From contig CAZSFV010000002.1 in the NCBI GenBank assembly GCA_964606345.1, positions 4,175-68,174 on the forward strand: a stretch of 64,000 nt of DNA, written 5' to 3'. The notes below the pieces were generated by a model. It saw nothing but the letters and a program-made list of their open reading frames with translations. It was not told the origin of the DNA and searched no databases. Both the position numbers and the translations under genes were made by a program. This document shows, in pieces, positions 1 to 64,000 of this stretch (position 1 is the first letter of the stretch; each line of letters opens with the position of its first letter). The stretch comes from an uncultured Bacteroidaceae bacterium. Lineage in GTDB: Bacteria; Bacteroidota; Bacteroidia; Bacteroidales; P3.

Positions 1-1
1 T

Positions 2-1363
2 GTCTGTACGTCGTTCCGAAGGGATTTTTCCGACAGCGTTAATGCCCGTGGTAATGTTGTGGTGATTGATACGGCTTGTTCGTCTTGGCTTTTTATTCGT
101 TTCAGAAGAGGCAACTGTTTCGGCGAAGACAGCATTTTCATGAATTATGACGGCGGTTTTCTGCAAGTGAACACGCATGATGTGCGTTGCAACAGCGATG
201 ATGATGGTTATGTGGTTGCTTCGGCAAGCGGTTTTACGCCGCCTCTTTTCTTTCAATGGAGCAACGGTTTGAGCGGAACGGCTTTGGATTCCATCGGAGG
301 GCTTGCCGTGGGGGATTACAGCCTCACCGTAATCGATGCAAACGCTTGTTCGGTGAGTGTAGATTTTGCAATTCATTCTCCCGACGACTTGATTGCCGAG
401 GCTGAACACTCCGACAATCATTGCCAAAACGAGTGCGGGGCTTTAATTTCGCTTAATCCCTCCGGCGGTGTGCCGCCTTATGATATTGTATGGAACAACG
501 GAGCGGTTGGAACGGAGCTTGCCAATCTTTGCAGCGGCGATTATGTTTATACCCTTACCGATGCGCAGGGTTGCGTATTCACCGATACAGTAAGGATTGC
601 GGACATGGATACGCTGCGGCTCTCTCTTGCGGCAACGGAAAATAATTGCCCTGAGGGTTGTGGGGCGACAATCTCTTCTTTTGCCTCGGGCGGCAGTCAG
701 CCTTATGCTTATCTTTGGTCGACAGGGGCTACGGATCGCAATTTGAGCGATGTCTGTTGCGGCGAGTATGTTTTGGAGATGACCGATGCCAATAATTGCC
801 GAACTCAAAGCTCAATCACGGTTACCCATACCGATGCGTTCGAGAATTTTTCTGCAAGTGCGACCCCCGAGAGGGTGTTCGACGGTCAGCAGGTGAGGCT
901 TTACTCCTCTCCCATTGCAGGAATGTTTTACACTTGGTCGCCTGCCGAGAATCTTACTTCGCCTCATTCTTCGTCAAGCATGGCAACCATGTACCAAAGC
1001 ACGCTTTTCCACGTTACCGTCAGCGACGGGCATGGTTGCAAGGCTGAGGACAGTGTGCTTGTGGAGGTTGAGGTGATAAATTGCGGCAGACCCGACATAT
1101 ATGTGCCTAACATATTCACTCCCAACGGCGACGGGAAGAACGATGTTCTTTTTGTTGTTGGCGAAAAGATAGAGAGTTTCAGCTTTGAGGTGTTTGACCG
1201 TTGGGGCGAGAGGGTGTTTGCAACCTCCGATTTGCGAGAGGGCTGGGACGGAACATACAAAGGCAGACAATGCGATGCCGCCGTATATTTTTACAGCTTG
1301 GAAGTACGTTGTCTCGGCGGCAAGAGGTACAAAGAAGGCGGCGATATAACACTTATCAGATAA
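2..1363 (+). CDS. T9SS type-B (gliding-motility-associated) C-terminal-domain cargo protein with SprB-type repeats; 5' end truncated by the window edge
   Basis: The frame is open from base 2 with no stop before 59. Three SprB-like repeats (C..DDDGYVVASASGFTPPLFFQWSNG, CGALISLNPSGGVPPYDIVWNNG, CGATISSFASGGSQPYAYLWSTG). C-terminal motif VPNIFTPNGDGKNDVLFV...FDRWGERVF...GWDGTYKG is typical of the type-B CTD. Confidence 0.85.
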   Translation, partial: VCTSFRRDFSDSVNARGNVVVIDTACSSWLFIRFRRGNCFGEDSIFMNYDGGFLQVNTHDVRCNSDDDGYVVASASGFTPPLFFQWSNGLSGTALDSIGGLAVGDYSLTVIDANACSVSVDFAIHSPDDLIAEAEHSDNHCQNECGALISLNPSGGVPPYDIVWNNGAVGTELANLCSGDYVYTLTDAQGCVFTDTVRIADMDTLRLSLAATENNCPEGCGATISSFASGGSQPYAYLWSTGATDRNLSDVCCGEYVLEMTDANNCRTQSSITVTHTDAFENFSASATPERVFDGQQVRLYSSPIAGMFYTWSPAENLTSPHSSSSMATMYQSTLFHVTVSDGHGCKAEDSVLVEVEVINCGRPDIYVPNIFTPNGDGKNDVLFVVGEKIESFSFEVFDRWGERVFATSDLREGWDGTYKGRQCDAAVYFYSLEVRCLGGKRYKEGGDITLIR

Positions 1364-1367
1364 AGAC

Positions 1368-1997
1368 ATGGCAAACAAAAGCAAGTACTACGTAGTTTGG
1401 AAAGGCAGAAAGCAAGGTATATTCGATAACTGGAACGACTGCAAGCAGTCCGTATTCGGATATGAGGGTGCAAAATACAAATCCTTTGACACTCTGATGC
1501 AGGCAAAGGAGGCTTTCGTTCAGTCTCCCGATAAATTCATTTACCGAAAACAGGCAACGCCAAAGGTCAGGCAGACTTCACTGACCTCCTACCTGCCCAT
1601 AACCGACAGCATTGCCACAGATGCTGCATGCAGCGGCAACCCGGGGGTGATGGAGTACAGGGGTGTTTACGTAAAAACGGGAAAGACCATATTCTACTAC
1701 AAACACCCGCACGGCACCAACAACATAGGAGAATTTCTCGGCATAGTTCACGGCTTGTCGTACCTGAAACGCCACGGGTGTTCTCAACCGCTTTACACCG
1801 ATAGCGTCAACGCCATTAAATGGGTGGAGCAGAAAAAATGCAAAACCAAGATGGAGTGCAACGAAAAGAACAAAGACCTCTTCGAACTCATTGCACGGGC
1901 TGAAAAATGGTTGCGAGAAAATACTTATACCACCGAAATAATAAAGTGGGACACCCAAAGCTGGGGCGAAATACCGGCAGATTTCGGACGTAAATAA
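1368..1997 (+). CDS. rnhA: Ribonuclease HI with N-terminal hybrid-binding (RNase H1 N-terminal/caulimovirus-type) domain
   Basis: N-terminus YYVVWKGRKQGIF..W..C...V.G..GAKYKSF. RNase H core TDAACSGNPGVMEYRGV and later catalytic segments. Confidence 0.85.
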   Translation: MANKSKYYVVWKGRKQGIFDNWNDCKQSVFGYEGAKYKSFDTLMQAKEAFVQSPDKFIYRKQATPKVRQTSLTSYLPITDSIATDAACSGNPGVMEYRGVYVKTGKTIFYYKHPHGTNNIGEFLGIVHGLSYLKRHGCSQPLYTDSVNAIKWVEQKKCKTKMECNEKNKDLFELIARAEKWLRENTYTTEIIKWDTQSWGEIPADFGRK

Positions 1998-2013
1998 GAA
2001 AACGTTTCCCAAT

Positions 2014-2047
2014 AGAGGGAACAGCCGCTCTATGCTCCCTCTTTTCG
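2014..2047. terminator. Hairpin terminator between convergent rnhA and the thioesterase gene
   Basis: agaggga (2014-2020) pairs with tccctct (2036-2042), followed by a T-rich stretch. Confidence 0.5.
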
Positions 2048-2057
2048 GAAAATGTTT

Positions 2058-2546
2058 CTACTTTTCGAAATCCAAGAACTTCTTTTTGAAGTCATCTTCT
2101 ATCGGAGCGGAGGCATTGGTGCTTCTGTCAAAACCCGAAAGAATTGTTCTGCACGTGCCTTTCACCACCCCCTTGGAGTTAATCAGCCTTTGGTTCATGG
2201 TCATTGACCTGTTTCCGAACTTTACCAACTTGCTTTCCACAAACACTTCCTCACCCTGCACAATCGGAGAGAAGAAATTATTCTCCGTATGAACAATAAC
2301 CACAACCACCTTGCTCCAATCCAACTCTCGCCCCATCACCCTTTCGAAATAATCTATTCTGCCCAAGTCATAGTACTGCGATTGAAAACTGTTGTTCACA
2401 TGGTTCAGAGCGTCCAAGTCGCTGAACCGTATTTGCACCCTCAACGAGGCTTTGTAAGAATCCTTTTCCGGCGCTGTCAATTCCTCTGTCATCGATTCAA
2501 ATTTTCTGCAAAGATAATCAATTCGCCGCATTTCCGCCTTCACCAC
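2058..2546 (-). CDS. Acyl-CoA thioesterase, 4HBT/YbgC-like hotdog fold (start codon uncertain)
   Basis: IRFSDLDALNHVNNSFQSQYYDLGRIDYF is the typical 4HBT N-terminal catalytic region. Size is about 150-160 aa. Confidence 0.7.
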   Translation of the reverse strand: MVKAEMRRIDYLCRKFESMTEELTAPEKDSYKASLRVQIRFSDLDALNHVNNSFQSQYYDLGRIDYFERVMGRELDWSKVVVVIVHTENNFFSPIVQGEEVFVESKLVKFGNRSMTMNQRLINSKGVVKGTCRTILSGFDRSTNASAPIEDDFKKKFLDFEK

Positions 2547-2644
2547 GGCTCAATCGGCGAGCTTCTGCTCCGACAAACCTGCACGATAGTCTTTTCGTAA
2601 GCCAATCGCCTTGTTGCATCTAAACGGAAAAACATTCATCAAAA

Positions 2645-2745
2645 AACGAATCACCGTCCTGCGAAAATGAATCGGCGAAAGAATTTTTTGAATCGGCGAT
2701 TCAGCAAAATGAATCGCCGATTCGTCAAAAGTGAATCGGCGTTAC
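2645..2745. repeat. Dispersed palindromic intergenic repeat, locus A (GAATCGSCGATTC units separated by A/T runs)
   Basis: aaaatgaatcggcgaaagaattttttgaatcggcgattcagcaaaatgaatcgccgattcgtcaaaagtgaatcggcg. The same units recur at five other loci. Confidence 0.85.
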
Positions 2746-2962
2746 ATTTTCAGCAAAACAACATTCCGAATATCATTGAGTTCAATGAAACGACCTATTT
2801 TTTGCGTAATGGCATTATTCTATGGTGGATTGAGGCATTCACAGACAAGAAGACAAAGCTGAAGAGGCTGAATAATTGTCTGTTAGGACTATGCATAATT
2901 CAAATAGCCGCAATGACCGGAACTATTTGCGTACAAAATAAATATATTCCAAGAAATATGCG

Positions 2963-2970
2963 TAACTTTG
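2963..2970 (+). promoter_or_regulatory. Bacteroidetes -7 promoter box (TAnnTTTG)
   Basis: TAACTTTG lies 46 nt upstream of the ATG at 3016. Confidence 0.45.
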
Positions 2971-3015
2971 CGGAGTAAATTTCACGATATAAAAATGTAC
3001 TTCTATCGAAAATAT

Positions 3016-6000
3016 ATGACAATTGAGAAAACTCTTGGATTTGTATTCCTAATCTTGCTTTCGATTGTTGGGCAGGCACAAGATACGATTCTTATGGGTG
3101 TATCGGGACACAAAGATACTGTTTCGGATTACTGCATATTGTTCGATGACGGTGGAAGTTTGGGTCCGTATTCCTCAAGGGTTAATGCTTCATACACCAT
3201 CAAAGCCGCAAACCCAAATTACAGGGCAAAAGTATTGGTGAAATCACGTCTTAATAACTATAATTGCCATCTTGCATCTTTGAAGCTTTTTTCGGGAGAC
3301 TATAACCCTTCGTCAAGCTATTCATTTTACGAAACTTGTTATAACAGTTACCATTTGACTTATGTCGATAGCGATGAAATTACTGTTACCTTTACCGCCG
3401 ATGATGACAATCCTACTGATGGTTTCGAAGTTATAGTACAATTTTGTGATTGCACTCCGCCTTCAAACGTTTCTTATGAATACCTTGATTCCACAAGTCT
3501 CGTTCTCCGTTGGGAAGCAAACGGTTATTCGAACTTTGTTGTAGATTACGTTATTCAAAGCTATGGAGATCCATCATACTTGCTCGCTTCGCCATACGAA
3601 CAACACCATTTCATTAACACTAATGCCGATTCAGTAATAATCAGCGGCTTGTATCCTTGGGCTTGTATCAATTACAATATTTACGGAGACTGCAACGGGG
3701 TACCTATGTGCGGAAATTTGGGGTACACGACCCCACCATGTACCGAGATACGACCTGAAAATGTGCGTGTAACAACAGATATAGATTCCATTTACTTTGA
3801 GTGGGACTCGATTCCGGGAGTTGTTTGGTGGGAAAGAGTCTCTTGGAGTCAGTGGATGCAAATCAGTCAAAATCATTGTTCGGTCGAAAAGCATTGCAAC
3901 GATTATACGTACATAGATATTACGGGAACCGGTCAGTCCGAACCAAGGGGCTGCGATTACTATTCTTACTATAATTATTTCGGTTGTCCGGATATATCGC
4001 CTTACATAAGGCAGGTGTCTCCCAATTCCGTAACGATTTGGTGGGAAGACATAGATACGATAGACCGCTATGTTGTCGGATACCACAAAAACGGCAGTCC
4101 GAACGTGATTCTTGTGGATACGGTTGCACGAGGTGTTCAAGAGTACACATTTAGCGACCTTGTGGAAGCTACGGAATACACTTTCTACATTTACACAATG
4201 TGTGATGAGTGCGGAATGTCTGCCGGAAGAAGTATTACGCAAAAGACTTCTGTTGATTTGTGCATCGACTACGCCAACCTTATTTCATTGGATACTTATC
4301 TCACTTGGGGAGATTATCATAATCCGTACCAAGACACAGGCTATAACAATTATCGGTGGAACGGAACGAACGATTACTTTTTGGGTTCGGACAGACACTT
4401 TGTCAATGTGGACACCAATTCCTACGACGAACGAACAAATTATCAATTAAGAAAAGTTCCATCGGGGTATAAAGCCTCCATAAGGCTCGGAGATGACAAT
4501 ATAGGGGCGCAAGCCGAAAGTATAGCATACGAATACACGGTTGATTCGACCGAATACGACATGCTGATTTTGAAATACGCCGTGGTACTCCAAGACCCTG
4601 ACCATAATATTACCAATCAACCCCGTTTCACCCTCGAAATACTTGACGAGAACAATCAACAAATTGATTCCACTTGCGGCTTTGCCGATTTCTATGCAAG
4701 CGGAAACTTGGGTTGGAACGAAGTATCGGGCAACGGAACAAATACTCTTTGGAAAGATTGGACAACAATAGGCATTGACATTGCTCCTTACCACGGGCAA
4801 ACGATACGCATACGCCTCACAACATACGATTGCGAAGAAGGGGGACACTTCGGTTACGCTTACTTCACTCTGAACTGCGATCATAAAAGAATTTATTTGG
4901 TTAACCGATGCGATGCAACCGACAGCATTCACCTGCAAGCTCCTTTGGGCTTCGATTACAAGTGGTACAAAGAGAGCGATGGCACTTTGCTGTCGACGGA
5001 CTATGACATAATCGTTCCGATAGACAGCAATAACTACTATTGTTTGGCTTCGTTCATAGGAAAACCCGAGTGTAATTTTACGGTTTCAACTGTTTCCATC
5101 AATATACAGCCGCATTCTGCCATGGCTTACCGAATAGACACTTGCGAAAGCAAGGTTCATTTTGAGAACAAAAGCTATTTGGATTTCGACACAACATACA
5201 ATGCTTTCACAAGGCAGATGGTTGACTCTATATTTTGGGTGTTTGACGACGGAACAATATCGGAAGAGGATACTCTCATAAAATATTACCCTCAAAACGG
5301 TATTTACAATGTTAAGTTGATTTCTTTGCTTTCGGATTCCTACTGTTCGGATACTCTAAACATTCCGATAAAAATAGATTTCAATTTTGCAAAAATCATT
5401 GCTCCCGATACGGTATGCCAAGGTGATACGGTAATATTGAAAGCAGGGCTTTTCAGTGAATTTGATTCCCCGAATGCAAGTTACATGTGGAGTACACAGG
5501 AAAGCACCGACAGCATCACTGTTGTTGCACGGCAGACTACTGAATACACATTGAGCGTTAAAGACGGCGATGCTTGCAGGGGACGAGATAAAAAGACTAT
5601 TGCGGTAAACCCGTCTTATTATGATACGATTTTCCATTCCATCTGCGACAACCAAACCTATACAGATGAACATTTTTCCGCTGACAGTACCGGCATCTAC
5701 ACATGGAGCAGACAAACATACAGAGGTTGCGACAGCTTGATTACCCTTTCACTGACGGTATACCCAACTTATGACACACTAATTCTTGATACTATCTGTT
5801 TTGGTGAACAATATGACCTGAATGGTTTTCATGAAACGGAAAGCGGAACGTATGTTCTCAATTTGCACAGCATTTATGGTTGCGACAGCATAGTAAGACT
5901 GAGCCTGCATGTACTGCCTTCCCATGCTTTCAACATAAATGCAGAAATATGCGACGATGAAACCTATTCCTTGTATGATTTCTCGGAAAACGAAACCGGT

Positions 6001-6807
6001 ACTTATGTGCATTCGCTAAAAAATATTTATGGATGCGACAGCATAATGACGCTCAACTTGAAGGTCAATCCTACTTATGAGTATACCATATCGGCAGAAA
6101 TATGCGAAGGGGAAACTTATAATGAATACGACTTTTTGCAAACCGAGACAGGGGTTTACACTCGTTCTCTTTCTTCCCAACATGGGTGCGACAGCATTAT
6201 ACATCTCGACCTTGTCGTTAATCCGACGTTCAACGACACTATCTACTCCGAACTTTGCGGTACAGCATATGAGGATAACGGTTTCAGCGAAAACGAAAGT
6301 GGAATATACACCCAACATTTACAGACTATCAACGGTTGCGATAGTTTGGTTACATTACATCTTACGGTGTGGAAACTGTTTGTCAACACCTTGGAAGTAG
6401 AAATTTATAAAGGCGAAACATATGACAAGCATGGATTTTCGGAGAATGAAACAGGAGAATACGATATGATTTATAGCGATCTTAACGGTTGCGATAGCTC
6501 CTACCATTTGAATTTACACATTATCAATCTCATGTTTCCAAATATGATAAGTGCTAACGGCGACGGGATAAACGATATTTTTGAAATACACGGTCTACTC
6601 GACAACAACTTCTTCTCTTATAGCGAATTGGCAATATATACAAGACACGGCAGAAGAGTATATTATCGCGAAAACATAAGAAACAGAGAAGATTTTTGGT
6701 CACCGGAAGCAACCAATACCCCATCGGGAACATACCTATACCGTTTCAAAGCAAAAGGTAAAACAAGAGATTTTGAGTTTAACGGAACCATTGAAGTTCT
6801 TCGGTAA
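3016..6807 (+). CDS. Large secreted T9SS type-B CTD cargo protein: signal peptide, CUB-like N-domain, Fn3-like region, six ~51-aa Cys repeats
   Basis: Signal peptide MTIEKTLGFVFLILLSIVGQAQ. Six tandem repeats ending GCDS(I/L)..L.L.V.P across 5617-6531. C-terminus FPNMISANGDGINDIFEIHG...IYTRHGRRVY...PSGTYLYRF. The ORF opens at 2968; the ATG at 3016 is preferred because a signal peptide follows it. Confidence 0.85.
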   Translation: MTIEKTLGFVFLILLSIVGQAQDTILMGVSGHKDTVSDYCILFDDGGSLGPYSSRVNASYTIKAANPNYRAKVLVKSRLNNYNCHLASLKLFSGDYNPSSSYSFYETCYNSYHLTYVDSDEITVTFTADDDNPTDGFEVIVQFCDCTPPSNVSYEYLDSTSLVLRWEANGYSNFVVDYVIQSYGDPSYLLASPYEQHHFINTNADSVIISGLYPWACINYNIYGDCNGVPMCGNLGYTTPPCTEIRPENVRVTTDIDSIYFEWDSIPGVVWWERVSWSQWMQISQNHCSVEKHCNDYTYIDITGTGQSEPRGCDYYSYYNYFGCPDISPYIRQVSPNSVTIWWEDIDTIDRYVVGYHKNGSPNVILVDTVARGVQEYTFSDLVEATEYTFYIYTMCDECGMSAGRSITQKTSVDLCIDYANLISLDTYLTWGDYHNPYQDTGYNNYRWNGTNDYFLGSDRHFVNVDTNSYDERTNYQLRKVPSGYKASIRLGDDNIGAQAESIAYEYTVDSTEYDMLILKYAVVLQDPDHNITNQPRFTLEILDENNQQIDSTCGFADFYASGNLGWNEVSGNGTNTLWKDWTTIGIDIAPYHGQTIRIRLTTYDCEEGGHFGYAYFTLNCDHKRIYLVNRCDATDSIHLQAPLGFDYKWYKESDGTLLSTDYDIIVPIDSNNYYCLASFIGKPECNFTVSTVSINIQPHSAMAYRIDTCESKVHFENKSYLDFDTTYNAFTRQMVDSIFWVFDDGTISEEDTLIKYYPQNGIYNVKLISLLSDSYCSDTLNIPIKIDFNFAKIIAPDTVCQGDTVILKAGLFSEFDSPNASYMWSTQESTDSITVVARQTTEYTLSVKDGDACRGRDKKTIAVNPSYYDTIFHSICDNQTYTDEHFSADSTGIYTWSRQTYRGCDSLITLSLTVYPTYDTLILDTICFGEQYDLNGFHETESGTYVLNLHSIYGCDSIVRLSLHVLPSHAFNINAEICDDETYSLYDFSENETGTYVHSLKNIYGCDSIMTLNLKVNPTYEYTISAEICEGETYNEYDFLQTETGVYTRSLSSQHGCDSIIHLDLVVNPTFNDTIYSELCGTAYEDNGFSENESGIYTQHLQTINGCDSLVTLHLTVWKLFVNTLEVEIYKGETYDKHGFSENETGEYDMIYSDLNGCDSSYHLNLHIINLMFPNMISANGDGINDIFEIHGLLDNNFFSYSELAIYTRHGRRVYYRENIRNREDFWSPEATNTPSGTYLYRFKAKGKTRDFEFNGTIEVLR

Positions 6808-6940
6808 GTTTTGAGAGACTCAATAAAACCTCTTGCAAAAAGATGGTTGCCTATTCTTTTTGGAACCATTGTTATTATTCTAAACTTGGAAAAGCGTCAT
6901 GCTGCTTTCGAATTTTGACAAGAAAAAGAGAAAATTTATT

Positions 6941-8325
6941 ACTGTCCGCTAAAAATTTTAGGTCTGTGAAAAAAAATAGGTGCTGATTCCATGCAGGAGT
7001 CAGTCCTTTTTGATTATCTTTGAGTTACCACAAAAAAAAAGCATACCCGATGGGTAAAAGTAGCAATTTATTCGGACAGCTGATAAAATCGTTTGACAGC
7101 GAAAAATAGTTAAAATAAGCCATAAACACGGCGGAGAGAAGTACGTCAAGAGCTTTGACGGCTACACCATCTGCCGACAATGCTGTACGCTGTGATACAG
7201 CGGTTCGATTCCTTGCGTGAGATATAGACATTTATGACGGTGAAGTCCGCAAACTGCATCATGTGGGTATTGACACTGTGCCTAAGTGAAACTCTCTGTC
7301 TGATGCAAATACCAAACACTCAGAGAAGTTCTTTGAAAAGGTGTATCGGAACCTGTATGACGATAACAAATACATTCTTTCACAGGACAGCCCAGCCTAC
7401 GGGGCGACACTGAAGAATGGATAAAACAGCTGCGTATCATCGATTCCACAACCGAAGCACTGTTCTCCAATACCATTTTCAAGGGTGTGGAACGACATCC
7501 GAAGACGGGCAAGAAGAAAGGCGGCATCAAAGATATAGTTCCATGCGATGTATAGTTCTCATCGGCGGCGACAAACGACTCGCTTGTAATGGCTTGTCCC
7601 AAGCCATTACAAGCGAGTCGAGATGATAGCGACAATGGAGCGAGTCTGCATCAACTATGCCAAATTCGAGAAACTGACAGACCGCTACGTAATCTATGGC
7701 ACCAAGATGAAGAAAAACCTCAATTATGAGGTGCTTGTGGACTTATGCATCAGAAACCACAGGGATTTATGGATTATCGGGAACAGGTTATGGTATTCCG
7801 CAAGGACAACATCAATTATATTGCACAGATAATCACATACGTAGACGACAGGAAAGGCAAGCAACCTAAACTCGTCTCATTGCAGACCAACGATTTTGAC
7901 ATGCCGCCGGAGATGATAGTGACGATATACCGCCGTCGGTAACAGATCAAGTTGCTTTTCAAGCAGATAAAACAGACCTTCCCTCTGAGATATTTCTATG
8001 GAGAAAATGCAAATGCCATCAAAATCCAGATTTTGGTTACGCTCATCGCAAATCTGCTGCTCTCTGCCTTGCAAAGCAAGCTAAAAAGGTGATGAAACTC
8101 CTCCGGACTGACCACAATCATGCGGATTGTGCTGATGTATTACCTAAATCTTGAAAAGTTCCTCAATCAACATGATGCGGATCTGAATATCACGCTTGCC
8201 GAAGTCTCTGAATCGCCGCCTCAAAAACCTAAAATTGACTGAGGAGGCTTATTCAAAACAAAAAGTAAGCCCAACTTATGATTTTCAAGAAATTGAACTC
8301 ACTCATTTACAGTTTAGCAGACTGT
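6941..8325 (+). mobile_element. Decayed IS4-family insertion sequence (boundaries approximate)
   Basis: Encloses the transposase pseudogene. Candidate imperfect terminal inverted repeats are actgtccgctaaaa (6941-6954) and gtttagcagactgt (8312-8325, reverse complement acagtctgctaaac). Confidence 0.5.
7050..8242 (+). pseudogene. IS4-family DDE transposase (DUF4372-type N-terminus) broken by multiple stops and frameshifts
   Basis: Fragments in different frames: MGKSSNLFGQLIKSFDSEK*, ...VKSFDGYT..., ...IIDSTT..FSNTIFKGVERHPKTGKKKGGIK, ...YAKFEKLTDRYVIYGTKMKKNLNYEV, ...IVTIYRRR*QIKLLFKQIKQTFPLRYFYGENANAIKIQIWVTLIANLL (a stop sits where the conserved W of the RRRWQIE motif is expected). Confidence 0.8.
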
Positions 8326-8430
8326 AGTACTAAAAAAAACGAAGATACCTTCATTGGTAGTTGAAAACCTCTTGATTGGTCAACAAAGACGCTTTCTTGA
8401 GGCATCGAAGGTTAGTTCTTCAAAATCAGA

Positions 8431-9744
8431 CTAATTGACCTTGATGATTGGTAGCTTTATACCTACTTTGTACATTCGCACGTACCCCCTGATGCTGTCT
8501 AAGACTGGTTCGGTTACTCTATTGAATGAAAAATGTTCTTCTTGCTCTTGGTCGGGATAGACTATCAGGCACTTTATAAGCAAGGAAGTCTCTTCATCAA
8601 GGCCAAGGAGTTTATATACCCGACTTAATCGCGCGTATCCGGCCACCTCTCTTGCGTCTTCTTTCGAAATATTCTCTCTCTTGTATCCCGGTTTGTATTT
8701 TGCGTCTATGACGTATGGGGAAGCCCAGAGTTCAGGCTTGAGCAAGTAGTCCAGCTCCTGAAAGTTGGCTTTCTCATGGTAGCGGACTTCATGCTTTCCC
8801 GTGAATACTTGCCGCAGATGATGAAAGACATACAATTCAAACAACTTGCTCATATCAATCCAAAACGGAGGAGTAGGAATGTTCTGTTTCCCTACGAAGG
8901 TGATGTCGTAGCTGTATCGTCTCAACAACAGTTGGGCAAACTTCAGTGCCTGTGCTTACTCCTTATACACAGGATTGCACTTGCAGGTTTTGATGGTTTT
9001 CACGCCAACTTCGTCGCTCACATTGTCAAAGTATGGTTTCACATAGCGAGCCTTTGCTCTCAAAGGTTCAATATCGAACACGTGCTTGTATGCTTCCAAC
9101 TGCTGTAGAGAGAATGTCAGTGCCTTTTTTAGAATGCGGTTTTCTGGTGTATTGATGTCATAGACCTGATATTTGCAGACATTGTCCGTTATGTGCCCCT
9201 TAGCAAGGTTTTGCCTAACATTACGATTCACCATAAGTCGTCCTTTTGTGGTATTGTGCAAGTTGCCCTCAACAAGATGGAAATTCCTCTTCAAGCCTTT
9301 GAAGACGAGTCTATGAAGTATGTTGATGTACTCTGTTACGAGAAACACGCTCAAAACGTCACGCTGTTGTTGAACTCTAATTGACGGCTTGTTGAAATGT
9401 ATCGTAACGAGATGCTGCAGATGGTCATAGTTGGCAGATTCGGAGAGAGCATCATTCAGCATACGCACATAATCCACTTCAAAACCATCATTAATCTTTG
9501 GATTGATCTGAACAGCAACCTTGCCTTGTTCCACCCACTCCATGCCTATAAAATATGACCCACGTGCAACAATATCATCATCTTTGCGGCGCAAAGACAA
9601 GCAGAGTTCTTTATCCTCACGACCTCTTCTGACAGCAAACACAATTTCTTTGCCGTTGTCCATGTAAGGGACAATGGCATTTGCATCGTCAGAAGGCAAA
9701 GGAGTGCCGTCCGCAAGCTGCTCATGAAGTTGTATGAGTATCAT
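8431..9744 (-). pseudogene. mcrC: McrC-like (5-methylcytosine restriction system subunit C, PD-(D/E)xK nuclease) interrupted by one in-frame TAA at 8956-8958
   Basis: ORFs 8956-9744 and 8431-8928 are in the same frame (9744-8928=816). Read through the stop, the sequence is ...NPVYKE*AQALKFAQLLLRRYSY.... The C-terminal part has LFELYVFHHL and the nuclease motif YVIDAKYK. The 4-nt ATGA overlap with mcrB is typical of mcrBC operons. Confidence 0.8.
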
Positions 9745-11858
9745 TGAGATGTAAGTATATGATAGAGTTCATCTATCGTTTCCTGTGCTTCGTTGGTCAA
9801 TACGCCGTCACGGACGTATTCTTCAAGGAGTGGGATGATTTCAAACTCCAGCCTATTCTTCACATCGCTGTCGCCCTCCATGAGAAAGTAGCTGTGACCT
9901 ATCCATACATCTTCCGGCTTGTACTCCTCACACAGCGTTTCTGCTGGGATAAGCTTTACCCTGTCGCTAAAACCACTCTCTACATACTCATCATAATTTG
10001 CCACGAACAACTTGCTTACTTTGTGGAACAGCTCTACATTGAAGCCCGCCACTTCCAATACTCTCGGCTTCGCAGTTACAAATGCGAAACGTCTTCTGAT
10101 TGCGTAGTCGATTGTTTCAAGCGACCTGTCAGCAGTGTTCATTGTAGCTATCAGATATACGTTGGCCGGTATATAGAAAGGTTTCTTTGAATAGGGAAGG
10201 ATAACGCTCTCGGCATTCTTCCGTCCTTTTCGTTTGTCGGTTTCAAGCAGGGTTATCAATTCTCCGAATATCTTGGACACATTGCCACGATTTATTTCGT
10301 CAATGACAATGACGTATGGCTTGGTGTTATTCGTTAAGGTTTTGGACACCTCGTATTTGTCCAATAGTGTCTTTACCTTTTCCAAAGTCATGGCATTGAG
10401 ACGATAAACGGTGCCTAAGGTCATTGTTTTTCCGTCATTCATGCTGACAATGTCCTCATTTACTCCTTTGATTAACCATTTAACCCTTCGCAGACGTTTG
10501 TAGCCGTCAAACTCGTCATGCCATTCATAGTCTCCTGTGACAATGCCGATGGCATCGACGGTACGGCTCGAATAACAACTCATGACCACATCGCCAATCT
10601 TCATGGTGTTCATGAATGCATTGAGGATACTTCGTCCTTCTCCATCGTGGATAGACCAGTCTGTTTGCTCAGTGATATTCTCTCCATATCCATCCCATCC
10701 AATGCGGATATAACCATTTTTCATACAATCCCTTCTCACAGGATTGTCTCCTGTACCGCACAAGGACACCTTCCATATAGTGGCATCGTCTGAAATCTCA
10801 ATGTCTTTCTTTATAGAAAATGGCTTGTCAGCTTCATCACAGAGTCTTTTGAATATTCCAGGTTCAATCTCGTAGCTCACATGGTTGTTTTCCACCACAG
10901 GACGCAAACCCTCAAGCCAGTCCTCATAATCCATTGATTGATGGAAGGTGGTGAACATCACTCTTCTGTCATTCTTCAACTGGTTATACTCTGCCATCAA
11001 TTCTTCACGAGTGGCATTCTCTGCGTCAAACTCGGGGCTACACAGACGCACCACCAATTCGGGAACACAATATGTCTTGCCTGTCCCTGGAGCACCTTGC
11101 AATACAATGTTCTGACGCATCTTCCATAGGTTGACATAAAAATCGTACCACGAGCATTCATCGCCACCGACAACTCCGGTACTGCTGTTAAAAGCGCTCG
11201 ATGACAATTCCACAAATGATTTCTCGCGTATAGTGCCATTCTTCATCTTATCCTTGATTTCATTCACTATCTTCAAATACTGTTTGTATTCTGGTACTAC
11301 CATAGGGAGTTTGATACCATACTTCTGAAGCAAGTATGCTCTGTTGACGCTATCAAAAGCAAGGAAGTCATCGGGTCGAATCCAGAAAAGAGCCATCGTG
11401 ATCATAGTGAGTTTAATGCCATATTGCTTGATGACAACGTTGAACATGTCTTCAATATCCTCACCTTTTATAAGTTTCTCAAATAGACTCCATAGGTTAT
11501 CTATGTCTTTTTTTCCCCTCAGGTTTCTATATCCAAAGAAATAGGAACGTTGGTTGTTCAGTATGGGAATGCCCACAAAGTCTGCAGGTGCTTCACTATT
11601 TATGTTAAACAGCTTTTTGAACAGTTTCGCAGAGTTGATTCTTTTTTCTGACCTGATGCCTCTGTTGAGCAGTCCGAGAACTGAGAATGGATCCACATCT
11701 GTAAGTAAATCATCCTCACCTTTATTATCATGCAGATATCCTGCACACAACGAGTCTCTGTTCTCGTATATCAATGAGAGCAGAGAAGCACGGTCGTTGC
11801 GGTAGCTCATCAACTTTTCAGCAAACTCCTTATAAAAGGAAATCCATGTATATCTCAT
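9741..11858 (-). CDS. mcrB: McrB-like AAA+ GTPase with a long N-terminal domain and a ~160-aa insertion between Walker A and Walker B
   Basis: Walker A LQGAPGTGKTY; FTTFHQSMDYEDWLEG; Walker B and McrB signature YVIVIDEINRGNVSKIFGELITLLE; ATMNTADRS; AIRRRF. The ATG at 11858 is preferred over the TTG at 11909. Confidence 0.85.
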   Translation of the reverse strand: MRYTWISFYKEFAEKLMSYRNDRASLLSLIYENRDSLCAGYLHDNKGEDDLLTDVDPFSVLGLLNRGIRSEKRINSAKLFKKLFNINSEAPADFVGIPILNNQRSYFFGYRNLRGKKDIDNLWSLFEKLIKGEDIEDMFNVVIKQYGIKLTMITMALFWIRPDDFLAFDSVNRAYLLQKYGIKLPMVVPEYKQYLKIVNEIKDKMKNGTIREKSFVELSSSAFNSSTGVVGGDECSWYDFYVNLWKMRQNIVLQGAPGTGKTYCVPELVVRLCSPEFDAENATREELMAEYNQLKNDRRVMFTTFHQSMDYEDWLEGLRPVVENNHVSYEIEPGIFKRLCDEADKPFSIKKDIEISDDATIWKVSLCGTGDNPVRRDCMKNGYIRIGWDGYGENITEQTDWSIHDGEGRSILNAFMNTMKIGDVVMSCYSSRTVDAIGIVTGDYEWHDEFDGYKRLRRVKWLIKGVNEDIVSMNDGKTMTLGTVYRLNAMTLEKVKTLLDKYEVSKTLTNNTKPYVIVIDEINRGNVSKIFGELITLLETDKRKGRKNAESVILPYSKKPFYIPANVYLIATMNTADRSLETIDYAIRRRFAFVTAKPRVLEVAGFNVELFHKVSKLFVANYDEYVESGFSDRVKLIPAETLCEEYKPEDVWIGHSYFLMEGDSDVKNRLEFEIIPLLEEYVRDGVLTNEAQETIDELYHILTSQ

Positions 11859-11985
11859 ATTTGTTTTGGGTTGTGTTTCTTTGAATGTGTCTGAGGCTAT
11901 TTCTTTCAAGCCTGTAGAAACTCAGATGACGATGCAAATTTAATGAATTTATCTTTTCTGTAGGCATTTTATCGCTACATATCAT

Positions 11986-12024
11986 ATAAAAAGAGAGGAT
12001 ACACCTTTGTGTTCTCCTCTCTCT
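11986..12024 (-). terminator. Rho-independent terminator downstream of rplS
   Basis: agagagga (11992-11999) pairs with tcctctct (14-nt loop). The A-run at 11987-11991 is a U-run on the minus strand. Confidence 0.65.
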
Positions 12025-12045
12025 TTGCCTAATTGACAATTGCTT

Positions 12046-12399
12046 TTAGAACTTCTTCTCTTTGATTCTGGCTTTCTTACCTGTCAAGCCTCTCAAATAG
12101 AATATTCTTGCTCTGCGAACAACGCCTCGCTTGTTTACAACTATACTTTCGATGAATGGGGAAGCGAATGGGAATATCCTTTCAACTCCTATTCCGCCGG
12201 AAATCTTTCTCACCGTAAAGGTTTCTGTTGTTCCGCTTCCGGAACGTTGGATAACCACTCCTTGGAATGTTTGAGGACGCTCCTTGTTTCCCTCTTTGAT
12301 TTTGTATGTTACTGAGATTGTATCTCCTGCTTTGAATTTAGGATAGTCTTTTATCGTTGTCAAACCATCCACGTATTGCATCAATTCCGGTTTACTCAT
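12046..12399 (-). CDS. rplS: 50S ribosomal protein L19
   Basis: Full-length match to L19 by eye: ...[31 protein letters not shown]...[20 protein letters not shown].... Confidence 0.95.
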
Positions 12400-12433
12400 T
12401 TCTATGTCTCCTATCGTGTTTATGGTTATACAT

Positions 12434-12781
12434 TTACTTCTTCACTTGATTAACAACTGCCTTGAAGGCTTCCGGATGATTCATCGCCAAATCAGCCAAA
12501 ACTTTTCTGTTTAGAGCTATGTTGTTTTTGTGAAGCAATCCCATAAATACCGAATATGATATTTCATTCAAACGGCAGGCTGCATTGATTCTGTTTATCC
12601 ACAATGCTCTGAACTCTCTTTTCTTTACTTTTCTATCTCTGTAAGCGTATGTCTGACCTTTTTCCCACTTGTTCTTGGCTACTGTCCATACGTTTTTTCC
12701 TCTGCCCCAATATCCTTTGGTGCGGTTCAAAATCTTTTTGCGTCTTGCTCTTGACGCTACTGCATTTACTGCTCTTGGCAT
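12434..12781 (-). CDS. rplT: 50S ribosomal protein L20
   Basis: [27 protein letters not shown]...AK....K...YAYRDRK.KKR.FR.LWI.RINAA.R. Confidence 0.95.
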
Positions 12782-12890
12782 AACTTTTTCGTTTTTTCGT
12801 ATCAGCGGTTCGGCTCTGCCAAACTCTTATCTGTGCTGAATACAATGGTTAATACTACCTGTTTTTACTTTGTTTCTGTTGCTGAATCAA

Positions 12891-13079
12891 CTAAATCAAT
12901 TCCTTGATTCTTCTCTCGTCTGCACTGCTGCATATTGTTGAAGAAGCCAATATTCTTTTTCTTTTGATGGACTTCTTCGTCAAGATGTGGCTGTGATAGG
13001 CGTGCTTACGCTTGATTCTGCCTGAACCTGTTACTGCAAAACGTTTCTTTGCAGCCGATTTGGTTTTCATCTTTGGCAT
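12891..13079 (-). CDS. rpmI: 50S ribosomal protein L35
   Basis: [36 protein letters not shown]. Confidence 0.9.
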
Positions 13080-13153
13080 CTTTCTCCCTTTTAGATTTGT
13101 TTATACTATGTTTATTGACTGACAAACGCTGCTCGTTTGTCTCTTCCTTTTCT

Positions 13154-13708
13154 TTATTTTTTTGGAGCGATTATCATTATCATTCGCTTTCCCTCCAACT
13201 TAGGCATCATTTCCGGCTTACCATACTCCAATAAGGCTTCGGCAAACTTTAACAACTGCGTTTCGCCTTGCTCCTTATATACTATTGTCCTTCCTTTGAA
13301 GAAGACATCAACCCTCACCTTGTTGCCTTCTTGAAGGAAGCGTATGGCGTGTTTCAACTTGAAATTGAAATCATGCTCATCTGTCTGAGGACCGAGACGT
13401 ATTTCCTTGATGACTATCTTCGCAGATTTAGCTTTTATCTCTTTCTGCTTTTTCTTTTGTTCGTAAAGCAACTTTTGGTAATCAACCAATTTACAGACCG
13501 GCGGATTGGCATTAGGCGAAATCTCAACCAAATCGAGTTCAGCCTCTTCTGCCATTTTCAATGCCTCTTTCAACGAGTAGATTTTTGCCTCTATCCCCTC
13601 TCCGACCACTCTCACCATCGGAGCGTCTATCTTATCGTTTATTCTGTGTTGCTCTCCTTTCTTTGGAATACCTTTACCTCTGAAAGGTCCTTGTTGTGGT
13701 GTTGCTAT
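13154..13708 (-). CDS. infC: Translation initiation factor IF-3; probable non-canonical ATA start at 13708
   Basis: The IF-3 N-domain motif [16 protein letters not shown] extends upstream of the first ATG (13618). The frame is open back to an ATA ([27 protein letters not shown]...). infC classically uses AUU/AUA-class starts. Confidence 0.8.
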
Positions 13709-13756
13709 GACTTTTCCCTCCTATAAATTAGTTTGTACTATTCTTACTTTTATATC

Positions 13757-15691
13757 TTACTCCAACTCTTTTGCCACCATATTGTTCACAAGTTCGGCAA
13801 ATTTCTCTGTCTTCATGCTTCCCAAATCGCCTTCCGTATGCTTACGCACAGAAACCATATCCGTCGCTTCCTCTTTTTCTCCTACTACAAGCATGAATGG
13901 TATTTTGGCTATTTCGGCATCTCTTATCTTTTTGCCTGTCTTCTCATTCCTGTTATCTATACTGCCTCGCAAATCCATGCTCTCCAATTTGGCAAGAACC
14001 TGCTTTGCATAGTCTTCATATTTCTCCGAAATCGGCAATATTATGAACTGTTCCGGTGTAAGCCATAGCGGGAACTTGCCTGCTGTATGTTCTATCAATA
14101 CAGCCACAAACCTCTCCATTGAGCCAAACGGCGCTCGGTGTATCATAATTGGACGGTGTTTCTTATTGTCTGCCCCCGTATACTCCAACTGAAAACGTTC
14201 CGGCAAATTATAATCCACCTGTATAGTTCCGAGTTGCCACTTTCTGCCGATGGCATCTTTCACCATAAAATCCAGCTTGGGACCGTAGAACGCTGCTTCT
14301 CCTATTTCGCTGACTGTCTTTAATCCTCTCTCAGCCGATGCCTCAATGATGGCTCTCTCCGCTTTTTCCCACACCTCGTCTTCGCCAATGTATTTCTCTT
14401 TATTGGCAGGGTCTCGCAGCGATATTTGAGCCGTAAAATTATCGAACTTCAATGTCTTGAAAATATACAACACTATGTCTATAACCTTACAAAACTCATC
14501 TTTCAACTGCTCCGGCGTACAGAAAATATGTGCATCATCTTGTGTAAACGACCGAACTCTCGTCAAACCGTGCAACTCTCCTGATTGCTCATATCTGTAC
14601 ACCGTACCAAATTCTGCCAATCTTACCGGCAAGTCTTTGTACGAGTGCGGCTTTGCCTTATATATTTCTACATGATGAGGGCAGTTCATTGGTTTCAACA
14701 TGTACTCTTCTCCCTCAAACGGCGTTGTTATTGTTCTGAACGAATCTCGTCCGTATTTTTGGTAGTGTCCGGAAGTCTTGTACAGATTAACATCTCCTAT
14801 GTGCGGAGTTATGACCTGCTGATACCCGTACTTCTTTTGCACCTTGCGAAGAAACGACTCCAACCTCAAACGAAGTTCCGTTCCTTTCGGCAACCACAAC
14901 GGAAGTCCTTGTCCCACATTCTGCGAGAAAGTAAACAACTCCAACTCTTTTCCCAACTTTCTGTGATCTCTCTTTTTCGCCTCTTCCAACAGAGCAAGAT
15001 ATTCATCAAGTTCTTTCTTTTTAGGGAAAGTGATTGCGTACAATCGAGTGAGCTGTTTGCGTTTTTCATCACCTCGCCAATATGCTCCTGCAAGGGAAAG
15101 AACCTTTATTGCCTTGATAGGTGAAAAATCAACCAAGTGCGGTCCGCGACAGAGGTCGATAAAATTACCACTTTCGTAGAAAGTGATTGTTCCGTCCTTC
15201 AAGTCATTTATCAACTCAACCTTATATGTCTCACCTTTATCTTCAAACCACTTCAAAGCATCGGCTTTCGACACCTCTTTTCTTGTCAACGGTATCCCTT
15301 TCTTTGCGATTTCAGCCATTTTGGCTTCAATCTTCGGAAAGTCCTCGCTCGAAAGAACTTGTTCGCCAAAGTCTATATCGTAATAAAATCCGGTTTCTAT
15401 TGCCGGTCCAATGCCGAACTTCGCACCGGGATATAATTCCAAAATGGCAGAAGCGAGCAAATGGGCAGAGGTGTGCCAAAAAGTATGCTTTCCCTCTGCA
15501 TCGTTCCACGTATGAAGTTTCAAAGTGCAGTTGCTGTCTATAAGCCTGTTCAACTCCACCACCTCACCATTCACCGTAGCACATAAAACATTCCTTGCAA
15601 GTCCCTCGCTTATGCTTTTCGCAACCTCCGTGGCAGTAACGGGACTCTCGAACTTCTTAATCGAACCGTCAGGCAATGTTACATTTATCAT
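13757..15691 (-). CDS. thrS: Threonine--tRNA ligase
   Basis: 644 aa with N-terminal TGS domain, class II core motifs ([24 protein letters not shown]) and the classical thrS-infC-rpmI-rplT gene order. Confidence 0.95.
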
Positions 15692-15803
15692 ATTACGTCG
15701 TCTTTCAATCTATCAAGGCATTGTCATACCCACAAAAAACCGTGCAAAGATACGACTTTTTCTCATTTCCTTGCAACAAAGCGAGAATTATTTGAACACC
15801 ACA

Positions 15804-16295
15804 CTATTCCAAGTGAGGTATCGTACCGCCGTCGTCGTCCCTGTGATTACACGTAGGGCGACATACAAAAATCTGTGTAAATAACTTATTCAATGCCGGC
15901 ACTTGATGAGCCTCTAAGATATTTCTTATCTCAAAATACTGTTCGACAGACAAATGCAGCAATTCACCTTGGCAAGCTGTTACTTTCGCCTCCAACTGCC
16001 TAACCCTGACACTGTCGCTCGTCTCTTTCATAAGCTCCTGCATCAGACACTCTTGGTTGATATGAAGAGAATCTGCAACCAAAATTGCCTTTTTCTGAAA
16101 ACGTCCCTTGATTTGATTGTACAATTCCCTTTGCTTGTCGTTGAGCGACACAGTCTCACTCATATAACAACTTGAATTTTCGCACTTGGAATGTCCTTTT
16201 CCGCATTTTTCACCCCTCTGCACCAAAACCCACACATTTATACCGGTCAGTACAACGAGAATGAGTATCACAAAAATCACCGATTTCCTTTTCAT
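15804..16295 (-). CDS. Periplasmic Spy/CpxP-family 'heavy-metal sensor'-like protein with Cys/His clusters
   Basis: N-terminal transmembrane/signal segment; LNDKQRELYNQIKGRFQKK helix typical of the family; CGKGHSKCENSSC and CRPTCNH clusters. Its start overlaps the upstream anti-sigma ORF. Confidence 0.55.
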   Translation of the reverse strand: MKRKSVIFVILILVVLTGINVWVLVQRGEKCGKGHSKCENSSCYMSETVSLNDKQRELYNQIKGRFQKKAILVADSLHINQECLMQELMKETSDSVRVRQLEAKVTACQGELLHLSVEQYFEIRNILEAHQVPALNKLFTQIFVCRPTCNHRDDDGGTIPHLE

Positions 16296-16606
16296 TTTTC
16301 AATCTCCTCCCCTACCAAAAATTGTGGATAGTAATCAGAAAGAATATCGAAATAATTCTCCTTTGCAAAAGCCTTAAATCCTTCGCTTTCTTGCAATCCG
16401 GTCTGCATCGAAACTTCTTTATTCGATGTCAACACATTGACCATGAGCAACACTGCTGTCAACACCAAACAGAACTGCACTCCCTTTGTAACAAAAACAG
16501 GCATTCGAGATTGTTTCTCCCGCTCAATTCCTCTGCATATTCTGTCAAACATTTCGTCCGACACCGCCAACTTGTCTTTCTCTATAAATTCCTTCAGTTG
16601 CTTCAT
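16292..16606 (-). CDS. Putative anti-sigma factor (single-pass membrane protein)
   Basis: 104 aa with one central transmembrane segment (VQFCLVLTAVLLMVNVL). Has 4-nt overlaps with the sigma factor gene upstream and the periplasmic protein gene downstream. Confidence 0.5.
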   Translation of the reverse strand: MKQLKEFIEKDKLAVSDEMFDRICRGIEREKQSRMPVFVTKGVQFCLVLTAVLLMVNVLTSNKEVSMQTGLQESEGFKAFAKENYFDILSDYYPQFLVGEEIEK

Positions 16607-17160
16607 TTCAGTAACTCTCTATCTAATGATGTAATATACATTTCCATTGACTTTCTCGCCCTGTGAACCAAAACCTCCACAGAGGAAAGAGAACATTTCA
16701 TTATTTCCGCTATCTCTTTTTGAGGCAATTCCTCATACATGTAAAGAACAAAAGCCGTCCTTTGTTTCTCGGGCAAAGCCGTCAAAGCCTTCTCGAAATA
16801 TCCCTTATATTCATTTTCTCTCAACCGCCAGTCCGACCCTTCGCTCGTTGCATTTTCAAGCACTTTACGTTCCCTTCCGGCAAATAATCTGCGAACCTTT
16901 TGCTTTCTTATGAAATTGATGGATTTGTTCACTGCAATCCTGTAAATCCATGTTGACAGTTTTGAATTACCCCTATACGAACGTATCGAGCAGAACACCT
17001 CCACAAAAACCTCTTGAGCTATATCCTCCGCCTCGAAACGATCCCTGACCATCGCATAGCAAAGATTCAATACCTCCGATCCAAACTCATCAAACAAATC
17101 CTTGAATGCAGCACTATCCCCCGCTGCTATCCTCTCTGCCCTTGCTATATCCTGCTCCAT
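16603..17160 (-). CDS. ECF-type RNA polymerase sigma-70 family factor
   Basis: Region 2 AEDIAQEVFVEVFCSIRSYRG.SKLSTWIYRIAVNKSINFIRK. Region 4 ELPQKEIAEIMKCSLSSVEVLVHRARKSM. The ATG at 17160 is preferred over the TTG at 17217. Confidence 0.85.
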   Translation of the reverse strand: MEQDIARAERIAAGDSAAFKDLFDEFGSEVLNLCYAMVRDRFEAEDIAQEVFVEVFCSIRSYRGNSKLSTWIYRIAVNKSINFIRKQKVRRLFAGRERKVLENATSEGSDWRLRENEYKGYFEKALTALPEKQRTAFVLYMYEELPQKEIAEIMKCSLSSVEVLVHRARKSMEMYITSLDRELLK

Positions 17161-17227
17161 ATCAAACAATGTAGCGGGAACAAAACTCCCGTCCTGCTCC
17201 CGCCACACAAGATTCAAGACCTAAATA

Positions 17228-17518
17228 CTATTTCTTTACTTCTTTCGAAACTTTTTCAGCCTTAGCGTCTTTTTGGTGATGCTTGCATTGACCGGAACAT
17301 TTGTGATTTGCATCTTTCTTTCCGCAGCATTTATGCTCACCTGCTTTTTCCGCCTTTTTCTTGCACTCTCCTGAACATTTGTGATTTGCATCTTTCTTAT
17401 CCTTGCAACACTTATGCTCCGTTTTTTGAGGTTCTTGTGCTTTCTTTACAGGCTCTTGTGCCATACTTACAGCCCCTGCAAAAGTCAAAGCAAAGGCAAA
17501 TACGATTAGTTTTTTCAT
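17228..17518 (-). CDS. Small secreted Cys/His/Lys-rich repeat protein (putative metal-binding)
   Basis: Signal peptide MKKLIVFAFALTFAGAVSMAQ. Two copies of EHKCC.KKDANHKCSG.CK, also visible as a DNA-level intragenic repeat. Confidence 0.6.
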   Translation of the reverse strand: MKKLIVFAFALTFAGAVSMAQEPVKKAQEPQKTEHKCCKDKKDANHKCSGECKKKAEKAGEHKCCGKKDANHKCSGQCKHHQKDAKAEKVSKEVKK

Positions 17519-17561
17519 AACTTCAAACTGTTTTTATTGTTTCTGTTCTTTCCTTAGACGG

Positions 17562-17569
17562 CAAAGGTA
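17562..17569 (-). promoter_or_regulatory. Bacteroidetes -7 box (TACCTTTG on the minus strand) for the Cys/His-rich gene
   Basis: caaaggta on the plus strand, 44 nt upstream of the ATG at 17518. Confidence 0.45.
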
Positions 17570-17653
17570 GGCAAAACCTTACACATGGCAAAGAAAATTC
17601 CGCTTTATTTCTGCTTTTCCCCACAGAAACTCTACAAATTACTATCTTTTTAC

Positions 17654-17661
17654 TATCTTTG
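17654..17661 (+). promoter_or_regulatory. Bacteroidetes -7 box (TATCTTTG)
   Basis: 28 nt upstream of the ATG at 17689. Confidence 0.45.
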
Positions 17662-17688
17662 CAAAATCAAACAGCGTTATTACCAATT

Positions 17689-18423
17689 ATGTTCAAAGTA
17701 TCGTTAGTGGGCTTATTCCTCGTTTTTCAGTCATGCCTCGTGCTTTTCTCTCAAAATTACGATGACAACTTTTCCAAGCCGATAGTTACCGAAAACGGAA
17801 AGTTTCGCTACTACGAACTGCCTGCCATAAAAACCACCGAAGGCGAATTGATATTTTTGGACAGAAACCTCGGAGCTTTAAGCGATGATGTCGGCTCAAC
17901 CGATTCATGGGGTGATCTTTATCAGTGGGGCAGACCGACAGACGGACACGAGAAACGCTCCTCCGATACAATCCTGTGCCTATCGGATACATATGAAACC
18001 GGACATAATCGTTTCATTGTAGACGAACGAAAAGCCAACGATTGGCTAAGCAGTTCCGACGACGACCTTTGGCGGGAAGAGAACGGTCTTTCAAACCCTT
18101 GCCCATGCGGTTACAGACTGCCGACCGAAAAAGAATGGCGAGCCTTGCTCAACCTCGGATACGAAATAAAAACCACAGCAGAAGGATTTTACTATTTAAG
18201 CATAGCCGAGGGACAGTTGCTCTTACCGGCTGCCGGTTTACGAAGTGCCTATACCGGCAACCTCCTGCACATTGGCACAAGAGGTTACTATTGGGGTGCA
18301 AACAGCATAAGCCGCGGCACTTCGTCATGCATAGACTTCAATAAAGATGATATAACGACAAACATAAGCATATTCGGGTTCCGAGCCTTCGGTCGCAGTG
18401 TCCGATGCGTGAAAGAACATTAA
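17689..18423 (+). CDS. FISUMP (Fibrobacter succinogenes major paralogous) domain protein, secreted
   Basis: DRNLGA, GDLYQWGRPTDGH, CPCGYRLPTEKEWRAL, LLLPAAGLRS..TG.L...G..GYYW. Confidence 0.8.
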   Translation: MFKVSLVGLFLVFQSCLVLFSQNYDDNFSKPIVTENGKFRYYELPAIKTTEGELIFLDRNLGALSDDVGSTDSWGDLYQWGRPTDGHEKRSSDTILCLSDTYETGHNRFIVDERKANDWLSSSDDDLWREENGLSNPCPCGYRLPTEKEWRALLNLGYEIKTTAEGFYYLSIAEGQLLLPAAGLRSAYTGNLLHIGTRGYYWGANSISRGTSSCIDFNKDDITTNISIFGFRAFGRSVRCVKEH

Positions 18424-18439
18424 AAACAACAAATCTGAT

Positions 18440-19345
18440 ATGTCCATACTGAAAACCATAGAAGTAAGCAAACGATACTCCTCTCACCTCGTCTTGGACA
18501 AAGTATCCATAGACGTGCAAGAGGGCGAAGTCTTCGGACTTTTGGGACCGAACGGAGCCGGCAAAACAACGCTGATACGCATGATAAATCAAATAACAGC
18601 CCCCGACAGCGGAGAAATACTCTTCCTCGACAAACCAATGACCGGCACCGATACCAAGTACATAGGATACCTTCCCGAAGAAAGAGGACTGTACAAGAAA
18701 ATGAAAGTATCCGAACAAGCCATGTACCTTGCCGAGCTCAAAGGCATGAACCCTAAACAAGCCAAAGAACGCTTGGAATATTGGTTTGAGAAATTCGGCA
18801 TAAGCTCATGGTGGAATAAACGCTTGGAAGAGCTTTCCAAAGGAATGGCACAAAAAATACAGTTCATCACAACCGTTCTCCACCAACCGCAACTGCTCAT
18901 ATTCGACGAACCCTTCAGCGGCTTTGACCCGATAAATGCAAACCTGCTGAAAAACGAAATACTATCATTGCGAGACAACGGGGCAACCATCATTTTTTCC
19001 ACACACAACATGGCTTCCGTTGAAGAAATATGCGACAGAATAGTTCTGATAAACAAGTCTAAAAAAATATTGGAAGGCAAAGTCGACGAAATAAAACGCA
19101 ACTTCTGCGAAAACCTTTTCGAACTTATCATTCCCACAAACGACACATTACAACTGCCCGAAGACTGCGAAATAAAAGAACAAACCACCGACGACAAAAA
19201 TACAACACTCAAAATCAAAATACCGGCGGGACGAAATTCCGACCTTATCAGTTGCATAATGCAACAAACCGAATTACTTTCATACCGAGAACTCCTTCCC
19301 TCCATGAACGACATATTCATCAAAACCGTAAAAGACAATGAATAA
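18440..19345 (+). CDS. ABC transporter ATP-binding protein (ABC-2/NatA-like)
   Basis: Walker A GPNGAGKTT, signature LSKGMAQK, Walker B LLIFDEPFSGFD. Confidence 0.9.
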   Translation: MSILKTIEVSKRYSSHLVLDKVSIDVQEGEVFGLLGPNGAGKTTLIRMINQITAPDSGEILFLDKPMTGTDTKYIGYLPEERGLYKKMKVSEQAMYLAELKGMNPKQAKERLEYWFEKFGISSWWNKRLEELSKGMAQKIQFITTVLHQPQLLIFDEPFSGFDPINANLLKNEILSLRDNGATIIFSTHNMASVEEICDRIVLINKSKKILEGKVDEIKRNFCENLFELIIPTNDTLQLPEDCEIKEQTTDDKNTTLKIKIPAGRNSDLISCIMQQTELLSYRELLPSMNDIFIKTVKDNE

Positions 19346-20681
19346 GATAAAGATAATAATCAAAAGAGAATACCTCACAAGAGTCAGAAAAAAATCATTC
19401 ATAGTAATGACCATACTCGGTCCCATCTTGATTTGTGCCTTATGGTTAGTCCCCTTTCTTTTGCAACAAACCGGAGAAACTCGAGCCGAAATCATAGTCA
19501 TCGACCGAACAGCCGAACAAATAAACGACAAAACCCTCTCGATATTCAACGGCAAGTTTACATCCAACGACAAAGTCCACTTCACCTATCTCGACAACAT
19601 CGACACTGCCCAAAAACTACTGAAAGACAAATCATGCGACGGTGTATTGGAAATACTTAAAACCAACGACAACCCGCCAATCAAAAGCCTTATGTATTAC
19701 GGAGAGAACGAACCGGGGCTGAAAGTACAAAACGAAATAGAAAGCCAACTCACAACAATACTGAAAGACAACATTCTCCGCTACGACTACGGCATGAACG
19801 ACAAGGAAATCCAATGGGTAAACAACCCCAAAATAGACTTTTACACCAAAAACATATTAACCGGCGAAAGTTCTTACAATGAAATAAAAACCGTTTTAGG
19901 AGGAGTTGGCGGATTGCTCATCTACATATTCATCTTCATGTTCGGCTCCATGGTTATGAAGAGCGTAAGCGAAGAAAAGGTCAACCGAATAGTGGAAGTC
20001 CTTGTTTCGAGCGTCAAACCCGTACAACTGCTCATGGGTAAATTGATAGCAATAGCATTGGTCGGTTTAACCCAATTCGCAATGTGGGTCGTGCTGACAG
20101 TTTGCCTGACAGGAACAATACAAGCCACCTCACCCGAAACCTTTTCTCCCAAAGTGCAAGAAGAAATAACCATCAACGAACGAATTGTAACAGTAGACAA
20201 AATCAACTCCATCGAAAACAGCCAAGTAAACGAATTAGTGCAAGGGCTTATGGCAATCAACTACCCACTCATTATACTGATGTTCATTTTCTACTTCATT
20301 GCCGGATACTTCCTTTATGCCTCCCTGTTCGGAGCCATAGGCTCCCTTATTGATGCCGACACAGACGGACAGCAGTTCACCCTGCCGGTAACCATACCCA
20401 TGATAGTGGCAATAATCTGCCTGCCTTTGGTGATGGACAACCCCTCCGGCGCAGCCGCCTTTTGGCTTTCCATCATACCGTTCACCTCACCGGTGGCAAT
20501 GATGGTTCGCCTGCCGTTCGGCGTTTCCGTTTGGGAACTCATACTCTCTGTGAGTCTTATGCTTGTCAGCATAGTTTTATGTATATGGTTGGCAGCAAAA
20601 ATTTATCGTACCGCAATCCTGCTCTACGGGAAAAAAGTCAGCTATCGTGAGATATGGAAATGGCTCAAATACAAAGACTGA
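19338..20681 (+). CDS. ABC-2 type transporter permease (NatB-like)
   Basis: 447 aa with one N-terminal transmembrane segment, a large extracytoplasmic loop and a C-terminal multi-TM bundle. Overlaps the ATPase gene by 8 nt. Confidence 0.8.
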   Translation: MNKIKIIIKREYLTRVRKKSFIVMTILGPILICALWLVPFLLQQTGETRAEIIVIDRTAEQINDKTLSIFNGKFTSNDKVHFTYLDNIDTAQKLLKDKSCDGVLEILKTNDNPPIKSLMYYGENEPGLKVQNEIESQLTTILKDNILRYDYGMNDKEIQWVNNPKIDFYTKNILTGESSYNEIKTVLGGVGGLLIYIFIFMFGSMVMKSVSEEKVNRIVEVLVSSVKPVQLLMGKLIAIALVGLTQFAMWVVLTVCLTGTIQATSPETFSPKVQEEITINERIVTVDKINSIENSQVNELVQGLMAINYPLIILMFIFYFIAGYFLYASLFGAIGSLIDADTDGQQFTLPVTIPMIVAIICLPLVMDNPSGAAAFWLSIIPFTSPVAMMVRLPFGVSVWELILSVSLMLVSIVLCIWLAAKIYRTAILLYGKKVSYREIWKWLKYKD

Positions 20682-20950
20682 AATAACACGACATAAGGAT
20701 ATTCATAAACGATAATCAAAAGGAAGCAGCATATCACCCGATACACTGCTTTCTTTCGTTCTGCGCAAAACAACCGCCATTTGCGAAACACTTTATTTTG
20801 CAGCACCTGACTCAATCTTTACACGACTACATCTTAACGCCTCTTCGCTCACTTGTGTGTTTTTGCGGCATGTATATTTATTTTTATTTCCAACAACGCT
20901 AAAAGCCCTCAGCCTCAATACTTTTCAGTGCCAACGAAAGAAAACCGAAG

Positions 20951-21154
20951 CTAATTAAGTGCAAACAAAGTATCCATTAATCGTTTATCATCAAAACTAT
21001 CTACACTAAACAACAACTGTTGCTTATCGAACGCTCCGACCTCACGAGACGCTACAAGCCGCATCTTACAGAACATGACACAAAATACCGACAGTTGACG
21101 TTGCAATATTCCTTGCTCGTCTCTGATAGCTCTTATCTTGTTTCCTAATAACAT
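20951..21154 (-). CDS. Small XRE-like HTH protein, divergent or possibly degenerate
   Basis: The N-terminus LGNKIRAIRDEQGILQRQLS resembles HTH_3 helix 1-2. The remainder matches only loosely. Confidence 0.35.
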   Translation of the reverse strand: MLLGNKIRAIRDEQGILQRQLSVFCVMFCKMRLVASREVGAFDKQQLLFSVDSFDDKRLMDTLFALN

Positions 21155-21187
21155 ATCTTTTGAATTTTAAGTTCGACCAAAATGCTC

Positions 21188-21352
21188 GGTTTGTCGGTCG
21201 AATTTCGCTATAATCGGTTGCTTTTGCTATAAATTTCGTCGAAAACTTCGCTATAATTATGACGGAATCAGTCGTTTCTGCCTATTTCCAACGATAACAT
21301 TGGTCGGATTTCGGTCGGATTTATGGATTTCGGTCAGTTTTCGGTCGGATTT
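21188..21352. repeat. Two families of phased direct repeats in the intergenic region upstream of the XRE-like ORF
   Basis: TTCGCTATAAT-like at 21204, 21224 and 21247 (20-23 bp phasing). TCGGTCGGATTT-like units at 21300, 21311, 21330 and 21341 (about 10-11 bp period), with a related copy gtcggtcgaattt near 21193. Confidence 0.8.
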
Positions 21353-21370
21353 GTTTCCATCTGACCGTTC

Positions 21371-22960
21371 CTATTTCAAAATCCATCTTAGTCCGATTCT
21401 ATCTATTGAATTTTCTTCATTCATTTCCACTAACAATCTACCTACATAACGAAGTTTTTGCTCTTCCGTCTTATTCTGAGGAAGATATTCGTAGATGCTG
21501 TCTCTCTTGGCACCTTCCTTACCTGCGTTACTGAGATATTGAAGAACCATTTGGCGTAGTTTCTCCTTATCTAATCCTCTTGTCTTAGTGTAGGAAGGCA
21601 GCTGATGCGTGTTTTTGGCGACACTTAGGGATATGCTGTAATGCGGAGGCTCACCCTCTATCAGTCCACGTCTGAGCAAGTCTTGTGCCACATCCTCATG
21701 AATGGTTCTTCCTTTCTGCACAGCATCGAGCGAGATGCAATCCCATAGAGAAAGGGTGTCGTTTGTCTTCAGCAAGTCAGTATATCGCTTGTTGATTTCG
21801 TTGCCGTAAATGCGTACTACGACTTTCTTATTTATTTGGTCAATCTCATAGTCTGGCATGGGGAAGTGCCTGCGCCATTGCTCGTTGAACATCTTCTTGA
21901 TACCACGGCTTACGGTATCAATCATGTTGAAGTCAACCATAGCCCGGCACAAACATTCATTGCGGAAATGCGTTTGAGGCTCTTCGTTTCTCAAAGCATT
22001 CTCCAATGTGCCAGGGATAAATGTACCTGCGTTGGAGTAATACAAGTAGCCTGGGTTCTCCACAAAGTTGATACGTTGCTGAAGCGTATAGTCCTGATGG
22101 GCAATGCAGTTGTGCAGTGCCTCACGAATGGTATAGTCATCATACTGCTTCATCGTATCAGGGAACAACGTACCACCAGGCATCTCACGCAACGTAAGGT
22201 TTTCTATCTTTGAGAGGATTTCATCCACTGTCAATATGAACGGAACTGTGAAATGTTCATAGTCCACAACATCCTGTTTTGCGTCTCGTCGTGTCCAAGT
22301 GACTTGTGCAACGGCCGGACGCAGTTTGAATGCCGATTCGTATTTGCCCAGCAGTATGATGGCAGCACGAGTGATGCCACCATCCCTCGTCAATCCACAT
22401 TTGCCGAGGAATGTCGGAATACTCCAGCCATTCACTTCTTCAGCAGGGATACGGCTATGCACCTTCTTGAACATCATGCGAGCCTTGGCGATAGCCACTT
22501 CATCCAAATCATCTATAGTCGCATTTGGCACAATCTCTGCCGACCAGTCTTTGGCAGTATAGATAGGTTCTTCAAGTATGACAGCCATTCTTTCCTGTGT
22601 CAGTTCCACCAAAGAATCCTCTATTCGTTGCCATGCCTTCTTGTGCGCCAAAACCGGGCGACGAGGCAAATGCTTCGGAATATGGATAATCCATACTCGC
22701 TTGTTCGTGTCATCTGTAACAAACTCCTCAATGCTTAGTCCTTCAGATGACAGATAAGTGCATTGTTCCGTCAGTTTAAAAGTTGCCGATTGCGTATTGG
22801 CCGGTTGTCCATTAAAGGTCATCCTTGAAATGTCCGTCCCTACTATTTCAAGCGTCTTATCCTTGACACCAATCACCAAGTGTCCACCCTCCATATTGGC
22901 AATGGCGGACATATACGAGATGACATCGTCTTTCTCGTTACCACAGAAAGAGTTCTTCAA
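21371..22960 (-). CDS. COG2865-type protein: AlbA_2 (Schlafen-like) N-domain, central ATPase-like (HATPase_c_4-type) region and C-terminal wHTH; N-terminus possibly truncated
   Basis: AlbA_2-like ...EWKEFKNLKNSFCGNEKDDVISYMSAIANMEGGHLVIGVKD. Central REALHNCIAHQDY motif. A TAG lies immediately upstream of the ENARCEWKEF segment, and only a TTG start is available. Confidence 0.6.
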   Translation of the reverse strand: MKNSFCGNEKDDVISYMSAIANMEGGHLVIGVKDKTLEIVGTDISRMTFNGQPANTQSATFKLTEQCTYLSSEGLSIEEFVTDDTNKRVWIIHIPKHLPRRPVLAHKKAWQRIEDSLVELTQERMAVILEEPIYTAKDWSAEIVPNATIDDLDEVAIAKARMMFKKVHSRIPAEEVNGWSIPTFLGKCGLTRDGGITRAAIILLGKYESAFKLRPAVAQVTWTRRDAKQDVVDYEHFTVPFILTVDEILSKIENLTLREMPGGTLFPDTMKQYDDYTIREALHNCIAHQDYTLQQRINFVENPGYLYYSNAGTFIPGTLENALRNEEPQTHFRNECLCRAMVDFNMIDTVSRGIKKMFNEQWRRHFPMPDYEIDQINKKVVVRIYGNEINKRYTDLLKTNDTLSLWDCISLDAVQKGRTIHEDVAQDLLRRGLIEGEPPHYSISLSVAKNTHQLPSYTKTRGLDKEKLRQMVLQYLSNAGKEGAKRDSIYEYLPQNKTEEQKLRYVGRLLVEMNEENSIDRIGLRWILK

Positions 22961-23068
22961 ATTCTTGAACTCTTTCCACTCACATCGTGCATTTTCCTAA
23001 TGAAGATATTGTTGTTGTAATTGCTGCTATTTCATATTACCATTACAAATATGACTTCTATAAAATGA

Positions 23069-24202
23069 TTATATTTCTTCAGCAAATAACATTTGCTGTT
23101 CATTACCCTTTAAATTGTAATAAATTCTATTCTTTATTTTCTTTTTTCCCACTTGAGACATTTTCTCAAGATAGCGTCTCATTTTGTCATCTCTCCAATC
23201 TATGTGTAATCTGCTGATTATGTCTTTTGCGGAAATCATTTCGGCATTTTTTAGTATTGCAATTATATTTGAATCCAGAGCATCTTTTTCTAACTGTTCA
23301 GGAGTTTTTTGTTCATTCGGGCTAAGGGTTAAGACCTTGCCAAATATATCCACGGCAGATGCTCCTTTTTGGATAATGAGTCGATTCGCATTTTTCTCTT
23401 TGCCGTCAGGAAATCTGACATAGATGGGACGGTTCTTTCTTAGACCATCAAGCACACCAGCCCAGGTACCTCCTTTATCATCACTTTGAGCTACAAAAAT
23501 CTCTGATGCCATACCATATACAATAGGATTACGCGCCATTGCAAATTCTACCGACCATGGTGCCTTAGGAGCAAAAGTACTCATTACCAGTATGCGTCCT
23601 TGAATAATATATTTTAGATATTGTTTGAAGCCGGAATTAAAAGTCATGATTCCTTGTGGAAGTACAATAATGCTTTTTCCATTTGCATTAACTGCTGAAT
23701 CTAAAGCTTGACGATCAACTCCTTTTGCAAAACCGCTAACAACGACCTTGTTCTCTGCCACGGCTTTTCTTGCTATATTTTCGGTAAAAGCTAAAGACTT
23801 CTCACAGGCATTTCGTGATCCTACAATAGCAATGGACTCTTCATTCAACAACGATTTGTTTCCCTTTGTATAGATGACAGTGGGAGCATTAAACTTCATA
23901 TTTCTTTTCAGCAGGTTAGGATACTCCTCGTGAGTTACAGGCAAAATATCATACCCTTGTGACATCAGGTCTTCCACAAGAAAGGAATTGTTTGCCAATT
24001 GAAGTCTCGCTTCTTCAAACTGAATTTTCTCAGTTTCATTCAGCCCAACAATGTCCCAATTTGAAGTATCTTCAAACAAATCTATTATAGATATTTGTGG
24101 AATGTGCTGAAAACAGTTTACATATATTTCATTTTTACGCTTTGTCCACATTTTAGGAATCAATGCAAGCGTTATCCAATATGTCAATTCTTGTTTGTTC
24201 AT
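23069..24202 (-). CDS. DprA/Smf-like protein (divergent Rossmann core plus C-terminal wHTH)
   Basis: IAIVGSRNACEKSL...NKVVVSGFAKGVDRQALDSAV..NGKSIIVLPQGI...FAMARNPIVYGMAS.IFVAQSDDKGGTWAG. Shares an ATGA overlap with the upstream helicase gene. Confidence 0.8.
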   Translation of the reverse strand: MNKQELTYWITLALIPKMWTKRKNEIYVNCFQHIPQISIIDLFEDTSNWDIVGLNETEKIQFEEARLQLANNSFLVEDLMSQGYDILPVTHEEYPNLLKRNMKFNAPTVIYTKGNKSLLNEESIAIVGSRNACEKSLAFTENIARKAVAENKVVVSGFAKGVDRQALDSAVNANGKSIIVLPQGIMTFNSGFKQYLKYIIQGRILVMSTFAPKAPWSVEFAMARNPIVYGMASEIFVAQSDDKGGTWAGVLDGLRKNRPIYVRFPDGKEKNANRLIIQKGASAVDIFGKVLTLSPNEQKTPEQLEKDALDSNIIAILKNAEMISAKDIISRLHIDWRDDKMRRYLEKMSQVGKKKIKNRIYYNLKGNEQQMLFAEEI

Positions 24203-26412
24203 AATGTACCTCCTACAGTTTTTGCTATAACAATAGGAACAATATATTTTGCTCCTTTTCGTGTTAATATACTTCCTACTTCTTTTAATGTTGCTCCACT
24301 ATCATATATATCATCTATCAAGAGTATTGTTTTTCCTTTAACTACATCATCCTCTATGTCAAATGCGTCCAATACATTTTCATGTTTGTTGTATGAATTT
24401 TGAAACATTTTCTGTTCTTGTGTTACACGCACTTTTTTCAGAGCATGACTTATAGGAACGCTTATTACACTTGCAAACTTCATGGCAAAGTTCTTTACAA
24501 GATCTCCGGATTTTGTTGGAGGCAAGTATAGTACTAAATCGAATTTAACATCTCCGAATTTCTTTCCAAACATAGACAAGGTCTTTTTTAACAGGAACTC
24601 TGGAAAATCCCCTCCATCCTCATATTTACTTCGATGTATAGCTGCACCTACATTAGAAGTTCCATAATAAGAGGCTGCATAGCCGTTCACCATACGTGAT
24701 GCTTTTCCTATATGCTCTTTTATTATTTCTATTTCTTCACTGGTATAATCAGATGTCCTAATAATATTTTTGTATTCATTCACATCTCGTTTTATTCGTC
24801 CTGTTTTCTCTATCAATATCCTGTCAATAGAAGTAAAACAGACCCTAAAACCACATTTTTTCGTAGTCCATGAAGCAAGTTCCAAAATTGGGAAAAATGT
24901 ATTTCTAAAATCCTCAAGTTTCTTGATTAACTCTGGTGGCGTAACTACGTGAATTTTCTCTAAATTTGTATTGTCGCAATTTCTATAATCCGTTTGCTCA
25001 TCACTATCCAGAAAGTCGCATAGGTATTGCATTCTTGGCATATCAGTATATACATACTGTTCCATAGAATGAAGTTCCTTCAGTTTTGCTTCTCTCTGCT
25101 CCTCAAAGTATTTTGTATTTAGAACAGGGGCATTATGTTGGTATTCATATTTCTTTGTTTTGCCATAAATAACCTCCTTGATGATTCCTTGATCTATCAA
25201 ATCCGCCTTAATCACTCTTACTTGCGTTTGCTTAAGATTAGCCTTCCTTAGGATTTCTCTCTCAGAAAGAAGTTCCTCTTTTAGTAATTCTATAACCTTT
25301 TGATATTTCTTTATTGAAGGGCGAGCTCCATCTATGAACGAGAGAGGAAGTACAGAGTCTGCAGGCACTTCACTTCCATTATCTTTACTTTCGTTGTAAA
25401 ACAATACTATACTTGTAGGTTTTCCGTCACGTCCTGCACGCCCTATCTCTTGATAATAGTGAATCGGAGATACCGGAATTTGAGTATGTATGATAAAACG
25501 AATGTCAGGCTTGTCTATTCCCATACCTAAAGCATTAGTTGACACTACGCACCTATATTTGTTTTGCATTAGACCACTTTCTATTGACTTTCTTGTCTCT
25601 GCGTCAAGGCCTGCATTATAATCTATTGCTTTAACTCCAATAGACTGAAGCCATTTCGCATAAGTTTCAGTGTCTATACGCGTGCCTGTATATATTAAAC
25701 CTGTACCATCTAATTTCTCAATGTTTTGAGCCAGCCATATCATTTTTTCATCTTCAGACAGAACCCTTATTACTTGCAGAGCAAAGTTAGATCGCACAAG
25801 GCTTCCTCTGATAGTAGTCAACTGACCTCCTATCTGCTGTTCAATATCATGTTGCACCCTTTCTGTTGCGGTAGCAGTAGTAGCCAAGACAGGCAAGTTC
25901 TTCGGAAGAACCTGTACCAAATTAATAATCCTGCGGAACGATGGTCTAAAATCATGTCCCCAAACAGAAATTGTGTGTGCTTCATCAATCACAATCATTG
26001 AAAGCTTGATGTGGCGAGTCGCTTCTATCCATTCATCATTCTCCTGCCTCTCAGGTGCTATGTATAATATCTTTATTTCATTGTTTTTAGCACGTCGGAT
26101 AGCTTCTTGATTTTCCTCATGTGACTGCTCTGAATTTATATAAGCTGCAAGAATGCCTTTTTTCTCCAGTCCTCTGACTTGATCACGCATTAGAGCTATC
26201 AGAGGAGAAAAAATAACCGTAACCCCATCGAATACTGTAGCCGGGAACTGATAACACAAAGATTTACCAAATCCAGTACGTTCTATCATTAGGATTCGTT
26301 CTCCTCGAAGTATTTGTTCTACTGCCTTCCATTGTTCATCGTAGAAATGTTCTAAGCCAAATGTTCTTTTTAGCTTTTCTTCGGCAACCTTTCTTGCCAT
26401 AATAATCTGCAT
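24199..26412 (-). CDS. RecQ-family SF2 helicase fused to a C-terminal ComF/ComFC-like phosphoribosyltransferase domain
   Basis: Helicase motifs ERTGFGKSLCYQ, VIDEAHTISVWGHDFRP, ATTATAT, YYQEIGRAGRDG. C-terminal ~160 aa (about 24202-24690) carry the PRPP-binding loop KTILLIDDIYDSGATLKE. Confidence 0.85.
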   Translation of the reverse strand: MQIIMARKVAEEKLKRTFGLEHFYDEQWKAVEQILRGERILMIERTGFGKSLCYQFPATVFDGVTVIFSPLIALMRDQVRGLEKKGILAAYINSEQSHEENQEAIRRAKNNEIKILYIAPERQENDEWIEATRHIKLSMIVIDEAHTISVWGHDFRPSFRRIINLVQVLPKNLPVLATTATATERVQHDIEQQIGGQLTTIRGSLVRSNFALQVIRVLSEDEKMIWLAQNIEKLDGTGLIYTGTRIDTETYAKWLQSIGVKAIDYNAGLDAETRKSIESGLMQNKYRCVVSTNALGMGIDKPDIRFIIHTQIPVSPIHYYQEIGRAGRDGKPTSIVLFYNESKDNGSEVPADSVLPLSFIDGARPSIKKYQKVIELLKEELLSEREILRKANLKQTQVRVIKADLIDQGIIKEVIYGKTKKYEYQHNAPVLNTKYFEEQREAKLKELHSMEQYVYTDMPRMQYLCDFLDSDEQTDYRNCDNTNLEKIHVVTPPELIKKLEDFRNTFFPILELASWTTKKCGFRVCFTSIDRILIEKTGRIKRDVNEYKNIIRTSDYTSEEIEIIKEHIGKASRMVNGYAASYYGTSNVGAAIHRSKYEDGGDFPEFLLKKTLSMFGKKFGDVKFDLVLYLPPTKSGDLVKNFAMKFASVISVPISHALKKVRVTQEQKMFQNSYNKHENVLDAFDIEDDVVKGKTILLIDDIYDSGATLKEVGSILTRKGAKYIVPIVIAKTVGGTL

Positions 26413-26651
26413 AGGTATTTTGTTTTAGTTTTTATACCACAGAAACCATTTTCACCCCTAATCTCATCAGAAATGACAGGCGTTCAAGTGGTTAGTCTTG
26501 CACTTGAACACAAAGCTCCTGTGTCTGAAAGTTGCCCATTATACAATGCATCATCAGCCATTATTAGCTATGTGGTGTTATCTTCCAAGCTCATCATTCA
26601 GTGATTAGATATTAGATGACTTTCTTTTACAAGAAGCGTCTGTTATAACAG

Positions 26652-26659
26652 CAAAGGTA
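26652..26659 (-). promoter_or_regulatory. Candidate -7 box (TACCTTTG on the minus strand) about 240 nt upstream of the RecQ-PRTase ATG
   Basis: caaaggta on the plus strand. It is the only consensus-like box I see in the 434-bp upstream gap. Confidence 0.3.
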
Positions 26660-26846
26660 CAGAAACTTTTCAAGACAAAAGAAGAAAACAATGCGAAACT
26701 TTCCTTGGAGCTATATTCTATCACCCACGAGGCTGTTGATAGTCATTTCTCTAATCATGCACACAGCTTATCGTTCGTGATAATCCTTGCATTTTCTTCT
26801 TTATCGGTGTTACCCCGACTTTCTACGTATAATCGTAGTTTATGAC

Positions 26847-29183
26847 TTAGTCGACTATCAATCGCAGTGTTGTGTTTCTTATGCTGATGGTGTACACGCC
26901 GATTGGCAGTATGCCGAGGTTTATTCTTAAAGTCTCTTGACCTGCTTTAAGTGCATACTCTTTGAGTCTTCGTCCTTGAATGTCCGACAAATACACCTTT
27001 ACCTCATCTTTCAAGCCTCCGACCTTCAAAATTGCGTAATCTTTTGCGGGATTCGGATACACGCTAAAATCAATGTCTTCGGTTAATGCATCATTCAAGG
27101 ATGAGTTTACTGTCAAGTTGAGCGTTACAACGCTGTCACAGCCGTTCGCAGCCTGCAAGGTTTGTGTATATGTTCCTACCTCGCTCACATTGAAACCGTT
27201 ATCCGTGTACACTTCTTCCTCGTTTATGCTTGCATTGATTATTGTGTCGAATATCTGATTGACGGTCAGGCAAAGCGTTATAACACTGTCGCAGCTTCCA
27301 ATGGTTTGCCTCCTTTGCGTGTACGTTCCTGCCTCGCTCTCCTCGAAACCGTTGTCCGTATAAGCCTCTCCTTCGCAGATTTCGGCAATAATGCTTTCGC
27401 TGTAACCCATGCTTTCAAACACGGCAACAAATGCGGTATCACTCATGACAGATACCACACGCGGATTTTCCGTATTACCATCGTTCCAACCGATAAACCT
27501 GCCACAAACGCCCTGTACTGCCGTCAGCTCAGTACCGAATTGCCCGCAAGAATAAGCCACCTCACCAAAAGCGGTATCGTTCACCGACAAATCAAGACTA
27601 TAAAGCATCGTATCCATGATATTTAGGAAGTGTCCCCATTTATTATCGCTTGCATAATCTCCCTGCGTTCCGCAAGGAACATATACCGGTATATTTCTAA
27701 TCTCTGCCGGGAATGTGTTTTCGTTGCTCAATACGGGCGGATAATAAGCCTTTACAATTATAGATGACAAACCCGTGCAACCGCCAAAAGCCGAGAGTCC
27801 CTCTGTCCCATTGCCTATAAAATTCACTGTACTCGGAATGGTTAGCGTTGTCAATCCGCTGCAACCGTAAAATGCTCCGTTCTCCACCGAAACAATTCCC
27901 TCCGAAAGTTCAACCGAGGTCAAACTGCTGCAGTTGTAGAACGTGCTGTCGTTGACAAATGTAACGCCGCCGGGTATATTTACCGAGGTCAAACTACTGC
28001 ACCCGTTGAAAGCACTACCTCCTATTGAGGTAACACTCTCCGGTATGCTTAGCGAGGTCAAGCTGTCGTTATCTCTTAGGAAATTGGCAGGTATATGCCG
28101 CACACTTTCGCCAATATTTACCGTTGTCAAGGCTGTGTTTGAAAAAGGAGAATGGTTCCATGAACTGAAATCAGAACAATTCACGGCATTAAAGTTAAGA
28201 GTCGTCAAGTTTTCACAACCGCTGAACGCTCCCGTTCCGATAAAAGTAACACCCTCCGGTATCGTTATTTCTGTCAAACTGCTGCAACCGCTGAACGCAT
28301 TGTCTACAATCATTTCAACACTGTCAGGTATGCTTATCGATGCCAACCTGCTACAATAAAAGAAAGCATTGGCACCTATGGCATTGAGACCGGTCGGCAA
28401 AACAACCGAAGTCAATTTGCTGCAACCGGAAAATAAGCGTGGTGCAATAATGGTAACTCCGGCAGGTATTGTTACCGAAGCCAACCTGCTGCAATCCTCA
28501 AACACGGCTCCTTCAATAGAAGTAACTCCGCTGCCTATCGTTACCGATGTTAAGCTGCTGCAACCCATAAACGCTCCGTACTTGATGACAACAACGCTGT
28601 CAGGAATATTTACCGTTATCAATCTGCTGCAATTTTCGAACGATTCTGCCCCTATGTAAGTAACACCTGTGCCTATCGTTACCGAAATCAAACCGGTACA
28701 ACCGCCAAACATTCTGTTCTCAATCGTATCAATCGCATTCGGAATAATGACCGAGGTCAAGGCTGCACAATTTTCAAACGCACGCTCTCCTATTGAGGTT
28801 ACACTCTCCGGTATAACCACCGATTTTATGCCGCTCTCTTGAAACGCACACGTGCCGATGGAAACAACACTGTTGGGCATAACAACCGAAGACAAACCGC
28901 TGCAAGCATAAAAAGCGAACTCCTCAACAGAGGTAACCATATATGTGCTGTCTCCCCTTTGCAGACTGCTCGGAATAACCACTTCACCACTTACATAATC
29001 AAGCTCACTGATACCCTCATGCGTTACTGCCACCGTGCTGTCCGATGTAATATTGTAGTACAGCCTTTTCCCTTGATATAAATAGGAGAAATCATATGCC
29101 GTTGCTTGGAACGAAATGAGGCACATTGCCATTGCTGTCATTATCGTTCGGAATAATGATTTATCCAGCCTGTATTGTTTCAT
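26847..29183 (-). CDS. BspA-like leucine-rich-repeat surface protein with T9SS type-A C-terminal sorting domain
   Basis: More than 15 repeats of F..CS.LTSV.IP..VT.IG..AF..C. Two ~51-aa GCDS-type repeats. C-terminus FSVYPNPAKDYAILKV...GVYTISI. Confidence 0.9.
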   Translation of the reverse strand: MKQYRLDKSLFRTIMTAMAMCLISFQATAYDFSYLYQGKRLYYNITSDSTVAVTHEGISELDYVSGEVVIPSSLQRGDSTYMVTSVEEFAFYACSGLSSVVMPNSVVSIGTCAFQESGIKSVVIPESVTSIGERAFENCAALTSVIIPNAIDTIENRMFGGCTGLISVTIGTGVTYIGAESFENCSRLITVNIPDSVVVIKYGAFMGCSSLTSVTIGSGVTSIEGAVFEDCSRLASVTIPAGVTIIAPRLFSGCSKLTSVVLPTGLNAIGANAFFYCSRLASISIPDSVEMIVDNAFSGCSSLTEITIPEGVTFIGTGAFSGCENLTTLNFNAVNCSDFSSWNHSPFSNTALTTVNIGESVRHIPANFLRDNDSLTSLSIPESVTSIGGSAFNGCSSLTSVNIPGGVTFVNDSTFYNCSSLTSVELSEGIVSVENGAFYGCSGLTTLTIPSTVNFIGNGTEGLSAFGGCTGLSSIIVKAYYPPVLSNENTFPAEIRNIPVYVPCGTQGDYASDNKWGHFLNIMDTMLYSLDLSVNDTAFGEVAYSCGQFGTELTAVQGVCGRFIGWNDGNTENPRVVSVMSDTAFVAVFESMGYSESIIAEICEGEAYTDNGFEESEAGTYTQRRQTIGSCDSVITLCLTVNQIFDTIINASINEEEVYTDNGFNVSEVGTYTQTLQAANGCDSVVTLNLTVNSSLNDALTEDIDFSVYPNPAKDYAILKVGGLKDEVKVYLSDIQGRRLKEYALKAGQETLRINLGILPIGVYTISIRNTTLRLIVD

Positions 29184-29430
29184 TGATGCTTCCGTTTTTG
29201 TTTATATTTGTTGCATATATGATTTGCAAAGGTATGACTTTTGCTCCTTATGAGCGATAACGACACATAAATCTTTTTCAAGCTTTTTTGCCGAAGCAAA
29301 ACCTCTGCCGCAATCATGTTCGCAAAAAGGCATTTCCGACAATCGCTCATTCCATTTTTTTGCAACGAAGCAATAAACAACAAGTTACCTTCGTTTGTAT
29401 GCTGTAATGTTTAACCTAAACTATAATTAG

Positions 29431-29877
29431 ATGAAAAAATTGAGTAAATGCATTTTGGTGCTTTTGGCTATGCTCCCATTCATGTCTTGTGAGTCTGCCG
29501 GTAACAAGGTTGTTGAATTTTCAAATCTGCCTTCAAAGGCTCAAACCTTTTTGAAGACTTATTTCGCCGACAAAGCCATCGCTGTGATTCTTTGCGATGA
29601 GGGTTTGTTCGATAAGGACTATGAAGTACGTTTCGAAGACAGTTCGGAGGTTGAGTTCGATGAAAACGGTGAGTGGAAAAGCGTCGAAATGAAAAACAGA
29701 CAGGCTGTACCCGATGGTATTATTCCTGCCGGAATAAAGACTTTCGTTAAAGCAAAACACCCTGCGGCTTTTGTGATTGAAATAAAAAAGGAACGCAAGG
29801 AGTACGATGTGGAGTTGAGCAACGGTGTTGATATTGTTTTCGACAAGAAAGGCAACTTCAAACGCTACGACGACTAA
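29431..29877 (+). CDS. PepSY-like (DUF2874-type) small periplasmic protein
   Basis: Signal peptide, then duplicated LP..A..F....F......V......YEV.F......EFD..G.W half-domains. Confidence 0.65.
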   Translation: MKKLSKCILVLLAMLPFMSCESAGNKVVEFSNLPSKAQTFLKTYFADKAIAVILCDEGLFDKDYEVRFEDSSEVEFDENGEWKSVEMKNRQAVPDGIIPAGIKTFVKAKHPAAFVIEIKKERKEYDVELSNGVDIVFDKKGNFKRYDD

Positions 29878-29935
29878 TCCCGCTGCAATTTTGCACAAGT
29901 CAAAAGGCACGGCAATCCTTTGAATGAGTGCATAG

Positions 29936-29990
29936 CAAAAAAAGAGAACCCGCTTTGCTCAAATAGAACGGCAAAGCGGGTTCTCTTTTT
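29936..29990. terminator. Bidirectional rho-independent terminator between convergent genes
   Basis: Perfect 16-bp stem agagaacccgctttgc (29943-29958) / gcaaagcgggttctct (29971-29986), flanked by an A-run and a T-run. Confidence 0.85.
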
Positions 29991-30004
29991 GTCGTATTCG
30001 GGAT

Positions 30005-30751
30005 TTATTTCTTGTTACCCTGATTGGCTACCTCGTCCATCAGTTTTTTCAATGTGGCTTCGTCGGCAAGGAATCGGTCGTTGTTCAATGTCAAATCGTC
30101 ATTCAGTTCAAACAAATACGGTATTCCTGTAGGGATATTGAACTTTATTATTTCGTCGTTGCTCATCTGCTTTAGCGTTTTCACAATTCCTCTCAACGAA
30201 TTGCCATGTGCAACCACCAACACGGTGTCGTTGTTCTCAAATGCTTTGAGTATGTGTTCTTTGTAGAAAGGCAACAATCTGTTTATACAGTCTTGCAGAC
30301 TCTCGGTCAAGGGCAGTTCCTTTCGGTCGACGCCTGCGTATCTCTTATCCATGTATGGAGAGCGTTCGTCCTCGGGTGCGAGCTTTGGAGACTGCACATC
30401 AAAACTTCTTCTCCACAAAAGAACCTGCTCCGCTCCGAATTTCTCGGTTGCCTCCGCCTTATTCTTTCCTTGCAGGTCGCCGTACGATTTTTCATTCAAC
30501 CGCCAGCTCTTCTCAACAGGAAGATAGTCCATATTCATTGCGTCCAACATGAAGTTCAATGTCTTTATCGCTCTTTTCAAATAGGAGGTGAAGCACATCT
30601 GCGGCTCTATTCCCTCTTCTTTAAGGGTTTTGCCTGCCTGCATTGCCTCTTTTATGCCCTGTTCTGTCAAATCCACGTCCGTCCAACCCGTGAACAAGTT
30701 CTTCAAATTCCATTCGCTTTGTCCGTGTCTCACTAAAATCAACTTCTTCAT
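30005..30751 (-). CDS. gpmA: 2,3-bisphosphoglycerate-dependent phosphoglycerate mutase
   Basis: LILVRHGQSEWNLKNLFTGWTDVDLTEQG; VVAHGNSLR. Confidence 0.95.
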   Translation of the reverse strand: MKKLILVRHGQSEWNLKNLFTGWTDVDLTEQGIKEAMQAGKTLKEEGIEPQMCFTSYLKRAIKTLNFMLDAMNMDYLPVEKSWRLNEKSYGDLQGKNKAEATEKFGAEQVLLWRRSFDVQSPKLAPEDERSPYMDKRYAGVDRKELPLTESLQDCINRLLPFYKEHILKAFENNDTVLVVAHGNSLRGIVKTLKQMSNDEIIKFNIPTGIPYLFELNDDLTLNNDRFLADEATLKKLMDEVANQGNKK

Positions 30752-30770
30752 TTCGTTCTGATATTATGTT

Positions 30771-31649
30771 TTACTTCTTGTTTGTCTTCTCATCCAATTT
30801 CAGGCTTGCAATATCTGTAATCCGCCCCGTCTTGTTGCAAAATGCCGCTGCCAACACCACGATGCCTGCAAGTATGAACGGTATGCTCAATATCTGTCCC
30901 ATGTTCAACACCATCGATGCCTCCCAACTTTCCTGCACTTCTTTCCAATGTTCTATTATAAGGCGTGAGGTGAATACCATCACAAGGAACAATCCGAACA
31001 ATACCCCGTTCTTCGGCTTTCTTTTCGTGTGCAGATAGCAGAAAAGCAACACTGCGAAACAGAACAGGTAAGCCGTTGCTTCGTAAAGCTGTGTCGGGTG
31101 TTTGGCTGCTTGTTCGCCATTTCTCAAAAACACGAATCCCCAATCGCTGCCCGTTGCCACTCCATAGATTTCGCTGTTTGCCAAATTTCCCAAGCGTATG
31201 AATGCTCCGGCAAGGGCAACTATGATGACCAACCTGTCCAATACCCAAAACATGGGCAATTTTGTTTTACGCGAATAAAGCCATATTGCCAACAATATTC
31301 CTATCGCACCGCCGTGCGAAGCCAATCCCTGGTAACCAATGAACTGCCAACCCTCTGCCGTGCTTTTTATCGGCAGCAACATCTCTATCGGGTGAGAAAG
31401 ATAGTAAGAAGGTTCATAAAAAAGACAGTGTCCAAGCCTTGCCCCTATCAACACGCCGAGAAAAACGTAAAGTGCCAAACGGTCGAGGTACGAAACAGGA
31501 ACTTTTTCTTTGTTAAACACCATGGTTTTCAAAATGCAATAGCCTGCAACGAAAGCCAGAGCAAACAAAAGACTGTACCATCTCAACTCAAATGAACCGA
31601 GAGTAAAGGCAACGGGGTTCATATTCCACATGACGGCTGCAATGCTCAT
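30771..31649 (-). CDS. lgt: Prolipoprotein diacylglyceryl transferase
   Basis: Polytopic membrane protein with GGAIG and the HPTQLYEA signature. Confidence 0.9.
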   Translation of the reverse strand: MSIAAVMWNMNPVAFTLGSFELRWYSLLFALAFVAGYCILKTMVFNKEKVPVSYLDRLALYVFLGVLIGARLGHCLFYEPSYYLSHPIEMLLPIKSTAEGWQFIGYQGLASHGGAIGILLAIWLYSRKTKLPMFWVLDRLVIIVALAGAFIRLGNLANSEIYGVATGSDWGFVFLRNGEQAAKHPTQLYEATAYLFCFAVLLFCYLHTKRKPKNGVLFGLFLVMVFTSRLIIEHWKEVQESWEASMVLNMGQILSIPFILAGIVVLAAAFCNKTGRITDIASLKLDEKTNKK

Positions 31650-31677
31650 TTCAATAACGTATTAAGGTAAACGCCTG

Positions 31678-31685
31678 CAAAGGTA
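31678..31685 (-). promoter_or_regulatory. Bacteroidetes -7 box (TACCTTTG on the minus strand) for lgt
   Basis: caaaggta on the plus strand, 29 nt upstream of the lgt ATG. Confidence 0.45.
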
Positions 31686-31882
31686 GTAAATTTAATCCGA
31701 TTACAGCAAAAGAGCCGCCACAGGCTTGAGAAAAGAAAGAAGAGCAATCGCAGCGGGGCTTTACTCTTGGAACAGGCTGTTTGTTTGAACAAAGTTATTG
31801 GGGTTTTATTTGTAACGTGTCGAAAATAGTTGTAATTTTGTCGTCTCAACGGAGAAACACTCCTTTTTCGGCAAACAAAAAC

Positions 31883-31965
31883 CGAATCGCCGTTCGGTCG
31901 AAATGAAACGCCGAAATAAAAAAATGAATCGGCGATTCATTTTTTTGAATCGCCGATTCATTTCG
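31883..31965. repeat. Dispersed palindromic intergenic repeat, locus B
   Basis: gaatcgccgttcggtcgaaatgaaacgccgaaataaaaaaatgaatcggcgattcatttttttgaatcgccgattcatttcg. Confidence 0.85.
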
Positions 31966-32019
31966 AGAGGTTTCAAAAGGTTGAAAAACAAAGCATAATA
32001 AACAAACAACATAAACAAG

Positions 32020-34851
32020 ATGATAACAAACAATTTTGCACACCGTCACAACGGTCCACAACCTGCGGAGGTTGAAAAAATGTTGAAAGTCATCGGCGTT
32101 AAGAGCGTAGATGAGCTTATCGACAAAACCATTCCCGAAAAGATACGTTTCAAAAAACCTTTGAACCTTCCCGAGGGAATGAACGAATACGAATATTTCA
32201 CGATGTTGAAACGCTTGGCGGCAAAGAACAAAATATACAATACTTATATAGGTCAAGGATACTACAACACCATCACACCGGCAGTCTTGCAACGAAACAT
32301 TTTGGAGAATCCGGGTTGGTACACTTCCTACACCCCTTATCAGGCAGAAATATCGCAAGGTCGTTTGGAGACTTTGTTTACCTTCCAAACGGTTATCTGT
32401 TCGCTTACTTCAATGCCGTTGGCAAATGCATCACTGCTTGACGAGGCAACAGCGTGTGCAGAAGCCATGTTGATGTTCTACGGTTCCCGCAGTCGTACAC
32501 AACAAAAAGCCAACGTATGCAAGTTTTTCGTAAGCGAGGATTTGTTCACACAGTCCATAGACGTTATCAAGACAAGAGCCTTGCCACGCGGCATTGAGGT
32601 TGTAGTGGGAAGCGAAAGCACCGTTTTGGACGACACATACTTCGGAGCAATTCTGCAATACCCTAACAGCAAAGGCGAAATAAAGGATTACGCAAAGTTC
32701 GTAACCGATGCAAAATCAAAAGGTATATTTGTGGCAGTCAGTGCCGACATAATGAGTTTGGCTCTTTTGACACCTCCGGGAGAATGGGGAGCAGACTGTG
32801 TCTGCGGTTCCACACAGAGATTCGGTTGTCCGATGAGCTTCGGCGGACCGTCGGCAGCTTACTTTGCATGCACGGAGAACTTCAAAAGAACAATGCCCGG
32901 CAGAATAATAGGCAGAACTTTGGACGCACAGGGCAACAAAGCCTTTCGTCTTGCATTGCAGACAAGAGAACAACACATCAAAAGAGAGAAAGCAACCTCC
33001 AACATCTGCACCGCACAAGCATTGGTTGCCATAATGGCAGGACAATACGCATGCTGGCACGGACAAGAAGGCATAAGAGAAATTGCACAAGACATAAACA
33101 ACACCGCAGCAACCGTTGCCGCAGCGGCAGAGGCTTACGGATACAAGCAAAAGAACGAATACTATTTCGATACCATTCGTTTAACCTGCCCTGTTTCCGC
33201 AACAGAGGTATGCCGCTTGGCAGAGAAGAACGAAATGAACTTTCTGCTAATCGATAACGAAACAATAGGAATTTCGACCGACGAAACCACCGGTTGCAAA
33301 GAGGTGGAACGCATATTGAAAGTATTGGCAGAAGCAGCCGGAAAGACATATCAAGCATTCGACTGCAAGAAAGCCGACACCATACCCGGCAATTTGAAAA
33401 GACAAACGCCTTATTTGACACAAGAAATCTTCAATAAGTATCACAGCGAAACCGAAATGATGCGCTATTTGAAGAAGATGGAAGTTAAGGATTTGTCGTT
33501 GAATCGTGCCATGATACCGCTCGGCTCCTGCACAATGAAGTTGAACGCCGCCATGGAGATGATTCCTTTCACCTGGGCAGAGTTCACAAGCATTCACCCA
33601 TTCGTTCCGGCAGACCAAGCGGCAGGTTACATTGAAATGATTGCCGACATGGACAAAATGCTTTCCGAAATCACCGGATTCGCAAAGATAAGCCTTCAAC
33701 CGAACTCGGGAGCGGCAGGCGAGTATGCGGGATTGACCACAATCCGAAACTATCAACGAGCAAACGGTCAAGAGAACAGAACGGTATGTCTTATTCCTGC
33801 TTCGGCTCACGGCACAAACCCCGCTTCGGCAGCAATGGCAGGCATGAACATAATAGTCATCAAAACCACTGCAGACGGAGAAATAGACATAGCCGACTTG
33901 AAAGAAAAGGCTGAGGCGAACAAAGAGAACCTCTCTTGCCTCATGATAACCTATCCTTCAACCCACGGAGTGTTTGAAGAAGGCATAATCGACATTATAA
34001 ACATCATTCACGAGAACGGCGGCTTGGTTTACATGGACGGAGCCAACATGAACGCTCAAATAGGTTTGACTTCACCGGGTTACATGGGTGCAGACGTTTG
34101 CCACTTGAACCTTCACAAATCGTTCGCAATGCCTCACGGCGGCGGCGGTCCGGGAGTGGGACCTATAGGAGCAACAGCCAAATTGGCAGACTACCTTCCT
34201 ACGCACTCAATCGTGTCCACCGGCTCGCACAAAGGCACACCCGTTTCGGCTTCTCCTTTCGGAAGTGCAGGTCTTTTGCCGATAACCTACGGCTATTTGA
34301 AGATGTGCGGAAGAGAAGGCTTGGAACAAGCAACCAAATACGCCATACTCAACGCCAATTACATGCGTGCAAGAATTGCAACGGCATACAATATTCTTTA
34401 CACAGGCAAACACGGCATGTGCGCCCACGAATTTATAATGGATTGCAACCAATTCTCATTGAGTTCGGGTGTACAATGCGGCGATATTGCAAAACGTTTG
34501 ATGGACTACGGCTTCCATGCACCTACGGTTGCATTCCCCGTACACGGAACATTGATGATTGAGCCTACGGAGAGCGAACCGCTTTCGGAAATGGATCGTT
34601 TGTGCGATGCTTTGATAGAAATCCGCAAAGAAATAAAGGAAATAGAGGACGGAAAGGCAGACAAACAGAACAACGTCATAATGAACGCTCCTCACACCAT
34701 GCAGGTCGTTTGTTCCGACACCTGGGACAGACCATACAGCAGGCAGAGAGCAGCATTCCCGTTGCCTTACGATGACAAGTATTGGCCAATGGCTTCAAAA
34801 GTTGACGATGCCTATGGCGACAGAAACCTTGTCGTAAGCTGGGAAGAATAA
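32020..34851 (+). CDS. gcvP: Glycine dehydrogenase (aminomethyl-transferring), single-chain P-protein
   Basis: 943 aa; N-terminus FA.RH.GP...E...ML..IG; TSYTPYQAEISQGRLE; HLNLHKSFAMPHGGGGPG. Confidence 0.95.
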   Translation: MITNNFAHRHNGPQPAEVEKMLKVIGVKSVDELIDKTIPEKIRFKKPLNLPEGMNEYEYFTMLKRLAAKNKIYNTYIGQGYYNTITPAVLQRNILENPGWYTSYTPYQAEISQGRLETLFTFQTVICSLTSMPLANASLLDEATACAEAMLMFYGSRSRTQQKANVCKFFVSEDLFTQSIDVIKTRALPRGIEVVVGSESTVLDDTYFGAILQYPNSKGEIKDYAKFVTDAKSKGIFVAVSADIMSLALLTPPGEWGADCVCGSTQRFGCPMSFGGPSAAYFACTENFKRTMPGRIIGRTLDAQGNKAFRLALQTREQHIKREKATSNICTAQALVAIMAGQYACWHGQEGIREIAQDINNTAATVAAAAEAYGYKQKNEYYFDTIRLTCPVSATEVCRLAEKNEMNFLLIDNETIGISTDETTGCKEVERILKVLAEAAGKTYQAFDCKKADTIPGNLKRQTPYLTQEIFNKYHSETEMMRYLKKMEVKDLSLNRAMIPLGSCTMKLNAAMEMIPFTWAEFTSIHPFVPADQAAGYIEMIADMDKMLSEITGFAKISLQPNSGAAGEYAGLTTIRNYQRANGQENRTVCLIPASAHGTNPASAAMAGMNIIVIKTTADGEIDIADLKEKAEANKENLSCLMITYPSTHGVFEEGIIDIINIIHENGGLVYMDGANMNAQIGLTSPGYMGADVCHLNLHKSFAMPHGGGGPGVGPIGATAKLADYLPTHSIVSTGSHKGTPVSASPFGSAGLLPITYGYLKMCGREGLEQATKYAILNANYMRARIATAYNILYTGKHGMCAHEFIMDCNQFSLSSGVQCGDIAKRLMDYGFHAPTVAFPVHGTLMIEPTESEPLSEMDRLCDALIEIRKEIKEIEDGKADKQNNVIMNAPHTMQVVCSDTWDRPYSRQRAAFPLPYDDKYWPMASKVDDAYGDRNLVVSWEE

Positions 34852-34885
34852 AAAAACATCATAGTTGATTATTTTTACGCAGAGA

Positions 34886-34925
34886 AGAAAGGATAGGCGA
34901 CAACAGCTTATCCTTTCTCTTTTTG
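34886..34925 (+). terminator. Rho-independent terminator of gcvP
   Basis: agaaaggata (34886-34895) / tatcctttct (34909-34918), followed by cttttt. Confidence 0.75.
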
Positions 34926-34987
34926 CTTTTGAGCGAAAAAAATCAGTTCTCTACATTGCAAAAAACGACTGCGGCAAGCAGCAAAGA

Positions 34988-35072
34988 ACGAATCGTCCTT
35001 CCGCCCAAACGAATGGCTGATTCAAAAAAATGAATCGGCGAAAGAATTTTTTGAATCAGCCTTTCATTTTCT
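34988..35072. repeat. Dispersed palindromic intergenic repeat, locus C
   Basis: acgaatcgtcc...acgaatggctgattcaaaaaaatgaatcggcgaaagaattttttgaatcagcctttcatttt. Confidence 0.85.
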
Positions 35073-35224
35073 TCTTTCTGCGTTTCGCTTTTTCGGGGCT
35101 TTTGTCAAGTGCGTCCTCGGGCTATTTCGATGTTTTGGAGGTGTGGAAAAATGGAATGAATGTTATAAATTTTCTTTTGCAAGCTATAGACATGATTACA
35201 GGAGGCGGGTTTCGGAAAAAATGC

Positions 35225-35232
35225 TACCTTTG
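35225..35232 (+). promoter_or_regulatory. Bacteroidetes -7 box (TACCTTTG)
   Basis: 30 nt upstream of the ATG at 35262. Confidence 0.45.
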
Positions 35233-35261
35233 CAAAAGTTACCATATATGATTTAAGCACA

Positions 35262-37529
35262 ATGAATGTATTGAAAAAGTTTTCAGATTATTTCTTCAAA
35301 GAACCGTTCTCTGCATTAAAAAACAAGAGCGGCTTGCTTAGCGGCGGTGAATGGCTTGCTTGGCGTCCGATATTCATATTTGCGATTATCTTTTCGCTGT
35401 TCGGATTGATATTCATGGCAAAAGATGCCGGCATTTCGGGTGATGAGTTTTTCCATGTCTTTCATTCAAAAGATGTAATAGACTACTACAAGACCTGTGG
35501 GGAGAACAAAGCTGCCGCAACACCGACCGAAAAGAATAACCTGCCGTATTACAGTCAGTCTCCCGATACTTTCATTCACTTGATAATAAACGCATTCAAC
35601 ATAGACGACTATATGCCCTATCGGCACTTGCTTTGCAATCTATTGGGCTGGTTGGGAATACTGTATGCGAGCCTTTTGGCACGCAGAATAGGCGGGTGGC
35701 GGGCTGCCGTCTTCACCTGCGTTCTGATGTTTCTTTCGCCGAGGTTCTTGGGACACTCTTTCAACAACCTGAAAGACATTCCTTTCGCCTCTGCATGCAT
35801 AATGTCGATTTACTACATCGTCAAGTTTTTGGACAATCTGCCGAAAATCAAAATATCGACAGCCGTCATGCTCTGCCTTTCCATTGCTTTTGCAAGCTCG
35901 ATTCGTGTCGGCGGTTTGTTGATGGTCGCTTACTTCGGTTTGTTCGCCATCATATACTATATATATAGGTGCAAGAGCTTGAAGGGTGTGTTCTTCAAAA
36001 CCCTGTTATGGTCGTTGGGTATATGTATTGCGGCATACGTCCTTTGCGTACTCACGTGGCCTTACGCCTTGGAGGGACCGGTGTCCAACGTTTACGATGC
36101 TTTTACCAACATGAGCAAGTTCCAGATTGCCATAAAGCAGGTTTTTGAGGGTAAGATGCAATGGTCGGACAATCTTCCACTCTATTACTCTCCCAAGTTC
36201 ATGCTGATGACAATCCCGATTATCGTTCTATTGGGATTCTTGTTGGGACTCATATTCCTGCACTATAACAGAAAGCAGTGGTTTCACTACATGGTGGTGC
36301 TTTTTACGGCTTTGTTCCCAATATGTTGGATAGTGCTTGACCGTTCCAATGTTTATGGCGGTTGGAGACACCTTTTGTTCACCTATCCCTCGATAGTGGT
36401 TTTTGCAGCTTTGGGCTTGAACAGCCTTTTGACCTTGATAAGAAACCGCTATGCACAATATGCCGTGGGACTTGCCTATTGTTTGCTCTGCGTTAACCCC
36501 ATATCGCATTATATACGCAATCACCCTTATGAATACGTCTACTTCAATCAACTCTTAGGCTCGACAAAAAACGCCTACGGACAATACGAAATGGATTATT
36601 ACTACCACTCCTTGCGGGAAGCGGCGGATTGGGTGAAACAGAACGCAAAAAAAGACAGTCTGACCACGGGGGACAAGATTATAGTGGCTTGTTGGCATAT
36701 CCACCCTGCGAATTACTACTTCAAGAACGACACGGCTCGATTCGAAACTGCCTTTGTGCGTTGGGCAGAGCGGGGTAACTCGGATTGGGATTACGCCATA
36801 GTATGCACAACCGGCATAGAACCGGGAACGATTCAGAACGGAACCTATCCGCCAAAGAACACGGTACACGAAATCAAAGTGGACGGAGTACCCATCGCCA
36901 TAGTGCTAAAACGTGAACAAAAATACGATTGGAAAGGTTTTGAAGCCTTGAAGGCAAACGATGTAGACAAGGCAAAGGACTTGTTCAACAAAGCATTGGC
37001 TGTTGAACCAACAAACGAAACGGCGGCTTTGAGCCTTGCGAACATATACTTTGCCGAATCGAAGACAGACAGCCTCAGAGCGGATCGACTTGAAAAAGCA
37101 GCCAAGCTGTTGGATACATTCATAGCAGCCAATCCGAACCACGAGACTGCCAACTGCATGAAAGCACAATACCATTTGTTGAAAGGGGAAGCGGACAAAG
37201 CAATCGTTATTTGCGACAAAGTGATTTCGGATAACTACAAGTATAGTTGGGCTTATCAGCTTGCAGCACAAGCAAAGCTGCAAACAGGAGACTTAAACGG
37301 GGCAGAGAACTATTTGGTAAAGCTGTTGAAGACAGGAAGAATAGACGATGGTCTCTACCAAATGCTGTTGCAAATTTTCAAGTATCAAGGCTTGGACGAG
37401 ATAAACGCCAATGTTAAACTCTATTCACTGTTGGAAGAATATTATCTGTCCATCGGAGAAAAGAAAGGGGCAGAACAATGTACTCAGGCAATAGAAAGCC
37501 TCATGAGACAGCAATACGGAAGACAATAA
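35262..37529 (+). CDS. GT-C fold (GT39/ArnT/PMT-like) membrane glycosyltransferase with C-terminal TPR repeats
   Basis: About 11 transmembrane segments, a first-loop acidic motif SGDEFFH, and a C-terminal ~200 aa with TPR-like periodicity (ALAVEPTNETAALSLANIY..., ANPNHETANCMKAQYHL...). Confidence 0.6.
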   Translation: MNVLKKFSDYFFKEPFSALKNKSGLLSGGEWLAWRPIFIFAIIFSLFGLIFMAKDAGISGDEFFHVFHSKDVIDYYKTCGENKAAATPTEKNNLPYYSQSPDTFIHLIINAFNIDDYMPYRHLLCNLLGWLGILYASLLARRIGGWRAAVFTCVLMFLSPRFLGHSFNNLKDIPFASACIMSIYYIVKFLDNLPKIKISTAVMLCLSIAFASSIRVGGLLMVAYFGLFAIIYYIYRCKSLKGVFFKTLLWSLGICIAAYVLCVLTWPYALEGPVSNVYDAFTNMSKFQIAIKQVFEGKMQWSDNLPLYYSPKFMLMTIPIIVLLGFLLGLIFLHYNRKQWFHYMVVLFTALFPICWIVLDRSNVYGGWRHLLFTYPSIVVFAALGLNSLLTLIRNRYAQYAVGLAYCLLCVNPISHYIRNHPYEYVYFNQLLGSTKNAYGQYEMDYYYHSLREAADWVKQNAKKDSLTTGDKIIVACWHIHPANYYFKNDTARFETAFVRWAERGNSDWDYAIVCTTGIEPGTIQNGTYPPKNTVHEIKVDGVPIAIVLKREQKYDWKGFEALKANDVDKAKDLFNKALAVEPTNETAALSLANIYFAESKTDSLRADRLEKAAKLLDTFIAANPNHETANCMKAQYHLLKGEADKAIVICDKVISDNYKYSWAYQLAAQAKLQTGDLNGAENYLVKLLKTGRIDDGLYQMLLQIFKYQGLDEINANVKLYSLLEEYYLSIGEKKGAEQCTQAIESLMRQQYGRQ

Positions 37530-37546
37530 CCACAAAAACAAATTAT

Positions 37547-38710
37547 ATGAAACCATTGGAAATTGCAAAGAATATCTACTCTGTCGGAGTGAAAGATTGG
37601 AACGTGAGAAACTTTCACGGATACCTCACGCAAAGAGGCTCTACCTACAATTCTTATCTGATAATAGATGAAAAGGTAACGCTGATAGATACGGTCAAGG
37701 TACCTTTTTATGAAGAGTTCTTGGAAAGAATATCGCAAGTAATCGACTTGTCGAAAATAGATTATGTGATTTCGAATCACGTAGAGCAGGATCATGCGGG
37801 TTGCATGCCGAAGATAATGGCACATCTTCCCAATGCAACGGTGTTGACCACCGCAGCAGCAGAGAAAGAGCATAAGATGCACTATGATACAAGCAAATGG
37901 AAAGTTCAAACCGTCAAGACAGGGGACAGCATTTCGATAGGCAAACGTTCTTTGACGTTTTTGACTACTCCTATGGTGCATTGGCCGGACAATATGCTCA
38001 CTTACTGTCCGGAAGATAAGATACTTTTTTCCAATGACGCCTTTGGGCAACACTTGGCTCTTTCGGAGAGTTTTGACGACCAGGTAAGTCTCGACCTCAT
38101 TCTTGCAGAAGCAAAAAAGTATTACGCAAACATCGTAATGCCTTACTCTTCGCAAGTGGCAACTGCCTTGAATGCGGCAGCCGGTTTGGAAATAAAAATG
38201 ATAGCACCGGGACATGGAATGATTTGGAGAAAGAATATTGCGGCGATATTGGAGAACTACACGAAGTGGAGCCGTGGCGATATGGAGAAAAAGGCGGTGA
38301 TTGTGTTCGACAGCATGTGGCACAGCACAGAAAGCATAGCATACGCCGTCAGAAACGCCTTTGAGCAGAAGGATTACTCATTCCGCTTCTTCGATTTGAA
38401 GGCAAACCATGTTTCGGACGTGATTACAGAGTGTTTGGACGCCGAATACATTTGCGTCGGCAGCCCTACGCTGAACAAAAACATCATGCCTACGGTTGCA
38501 GCCATGCTTACATATATACAAGGGCTTATATGCAAGGGTAAGAAAGGCGTGTTGTTCGGTTCCTACGGCTGGGCGCCGCTCAATATGAAGATGATGCAAA
38601 GGTATTTTGACGAAAGCTATATAGAAACGGTTGCAAAATACAATGTGAACTTCGTACCGACGAAAGAAGACCTTGAAAAAATAACCGCAGACTTGGTATC
38701 GAAGATTTAA
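37547..38710 (+). CDS. Flavodiiron protein (FprA-type, metallo-beta-lactamase-like plus flavodoxin domains)
   Basis: Diiron motif NHVEQDHAG; flavodoxin-like VIVFDSMWHSTE...VGSPTLN. The ATG at 37547 (MKPLEIAKNIYSVGV) was chosen because it avoids overlap with the upstream gene. Confidence 0.85.
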   Translation: MKPLEIAKNIYSVGVKDWNVRNFHGYLTQRGSTYNSYLIIDEKVTLIDTVKVPFYEEFLERISQVIDLSKIDYVISNHVEQDHAGCMPKIMAHLPNATVLTTAAAEKEHKMHYDTSKWKVQTVKTGDSISIGKRSLTFLTTPMVHWPDNMLTYCPEDKILFSNDAFGQHLALSESFDDQVSLDLILAEAKKYYANIVMPYSSQVATALNAAAGLEIKMIAPGHGMIWRKNIAAILENYTKWSRGDMEKKAVIVFDSMWHSTESIAYAVRNAFEQKDYSFRFFDLKANHVSDVITECLDAEYICVGSPTLNKNIMPTVAAMLTYIQGLICKGKKGVLFGSYGWAPLNMKMMQRYFDESYIETVAKYNVNFVPTKEDLEKITADLVSKI

Positions 38711-38739
38711 TCGGCTGATAGAATAACTTCAAGACAAAA

Positions 38740-38779
38740 AGCAGTCGGCAAACACCGCACAAGGGTTTTGCCGACTGCT
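38740..38779. terminator. Bidirectional terminator between the convergent flavodiiron and TlpA-like genes
   Basis: Perfect 13-bp stem agcagtcggcaaa / tttgccgactgct, flanked by A and T runs. Confidence 0.8.
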
Positions 38780-38835
38780 TCTTTATATTTAAGCGAAACG
38801 AACACACGGATAGATGAACAGGCTATGCCGATTTG

Positions 38836-40047
38836 TCAAAGTTCGCTTTTGATGGCTTTTTCCACCTCCAAAGGGAACAAAGCATTGTACCCTTGATGCG
38901 AAAAGCATATCTTGCCTTTCTTGTCGACTATAAATATAGTCGGATAGGAGTAAACCAAGTATATTTCTTCCAACGTCTTCCTTTGAACGCTGCACACGTG
39001 ATAGCTTAGTCTGTTTCGTTTTACGAATTTACGGAAATGCCCGTTGTCGGTATCGTCATCTATCGGATTTAACGCTATTACCTCCAAACCTTTCTCCTTA
39101 TAATTCCTATAAAGCTGCTCTAAATCGGAAAGCATTTGGATACACGGCGGGCAGTTGTTGTAGTAGAAAGCAAGGATTACCACTTTGCCTTTCATGTCTT
39201 CAAGGTTCACAAGCTCGTTATTGCTGTCGGTCAGACGGAATCTTACAGCCTTATTGCCGTAAGCAAAAGAGCTTTGATCCTTCTCCTGCATTTTCCATTG
39301 CTCTTTCAGAGCCGAATACGATTTGTACTGCAAAGAGTAGGGTGATTTGTCGGAGCGGAAATCGAAATGATTGTCTGAAAACGCTGCATTGATGTCGGAA
39401 CGAATAAAACTTACGTTGTAAGTCCGTTGAAGCGTATCTTCGCTTTCCTGTTTGCAGGTTTTGATTTCAGATTTCACCGCTATGGGTTGATAAGATGAGA
39501 GACTGATGGTGTAAACCTCGTGTTTGTCAATCCAATTTCCCTTATTCTTTTCTTGTTTCCTCGTTTCAATCCTACTGCATATCTCTCCGTTTATAAGGGT
39601 GTCGCTCAATAGCGAGACGGAGACGTATTCCTTTTTCTTGTCAAAGAGTTTGGATTTCATCATATAGGGGTGCAGTGCAGGCATGTCTATCTTCTGTTCA
39701 AAGACATCAATATCCTCGTTCATGTATTGCTCTGCCACCTTGCTCGAATAGTCAATCATGGTGAAGTTCCTTTGGTCGTAAAACTGCCGACAGTCCGGCA
39801 GATTGTTGTGCAACTGCATTATACTGAACTTTGGCAGATGCTGCTTTGCTTTTGTCTTTTTGAAGCTCACCTTGTGCAGATATTTATGCTTGTTTTTTTG
39901 AGTTGCAACTTCGACAACGGCTTCGTAGTAAGCCGAAGTGGTCTGTTTGGCAGCCTTGTTGCAACGAGACATTATTTCATCTGCACTTTGTGCTTGCGAA
40001 AGCATGCTTGCCAAGAGCGATGCCCCGATTATGATGATTTTTTTCAT
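38836..40047 (-). CDS. TlpA/AhpC-TSA family thiol-disulfide oxidoreductase with an N-terminal accessory domain (secreted)
   Basis: Signal peptide; thioredoxin fold with VVILAFYYNNCPPCIQM (CPPC active site). Confidence 0.75.
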   Translation of the reverse strand: MKKIIIIGASLLASMLSQAQSADEIMSRCNKAAKQTTSAYYEAVVEVATQKNKHKYLHKVSFKKTKAKQHLPKFSIMQLHNNLPDCRQFYDQRNFTMIDYSSKVAEQYMNEDIDVFEQKIDMPALHPYMMKSKLFDKKKEYVSVSLLSDTLINGEICSRIETRKQEKNKGNWIDKHEVYTISLSSYQPIAVKSEIKTCKQESEDTLQRTYNVSFIRSDINAAFSDNHFDFRSDKSPYSLQYKSYSALKEQWKMQEKDQSSFAYGNKAVRFRLTDSNNELVNLEDMKGKVVILAFYYNNCPPCIQMLSDLEQLYRNYKEKGLEVIALNPIDDDTDNGHFRKFVKRNRLSYHVCSVQRKTLEEIYLVYSYPTIFIVDKKGKICFSHQGYNALFPLEVEKAIKSEL

Positions 40048-40122
40048 GTTTTATCTGTATTATTGCAAAAAGGGGAATCCCAAGAAAAGACTCCCCCGAT
40101 GTGTTATTGCATTTTATTTCTT

Positions 40123-42831
40123 CTACATGCCTACTGCCGCCTGTGCTGCTGCCAATCGTGCAACCGGAACTCTGAACGGCGAGCATGAAACGTAGTTCAT
40201 GCCTGTGTGGAAGAAGAACTCTACCGATGCAGGGTCGCCTCCGTGTTCTCCACAGACGCCTATTTTAAGCGAAGCCTTGGTTGAACGACCTTTTTCCACA
40301 CCAAGCTTCACGAGTTGTCCCACTCCCTCTTGGTCTAAGGTCTGGAAAGGATCGGCAGGCAGGATTTTCTTTGCCTGGTATTCGTGAATGATGGCGTTAA
40401 CGTCATCACGAGAGAAGCCGAAGGTCATTTGAGTCAAGTCGTTTGTGCCAAAGGAGAAGAAGTCTGCCACTTCGGCAATTTCGTCTGCCACCAAAGTTGC
40501 ACGCGGTATTTCTATCATGGTGCCGTACATGTATTCGATTTTTGCATTGGCTGCCTTTTCTACCTCTGCATGTACTTTGTCGCATATTTCCTTTTGGTGC
40601 TTCAACTCAGTTACCGAAACGGTTAGCGGAATCATTATTTCCAAGTGAGGTTCAAAGCCTTCTTTTCTCAATTCTGCCTCTGCCTCAAACAGAGCTCTGA
40701 ATTGCGTCTCGCTTATTTCGGGATACACAACTCCAAGTCTGACACCTCTCAATCCCATCATCGGATTCACTTCGTTCAATCCCTCAATTCTGTCCTCCAA
40801 TTCGGCGGAATTGATGTTCAATTCCTTTGCAAGCAAGTCTATTTTGTCCTTTGTGTGAGGCACAAATTCGTGCAAAGGAGGGTCGATAAGGCGGAATGTA
40901 ACCGGTTTCTTGTTCATGATTTTCATCGTTCCCTTAACCGATTGTTTGATATGAATATGTAGTTCGTTCAACCACTTTTTGCGTTCTTCGGTAGAGCCGG
41001 AGAGTATCATCTTCCGCAATAGAGCGAGAGGCGTTTCCGAGTTCTTTCCGTAGAACATGTGTTCTATTCTGAACAATCCTATACCTTCTGCTCCGAAGTC
41101 AAGAGCTTGTTGAGCGTCCTCGGGAGTGTCGGCATTGGTTCTCACTCCCATGGTGCGATATTTGTCTACTATCTTCATGAACTGCTGGAACAAAGGATTT
41201 TCAGTTGCGTTAATCATTGCCACAGGCTCATCGTACACAATTCCTTTGGTTCCGTTCAAGCTCAAAACATCGCCCTCTTTATATGTTTTGCCGGCTATGC
41301 TTATTGTTTTAGTCTCTGCGTTTATCTGCAAAGCATCACAGCCCACTATACAGCATTTTCCCCAGCCTCTTGCGACCAAGGCGGCGTGTGATGTCATACC
41401 TCCGCGGGCTGTAAGTATACCATTGGCTGCACGCATTCCCTCAACATCTTCCGGATTGGTCTCTTCTCTTACCAATATATTGCTTTTGCCTTCTTTTTCA
41501 AGCCTCATTGCTTCTTCGCTTGTAAGAGCTATAACGCCGACCGCCCCTCCCGGACCGGCAGGCAGACCTTTTGCGATAATCTTGTGCTTTTTCTCGTCTT
41601 CGGTATCCAAAATAGGGTGCAGCAACTCGTCAAGCTGAGCAGGGGAAACCCTTCTTATGACTTCTTTTTCGTCAATCAAGCCTTCTTTTAGCATATCCAT
41701 CGCCATTGTCAAGGCGGCTACACCGGTTCTTTTGCCGACACGGCATTGCAACATGTACAATTTGCCGTCTTGAATGGTAAATTCTATGTCCAACATATCG
41801 TGGAAATTTTTCTCCAATATCTCACGAATGTTGCAAAGTTCCTTATAGGTTTCGGGCATAGCCTCCTGCATTGAATGCAAGTGCTTGTTCTGTTCGTTTT
41901 TGGTGTCGTCGTTCAACGGGTTTGGTGTTCTTATTCCGGCAACCACGTCCTCGCCTTGTGCATTGACCAACCACTCGCCATAGAAAAGGTTTTCGCCCGT
42001 TGCAGGGTTACGAGTGAAGGCAACACCCGTTGCGGAGTTGTCGCCCATATTGCCGAATACCATGGCTTGAACGTTAACCGCAGTACCCCAATCGTCAGGA
42101 ATTCCTTCTATTCTTCTGTACGACACAGCTTTCTTTCCGTTCCACGACTTGAAAACGGCTTTTATTCCGCCCTCCAACTGTTTTGCCGCATTGTCAGGAA
42201 ATTCAACGCCAAGGTTCTCCTTAACCGTCTTTTTAAATTCCTCTGCCAAGAACTGCAAGTCTTCGGTCGTCAATTCGGTATCGGATTTATAGGATTTGGA
42301 ATGCTTGTATTCGTCCAACATGTCGTCCAACAAACGTCTGATACCCACACCCTTTGCCGGTTCCAAGCCTTCGGCTTTTTCCATAACCACGTCGGCATAC
42401 ATCATTATAAGACGTCTGTAAGAGTCATAAACGAAACGAGGATTGTTCGTCTTCTTTATCAATCCCGGTATGGTATCTGAGCAAAGACCTATGTTCAAGA
42501 CCGTGTCCATCATTCCCGGCATGGAGCTTCTCGCTCCGGAGCGACAAGAAACCAAAAGACAATTTTCTTTGTCCCCGTACTTCATGCCCATAATTTCTTC
42601 CGTCTTTCTCATTCCCTCCCAAACTTGATCCATCAGACCCTTAGGAAGCTCGCAATTATGGTCATAATAATCGGTGCAACACTCCGTCGTGATGGTCAAT
42701 CCGGCAGGAACCGGAAGTCCCAACAAACACATCTCAGCCAAATTCGCACCTTTTCCGCCCAACAAGTTTTTCATGTCAGCCTTACCTTCCGCTGTCTTTC
42801 CGCCAAAGGTATAAACATACTTCTTTGTCAT
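40123..42831 (-). CDS. ppdK: Pyruvate, phosphate dikinase
   Basis: 902 aa; N-terminus KYVYTFG....EG...MKNLLGGKGANLAEM; phosphohistidine motif GGMTSHAALVARGWGK; C-terminal PEP-utilizer TIM barrel. Confidence 0.95.
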   Translation of the reverse strand: MTKKYVYTFGGKTAEGKADMKNLLGGKGANLAEMCLLGLPVPAGLTITTECCTDYYDHNCELPKGLMDQVWEGMRKTEEIMGMKYGDKENCLLVSCRSGARSSMPGMMDTVLNIGLCSDTIPGLIKKTNNPRFVYDSYRRLIMMYADVVMEKAEGLEPAKGVGIRRLLDDMLDEYKHSKSYKSDTELTTEDLQFLAEEFKKTVKENLGVEFPDNAAKQLEGGIKAVFKSWNGKKAVSYRRIEGIPDDWGTAVNVQAMVFGNMGDNSATGVAFTRNPATGENLFYGEWLVNAQGEDVVAGIRTPNPLNDDTKNEQNKHLHSMQEAMPETYKELCNIREILEKNFHDMLDIEFTIQDGKLYMLQCRVGKRTGVAALTMAMDMLKEGLIDEKEVIRRVSPAQLDELLHPILDTEDEKKHKIIAKGLPAGPGGAVGVIALTSEEAMRLEKEGKSNILVREETNPEDVEGMRAANGILTARGGMTSHAALVARGWGKCCIVGCDALQINAETKTISIAGKTYKEGDVLSLNGTKGIVYDEPVAMINATENPLFQQFMKIVDKYRTMGVRTNADTPEDAQQALDFGAEGIGLFRIEHMFYGKNSETPLALLRKMILSGSTEERKKWLNELHIHIKQSVKGTMKIMNKKPVTFRLIDPPLHEFVPHTKDKIDLLAKELNINSAELEDRIEGLNEVNPMMGLRGVRLGVVYPEISETQFRALFEAEAELRKEGFEPHLEIMIPLTVSVTELKHQKEICDKVHAEVEKAANAKIEYMYGTMIEIPRATLVADEIAEVADFFSFGTNDLTQMTFGFSRDDVNAIIHEYQAKKILPADPFQTLDQEGVGQLVKLGVEKGRSTKASLKIGVCGEHGGDPASVEFFFHTGMNYVSCSPFRVPVARLAAAQAAVGM

Positions 42832-43262
42832 TGTCTCATTCTGAAATTAGTAAATAATATATTGATATAAAACTCTTTCAATGAACATCTTTCCTCTTTC
42901 GGCAGGGTTAATCGCCCCGTTTGCCGAAAGGAGTTTGCAAAGATACCAAAAAATACGGTATCTTCGCAGCCCTTATTGCTGTTTTTTTACTTGTCTATGT
43001 TTGTCTTACGATGCTTTCTGCACTCTTGCCTCTCTGTTTGTATCGTTTGGTTTTGCCATACGAACGAAACGACCGCCGAGACAAAATTACCCGCATGCGA
43101 TACCGCACTTCGAATAATACAACTCAACATAACCAAAGTTCAATGCCCTGAACAATTCTTCCTCAAAGCAGCCAAAGCCGGTCGAATGCTTTCTTGGCGG
43201 ACGAGGAATAAGAATGTGAAATACTGTTTTGTGCAACGATTGTGGCGAAACGCAAAAAGAAG

Positions 43263-43335
43263 AAAATGAATGGCTGATTCAAAAAATTCTTTCGCCGATT
43301 CATTTTTTTGAATCAGCCATTCGTTTCGGTGGAAC
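43263..43335. repeat. Dispersed palindromic intergenic repeat, locus D
   Basis: aaaatgaatggctgattcaaaaaattctttcgccgattcatttttttgaatcagccattcgtttcgg. The outer units are mutual reverse complements. Confidence 0.85.
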
Positions 43336-43510
43336 GGCGTTTGGGTGGAGGGTATGCAGAATTGGGGTGATTTGATTGGTTGAAAAAGGGGATTTAGGGG
43401 CGTTGCGAACGTTGGGTGTTTGAAGACAATTTGAGCATGTGGTTGCGACGGGTTGCGTCTCGGGTATGGACTGCTTTTCGCTTTCGTTCTTCTCATTCGC
43501 CTTTTTGTTA

Positions 43511-43518
43511 TACCTTTG
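43511..43518 (+). promoter_or_regulatory. Bacteroidetes -7 box (TACCTTTG)
   Basis: 16 nt upstream of the ATG at 43534, which implies a very short leader. Confidence 0.4.
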
Positions 43519-43533
43519 CAAACAAAAAGAACA

Positions 43534-44058
43534 ATGGTATTCAAATTCAGAGCCGTCGAATTGGAGGACGTGGATTTGTTCTACGAATGGGAAAACGATA
43601 TGGCAACATGGGAGGTGGGGAATACGCTCCGCCCGTTTTCGCGTTTTGCTTTGGAACAATATGTGATGCAATCGCAGAACGAGAGTTTCTATTCGGCAGG
43701 ACAAATGCGGCTTATGGTCGACTTGGAAGAAGATGCCGGCGTCAGAACCATAGGTTGCGTGGATTTGTTCGACTTTGAGCCGAGAGACCTGCGATCAGGC
43801 ATGGGTTTGTTCATTCGAAAAGAGGAAAGAAAAAAAGGTTACGCAAAAGGGATATTGGACTTGCTGTGGAACTATGTTGTAAAGGTGTATTCCCTCCGAC
43901 AGATTTACTGCTTTGTGCCGGTCGATAACATGGCGAGCAAACGCATGTTGCTTTCGGGCGGTTTTGAACACACTGCCACATTAAAAGATTGGATATACAT
44001 TGACGGAAAACCCAAAAACGTGGAGGTCTATCAACGATTAAAAACTCACCGACAATGA
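43534..44058 (+). CDS. GNAT family N-acetyltransferase
   Basis: About 174 aa starting at MVFKFRAVELEDVDLFYEWEND. Acetyl-CoA motif region GLFIRKEERKKGYAKG. Confidence 0.75.
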   Translation: MVFKFRAVELEDVDLFYEWENDMATWEVGNTLRPFSRFALEQYVMQSQNESFYSAGQMRLMVDLEEDAGVRTIGCVDLFDFEPRDLRSGMGLFIRKEERKKGYAKGILDLLWNYVVKVYSLRQIYCFVPVDNMASKRMLLSGGFEHTATLKDWIYIDGKPKNVEVYQRLKTHRQ

Positions 44059-45056
44059 AAAACAGAAAAAAATTGGCAGCAATATTGATTGCTGTCGGCA
44101 TTTTGCTTTTTGCAACAGGCATAAGCTCTGCACTGCTTCTCGGTGCAAAGGTCAAAAACAGCGAAACGGTGGATTTGTACATCTATCCGGCAAGTTCTTC
44201 CGAAGAAGTATTGACTCAACTACGGCAAAAAGGAGTGCTGAAAAGCACCGGCGTATTTTCTTTCTTTACAAAGGTTCTTTCGGATAAGGCATCTTTCAAA
44301 AGCGGACACTACTGCATCGAAGCCGAAACGACTCAGCTCAATCTGGCAAAGCAACTTGTCCGAGGTATGCAGACGCCGGTTCGATTGGTAATAGGAAAAG
44401 TCAGAACACAAGAGGAATTTGCCGAAAAGATGGCAAAGCAACTGATGATAAGTGCGGCAGATGTGAACAATGCGATACTCAAAACAGAAGACAGTTCCAA
44501 CATTTTCGACTACATAATACCGAATACTTACGAGGTTTATTGGAACATTGGGGCTGAAAAGCTGTTGCAAAGGCTGAAAAGGGAAAGCGATAAATGGTGG
44601 AGCGGCAAAACAAAGCAGCTCGAAAGGCTCGGTTTAAGCAGGCACGAGGTTGTGGTTCTTGCTTCCATTGTTGAAGAGGAGACAAACAAAAACAAGGAAA
44701 AACCAATCATTGCAGGCGTCTACATAAACAGGCTTCAGCGAGACATGCTCTTGCAGGCAGATCCCACAATCAAGTATGCGGTAGGCGATTTCAGCATAAA
44801 AAGGGTTATGTACAAGCATTTGCAGACGGACTCTCCCTACAATACATATATGCATAAGGGCTTGCCGCCCACAGCTATCTGTCTTCCTGAGCAGAGTTCA
44901 CTGAATGCGGTTCTCGAATATGAGAAACACGACTATATTTTCTTCTGTGCGAAAGACGATTTTTCTGGTTATCATAATTTTGCAAGGACTTCGGCTGAGC
45001 ATTATGCGAATGCGGACAAGTATCGTGCAGCTCTAAACCGTGCGGGCATAAAATAG
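44055..45056 (+). CDS. mltG: Endolytic murein transglycosylase MltG (YceG-like)
   Basis: N-terminal transmembrane segment; VVVLASIVEEET catalytic region; LQADPT..Y; SPYNTY...GLPP.AI..P. Confidence 0.9.
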   Translation: MKNRKKLAAILIAVGILLFATGISSALLLGAKVKNSETVDLYIYPASSSEEVLTQLRQKGVLKSTGVFSFFTKVLSDKASFKSGHYCIEAETTQLNLAKQLVRGMQTPVRLVIGKVRTQEEFAEKMAKQLMISAADVNNAILKTEDSSNIFDYIIPNTYEVYWNIGAEKLLQRLKRESDKWWSGKTKQLERLGLSRHEVVVLASIVEEETNKNKEKPIIAGVYINRLQRDMLLQADPTIKYAVGDFSIKRVMYKHLQTDSPYNTYMHKGLPPTAICLPEQSSLNAVLEYEKHDYIFFCAKDDFSGYHNFARTSAEHYANADKYRAALNRAGIK

Positions 45057-45249
45057 AAAAAGGGTAAGCTACTTATATCGCACCGCTCAACCTCTTTACC
45101 TTGCTGCGTTCCCGCCCTGGGGAGATTCCGAGGGAGCTGGTCGTACAAGACTTACCCGACTGCAAAAGTACAATAAAAAAACAATTTCGCAAGGCTTTGT
45201 TTCAAAATATTTTTCGCTACTTTGGAGAATACTTTGACGGTCAAGGGCT

Positions 45250-47154
45250 TTACTTGTTGCAGGAGGTGGTTCCGTTTTTCAGCATATCGCTGCTTTTTTG
45301 CAGCATACAGTAGGCATAAGTCCGCATTTCTCTTGCTTTGGCTTCGTGTATTCCTATCAGATTTTGCTTTTTGGTATCGGATAAGCGGTAAAGCGTTTCC
45401 TTGCCGGAGCGTTCGTTTATGTAAAAATACTCATTGTCCAAAACTCCGAGCTTGTCATCTGCACTGAAATAGGCGTATTGCCTTTCCACTCTTTGCAAAT
45501 CCACGCCCAAGGTATTGTTTTCATAATCTGTGAACAGCATAGAGAGTACGGTGGGTGCAATATCTATCTGCAAAGCAAGGCAACTGTCCTTTTGTGCCGG
45601 TATTTGAGAGGGGCAGTACAGCAGCATGGGCGTATGATGATAGGACAAAGGCATTTCGTATTTGGAACCCGGTCGGGCGTAACCGTGATCTGCCACAAGC
45701 ACAAAGAGAGTGTTGGAAAACCAATCCTGCTTGCGGGCAAGCGAAATGAAGTGTCCTATTGTCCAATCGGCATATTCAACCATCTGTTGCCGCAAATCAT
45801 TGCTCTTTGGTTTGAATGCTATATCTGTCGGCAGGATATAAGGACCGTGATCGCTCGATGAGAGCAGGCATGCGAAAAAGGCTTTGCTCTTATCCCTCTT
45901 ATTGAGGGTTTCTATGGCTTTTTCATACATCACATGGTCGCTTACTCCGAGTGTGCTTTTGATTTCCTTTGACGGGTAGTCGCTTTGCGATATTATTTTC
46001 TGTATTTTGTTGGCATGAAGAAAGCCTGCTATGTTATCGAATTGGGCATCGTGTGTGGTAAAGTAGTAGGTTTGATACCCTCTTGCAGCCAAATTGTTCG
46101 GCAAACCGCACATTTGCGGTATCATTGTTGCTTTCATGCTGTGTTTGGAAAAGAGTGCGGGCTGGGCAAACAGTGTCGAATACAATCCGTTGTATGTATG
46201 AATGCCGGCTGTGTAGCATCTCTCGTAGCTCAACGAAGCATCTATAAGCCTGTCCAAGCATGGAGTCAATCGACTTTCTGCATTGAAATGCCCAACCTTG
46301 TCTGCGGACATGGATTCCATTATAAGCACTATCACGTTAGTGCCTTCGTGCAGTTTCAATGCCCGAGCGTTTTCTCTTTTTGCGTTCTTTTGTTTTATCC
46401 AAAGTGCGTTTGCCGTTTTGCTGTCGATGAGTTGCAGGGGCTTGTTGGCTGTTTTGCTGTGTTCTTCAATGCTTTTGAAGAGTGTAAACGAGGGATTCAA
46501 GCCGACGTAATTGAGAAAAGCGTTATCGCAATGGTATGCCGTGCCTACTCTTAGCGGACTTTTGGCTGCCAATCGTCCCCTCATTCCCACTGCACAGAGT
46601 GCTATGCATATCAAAGCAAAGGGTATGCTTTTGAACAACGATATATTTTTATTCGGAGACAGTAGCATTTTTCTGTAATACAGATTCATCAGCAACACAT
46701 AAAGGAAACAAAGCACTGCAAATAAGAGTGCGAATACCAAATAAGCCGGTTCCTGCACTACCATCTTGAAAAGAAAGTCGAAGGAAGAAAAATAGGAGAA
46801 TATGGTGGCGTTCAGGTGGGCGAAGAAGTAATTGAAGTAGGGTATGTCGGCGGCAGAGATCAGAAATGCAACGGAAAACACGCTGCAGGTAAAGATGTGT
46901 ATTATTTTGTAATACGTTTTGTTCTCAATTTTGGCAAAGCGACCGACCAACACAGCGACTATCGGCAGGGCAAGCAGGTAGCAGCTGATGCATGTGTCGA
47001 ACTGCACGCCTATTGCAAAGCTCTTCAAAAGCAGGGCATCGATTGCCACATCGTGTCCTGCCGTCATTATATATACTGCGACGAGCAGAAGTCTGAATAT
47101 TCCGAAAACCACGATTGCAGTCAGGTATGCAAGAAAAATATATGCCGTTTTCAT
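45250..47154 (-). CDS. LTA synthase/sulfatase-family membrane protein (phosphoglycerol/phosphoethanolamine-transferase-like)
   Basis: About 5 N-terminal transmembrane segments plus an extracytoplasmic alkaline-phosphatase-superfamily domain (VIVLIMESMSADK, VLVADHG). Confidence 0.75.
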   Translation of the reverse strand: MKTAYIFLAYLTAIVVFGIFRLLLVAVYIMTAGHDVAIDALLLKSFAIGVQFDTCISCYLLALPIVAVLVGRFAKIENKTYYKIIHIFTCSVFSVAFLISAADIPYFNYFFAHLNATIFSYFSSFDFLFKMVVQEPAYLVFALLFAVLCFLYVLLMNLYYRKMLLSPNKNISLFKSIPFALICIALCAVGMRGRLAAKSPLRVGTAYHCDNAFLNYVGLNPSFTLFKSIEEHSKTANKPLQLIDSKTANALWIKQKNAKRENARALKLHEGTNVIVLIMESMSADKVGHFNAESRLTPCLDRLIDASLSYERCYTAGIHTYNGLYSTLFAQPALFSKHSMKATMIPQMCGLPNNLAARGYQTYYFTTHDAQFDNIAGFLHANKIQKIISQSDYPSKEIKSTLGVSDHVMYEKAIETLNKRDKSKAFFACLLSSSDHGPYILPTDIAFKPKSNDLRQQMVEYADWTIGHFISLARKQDWFSNTLFVLVADHGYARPGSKYEMPLSYHHTPMLLYCPSQIPAQKDSCLALQIDIAPTVLSMLFTDYENNTLGVDLQRVERQYAYFSADDKLGVLDNEYFYINERSGKETLYRLSDTKKQNLIGIHEAKAREMRTYAYCMLQKSSDMLKNGTTSCNK

Positions 47155-47217
47155 GTGTCGGTTGTTTGTTATGTTTGCTTCTGTTCTCTTTTGATTTGTG
47201 GCTTTGTTGCTTTCCTG

Positions 47218-49035
47218 TTACAGGGTCTGCATGCTTGCCATCTTTGCAAAGCCTCCGTTCCGAGCCATCAGCTCATCGTATGTGCCGGTCTCCACTATGC
47301 GACCCTTGTCCATGAAGACAATTTTGTCTGCCTTTGTTATGGTGGACAGTCTGTGGGCTATAATGATGCATGTTTTGCTTTTGCTCAATTCCTCTATTGC
47401 TTTGCGGACAAGTTCCTCGCTTTGGGCATCGAGAGCCGAAGTGGCTTCGTCCAACAATAGTATATCGGGATTTTTCAACAGTTCTCTTGCTATGCAGATT
47501 CGCTGTCTTTCTCCACCCGAAAGGCTCATTCCCCGGTCGGTAAGGCGTGTGTCATAAGCCTTTTCGCAATTTGTGATAAAGTCGTGTGCATTGGCTGCTC
47601 GGGCTGCCGCTTCAACCTCGCTGCGGCTTGCATCGGGTTTGGCAAAGGCTATGTTGTTGAATATGGTATCGTTGAACAATATCGCCTGTTGCCCCACATA
47701 TCCTATTTTTTGCCTCAAAGAGTTTATGTTCAGGCTCTTTATGTCTTTTCCGTCTATGCTTAGCTCGCCGGAGGTGCTGTCCGCAAAACGCGGTATCAAG
47801 TCCACAAGCGTGGATTTGCCTGCCCCCGATGCTCCGACCAAGGCAACGGTTTTGCCTTTCTCTATCGTCAAGTCGATGTTATGCAGCACCTCATCGCCAC
47901 CTTGCGAATAGGAAAAGCAGACTTTCTTGAAGACGATGTTCGTTTCAAAGCTCTGCAGAACTACTGCGTTTTCTTTTTCTTTTATTCTTTCGTCTGCACC
48001 GAGTATTTCGTTCACTCTCTCCGCACAAGGTTCGGCTCGTTGCAAGTTATAGAAAGCAGTGGCAACGGCTTGCAAAGGTGCAATGACACGGGCGAATATG
48101 AGCGTGAAGCCTATCAGCATTTCGGGAGCAAGCTCCCCCTTCAATACCATGTTGCCACCAAATACCACCACAAACACAAGGGCGGCTATTGCAAGAAACT
48201 CGGTCAACGGCGATGCCAATTCCCTTCTTCGCAACACTTTGACAGCCGTTTTGGTATAGGCATCATTATCTTTACAAAACTTTTTCAGCACAAAATCCTC
48301 GGCATTGAACGCCTTTATCAGTCGCAAGCCGTAAATGCTTTCTTCACAGACCGAAAGCAAGACGCCCATACGCTTTTGCGACTTGTCGGAATTGCGTTTC
48401 AGGCTCTCGCCTATCCTTTTTATCAGAAAATAGGCAAGCGGCAAAACCAGCATCGTGAGCAAAACCAACTTCCACGATATAATCACCAGGGCAACAAAGC
48501 AAAACACCACCATCAAAGGGTCTTTCACCAACATCTGCAAACTGCTCAAAACGCTCCATTCCAATTCCTCCAAATCGGAGGTAAGGCGTGAAATCAAATC
48601 CCCTTTCTTTTGGTTGGAGAAAAAGCCTACGGGCAGTATGGTTATCTTATGGTAAAGTGCCGAACGCAAATCACGCGTTATTCCGTTGCGGATTGGTGCA
48701 AGAAAATACATGCCGAGATAGCGGAAAAGGGCAGAAAAGAACACACAAACAAGGTATACCGAACTTATTGCGAACAAACAGGCGTAAACGCCGTGCGTTT
48801 CGCTGTATCTGTTTATGTGCCAAGAGACATAGTCCGAGATTACCGCCTTGTCGAATGCAAAGGCAGGGCATTGTTCCGGTGCCGAGCTAATTCCGAACAG
48901 AACGGAAATAAAAGGGATTATGACAATAAACGAAAACAAGGAAAAAAAGACATACACGGCATTCGAAAGAATATTCAAAATCACTTCTTTCTTGTATTTG
49001 GATATGCCCTTGATTACGCCGAAAACGTTTTTCAT
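47218..49035 (-). CDS. ABC exporter, fused permease-ATPase (MsbA-like)
   Basis: Six-TM domain followed by Walker A GASGAGKST, signature LSGGERQR and Walker B ILLLDEATSALD. Confidence 0.9.
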   Translation of the reverse strand: MKNVFGVIKGISKYKKEVILNILSNAVYVFFSLFSFIVIIPFISVLFGISSAPEQCPAFAFDKAVISDYVSWHINRYSETHGVYACLFAISSVYLVCVFFSALFRYLGMYFLAPIRNGITRDLRSALYHKITILPVGFFSNQKKGDLISRLTSDLEELEWSVLSSLQMLVKDPLMVVFCFVALVIISWKLVLLTMLVLPLAYFLIKRIGESLKRNSDKSQKRMGVLLSVCEESIYGLRLIKAFNAEDFVLKKFCKDNDAYTKTAVKVLRRRELASPLTEFLAIAALVFVVVFGGNMVLKGELAPEMLIGFTLIFARVIAPLQAVATAFYNLQRAEPCAERVNEILGADERIKEKENAVVLQSFETNIVFKKVCFSYSQGGDEVLHNIDLTIEKGKTVALVGASGAGKSTLVDLIPRFADSTSGELSIDGKDIKSLNINSLRQKIGYVGQQAILFNDTIFNNIAFAKPDASRSEVEAAARAANAHDFITNCEKAYDTRLTDRGMSLSGGERQRICIARELLKNPDILLLDEATSALDAQSEELVRKAIEELSKSKTCIIIAHRLSTITKADKIVFMDKGRIVETGTYDELMARNGGFAKMASMQTL

Positions 49036-49094
49036 CTGAACGAATTGTGTTTCAAAAAAAGTCTTTGCAAGGCTGAGCAATCGGTCTCTTTGTT

Positions 49095-49190
49095 CGGTGA
49101 AAATGAATCAGCCATTCATTTTTACGAATCGCCGATTCATTTTTTTGAATCAGCCATTCATTTTCGTGGAACGCCGTTCGGTGAAAATGC
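49095..49190. repeat. Dispersed palindromic intergenic repeat, locus E (flanked by the direct repeat ttcggtgaaaatg)
   Basis: ttcggtgaaaatgaatcagccattcatttttacgaatcgccgattcatttttttgaatcagccattcattttcgtggaacgccgttcggtgaaaatg. Confidence 0.85.
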
Positions 49191-49248
49191 TTCTTACGAC
49201 GGCATTTTTTTTCTTCCCGTTTCCCAAGCCCGCCGACCTTGTCGCCTG

Positions 49249-49256
49249 CAAAGGTA
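49249..49256 (-). promoter_or_regulatory. Candidate -7 box (TACCTTTG on the minus strand) upstream of the ABC exporter; repeat locus E lies between it and the start codon
   Basis: caaaggta on the plus strand, about 215 nt upstream of the ATG at 49035. Confidence 0.35.
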
Positions 49257-49467
49257 CGAAAAAGCCCACAAACACAAAGTAGCGAAGAAATTGGCAAGCG
49301 GTGTTTTCCGAAAAAGACAAGGCTCCCCGCCTCCGTCGCAATAAGGTTCGCCAAAGCGCAATGCGACAGAGTGCAACGGCAAAGCCCTACGGTTGCATGC
49401 TTTGCGGAGCAAGCACTAAAAACAATGGTAATTCGATGAAAGGAAACGATACCAAGAGGTTCGGCTG

Positions 49468-50448
49468 TCAATAAAGGCGTTTTTCCTTGCCAAAATTGTA
49501 GTGTCCTTCGTCCACTTCGTTCTTTTTCTTTTTGTTTCGAGGTACCGGGGTTTCCAAAGAACGCCAACGTCCTCTCTCAAAGGTCAAGCCCAACACCTTT
49601 CCGCTCGGCACGTTCAGCTGCTTGAGACCGACAACTCCGTCAGTCTTCGACTCCAATTCATCGTAGAGTATCATTTTTGAACGCTCTAATTTCTTTTCCT
49701 CCACCTCGAAAGGTTTATTCTTGCCTACACGTTTCTTTTTTGCCTTCTTTATTCCGCCGACTTCAAAATATTGACTCTCGTATTTGAGATTGAAACTGAC
49801 ATCGGGGGCATACTCAAAAATCATTCTCTTCAAAGCCTTCATCTTGTAGAACACCGATGCACCGAAAACAGGTCTGCCGCTGTTGTGTTTGAACGTTACC
49901 GGCTCTATCACCTTACGCTTGGAATAAATATCCTTTCCGTCCCAACCCAAAAGAGTGTAATAGGTTATGTTCTCGTATTTGGAGGTAATCAGTTCGTAAT
50001 AAACGGCTCCGAACCAACAAGTGTCGGACAGCTTCTGCTCTTCGGGCGAATAGATTTCGTCGTTGCGGGCAAGCAAGGGGTAGACTTCGTACTCACCGGT
50101 GGCTTCGTTTTTTGCTTGAACAAAACCGAAATTGTCATAACTGCCCTCAGAAGAAATGATTGCCCATGTAAATACTCTGAAACGTTTGTCTTGTGAGGTC
50201 AATATGCTGATGCGGTTCAACGCATCAAAGGAATAGGAAAAACTGTTCGGCATTTCGAGGCAGTTTCCTAACTTTTCTTTGAAACGCTCATTGGCATTGA
50301 AACGCTCGTTATCGCTGTCGGCAAAAAACATTGTGTCTTGCAAATTCCTCAGTTCCTGCTCCGCATTCTGCAAAAAGACGGAATTTTGTGCGTATGCGAC
50401 CATCGACAAACCGCAAAGCACTATTAAAAATGAGAGTACCCTGTTCAT
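49468..50448 (-). CDS. Hypothetical secreted protein with a Lys-rich C-terminal tail
   Basis: Signal peptide MNRVLSFLIVLCGLSMVAYAQ. I recognise no other motif. Confidence 0.6.
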   Translation of the reverse strand: MNRVLSFLIVLCGLSMVAYAQNSVFLQNAEQELRNLQDTMFFADSDNERFNANERFKEKLGNCLEMPNSFSYSFDALNRISILTSQDKRFRVFTWAIISSEGSYDNFGFVQAKNEATGEYEVYPLLARNDEIYSPEEQKLSDTCWFGAVYYELITSKYENITYYTLLGWDGKDIYSKRKVIEPVTFKHNSGRPVFGASVFYKMKALKRMIFEYAPDVSFNLKYESQYFEVGGIKKAKKKRVGKNKPFEVEEKKLERSKMILYDELESKTDGVVGLKQLNVPSGKVLGLTFERGRWRSLETPVPRNKKKKNEVDEGHYNFGKEKRLY

Positions 50449-50493
50449 AATGTGCAAAAGTACGAAAAAGCAATGAGCCTGCCGAACGTAAAA

Positions 50494-50527
50494 CAAAAAA
50501 AGAGCGAATCGCTCGACTCGCTCTTTC
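50494..50527 (-). terminator. Rho-independent terminator downstream of the T9SS cargo gene
   Basis: agagcga / tcgctct stem. The A7 run on the plus strand is a U7 run on the minus strand. Confidence 0.6.
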
Positions 50528-50546
50528 TATCGGATTGGTGTTTCTC

Positions 50547-53500
50547 TTATCGAATAACCTCTACTGACCCCTTAAACTCCACATCTCTCACAGGACCTCG
50601 ACCGATGAAGCGATAGAAGTAGGTTCCTGAAGGTGTGTTGGTTGCGGCAGGGTCCCAAAACTCGGAAGCGTGCCTCAAATCCTGCACAAAGTAGATTCGC
50701 TTGCCATAACGGTTGTAGATAGCCAGCTCATTATCCGGAAAGGCTTGTCCTTCTATCAAGTTATGAATCACGAACACGTCGTTCACTCCGTCGCCGTTAG
50801 GGGTTACAACGGTAGGAAAGATAAGGTTATCGTTGATTATGGTAATGACCCTCGTGATGGTATCATGACATTCGTAAATATTGCCGCTCGGTGCTGTGTT
50901 AACGCTATAAGCATCTAAGTGAATATTATAATCACCTGCCACACTTTGACCGGATTGCGGCGTCCAGGTGTAAGAAGGATTGTCTCCAAAGACATTCTCC
51001 ACATCGTAGGCATTGTTTCGGTTTGTCTGTATGGTCCAATGGTATTTGTTTGCAGCATCTTGCGGCTTTGTGAGGTTCACAATGTTGGCAGTAGGATCGG
51101 AAGCATACGGATTGGTTGGTTCCCAACCAAAATCGGCAATAGGGTGTTTGAAAACATTTATCATGGCAGGATAGAATATGGAATCCTGACAACCGAACTC
51201 CGAGGTTACCTTCAGCTTCACATCGTAAGAGCCGTAAGGGAACGTAAAAGAAGGCTCGCGAGAAGAAGATGTTTCTTCACCCACCGTCCACTCAAATGTG
51301 TTTGCATTTGTGGCAGTGTTTTTTAATTGGAACGAGAACGGCTCACAACCCTCCAACGGATAGGTGTCGGAGGTGAACGCCGCCGTTGCCGCAGGGTGAA
51401 CAATCAACTTTATATCGTCTTGTCCATAACAATATATGGAACCGTTATATTCTGTAACCAATACGGTGTAAACAAGTTCGGAAGCCGAATTTTCGGGAGC
51501 CGCTGCCGTTATAACCCTTGTTGTTTCGCCCGTTGGCGACCACACATAGGTTGCCGTAGGAGTTTCGTTACCGGCATCAAGTTGCACACTCGTCATCTCG
51601 CACAAAGCAATATCATCACCCAAATTCACAACCGGAGTTTGCACAACCGTCAAAGGCGAAACAGTATCCCATTCGCAGCCAAAGTCATCTATGATTTTTA
51701 CATTGAAGATGAAGTCTCCAACACTGTCGATTGGCGGAGCTATTGCGGCAGAAATATTGGAAAGTTGGTTGAAGAAAGTCGGTCCCGACCATATAACCGT
51801 GTCTATAGGCACTTGGTAGTCCCAGTTTGCAGCACTGCTCTGCCCCAATTCCAAATCCCACCAGAATACATAACCATTATCAATTGCCCAGTCATCGCAA
51901 ATTCTTATCATCCACTCGCCATTCAACGGGCAACCGACCAAAGATGCAAATCCATTCAAATCCACTACCTCCGATTGCGGAACATTTTGCACAGGCGTTT
52001 GGAAATAGCCTATGGTATCCACAGTGTTTGTAGAGTCAACAGGCGATGAACCCGTACCGGTAATAACACCTCTTTGTCCGTTTAAGTACTGATTGGAGAA
52101 ACAATAAGTCCAGCCAATTCCGGGAGGGTTGCAGGCAGAGTCGCACTCATCTGAACATGTCGTAGAAGAATTAGCTTGTCCTAAGTCGGCACCGCCTGCG
52201 TGGGTATTGTGCTTCAATACGGCGGACTGCCCATTAGGGCATATTATAGAGAACCCAAGGTCTCCCAAGAAAGTATGTTCAATGTTTACACAAATAGACA
52301 TTATATCTTCTGCATGCCCTACAGTTGCTCCCGGTGTAAACTGATCGAATGTAACGGGAGCATCATAACAAGCGGATTGGCTGCCACTCTCGCATCTCGG
52401 TCCATCAGGAATAAACACGGTGTTCTCGTATCTTTCCTTTGCCCCTCTTCTGAAATCCAACGAGTCAACAATTATTTGACTGTTTGCTCCGTAGCCGACA
52501 ACAAACCCCATCTCTGTTCCGGAACACATATCAGGCAAACGTTGCACCGTCTTAATCGGATTTGTTGCCATACGAATACGGGTATCTATGGTGTTTCTGC
52601 TCCTACAACCGCCATTGGCAGTATCTTCCACCACAAGCATCAAATCATATCCGCTCAATTCACTCCACTTATGCCCCACTTCCGTGTTATAGTTCACGGT
52701 TTTGGTCTGACCATCTCCAAAAGTCCATTCATAAACACAGCCTGCGGCATCTTGATGATAAACATTGCCGTTCTCAGGAAAAACAGGCTTGGCTACAAGC
52801 ACCACAGAATCTCCAAGACAAAAGTCAACAGACTTATATCTTGATATGGAAACCGATCCATCTTCGTTTATCAAGGTATCAGCTCCGTCTCTCACGGGTC
52901 TTGCTATTCTGTTTCCGGCTTCGTCTATTCTGTAAAAAACTGAGTCCAACGCCGCTTCGGGATATTGACATAACGAAGCACACTCTATTTTCGCCTTAAA
53001 TCCTGCGGCTTCATTAGAACCGTCGGTTACCAAGCGTATTGTCAAACACCCCGTAGGCATCATAAGAGACGGCATTACCGTCTGACCTTGTAATACCGAC
53101 CCTTGAAAGTACGGCGTGTTGTCCGCCGTGGTCATGATGGCGGATATTGACATAACGAAGCACACTCTATTTTCGCCTTAAATCCTGCGGCTTCATTAGA
53201 ACCGTCGGTTACCAAGCGTATTGTCAAACACCCCGTAGGCATCATAAGAGACGGCATTACCGTCTGACCTTGTAATACCGACCCTTGAAAGTACGGCGTG
53301 TTGTCCGCCGTGGTCATGATGGCGGCATTTATCGACGTTCCTTGGTAGATAAACACTGTGTCCGACATATCAATGTCAAATTCTTCGAATGTTAGGGAGA
53401 TTCTTCCCGTGCTTCCTGTCGAAGCCGGCGGACAGATGGTTACCCAACGGTCTTGATTGGGTTCGTAATTGCCGGTCTTGGAGTTATCATACAGATAACC

Positions 53501-53626
53501 GCTACAGGTATTCTTTGTCTTGTTGTGATTACTGCTGTTCAAAAGAATGTCTTGTGCTTGTGCCGTTTGGGCTAATGCGAACATGAAGACACTCATCAGA
53601 AACAGTACTGTGTTTTTCTTATTCAT
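50547..53626 (-). pseudogene. T9SS type-B CTD cargo protein (CUB-like N-domain, proprotein-convertase P-like domain, PKD-like repeats) frameshifted by a 182-bp tandem duplication
   Basis: Two ORFs (53132-53707 and 50547-53165) both encode AIMTTADNTPYFQGSVLQGQTVMPSLMMPTGCLTIRLVTDGSNEAAGFKAKIECASLCQYP. Removing one 182-bp copy gives a single ORF of 993 codons counted from 53707 (about 965 aa from the ATG at 53626). Signal peptide MNKKNTVLFLMSVFMFALAQTAQAQ. C-terminus FPTVVTPNGDGVNDVFVIHNL...PSGTYFYRF. Confidence 0.85.
52961..53324. repeat. Perfect tandem direct duplication, 2 x 182 bp (52961-53142 and 53143-53324)
   Basis: I compared the two copies base by base and they are identical. There is a 1-nt junction ambiguity. 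Confidence 0.95.
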
Positions 53627-53912
53627 ACGAGTACGGTATTTGACTGCGAAATTAAGCATTTTACTTCTTACAGCCAAATTCTCAACGCTTTTTCTTTGTT
53701 TTTCCATGACTGCGTTCCTCTTATTGTTGTTTTTCGTCTGTGATTTGTTTTCTGTCTCGGTCGTTTCCGTTTTGCCTCAATGCAAGCCTCTTGCTTTGCA
53801 AAAGAGGACTGAAAAGGGCTTCTGATTTTTCTTTTGCCGCCTTTTACTGCCAAAGACAATGCAAAAGGGCAAAAAGTAAACAAGGCAAGCCGAAAAAATG
53901 GAAAAAAAATTC

Positions 53913-53920
53913 TACTTTTG
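53913..53920 (+). promoter_or_regulatory. Bacteroidetes -7 box (TACTTTTG) for hisS
   Basis: 39 nt upstream of the ATG at 53959. Confidence 0.45.
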
Positions 53921-53958
53921 CACGCCAAACATTGGTATTCACGCAAAACGAAACAGTT

Positions 53959-55302
53959 ATGAACTACAAAACAGTTAAGGGTACGAGAGATTTTTTGCCA
54001 CTTCAAATGCAGAGACGCAACTACATATTTGACACTATCAAGGAGGTGTATCATGCTCACGGTTTTCGGCAGATAGAAACGCCTGCGTTGGAGAATTTGG
54101 ACACTTTGATGGGTAAGTACGGCGAAGAGGGGGACAAGCTCTTGTTCAAAATTCTCAATTCAGGCGACTTTACGGCAGACAAGGACTTGACTTCCGGTGA
54201 TTACAAGCATATAACGAAGTTGATTTGTGAAAAGGGCTTGCGGTACGATCTCACCGTGCCGTTTGCCCGTTTCGTTGTAAATCACTTAAATGATATTTCC
54301 TTTCCTTTCAAACGCTATCAAATTCAACCGGTATGGCGTGCAGACCGTCCGCAAAAGGGAAGATACAGAGAGTTTTACCAATGCGATGCGGATATAATAG
54401 GCAGTGAAAGCCTCCTGAATGAGGTTGAGTTGTTGGAAATTGCACAAGAGGTGTTCGGTCGCCTGAATTTGAAAACACTTATCAAGTTCAACAACCGCAA
54501 AATCCTCTTTGCGATAGCCCAATACATAGGAAAGGAGGAGCAACTCACCGATATAACTGTTGCAATAGACAAGTTGGACAAGGTGGGATACGATAACGTT
54601 GTAAAGGAATTGAAGGAGAGCAAAGGTTTTTCGGCGGAAGACATCGATAAACTTACGCCTGTGCTGACTCTTTCCGGTTCTAATGAATACAAGATGGAGA
54701 AATTGAAAGCTCTTCTTTGTTCCGAGGTTGCTCAAAAGGGCATCGAGGAAGCTGAATTTGTGCTTTCTCGCTGCAAGGACTTGGGTTTGGAAAATGTTGA
54801 ATTGGATTTGACCTTGGCAAGGGGATTAAACTACTACACCGGGGCTATAATGGAAATCAAAGCCTGCGACGTGGAGATGGGAAGCATTTGCGGCGGTGGT
54901 CGTTACGATAATCTGACGGGCATTTTCGGCAAGGAGGGTTTGTCCGGTGTGGGAATATCCTTCGGAGCCGACAGAATATACGATTGTTTGGAGCAACTGA
55001 ACCTTTTCCCCGACGAAGCCAAATATCAAACCGATGTGTTGTTCATCAATTTCGGCGAAAAGGAGAATCTTTTTGCCCAAAAGACTGCCCGCAAGTTGAG
55101 AGAGGCAGGGCTCAACGTTGAAGTCTACCCCGACAATGCCAAGTTGAAAAAACAAATGAACTACGCCAACGAAAGGAATGTCCGATTCGTTATCCTTGCA
55201 GGTGAAGAAGAAATCGGACAAAACCAAGTTTCGCTAAAAAACATGTCCACCGGCAGCCAGCAGACTGTCAGTGCCGAGGATATTGTTTCCCATATCTCTT
55301 AA
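53959..55302 (+). CDS. hisS: Histidine--tRNA ligase
   Basis: [14 protein letters not shown]; motif 2 [14 protein letters not shown]; GGGRYDNL; C-terminal anticodon-binding domain. Confidence 0.95.
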
Positions 55303-57034
55303 ACATATTCATCGCCCAATTTCTGTTTTCGGGCTTATACCAAAAGAAAATCCTGTTCTGCATCTGTTTTGCGGCAGGATTTTTTTCTGTAAACACCTTT
55401 TCGCCTGTGTATATGTCCAATCCGGTGTAGTAGGTTTCCGTTGCTATGGTCATCGGTGTGGGCGTAAAATCCTGCACCTGCTGCAAACGGTATCCCAAAG
55501 CGGCGGTCTGCCAGGCCAAATCGACCATATCTTTCATTTCACAAGCCGGATGCGATGATATAAAGTAGGGAATCAACTGCTGGTTCAAGCCATAGCGTTT
55601 ATTGATTTGCTCAAAACGCTTTTTCAAGTCTGCGAATTGCGAAAACGGCATCTTGCGCATCTGTCGCAAAACCCTCTCCGACGAATGTTCGGGTGCCACT
55701 TTCAACCGTCCGCTGACATGATAACGACAAAGAATCTCGAAATAATTACTTTTATCGAACAAATCATACCTTATTCCGCTGCCGATGAAGGCTTTTTTTA
55801 TGAAGGGCAATTCCCTTACCGCCCGATATAGTTCTATCAGCGGCTTGTGGTCGTTATTCATGTTTCGACACAGAGAGGGATAAAGACATGAGGGACGTAC
55901 ACATTTGCGGCACATTTCTTCATTTTTGCCCTTCATCATATACATGTTTGCAGAAGGTCCTCCCAAATCGGACAAATACCCCTTGAAATCCTTATCGGCG
56001 GCAATGATTTTTATTTCCCGCAGAACCGATTCCCTGCTTCGCGAGATTATCTTCTTTCCCTGATGTGCCGCAATGGTGCAGAAAGCACAACCGCCAAAGC
56101 AACCTCTGTGTATGTTGACGGAATATTTTATCATTTCGAAAGCCGGAACAGCCCCTCGCCCGGCATATTTCGGGTGTGGTCGTCTTTCAAAAGGCAGAAG
56201 GTAAACACTGTCCAAATCCTCCATAGAATAACTTCTGTCAAAAGGGTTTACAACAACATAAGCACCCGCCTTGTCATATTTTTGTATCAAACGTTCTTCG
56301 CCTGCCTTGTTGCTGTGCTTTTCGAAAAGGCAAATAGATTTGGCTTGTGCCTTTTTGTCCCTGCAACACTGCTCAAACGGGGGTACAAACACATCTGTCC
56401 ACGCTTTATTGCCTGCATTCGGCTTATGCGAAAGGTAAGCGGTTTGTTCTATGTCGGTGATTTCTTCTATTTTTCTGCCTTTTTTCAGTTCATCGCATAT
56501 TCTTTTGACCACCTTCTCCCCCATTCCGTAAACCAACATATCCGCTCCGGAGGTCAAAAGTATGGACGGCAGGAGCTTATCCGCCCAATAATCGTAGTGT
56601 GCAAGTCTCCGCATTGAAGCTTCAATGCCGCCTATCAGCACAGGCACAGAGGGATAGAGCCGTTTCAGTATTTCGGTATACACCGATACCGCCCTGTCCG
56701 GACGAAAGCCCGATTGACCGCCCGGCGTGTACGCATCATCGCTCCTCTTACGCTTTGCCGCCGTATAGTGATTAACCATGGAATCCATACAACCCGAACT
56801 GACACAAAAACAAAGCCGGGGCTGACCCATCTTCTTGAAATCCCTCAAATCGTCCTGCCAATTCGGTTGCGGCAAAACAGCAACCCTATATCCCGCATTC
56901 TCCAAATAACGACATATAACGGCACAACCAAAAGAGGGATGATCCACATAAGCATCGCCCGAAACAAAAATCACATCCACATAATCCCAACCCCTCGCCT
57001 CCAATTCCTTTACGGTTGTAGGTAAAAACGCCAT
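55268..57034 (-). CDS. ygiQ: YgiQ-family (UPF0313) radical SAM protein
   Basis: [29 protein letters not shown]; radical SAM cluster [10 protein letters not shown]. The 3' end overlaps hisS convergently by 35 nt. Confidence 0.9.
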
Positions 57035-57058
57035 AATCAATCTCCAAATACAAGTCTG

Positions 57059-57066
57059 CAAAGTTA
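57059..57066 (-). promoter_or_regulatory. Bacteroidetes -7 box (TAACTTTG on the minus strand) for ygiQ
   Basis: caaagtta on the plus strand, 25 nt upstream of the ATG at 57034. Confidence 0.45.
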
Positions 57067-57187
57067 GTAATTAAATTCATAATCCTCATACCGACCGACC
57101 GCATATCCGACACCCTCCTCCCCTGCATATAAACACATCAAAGGGACAGTTTTCGAACTCTTGGAAATCAGCCCTCTGCAAAGAGCA

Positions 57188-57275
57188 AAACGAAAGGCTG
57201 ATTCGTTTTGACGAATCAGCCTTTCATTTTTCTGAATCAGCCATTCGTCGGAGCGAATCGCCGAAAGGGTAATTC
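57188..57275. repeat. Dispersed palindromic intergenic repeat, locus F
   Basis: aacgaaaggctgattcgttttgacgaatcagcctttcatttttctgaatcagccattcgtcggagcgaatcgccgaaagg. The first two units form a 14-bp hairpin. Confidence 0.85.
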
Positions 57276-57368
57276 TTTGTCAGAAAGCAGTTTTGCCAAT
57301 GCGTGCAGAACTTGTGTTTTACTGCTGTTTGATGCTTGGAGCTTGCTTGCCCAACTGTCGGAATACGT

Positions 57369-59651
57369 TTACCTGCCGAGCATAAAGCCTATCTCTATTC
57401 GGTCTTTTCCCTCCCAGCCTATGGGTTCGGTTTCGCTTTTGTCGCCTCGCCCGATTATTATCATTTTGTTCTTGGGTATACCGTTCTTGATGAGGAACTT
57501 GGTCAACAAATCGGCTTGTTGGTCGGATATTGCTCCGGCTTTGTCCGACTTGGCGGTGCAGACATAGACGTACATGGTTATTGTGTAGTTCGTTCCGCGG
57601 ACACTTTTGGCGAAATATTCAAGATCGCGTCGTCCTTTGTCGGTAAGCTGGTTGCGTTTCTTGTCGGAGAACGGGTTGTCGATTATAAGGAACTTCTTTG
57701 TCGAGACTAAGTCCTCTATGTCGTGAACAACAATCTGCGAAAGGTCGGAAGAGAATACGTTTATGTGGTTATTGTACTGCGAATGCAGAGTGTAGGCCTG
57801 TTCGGGTTTCAAATAGGAGAAATAGCCTTGCGAGTTGCTGTGAGTGATATAGAGAGTGTCAAGCGTCAACGAGTCAAGTATCAGAACTTCTCCGCTGATG
57901 AATTTGCCGTTTTGGTTCAACAGATAACCGTCTATAAATTCCATAGGAGCATCAAGGGTAAAGACTTTTGGGGTTTGGTCTTTTCCTCCTTTGACAATCA
58001 GTTCCTTTTCTCCAACTTCCAATGCCACATCATCGTAGGGGGTGTTTATTTCGCCGCACAGCAGTATGGGGTTGCTCCAGTTGTCCCATCTCGTTGTGTC
58101 TTCGCGATGAGAAACATATATATCCAAGCCTCCGTAATTCACTCCCGCATTTGAAGAGAAATAAAGGGTCTTTTTGTCGGGCGAAAGCACCGGATTGCAC
58201 TCGTCATACCTGCTGTTGACCGGTTTGGGCAAAAGAAGAGTGTCCTGTTGACCTGTCGGTCTGTTCACGATTCGGTATATATCTCTGTTGCTTGCCGAAC
58301 CATCGTAACAGAAGCCGTTCAGGTTGTGTGCCGATATTAAAAGCGGATTTTCCTTTTCTGCCACAACAATGTCGGTATAGTCTTTCTGCTCCACATAAAG
58401 GGGCAGCAACTTGGATTGTTGCAAAGGCAGGGTGAGCGAAGAGTAGATCTGTTTATTGGGATTTTTGGAAGCCTCGGTCTGAGTGAGGTATTTGCGTATT
58501 AGAGCATAGGAATGAATATTCCCGTTCATTTTGAAAAGGGCTTTGTTACTTTTGAAATCCTCGGCACTTATGCTTTGTTTGGACAAAAGCCCGTCTATGC
58601 TCTTTCCCGTCTTCTCCGCTTTCTGCACATAGGACGACGAAGCCAAGGACGGAAAGGCTGCCACAAGGTTTTCAATGCTTGTTTTCCGCGTATCTGTGAG
58701 ATAGTCCTTTGCAAAAGCATCAAGCGTTTGAGAAGCAGTGTCGAACTCCTGCAAAACCTTCATGCCTGCAACGGAAAGCTGATCGAGGGTTTGCGTTTTC
58801 AGTCTGTCGTAGGCGTAAGTCCACTGCGAATGCTTGGTATTGGTGGTAACAAAGTCCATAAGGTCAGTTATCTTTCCGCTTCGCATGGCATTGTCATACA
58901 CAACCTCCTCCAATTTCTGCTGAACCGACTTCCGAAAAGAACCCTCCGGGTATTCGGAAAGATATTCGTTGTATGCCTCGACCGTGTTCTGCTCCAAGGC
59001 TCGGTTGAACACAAGCTTCTCTATGGTGGACTTTGCCCTGCTCGTGTATTTTGAGTTCTCGTTGTTTTTCACAAACTCTCTCAATTTCTCCAAATCTTCG
59101 CTTTCCAAGATTTTTTCTACAAACAATCGGTCTATCTCTTGCTTTGCAAAACTGCTCTGCAAGGCTTTGGGATATTTTTCCACATACTCTTGATATGCTT
59201 CGAGCGTGCCTGTTTTCTGCGCCCTGTCAAAGGCAAGCTGCTCCAACATTCGACCGGCCTCCTTGGTGTAGGCAGTCTCTTGCTTGAAGCACTCCATAAA
59301 TTCTTCTGCCGATTCTACTTGTTTATTTTGGTAGACCTCAGTAAGGGCTTCACGCACCAATTCGGTTGTTTCCAACTTGCGGCTGTTGCTCTGTTGATTG
59401 AACAAGTTTGCACAGCGGTAAGCCATGCAGAGATTGCGAGAAGGATTGTTCTTTTCGCTGTAGTAACGATACAGAAGCTCCAATCGTTCCAAGTCGTTGG
59501 TATCTTTGTATGATGCATTCAACTTCTCCAAGGCTGCCTCATACTCTCCGTTGTTCATCATCTTGTTGATTGAACCGGATTGACCGTAAGCGGCAATGCC
59601 CAGCGTCAAAACGCCAAACATGAAAACAATCAATGTTCGTGTAAATCTCAT
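57369..59651 (-). CDS. OmpA-family protein with N-terminal TPR-like helical repeats and PD40/TolB-like beta-propeller repeats
   Basis: Signal peptide; repeated ..AY.EY...YP helical units; NPVLSPDKKTLYFSSN (PD40-like); degenerate OmpA-like C-terminus (ADLLTKFLIKNGIPKNKMIIIGRGD). Confidence 0.7.
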   Translation of the reverse strand: MRFTRTLIVFMFGVLTLGIAAYGQSGSINKMMNNGEYEAALEKLNASYKDTNDLERLELLYRYYSEKNNPSRNLCMAYRCANLFNQQSNSRKLETTELVREALTEVYQNKQVESAEEFMECFKQETAYTKEAGRMLEQLAFDRAQKTGTLEAYQEYVEKYPKALQSSFAKQEIDRLFVEKILESEDLEKLREFVKNNENSKYTSRAKSTIEKLVFNRALEQNTVEAYNEYLSEYPEGSFRKSVQQKLEEVVYDNAMRSGKITDLMDFVTTNTKHSQWTYAYDRLKTQTLDQLSVAGMKVLQEFDTASQTLDAFAKDYLTDTRKTSIENLVAAFPSLASSSYVQKAEKTGKSIDGLLSKQSISAEDFKSNKALFKMNGNIHSYALIRKYLTQTEASKNPNKQIYSSLTLPLQQSKLLPLYVEQKDYTDIVVAEKENPLLISAHNLNGFCYDGSASNRDIYRIVNRPTGQQDTLLLPKPVNSRYDECNPVLSPDKKTLYFSSNAGVNYGGLDIYVSHREDTTRWDNWSNPILLCGEINTPYDDVALEVGEKELIVKGGKDQTPKVFTLDAPMEFIDGYLLNQNGKFISGEVLILDSLTLDTLYITHSNSQGYFSYLKPEQAYTLHSQYNNHINVFSSDLSQIVVHDIEDLVSTKKFLIIDNPFSDKKRNQLTDKGRRDLEYFAKSVRGTNYTITMYVYVCTAKSDKAGAISDQQADLLTKFLIKNGIPKNKMIIIGRGDKSETEPIGWEGKDRIEIGFMLGR

Positions 59652-59676
59652 TGCAAAAAAATTATTCGGTAAATGC

Positions 59677-62385
59677 TTACTTGATATCTGTTATAAAGTC
59701 CCGTATCCACAAATCTTCCACTTGTATATCGACCGTATAACGTCCCTTTTGTATATTCTTGTCAAACACTAAAACGTTTGAATCAAATTCTTGTTCTTCT
59801 ATAATGTTGCGATTTTTGTCCGACACCCTTACCTTTTGAAGTCGGTGTGTTCCATCGCCGTAAACCAAAATCCTTCCATTGTCATTCCATATGTATATGC
59901 CGGAATATTCGGGGTGAATTTCGTATATGTTCACCGCTTTGTTCAAATAAATACGGTAACGGTCATCGGTATTTCCGCTTTTCAAAGAAGCAGTGATTCT
60001 GTTCGGCAGACAAAGGTCATAAAACTTGTGTTCGTATCTGTCTTCTATCATCACGCTGATGTTTTTTGGAAGAACGGACAAATTGTCAAGTCGCAAACCC
60101 ACCTCGGCTTCCTTGCCTATATAAAGTCCTATGTCGAAAGCTGCAGGGTAATCGGGAAAGGTGTTGACAGAAAGCTCATCGTCTCCGGCAATAAAGTACA
60201 CCTCCGGCATATCCTCGCTTATACCGAACATCTTGTGGGCATCGTATTCATCGAAGCCATACTTGGCATCATCTATCATACCCATCAAAGTGTATTGTTG
60301 CCTGCCGCCGACAGTTGCCACCAAAGAAAGATAGTTGTGATTTCGGGTTGTACCTCTTCCTGTTTTGGGAATGTATTGATGATTTCTTTTGAAAGTGATT
60401 TCTCTCCCGTCTTGCATCGCCTCAACAAAGAAAGACTCTAACGAAGGTATCATAACCTCCTCGTTTTCGTCCACTATTATCGGATTATACACCTTGTTTT
60501 CTCTGTCAAACAAGAATATGGCATTTCCTTGTATCTTTCCGTCTATATCTTCAAACAATTTACCCGTACTCAATGGTGCGGTAAACGGATTTCCGACCAA
60601 GTTCCATTTGTCATTGTTCTTTGTACTTAGCGCAACGGTAGTTTTGCTGTTGCAAAGTATGCCTTCGTATTTCACATCAAGGTCTTCATGTGTGTAGACG
60701 GCATATCCGCAGCCGGGTTGCAAGATATAGTTGGGATCCATCAAGTATTCGCTCCAATGATCGCCATGCTTACTCACAACGCCTGTGTTGTATTTCATCA
60801 GCCATGTTTCATTGCCGCTCTTCCTCATGGAATACACCAATGCCCTCGCCTGATTGATTGGCGACGAAATGTAGTTCCATCTTTCCGACAAAAGGTTCTG
60901 ATGCACTGTAAAATACGAACGATTGCCATAAACGATGTCCCCCGAAACGTAAAACATCTTTCCTGTATTTATGTCTATGTTCACGTTGTCCCCCAAGACC
61001 AACATAGAACATACAACATTGGTTGTTACCTTTACTTTGCAACTGTCTTCGATGTAAACGAAATCCTCCATATTCGGTTCTCCCTCCGGCTCCCATATTG
61101 AAGGGTCATTCCAATTTCCTGAGCGGACAAGGCGCTTCGGCTTCGGAAAACCAAGATAGAAGTTCGTTATTTCACGCTCGTTTTTGTTGCTTATGGATAT
61201 CTCCAACTTGTTTGCGGTGGCAGGAGGTTGGAGAGGCACACAATAATCATGCACCTTCGGCTCATCGCCATACTCTCTCAGAAGGGTATTATTCCTATAC
61301 CATTTATAGGTTACGGACACATCACCATTCAAAACTTCATTTCCATACAATGCTTGTTCGTCTTGATTCTTGCCGATGTTCATTCGGAACTGATATTCCA
61401 AGCCCGAAAAAACATCTGCCGAAAAATTGATTGTCTCTTTCGCCGTTCCGCCGCTCTCTATAAGGTTCTTTCTGAACTCTGACGCCTTTGCACAAGAGCC
61501 TTCCAATGGTATGATTATATTTTTGGCAAGTCTTTTGGTTTTTATGGTCAATGTTGCTTTATGTACTCCTACTTTCTTCGGTGCATAGCTTATTGTTACA
61601 CTTTTGGGACTTGTTCTTATATCCACACTTTTTGAATCCACCGAAAAATATTCCATATCCGCACCGCTTATTTCAAGATGCACCGAATCCCTCAAATACT
61701 TACCATCGAGCTTTATTCGCACCATCTCAGGATAAGTGTAAGGCAAGGGAATATGATTGAAATCCACCCGCTTCACCTCGGCTGTTTTACCGTTCAGATG
61801 GCGAGTAAGCGATAGTTCCAAGGCAAGACCGTTGTAGGGATCGGTTTGAGAAGACACGCTTATGTTCCTTGTAGAAATTTTCGGGTCGTTTCCACTGCCT
61901 CTGAGGCGGGTGTATTTCCACGAAAGCTGTATCAGTTTGCGGTTGTTGCACTCTGCGGGAAGTATAACCTTGGAAAACGTTCTGCTTACGGCTCTCTTGC
62001 CTGTGTAAAACTCGTATGGACGCGAGCGAGAGTCCGTCACATCTTTCCACTCCGAAGTATCGGACAATCTGTATTGCAGTCTTACGCACCAACGCGCCCG
62101 CCTTGCTCCCGTAGAATAGTTTTGCCACGAAAGGCTTAGCTCTTCTTGATTCAGCGTTGAAAGGTTGAGTATAACTCTTCCTGCGTTCGTTTTTTTATTC
62201 TCAACCTCAAAGTAAATCGCACTTTCACCTGCTTTTCCGTTGCGGGCATCGAAGTTCTTCAATTCAAACATTCCCTTGTTCAAATCGTGAACAAACCTCG
62301 TTTCCTCACCGCCCTGCTGCGCATAAAGCCCAAAGGCAAAGCCGCAGACGAATAAACCGAGCAAGCATTTTGTCCTTATATTCAT
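59677..62385 (-). CDS. Large hypothetical secreted protein; possible T9SS-type beta-sandwich C-terminus
   Basis: Signal peptide MNIRTKCLLGLFVCGFAFGLYAQ. The C-terminal ~80 aa (VRVSDKNRNIIEEQEF...GRYTVDIQV) loosely resemble a Por-secretion tail. No other motif recognised. Confidence 0.55.
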   Translation of the reverse strand: MNIRTKCLLGLFVCGFAFGLYAQQGGEETRFVHDLNKGMFELKNFDARNGKAGESAIYFEVENKKTNAGRVILNLSTLNQEELSLSWQNYSTGARRARWCVRLQYRLSDTSEWKDVTDSRSRPYEFYTGKRAVSRTFSKVILPAECNNRKLIQLSWKYTRLRGSGNDPKISTRNISVSSQTDPYNGLALELSLTRHLNGKTAEVKRVDFNHIPLPYTYPEMVRIKLDGKYLRDSVHLEISGADMEYFSVDSKSVDIRTSPKSVTISYAPKKVGVHKATLTIKTKRLAKNIIIPLEGSCAKASEFRKNLIESGGTAKETINFSADVFSGLEYQFRMNIGKNQDEQALYGNEVLNGDVSVTYKWYRNNTLLREYGDEPKVHDYCVPLQPPATANKLEISISNKNEREITNFYLGFPKPKRLVRSGNWNDPSIWEPEGEPNMEDFVYIEDSCKVKVTTNVVCSMLVLGDNVNIDINTGKMFYVSGDIVYGNRSYFTVHQNLLSERWNYISSPINQARALVYSMRKSGNETWLMKYNTGVVSKHGDHWSEYLMDPNYILQPGCGYAVYTHEDLDVKYEGILCNSKTTVALSTKNNDKWNLVGNPFTAPLSTGKLFEDIDGKIQGNAIFLFDRENKVYNPIIVDENEEVMIPSLESFFVEAMQDGREITFKRNHQYIPKTGRGTTRNHNYLSLVATVGGRQQYTLMGMIDDAKYGFDEYDAHKMFGISEDMPEVYFIAGDDELSVNTFPDYPAAFDIGLYIGKEAEVGLRLDNLSVLPKNISVMIEDRYEHKFYDLCLPNRITASLKSGNTDDRYRIYLNKAVNIYEIHPEYSGIYIWNDNGRILVYGDGTHRLQKVRVSDKNRNIIEEQEFDSNVLVFDKNIQKGRYTVDIQVEDLWIRDFITDIK

Positions 62386-62386
62386 T

Positions 62387-63838
62387 TTATCTTCCGACCG
62401 ACTTTATTTTATAGCCCTCCATCTCATAGAGAACGGTTCTTTTGTTTTGGTATCCCCCTTCCTCTCCTTTTCTTTCGAAGTGAAACGGATTTATCATGCC
62501 GTCAACACTGTTGGTATTGGGATTATCCATAAATTCATCACCGTTTTCAATCAAGCTATGAACGAAATAAGTTACTATATCGTACCCCAAGGCAGCATAA
62601 ATTTTGTCCGGTTCCGTCTTAAAGTGCTTCCTATACTCTTTTACGAAGTTCACGAAGTTTGCATTGGTGTAATCGCTCAAATAACTCAAAGTAAAATGGA
62701 AGTTAAACTTCTCTAACAGGGATAAATCCACCGAATTGGTCTCACACCACGAGTAATTGCCGAACAAGCTTATGTCTGCCGTCTTCTTGGTTGCCAAAAG
62801 AGAAAGCAGCTTCTTCACAAAGCCGTCTTCATCAGCCTTTTCATTCCTGTCTGTCAGCATTATGACAACATTCTTCTTTGTCAACGATATTTTTGAAGGC
62901 ACTTTGCCGGAGTACTTACCGTAATCCATTATCGAAAACATCATATTGCTCTTCGAAAGCAGCTGTTCAAAGTAGTCTGCCGATGCTTTGGCTGTTCCGT
63001 TATTGTCATACAATATAATAATGTTGTCATCTGCGTGTTTGGCTCTGAGATGCCGAACAATGGTTTCCACTTCCGTTGCCGGCGAAGGCTGTATCTTGAA
63101 AGTGTATGCATTATTCAAAATAGCCAAATCCGCACTCATTGGATTAACCACGGGAATCTTGTGTTCCTTTGCAAACTGTGCGACAACGGAAAAGTTTTGC
63201 TTGAAGACCAACGGAATAATCAAGTCCATATCCTTCATTTCCGCCGAATTCAAAGCCGTATGCATTTCTTCCAAATCATTTTCCCCCACATCATAAACGT
63301 AACAATCGACCTTGTATCCGCTTTTCTCTATAACATCGAGGGCAATCCTTGCCCCTTCATAGAAGTTTATGTACTCGAAGCACTTGTATCGCAGTCTTTT
63401 TTTCTCGTCTATGTTGAATTTTGTAAAGGTCAGCTTATCTATTTCTTCGTAATTCAGGGGCAGCAGTATAGCAATATTCAGCTTTGTCTTCTTATCGATT
63501 TTCTTTTTCGGCTTTTTGTGAACGGTCAAGGTGTTATTATGCACCTGCGTTACCGATTCGGTTGCCGATGATGCGAAAAACTCCTTGTTCCTCACAGTAA
63601 TAGGAACTTTTATCGTCTGTCCGGCTTTTAGGTTTTGGGCTGTCAATCCGGGATTCAACTCCAATATATCTTTCTCTGTAAGAAAAAATTTCTTGGACAG
63701 TCGATACAGCGTTTCTCCTGCCTCAACCTTATGCAGTCCGACGGTGATGTCTTCGGACAAATCCTTGTTCTGCGAGAACGAAATCAAGCAGCAAAACAAT
63801 AAAACGACAAACCACCTAATCTTTACTCCGAACTTCAT
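62387..63838 (-). CDS. LysM domain plus type-I periplasmic-binding-protein-like domain protein
   Basis: LysM motif HKVEAGETLYRLSKKFFLTEKDILELNPGL....LKAGQTIKVP, then about 350 aa of alternating beta-alpha PBP-like sequence. Confidence 0.7.
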   Translation of the reverse strand: MKFGVKIRWFVVLLFCCLISFSQNKDLSEDITVGLHKVEAGETLYRLSKKFFLTEKDILELNPGLTAQNLKAGQTIKVPITVRNKEFFASSATESVTQVHNNTLTVHKKPKKKIDKKTKLNIAILLPLNYEEIDKLTFTKFNIDEKKRLRYKCFEYINFYEGARIALDVIEKSGYKVDCYVYDVGENDLEEMHTALNSAEMKDMDLIIPLVFKQNFSVVAQFAKEHKIPVVNPMSADLAILNNAYTFKIQPSPATEVETIVRHLRAKHADDNIIILYDNNGTAKASADYFEQLLSKSNMMFSIMDYGKYSGKVPSKISLTKKNVVIMLTDRNEKADEDGFVKKLLSLLATKKTADISLFGNYSWCETNSVDLSLLEKFNFHFTLSYLSDYTNANFVNFVKEYRKHFKTEPDKIYAALGYDIVTYFVHSLIENGDEFMDNPNTNSVDGMINPFHFERKGEEGGYQNKRTVLYEMEGYKIKSVGR

Positions 63839-63862
63839 AATCCTTTACTTGGTTCAACAAAA

Positions 63863-64000
63863 TTATTCCCACTCTATGGTTGCAGGCGGCTTGGAGCTGA
63901 TGTCGTAACATACTCTGTTGACGCCTTTAACCTTGTTTATGATTTCGTTCGAAACCTTTGCGAGAAAATCATACGGCAAATGCGACCAATCTGCCGTCAT
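63863..64000 (-). CDS. guaA: GMP synthase (glutamine-hydrolysing), 3'-terminal fragment; continues beyond the window
   Basis: The C-terminus ...[34 protein letters not shown] is the characteristic GuaA tail. Confidence 0.85.

Follow-up and report, generated by a model that had tools for sequence, protein, structure and literature searches.

Positions 20,834 to 28,751 of the 64,000-nucleotide stretch of DNA analysed (the window) hold two overlapping minus-strand genes encoding proteins of 737 and 377 amino acids, here termed psyrT and psyrA, together with the following features:

20834..28751, no strand: strain-variable segment of 7.9 kb, absent from the near-identical strain L037
21371..22960, minus: gene with AlbA_2 (SLFN_AlbA_2) and HATPase_c_4 domains (Pfam), the next gene after psyrA
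23069..24202, minus: psyrA (rqlI), predicted 377-aa DprA-like antitoxin (PADLOC PsyrA; Pfam DNA_processg_A)
23351..23959, minus: DprA-homology (Rossmann) domain, PsyrA residues 82-284 (Pfam DNA_processg_A, 1.1e-39)
24199..24202, minus: ATGA start/stop overlap of psyrT and psyrA (sequence)
24199..26412, minus: psyrT (rqlH), predicted 737-aa toxin (open reading frame; PADLOC PsyrT and TIGR00614 matches)
24202..24681, minus: predicted phosphoribosyltransferase (PRTase; ComF/PurF-like) effector domain, PsyrT residues ~578-737 (Pfam and Foldseek)
24280..24333, minus: PRPP-binding loop KTILLIDDIYDSGATLKE, PsyrT residues 694-711 (conservation in 28 orthologs)
24883..25092, minus: RecQ zinc-module homolog, PsyrT residues 441-510 (alignment with orthologs L025/L027 and P0233)
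25093..25386, minus: RqlH-specific linker, PsyrT residues 343-440 (predicted helix-helix-helix and beta-hairpin)
25387..26412, minus: helicase core, PsyrT residues 1-342 (Pfam DEAD and Helicase_C)
26413..26651, minus: 5' leader of ~240 nt (~86% conserved among the closest relatives only)
26652..26679, minus: putative Bacteroidota-type promoter, TTTG (26679-26676), 16 nt, TAccTTTG (26659-26652)

Both genes and their ATGA overlap had been predicted correctly to the base. At the junction, which reads ...ACATTATGAACAAA, the ATG of psyrA (24202-24200) overlaps the TGA of psyrT (24201-24199), and in related loci the genes likewise overlap by 4 nt or lie no more than 15 nt apart; the two genes are probably translationally coupled. 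Among 29 genome loci, 27 had room downstream, and in all 27, as in all further metagenome loci, psyrA directly followed psyrT. Upstream of psyrT, the TTTG and TAccTTTG boxes match what we take to be the consensus of Bacteroidota promoters, and 10 related loci have a TAnnTTTG box in the corresponding position. The 5' leader matched no Rfam family and gave no convincing covariation, and neither frame nor length of a small ORF upstream of psyrT is conserved.

Domain composition of PsyrT and PsyrA

PsyrT is composed, in this order, of a RecQ-like SF2 helicase, a winged-helix linker (as predicted), a zinc-less RecQ-Ct-like module and a C-terminal PRTase. The PADLOC PsyrT profile PDLC03928 matched the protein (E=2.8e-254, 843.6 bits) in a single alignment that pairs residues 7-734 with profile positions 5-686 of 689, and a 690-aa family representative (P0233) is 33% identical to it over the full length. 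The TIGR00614 recQ_fam model scored above its cut-off (329.5 vs 219.8 bits), whereas the TIGR01389 recQ equivalog remained below (359.6 vs 640.2 bits), its alignment ending at residue 342. In the helicase core, motifs I, II/DEAH, III and VI and the aromatic loop are all present, Pfam DEAD covers residues 26-187 (8.7e-25) and Helicase_C residues 225-330 (1.9e-20), and residues 7-341 align at ~1e-72 to E. coli RecQ (structures 1oyw/4tmu). Every motif quoted for the two proteins in the original prediction was found, among them TGFGKSLCYQ (PsyrT residues 46-55), VIDEAHTISVWGHDFRP (141-157), TTATAT (178-183), QEIGRAGRDG (321-330) and RMQYLCDFLDSDEQTDYRNCDN (460-481). All 28 PsyrT orthologs keep GFGKS, DEAH and QEIGRAGRDG unchanged, and four deviate in TATAT; judged by sequence, the ATPase motifs of the SF2 motor are intact. 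RQC, HRDC and RecQ_Zn_bind gave no Pfam match in PsyrT at E<=0.1. PsyrT hence shares the helicase core and the aromatic-rich loop with canonical RecQ and differs from it in having no RQC/HRDC match, in the loss of the zinc ligands and in the added PRTase tail.

An AlphaFold (AF2) model was built for residues 343-737 (pLDDT 88.9; model numbering equals PsyrT residue minus 342). Its linker holds helices at 25-37, 42-49 and 53-65 and strands at 69-74 and 77-82 (pLDDT 83-96), which places three helices and then a beta-hairpin within PsyrT residues ~368-425. This order of elements agrees with the wHTH-like middle segment proposed earlier, but no fold match was obtained for the segment; the linker is winged-helix-like as read from predicted secondary structure only. 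Residues 343-440 correspond to the 90-aa RqlH-specific spacer of PMC3378886. In the following zinc module only one of the four canonical Cys ligand positions is kept (P..Y..C..T), which upholds the predicted degeneracy of the RecQ zinc motif; the aligned counterparts read DSC...SCEICDSC in the proteobacterial L025/L027 and QC...PCGKCDNC in P0233. CxxCxxC occurs in none of 120 close homologs vs 23 of 40 distant full-length family representatives, and this graded loss of cysteines across the PsyrT family marks a sub-clade and does not exclude membership. The cysteines lost here are zinc ligands that helped to define the RqlH clade, and the helicase function of PsyrT could differ; M. smegmatis RqlH cut short without its Zn domain was insoluble and no assay was possible (PMC3378886).

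The C-terminal domain is a ComF/PurF-like PRTase, which supports the original prediction of a PRTase there: Pfam Pribosyltran matched residues 642-724 (33.2 bits vs a cut-off of 26.3), and Foldseek searches with the AlphaFold model returned PurF (5e-6), ShosT (8zvb, 3.6e-5, with 8zvc and 8zvd also among the matches) and H. pylori ComF (7p0h, 5.7e-4). DD[IVL][YF]DSG is kept in 28 of 28 orthologs, in PsyrT of the window as DDIYDSG, and by sequence the PRPP loop is intact. In E. coli RqlH, toxicity needs the corresponding DIVD motif (PMC4670107).

PsyrA comprises an N-terminal region, the Rossmann-type DprA domain and a C-terminal winged-helix-like tail. The PADLOC PsyrA profile matched it at 1.8e-76 (255.8 bits; residues 40-362 against positions 48-394 of 398) and the ShosA profile more weakly, at 2.6e-33; its DprA domain aligns to S. 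pneumoniae DprA (3uqz, 8.9e-16) and ShosA (9vzo/8zva, ~3e-9). The GSR, SGxAKGVD, ARN and GGTW motifs are conserved. The divergence noted earlier in the DprA core is real insofar as ARNP replaces RNR in FAMARNPIVYGMAS (residues 220-233), but it is not peculiar to this gene: AM[AR]RN[PSAK].IYG is a family-wide PsyrA signature found in all 28 orthologs examined. The equivalog models TIGR00732 dprA (112.4 vs a cut-off of 191.15) and PRK10736 (79 vs 495) stayed below their cut-offs, and Pfam gave no WHD_DprA match in PsyrA. The original prediction had also raised the possibility of a second, canonical dprA, and a separate one (DNA_processg_A and WHD_DprA) is indeed present on the contig of a close relative, L031; PsyrA is only 31% identical to this canonical DprA, over 167 residues. 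By these sequence comparisons the partner is DprA-like and not canonical DprA. The Pfam, NCBIfam and Foldseek domain assignments agree for the pair.

Accessory status of the cassette

The expectation of an AT-rich, accessory locus was confirmed. The GC content is 36.8% in psyrT and 36.5% in psyrA vs 44.0% in the rest of the window, about 7 points lower, and the pair is missing from L037, which joins window position 20833 to 28752 with flanks 98.5% and 97.2% identical; the segment absent there holds, besides psyrTA and the AlbA_2 gene, the larger part of a BspA-type LRR gene. A survey of gene neighbourhoods, as proposed originally, covered the 29 genome loci of psyrTA and found unrelated contexts, none of them sharing the flanking genes of the window. 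The cassette is ~86-87% identical at the DNA level in assemblies labelled Bacteroides acidifaciens and Segatella copri, two labels that denote different families. We conclude that the psyrTA genes travel together as an accessory cassette, very probably acquired horizontally by a gut Bacteroidales bacterium, itself probably one of the Prevotellaceae. Neighbours of defence type in relatives include PglX/type IIG, a DpdE/ZorD-like SNF2 protein, Abi_2 and AAA_14/DUF4143, and RecA, RecG or DnaG lies within 10 kb in some of them; in the window, the immediate flanks are housekeeping genes and form no multi-system defence island. No relatives of psyrTA were found on phage contigs, and on plasmids only two distant ones.

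Probable assignment to PsyrTA and alternative explanations

The locus is very probably PsyrTA (= RqlHI), a two-gene toxin-antitoxin-type defence module acquired horizontally by gut Bacteroidales. The end-to-end PADLOC matches to PsyrT and PsyrA bear out this part of the original prediction, which had been unsure of the partner in PsyrTA; the literature gives a DprA-like protein. The architecture had also been thought undescribed, but RqlH/RqlI = PsyrT/PsyrA are defined by precisely this, a helicase-PRTase fusion encoded beside a DprA-like gene, which was published in 2012-2015, with anti-phage activity shown in 2022. M. smegmatis RqlH was described as a RecQ-like ATPase, linker, Zn domain and ComF-like PRTase (2012; PMC3378886), the DprA-like partner RqlI of E. 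coli RqlH binds the PRTase domain (2015; PMC4670107), and both PsyrTA and ShosTA consist of a PRTase toxin and a DprA-like antitoxin (Millman et al. 2022; bioRxiv 10.1101/2022.05.11.491447). A Bacteroides strain with PsyrTA has already been reported.

We compared the pair with the founding and known members P. syringae PsyrT-PsyrA, E. coli F11 RqlH-RqlI and M. smegmatis RqlH. In common with PsyrTA/RqlHI it has the RecQ-like ATPase, the specific linker, the RecQ-type Zn-module homolog and the ComF-like PRTase with no HRDC, a toxin gene placed before an overlapping antitoxin gene (the order reported for rqlHI; PMC4670107), an accessory distribution and a DprA-like partner with a C-terminal HTH-like tail. 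The Bacteroidales clade differs in keeping one of the four cysteines of the tetracysteine Zn domain defined in M. smegmatis, in ~45 extra residues between Zn module and PRTase relative to the 690-aa PsyrT forms, in the long conserved 5' leader shared by the closest relatives and in the AlbA_2 gene as a frequent downstream neighbour.

The original prediction had read the locus as an undescribed hybrid, in which a ShosT-type PRTase toxin and a PsyrT-type helicase toxin are joined in one polypeptide beside a ShosA-like partner. Both modules are present, the ShosA profile and, over PsyrT residues 672-733 only (7e-6, PADLOC), the ShosT profile match in part, and ShosT structures are among the fold matches; ShosTA likewise pairs a PRTase toxin, whose toxicity needs PRPP binding, with a DprA-like antitoxin, the likeness extending to the structures of the PRTase domains (8zvb-d) and of PsyrA and ShosA (9vzo/8zva). 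The hybrid reading nevertheless fails because the PsyrT profile itself spans helicase and PRTase end to end, and the literature defines RqlHI/PsyrTA by such a fusion together with its DprA-like partner. Furthermore, ShosT carries an N-terminal pyrophosphatase (Rossmann hydrolase) and no helicase, a domain without counterpart in the 737-aa protein, whose N-terminus is the RecQ-like helicase. The anti-phage ShosTA system is of type IV: its ssDNA-binding antitoxin ShosA makes no direct contact with ShosT. RqlI, by contrast, co-precipitates with RqlH via the PRTase domain (PMC4670107). Profile coverage and the literature thus refute the hybrid, to which we assign a negligible probability. Just as remote is a role in DNA uptake, as a natural-transformation module on the lines of ComFA/ComFC/DprA. 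The parallel seen in the original prediction is real, in that both sets combine an SF2 helicase, a ComF-type PRTase and a DprA fold, with H. pylori ComF (7p0h) among the fold matches, but it is not new: RqlHI was explicitly likened to the comF operon and DprA (PMC4670107), and Iyer et al. 2017 point out the same parallel. In psyrTA, however, the helicase is RecQ-like and not ComFA/DEAD-like, helicase and PRTase are fused and not separate, and the pair is accessory and, going by its homologs, toxic; the equivalog scores are far below their cut-offs (comF 34 vs 234, dprA 112 vs 191), no other competence genes lie near psyrTA, and L031 has its separate canonical dprA.

It is also very unlikely that the genes serve housekeeping DNA repair or recombination in place of conflict, with PsyrA as a DprA-like RecA mediator beside the RecQ-like helicase. 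Such a role would accord with the genuine 3'-5' helicase activity of RqlH in M. smegmatis, whose genome lacks RecQ (PMC3378886), with the recruitment of RecA by ShosA and with the proximity of RecA, RecG or DnaG in some relatives. Against it stand the strain variability, low GC and unrelated contexts of the pair, its ~86-87% DNA identity between assemblies labelled as different families and the toxicity of the partner-less helicase-PRTase in two species (PMC4670107); tentatively, the RecA-binding residues of ShosA appear unconserved in PsyrA, in an alignment that uses an inferred numbering offset. Since many Gram-positive bacteria carry RqlH without RqlI (PMC4670107), the helicase may also serve repair.

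For PsyrTA, we infer the helicase, toxin and antitoxin activities of the pair from homologs. M. smegmatis RqlH translocates 3'-5' on ssDNA and unwinds duplexes (PMC3378886), and partner-less RqlH/PsyrT homologs such as that of E. coli RqlHI are genotoxic, with SOS induction, filamentation and mutagenesis, a toxicity that needs the PRPP-binding residues of the PRTase and the rest of the protein (PMC4670107). The DprA-like partner binds and neutralises the PRTase domain in E. coli RqlHI and P. syringae PsyrTA. A transplanted PsyrTA pair protects against some phages (Millman 2022, bioRxiv 10.1101/2022.05.11.491447); when phages were tried on NILS69, an E. coli strain that carries PsyrTA natively, no protection by the system was detectable, and K-12 expressing it showed a growth defect. 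Upon infection, phage ssDNA or replication intermediates might titrate the ssDNA-binding antitoxin, or host shut-off might deplete PsyrA. Loss of the antitoxin would free PsyrT, whose PRTase would consume PRPP and/or phosphoribosylate a base or nucleic-acid substrate to which the helicase gives access, and the resulting damage to replication would abort the infection.

The Schlafen/AlbA_2 neighbour named in the original prediction was confirmed by Pfam. We consider it unlikely that gut Bacteroidales carry a PsyrTA subtype in which a zinc-less PsyrT cooperates functionally with a rapidly exchanged AlbA_2-HATPase_c_4-wHTH gene after psyrA, acting as sensor, regulator or RNA-targeting effector; if true, psyrTA would be the conserved anchor and the adjacency more than a shared defence-island slot. 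It is similarly hard to credit, and quite improbable, that PsyrTA forms a three-gene variant with the downstream AlbA_2/Schlafen-like ATPase as sensor, regulator or second effector. In 8 of ~30 distinct contexts the gene directly after psyrA, and on its strand, encodes AlbA_2 and HATPase_c_4; of 13 AlbA_2 family matches in the 718 kb of DNA examined, 11 occupy this slot, and AlbA_2 domains are known as defence-associated. These genes, however, fall into five lineages mutually 21-25% identical, beside PsyrT proteins each 68-89% identical to that of the window, and we therefore see no co-evolution. The AlbA_2 gene is also missing from most psyrTA loci, is a remnant in L002 and lies outside the PsyrTA system as defined by PADLOC. 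In the window it is 5'-truncated by two in-frame stops (23027-23029 and 22997-22999), its 5' end reading MK*...H*ENARCEWKEFK. By alignment and translation, the ortholog in the closest relative, L001, reads through; it is 91% identical and was co-transferred with psyrTA.

Identity of the psyrT-psyrA pair

Two minus-strand ORFs overlap by ATGA at exactly the coordinates of the original prediction, and their junction reads ACATTATGAACAAA, the psyrA ATG overlapping the psyrT TGA at 24199-24202.

Gene pair in the window
24199..26412, minus strand: long ORF (psyrT), 737 aa
23069..24202, minus strand: partner ORF (psyrA), 377 aa

All peptide motifs reported earlier were recovered, at residues 46-55, 141-157, 178-183, 321-330, 460-481 and 694-711 of the 737-aa protein and at residues 220-233 of its partner. 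The pair is AT-rich, as had been noted, with a GC content of 36.8% in psyrT and 36.5% in psyrA against 44.0% in the remainder of the window.

Pfam profiles identified DEAD, Helicase_C and Pribosyltran domains in the 737-aa protein, the last at 33.2 bits against a gathering cut-off of 26.3, and DNA_processg_A in the 377-aa partner (1.1e-39); RQC, HRDC and the RecQ zinc domain had no Pfam match in the longer protein. NCBIfam placed the helicase within the RecQ family but under the recQ equivalog cut-off, and the dprA and comF models scored far under theirs. The PADLOC PsyrT profile aligned in a single stretch (E=2.8e-254, residues 7-734 against profile positions 5-686 of 689), so the family profile, spanning the protein end to end, already includes both helicase and PRTase. 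The partner matched PsyrA (1.8e-76) ahead of ShosA (2.6e-33), and the ShosT match was confined to the last 60 residues of the 737-aa protein (7e-6). Confidence is high for the AlphaFold model of residues 343-737 (mean pLDDT 88.9); going by its secondary structure, residues ~368-425 would form a winged-helix-like unit, alongside a helical module that would correspond to the RecQ zinc domain. Foldseek neighbours of the terminal domain were PurF, ShosT (8zvb/c/d), PurR, XPRT and H. pylori ComF; together with the above-threshold Pribosyltran match, they back the proposed C-terminal PRTase fold. PsyrT/RqlH itself is not represented among solved structures. A distant blastn search of 5,426 E. coli genomes with a gammaproteobacterial ortholog (L027) gave zero matches to an E. 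coli rqlHI counterpart, and the comparison with E. coli rqlHI was made via PADLOC profiles, a 690-aa family representative (P0233) and the residues and motifs described in print.

M. smegmatis RqlH was described as a 3'-5' helicase in which a RecQ-like ATPase is followed by a specific linker of 90 aa, a tetracysteine zinc domain and a PRTase tail resembling ComF, HRDC being absent; homologs in Bacteroidetes were noted in the same study (Ordonez et al. 2012, PMC3378886). RqlH of E. coli F11 is genotoxic if its DprA-like partner RqlI is missing, its toxicity requires the PRPP-binding residues of the PRTase, and RqlI co-precipitates with RqlH only if the PRTase domain is present; rqlH is always upstream of rqlI, usually with an overlap, and P. 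syringae PsyrT/PsyrA are orthologs of RqlH/RqlI (Russell and Mulvey 2015, PMC4670107). These authors also drew the analogy of RqlHI with the comF operon and DprA (PMC4670107), a parallel repeated in Iyer et al. 2017. PsyrTA (= RqlHI) was found to be phage-protective, and PsyrTA and ShosTA alike pair a DprA-like antitoxin with a PRTase toxin (Millman et al. 2022, bioRxiv 10.1101/2022.05.11.491447). The anti-phage activity of PsyrTA is not universal; in one native E. coli host no protection by it could be detected. The system was previously called in a Bacteroides thetaiotaomicron strain.

The pair is very likely PsyrTA/RqlHI, and the proposal of a PsyrTA-type accessory module is upheld. The further suggestion of a ShosTA/PsyrTA hybrid is ruled out, since the PsyrT profile covers helicase and PRTase and their fusion is the architecture by which a known system is defined; nor was that architecture undescribed, the 2012, 2015 and 2022 studies having preceded. 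The locus would receive the PsyrTA label automatically from PADLOC or DefenseFinder and matters little as a discovery.

By analogy with homologs, PsyrT would be a 3'-5' ssDNA motor tethered to a PRPP-dependent effector, which the DprA-like, ssDNA-binding antitoxin would restrain by binding the PRTase domain; toxin freed during infection might then cause replication damage and abortive infection. For ShosT, PRPP binding was shown and no base substrate was, and ShosA acts indirectly, via ssDNA and RecA. The questions of the substrate of the helicase-tethered PRTase and of the trigger for antitoxin release are family-wide and are not advanced by this locus.

Zinc module and PsyrA signature across the family

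In contrast to M. smegmatis RqlH with its tetracysteine zinc domain, the clade of the window protein lacks the RecQ zinc ligands. The alignment shows DMP...DYRNCDNT in the window PsyrT versus DSC...SCEICDSC in proteobacterial orthologs and QC...PCGKCDNC in P0233, leaving a cysteine at one of the four ligand positions and confirming the degenerate zinc motif noticed at the outset. The CxxCxxC motif occurs in none of 120 close homologs versus 23 of 40 distant full-length representatives. Judged from these alignments, the ligand loss is clade-wide and graded and not a decay of the window gene alone, and the modest value of the locus lies partly in documenting a whole clade that dispenses with these residues. 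The DprA core of the partner had been called diverged: the sequence is present at residues 220-233, but it is the family-wide PsyrA signature AM[AR]RN[PSAK].IYG and not peculiar to this gene, and the GSR, SGxAKGVD and GGTW motifs are conserved. The full-length search listed 120 homologs with 75-89% identity, all with DEAD, Helicase_C and Pribosyltran, and a search with the PsyrT-specific C-terminal 395 residues returned 290 clusters (50% identity, E<=1e-10), many of them 640-740-aa proteins matched at the C-terminus.

Variability and probable transfer of the locus

In the window the pair is flanked by housekeeping genes; the flanks hold thrS, a sigma factor, an ABC-2 transporter, a BspA-type LRR protein with a T9SS tail, a PepSY-like protein, gpmA and lgt. 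In a near-identical strain (L037), whose gpmA protein is identical and whose flanks align at 98.5% and 97.2%, window positions 20834-28751 are absent, 20833 being joined directly to 28752 with truncation of the LRR gene. Among the relatives, psyrA directly follows psyrT in all 27 genome loci with room, and the flanking genes of the window were found in 0 of 29 genome loci. The possibility that the pair is a core locus was thus decided against by its strain variability and by the different flanks in relatives. A separate canonical dprA, which bears on the same question, was identified in a metagenomic relative whose PsyrT is 88% identical; it lies at L031:20375-21532, 7 kb away from psyrTA, encodes 385 aa with DNA_processg_A and WHD_DprA, and shares 31% identity with PsyrA over 167 residues. 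Within the 64-kb window, neither a second recQ nor a second dprA was found.

The relatives derive from Segatella, Prevotella, Bacteroides, Palleniella, Phocaeicola, Odoribacter, Muribaculaceae, Ignavibacterium, Arcobacter and a gammaproteobacterium. At the DNA level, the cassette (~window 21.5-26.7 kb) shares 86-87% identity with contigs that carry the labels Bacteroides acidifaciens (DSM 15896, L001) and Segatella copri (L002), and the PsyrT protein is 89% identical. The presence of such a cassette in assemblies labelled as two different families points either to inter-family transfer in recent times or to one assembly being contaminated. Neighbours in relatives, namely a PglX/type IIG enzyme, a DpdE/ZorD-like SNF2 protein, Abi_2 and AAA_14/DUF4143 ATPases, fit residence in defence islands. 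The locus documents PsyrTA as a strain-variable, inter-genus mobile cassette in gut Prevotellaceae and Bacteroidaceae.

There is no evidence for a phage or plasmid as the vehicle of the cassette: a search of IMG/VR found no relatives, phage records gave four weak PRTase-only matches and plasmids two distant RecQ-PRTase genes. The window contains no tRNA, no integrase in the immediate flanks of the cassette and no direct or inverted repeats of at least 10 nt flanking it.

The interval from the PepSY-like gene to the ABC-2 permease is a strain-variable hotspot, with a clean 7.9-kb deletion in one strain (L037). A relative with ~85% DNA identity across the shared flank (L042:12523-20879) carries an integrase/DUF5906-primase/Mob_Pre/trypsin mobilisable element at the lgt-gpmA-PepSY site. 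Upstream of psyrT, the gene for the BspA-type leucine-rich-repeat T9SS protein (26847-29183) differs between strains by internal repeat-unit deletions, L038 aligning piecewise at ~90%.

Upstream leader and the AlbA_2 neighbour

Upstream of psyrT, a promoter-like pair of the Bacteroidota type (TTTG 26679-26676, TAccTTTG 26659-26652) and a ~240-nt leader are common to the closest relatives, which have the pair in the form TTTG/TAnnTTTG.

Features beside the pair
26413-26679, minus strand: promoter-like pair and leader, from sequence and conservation in closest relatives
21371-22960, minus strand: AlbA_2 + HATPase_c_4 (+wHTH) gene, directly after psyrA
L001:3777-5465, L003:3764-5449, L010:13440-14708: AlbA_2 + HATPase_c_4 (+wHTH) genes of relatives, slot after psyrA
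L011:13500-14951, L044:13508-15073, L046:13349-14890: the same in further relatives, slot after psyrA

The leader is ~86% conserved in the closest relatives and replaced or shortened in the 75% group. Its reading as a structured RNA or leader peptide is unsupported: Rfam gave no match, RNAalifold on 5 close sequences gave no convincing covariation (covariation term +4, only 2 compensatory pairs), and the small ORF called in relatives' leaders is broken or shorter in the window and L002. Sigma-70-type promoter and terminator scans were uninformative, with 26 sites versus 17.5 expected.

In the window and in related loci (L001, L003, L010, L011, L044/45, L046/47), an AlbA_2 + HATPase_c_4 gene comes directly after psyrA and has the same orientation; L002 retains a remnant of it, and in L008 it is one gene further off. 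The family HMM found 13 AlbA_2 genes in 718 kb of fetched DNA, 11 of them in this slot. They form five lineages with a mutual identity of only 21-25%, and the PsyrT proteins beside them are each 68-89% identical to that of the window. Most psyrTA loci lack the gene. In the window, two in-frame stops (23027-23029 and 22997-22999) follow the ancestral ATG at 23033-23035 and remove the conserved EWKEFK strand, retained in the L001 ortholog, so that the longest ORF starts past this strand; the gene is possibly decaying. An obligatory third component of the psyrTA system is unlikely in view of the divergent lineages, the many loci without the gene and the in-frame stops. Since bacterial AlbA_2 domains are associated with defence systems (PMC12680541), we read the neighbour as a defence-island gene in its own right, exchangeable and no component of psyrTA, and a functional link between the two may exist. 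The recurrent, non-co-evolving association of psyrTA with Schlafen-like AlbA_2 genes is likewise of modest value.

Short direct repeats (GGTCGGATTTCGGTCGGATTT and variants, and TTTCGCTATAA three times) cluster at window 21196-21352. They lie in 690 nt of non-coding DNA immediately downstream of the AlbA_2 gene, a stretch found only in the window strain's version of the locus.
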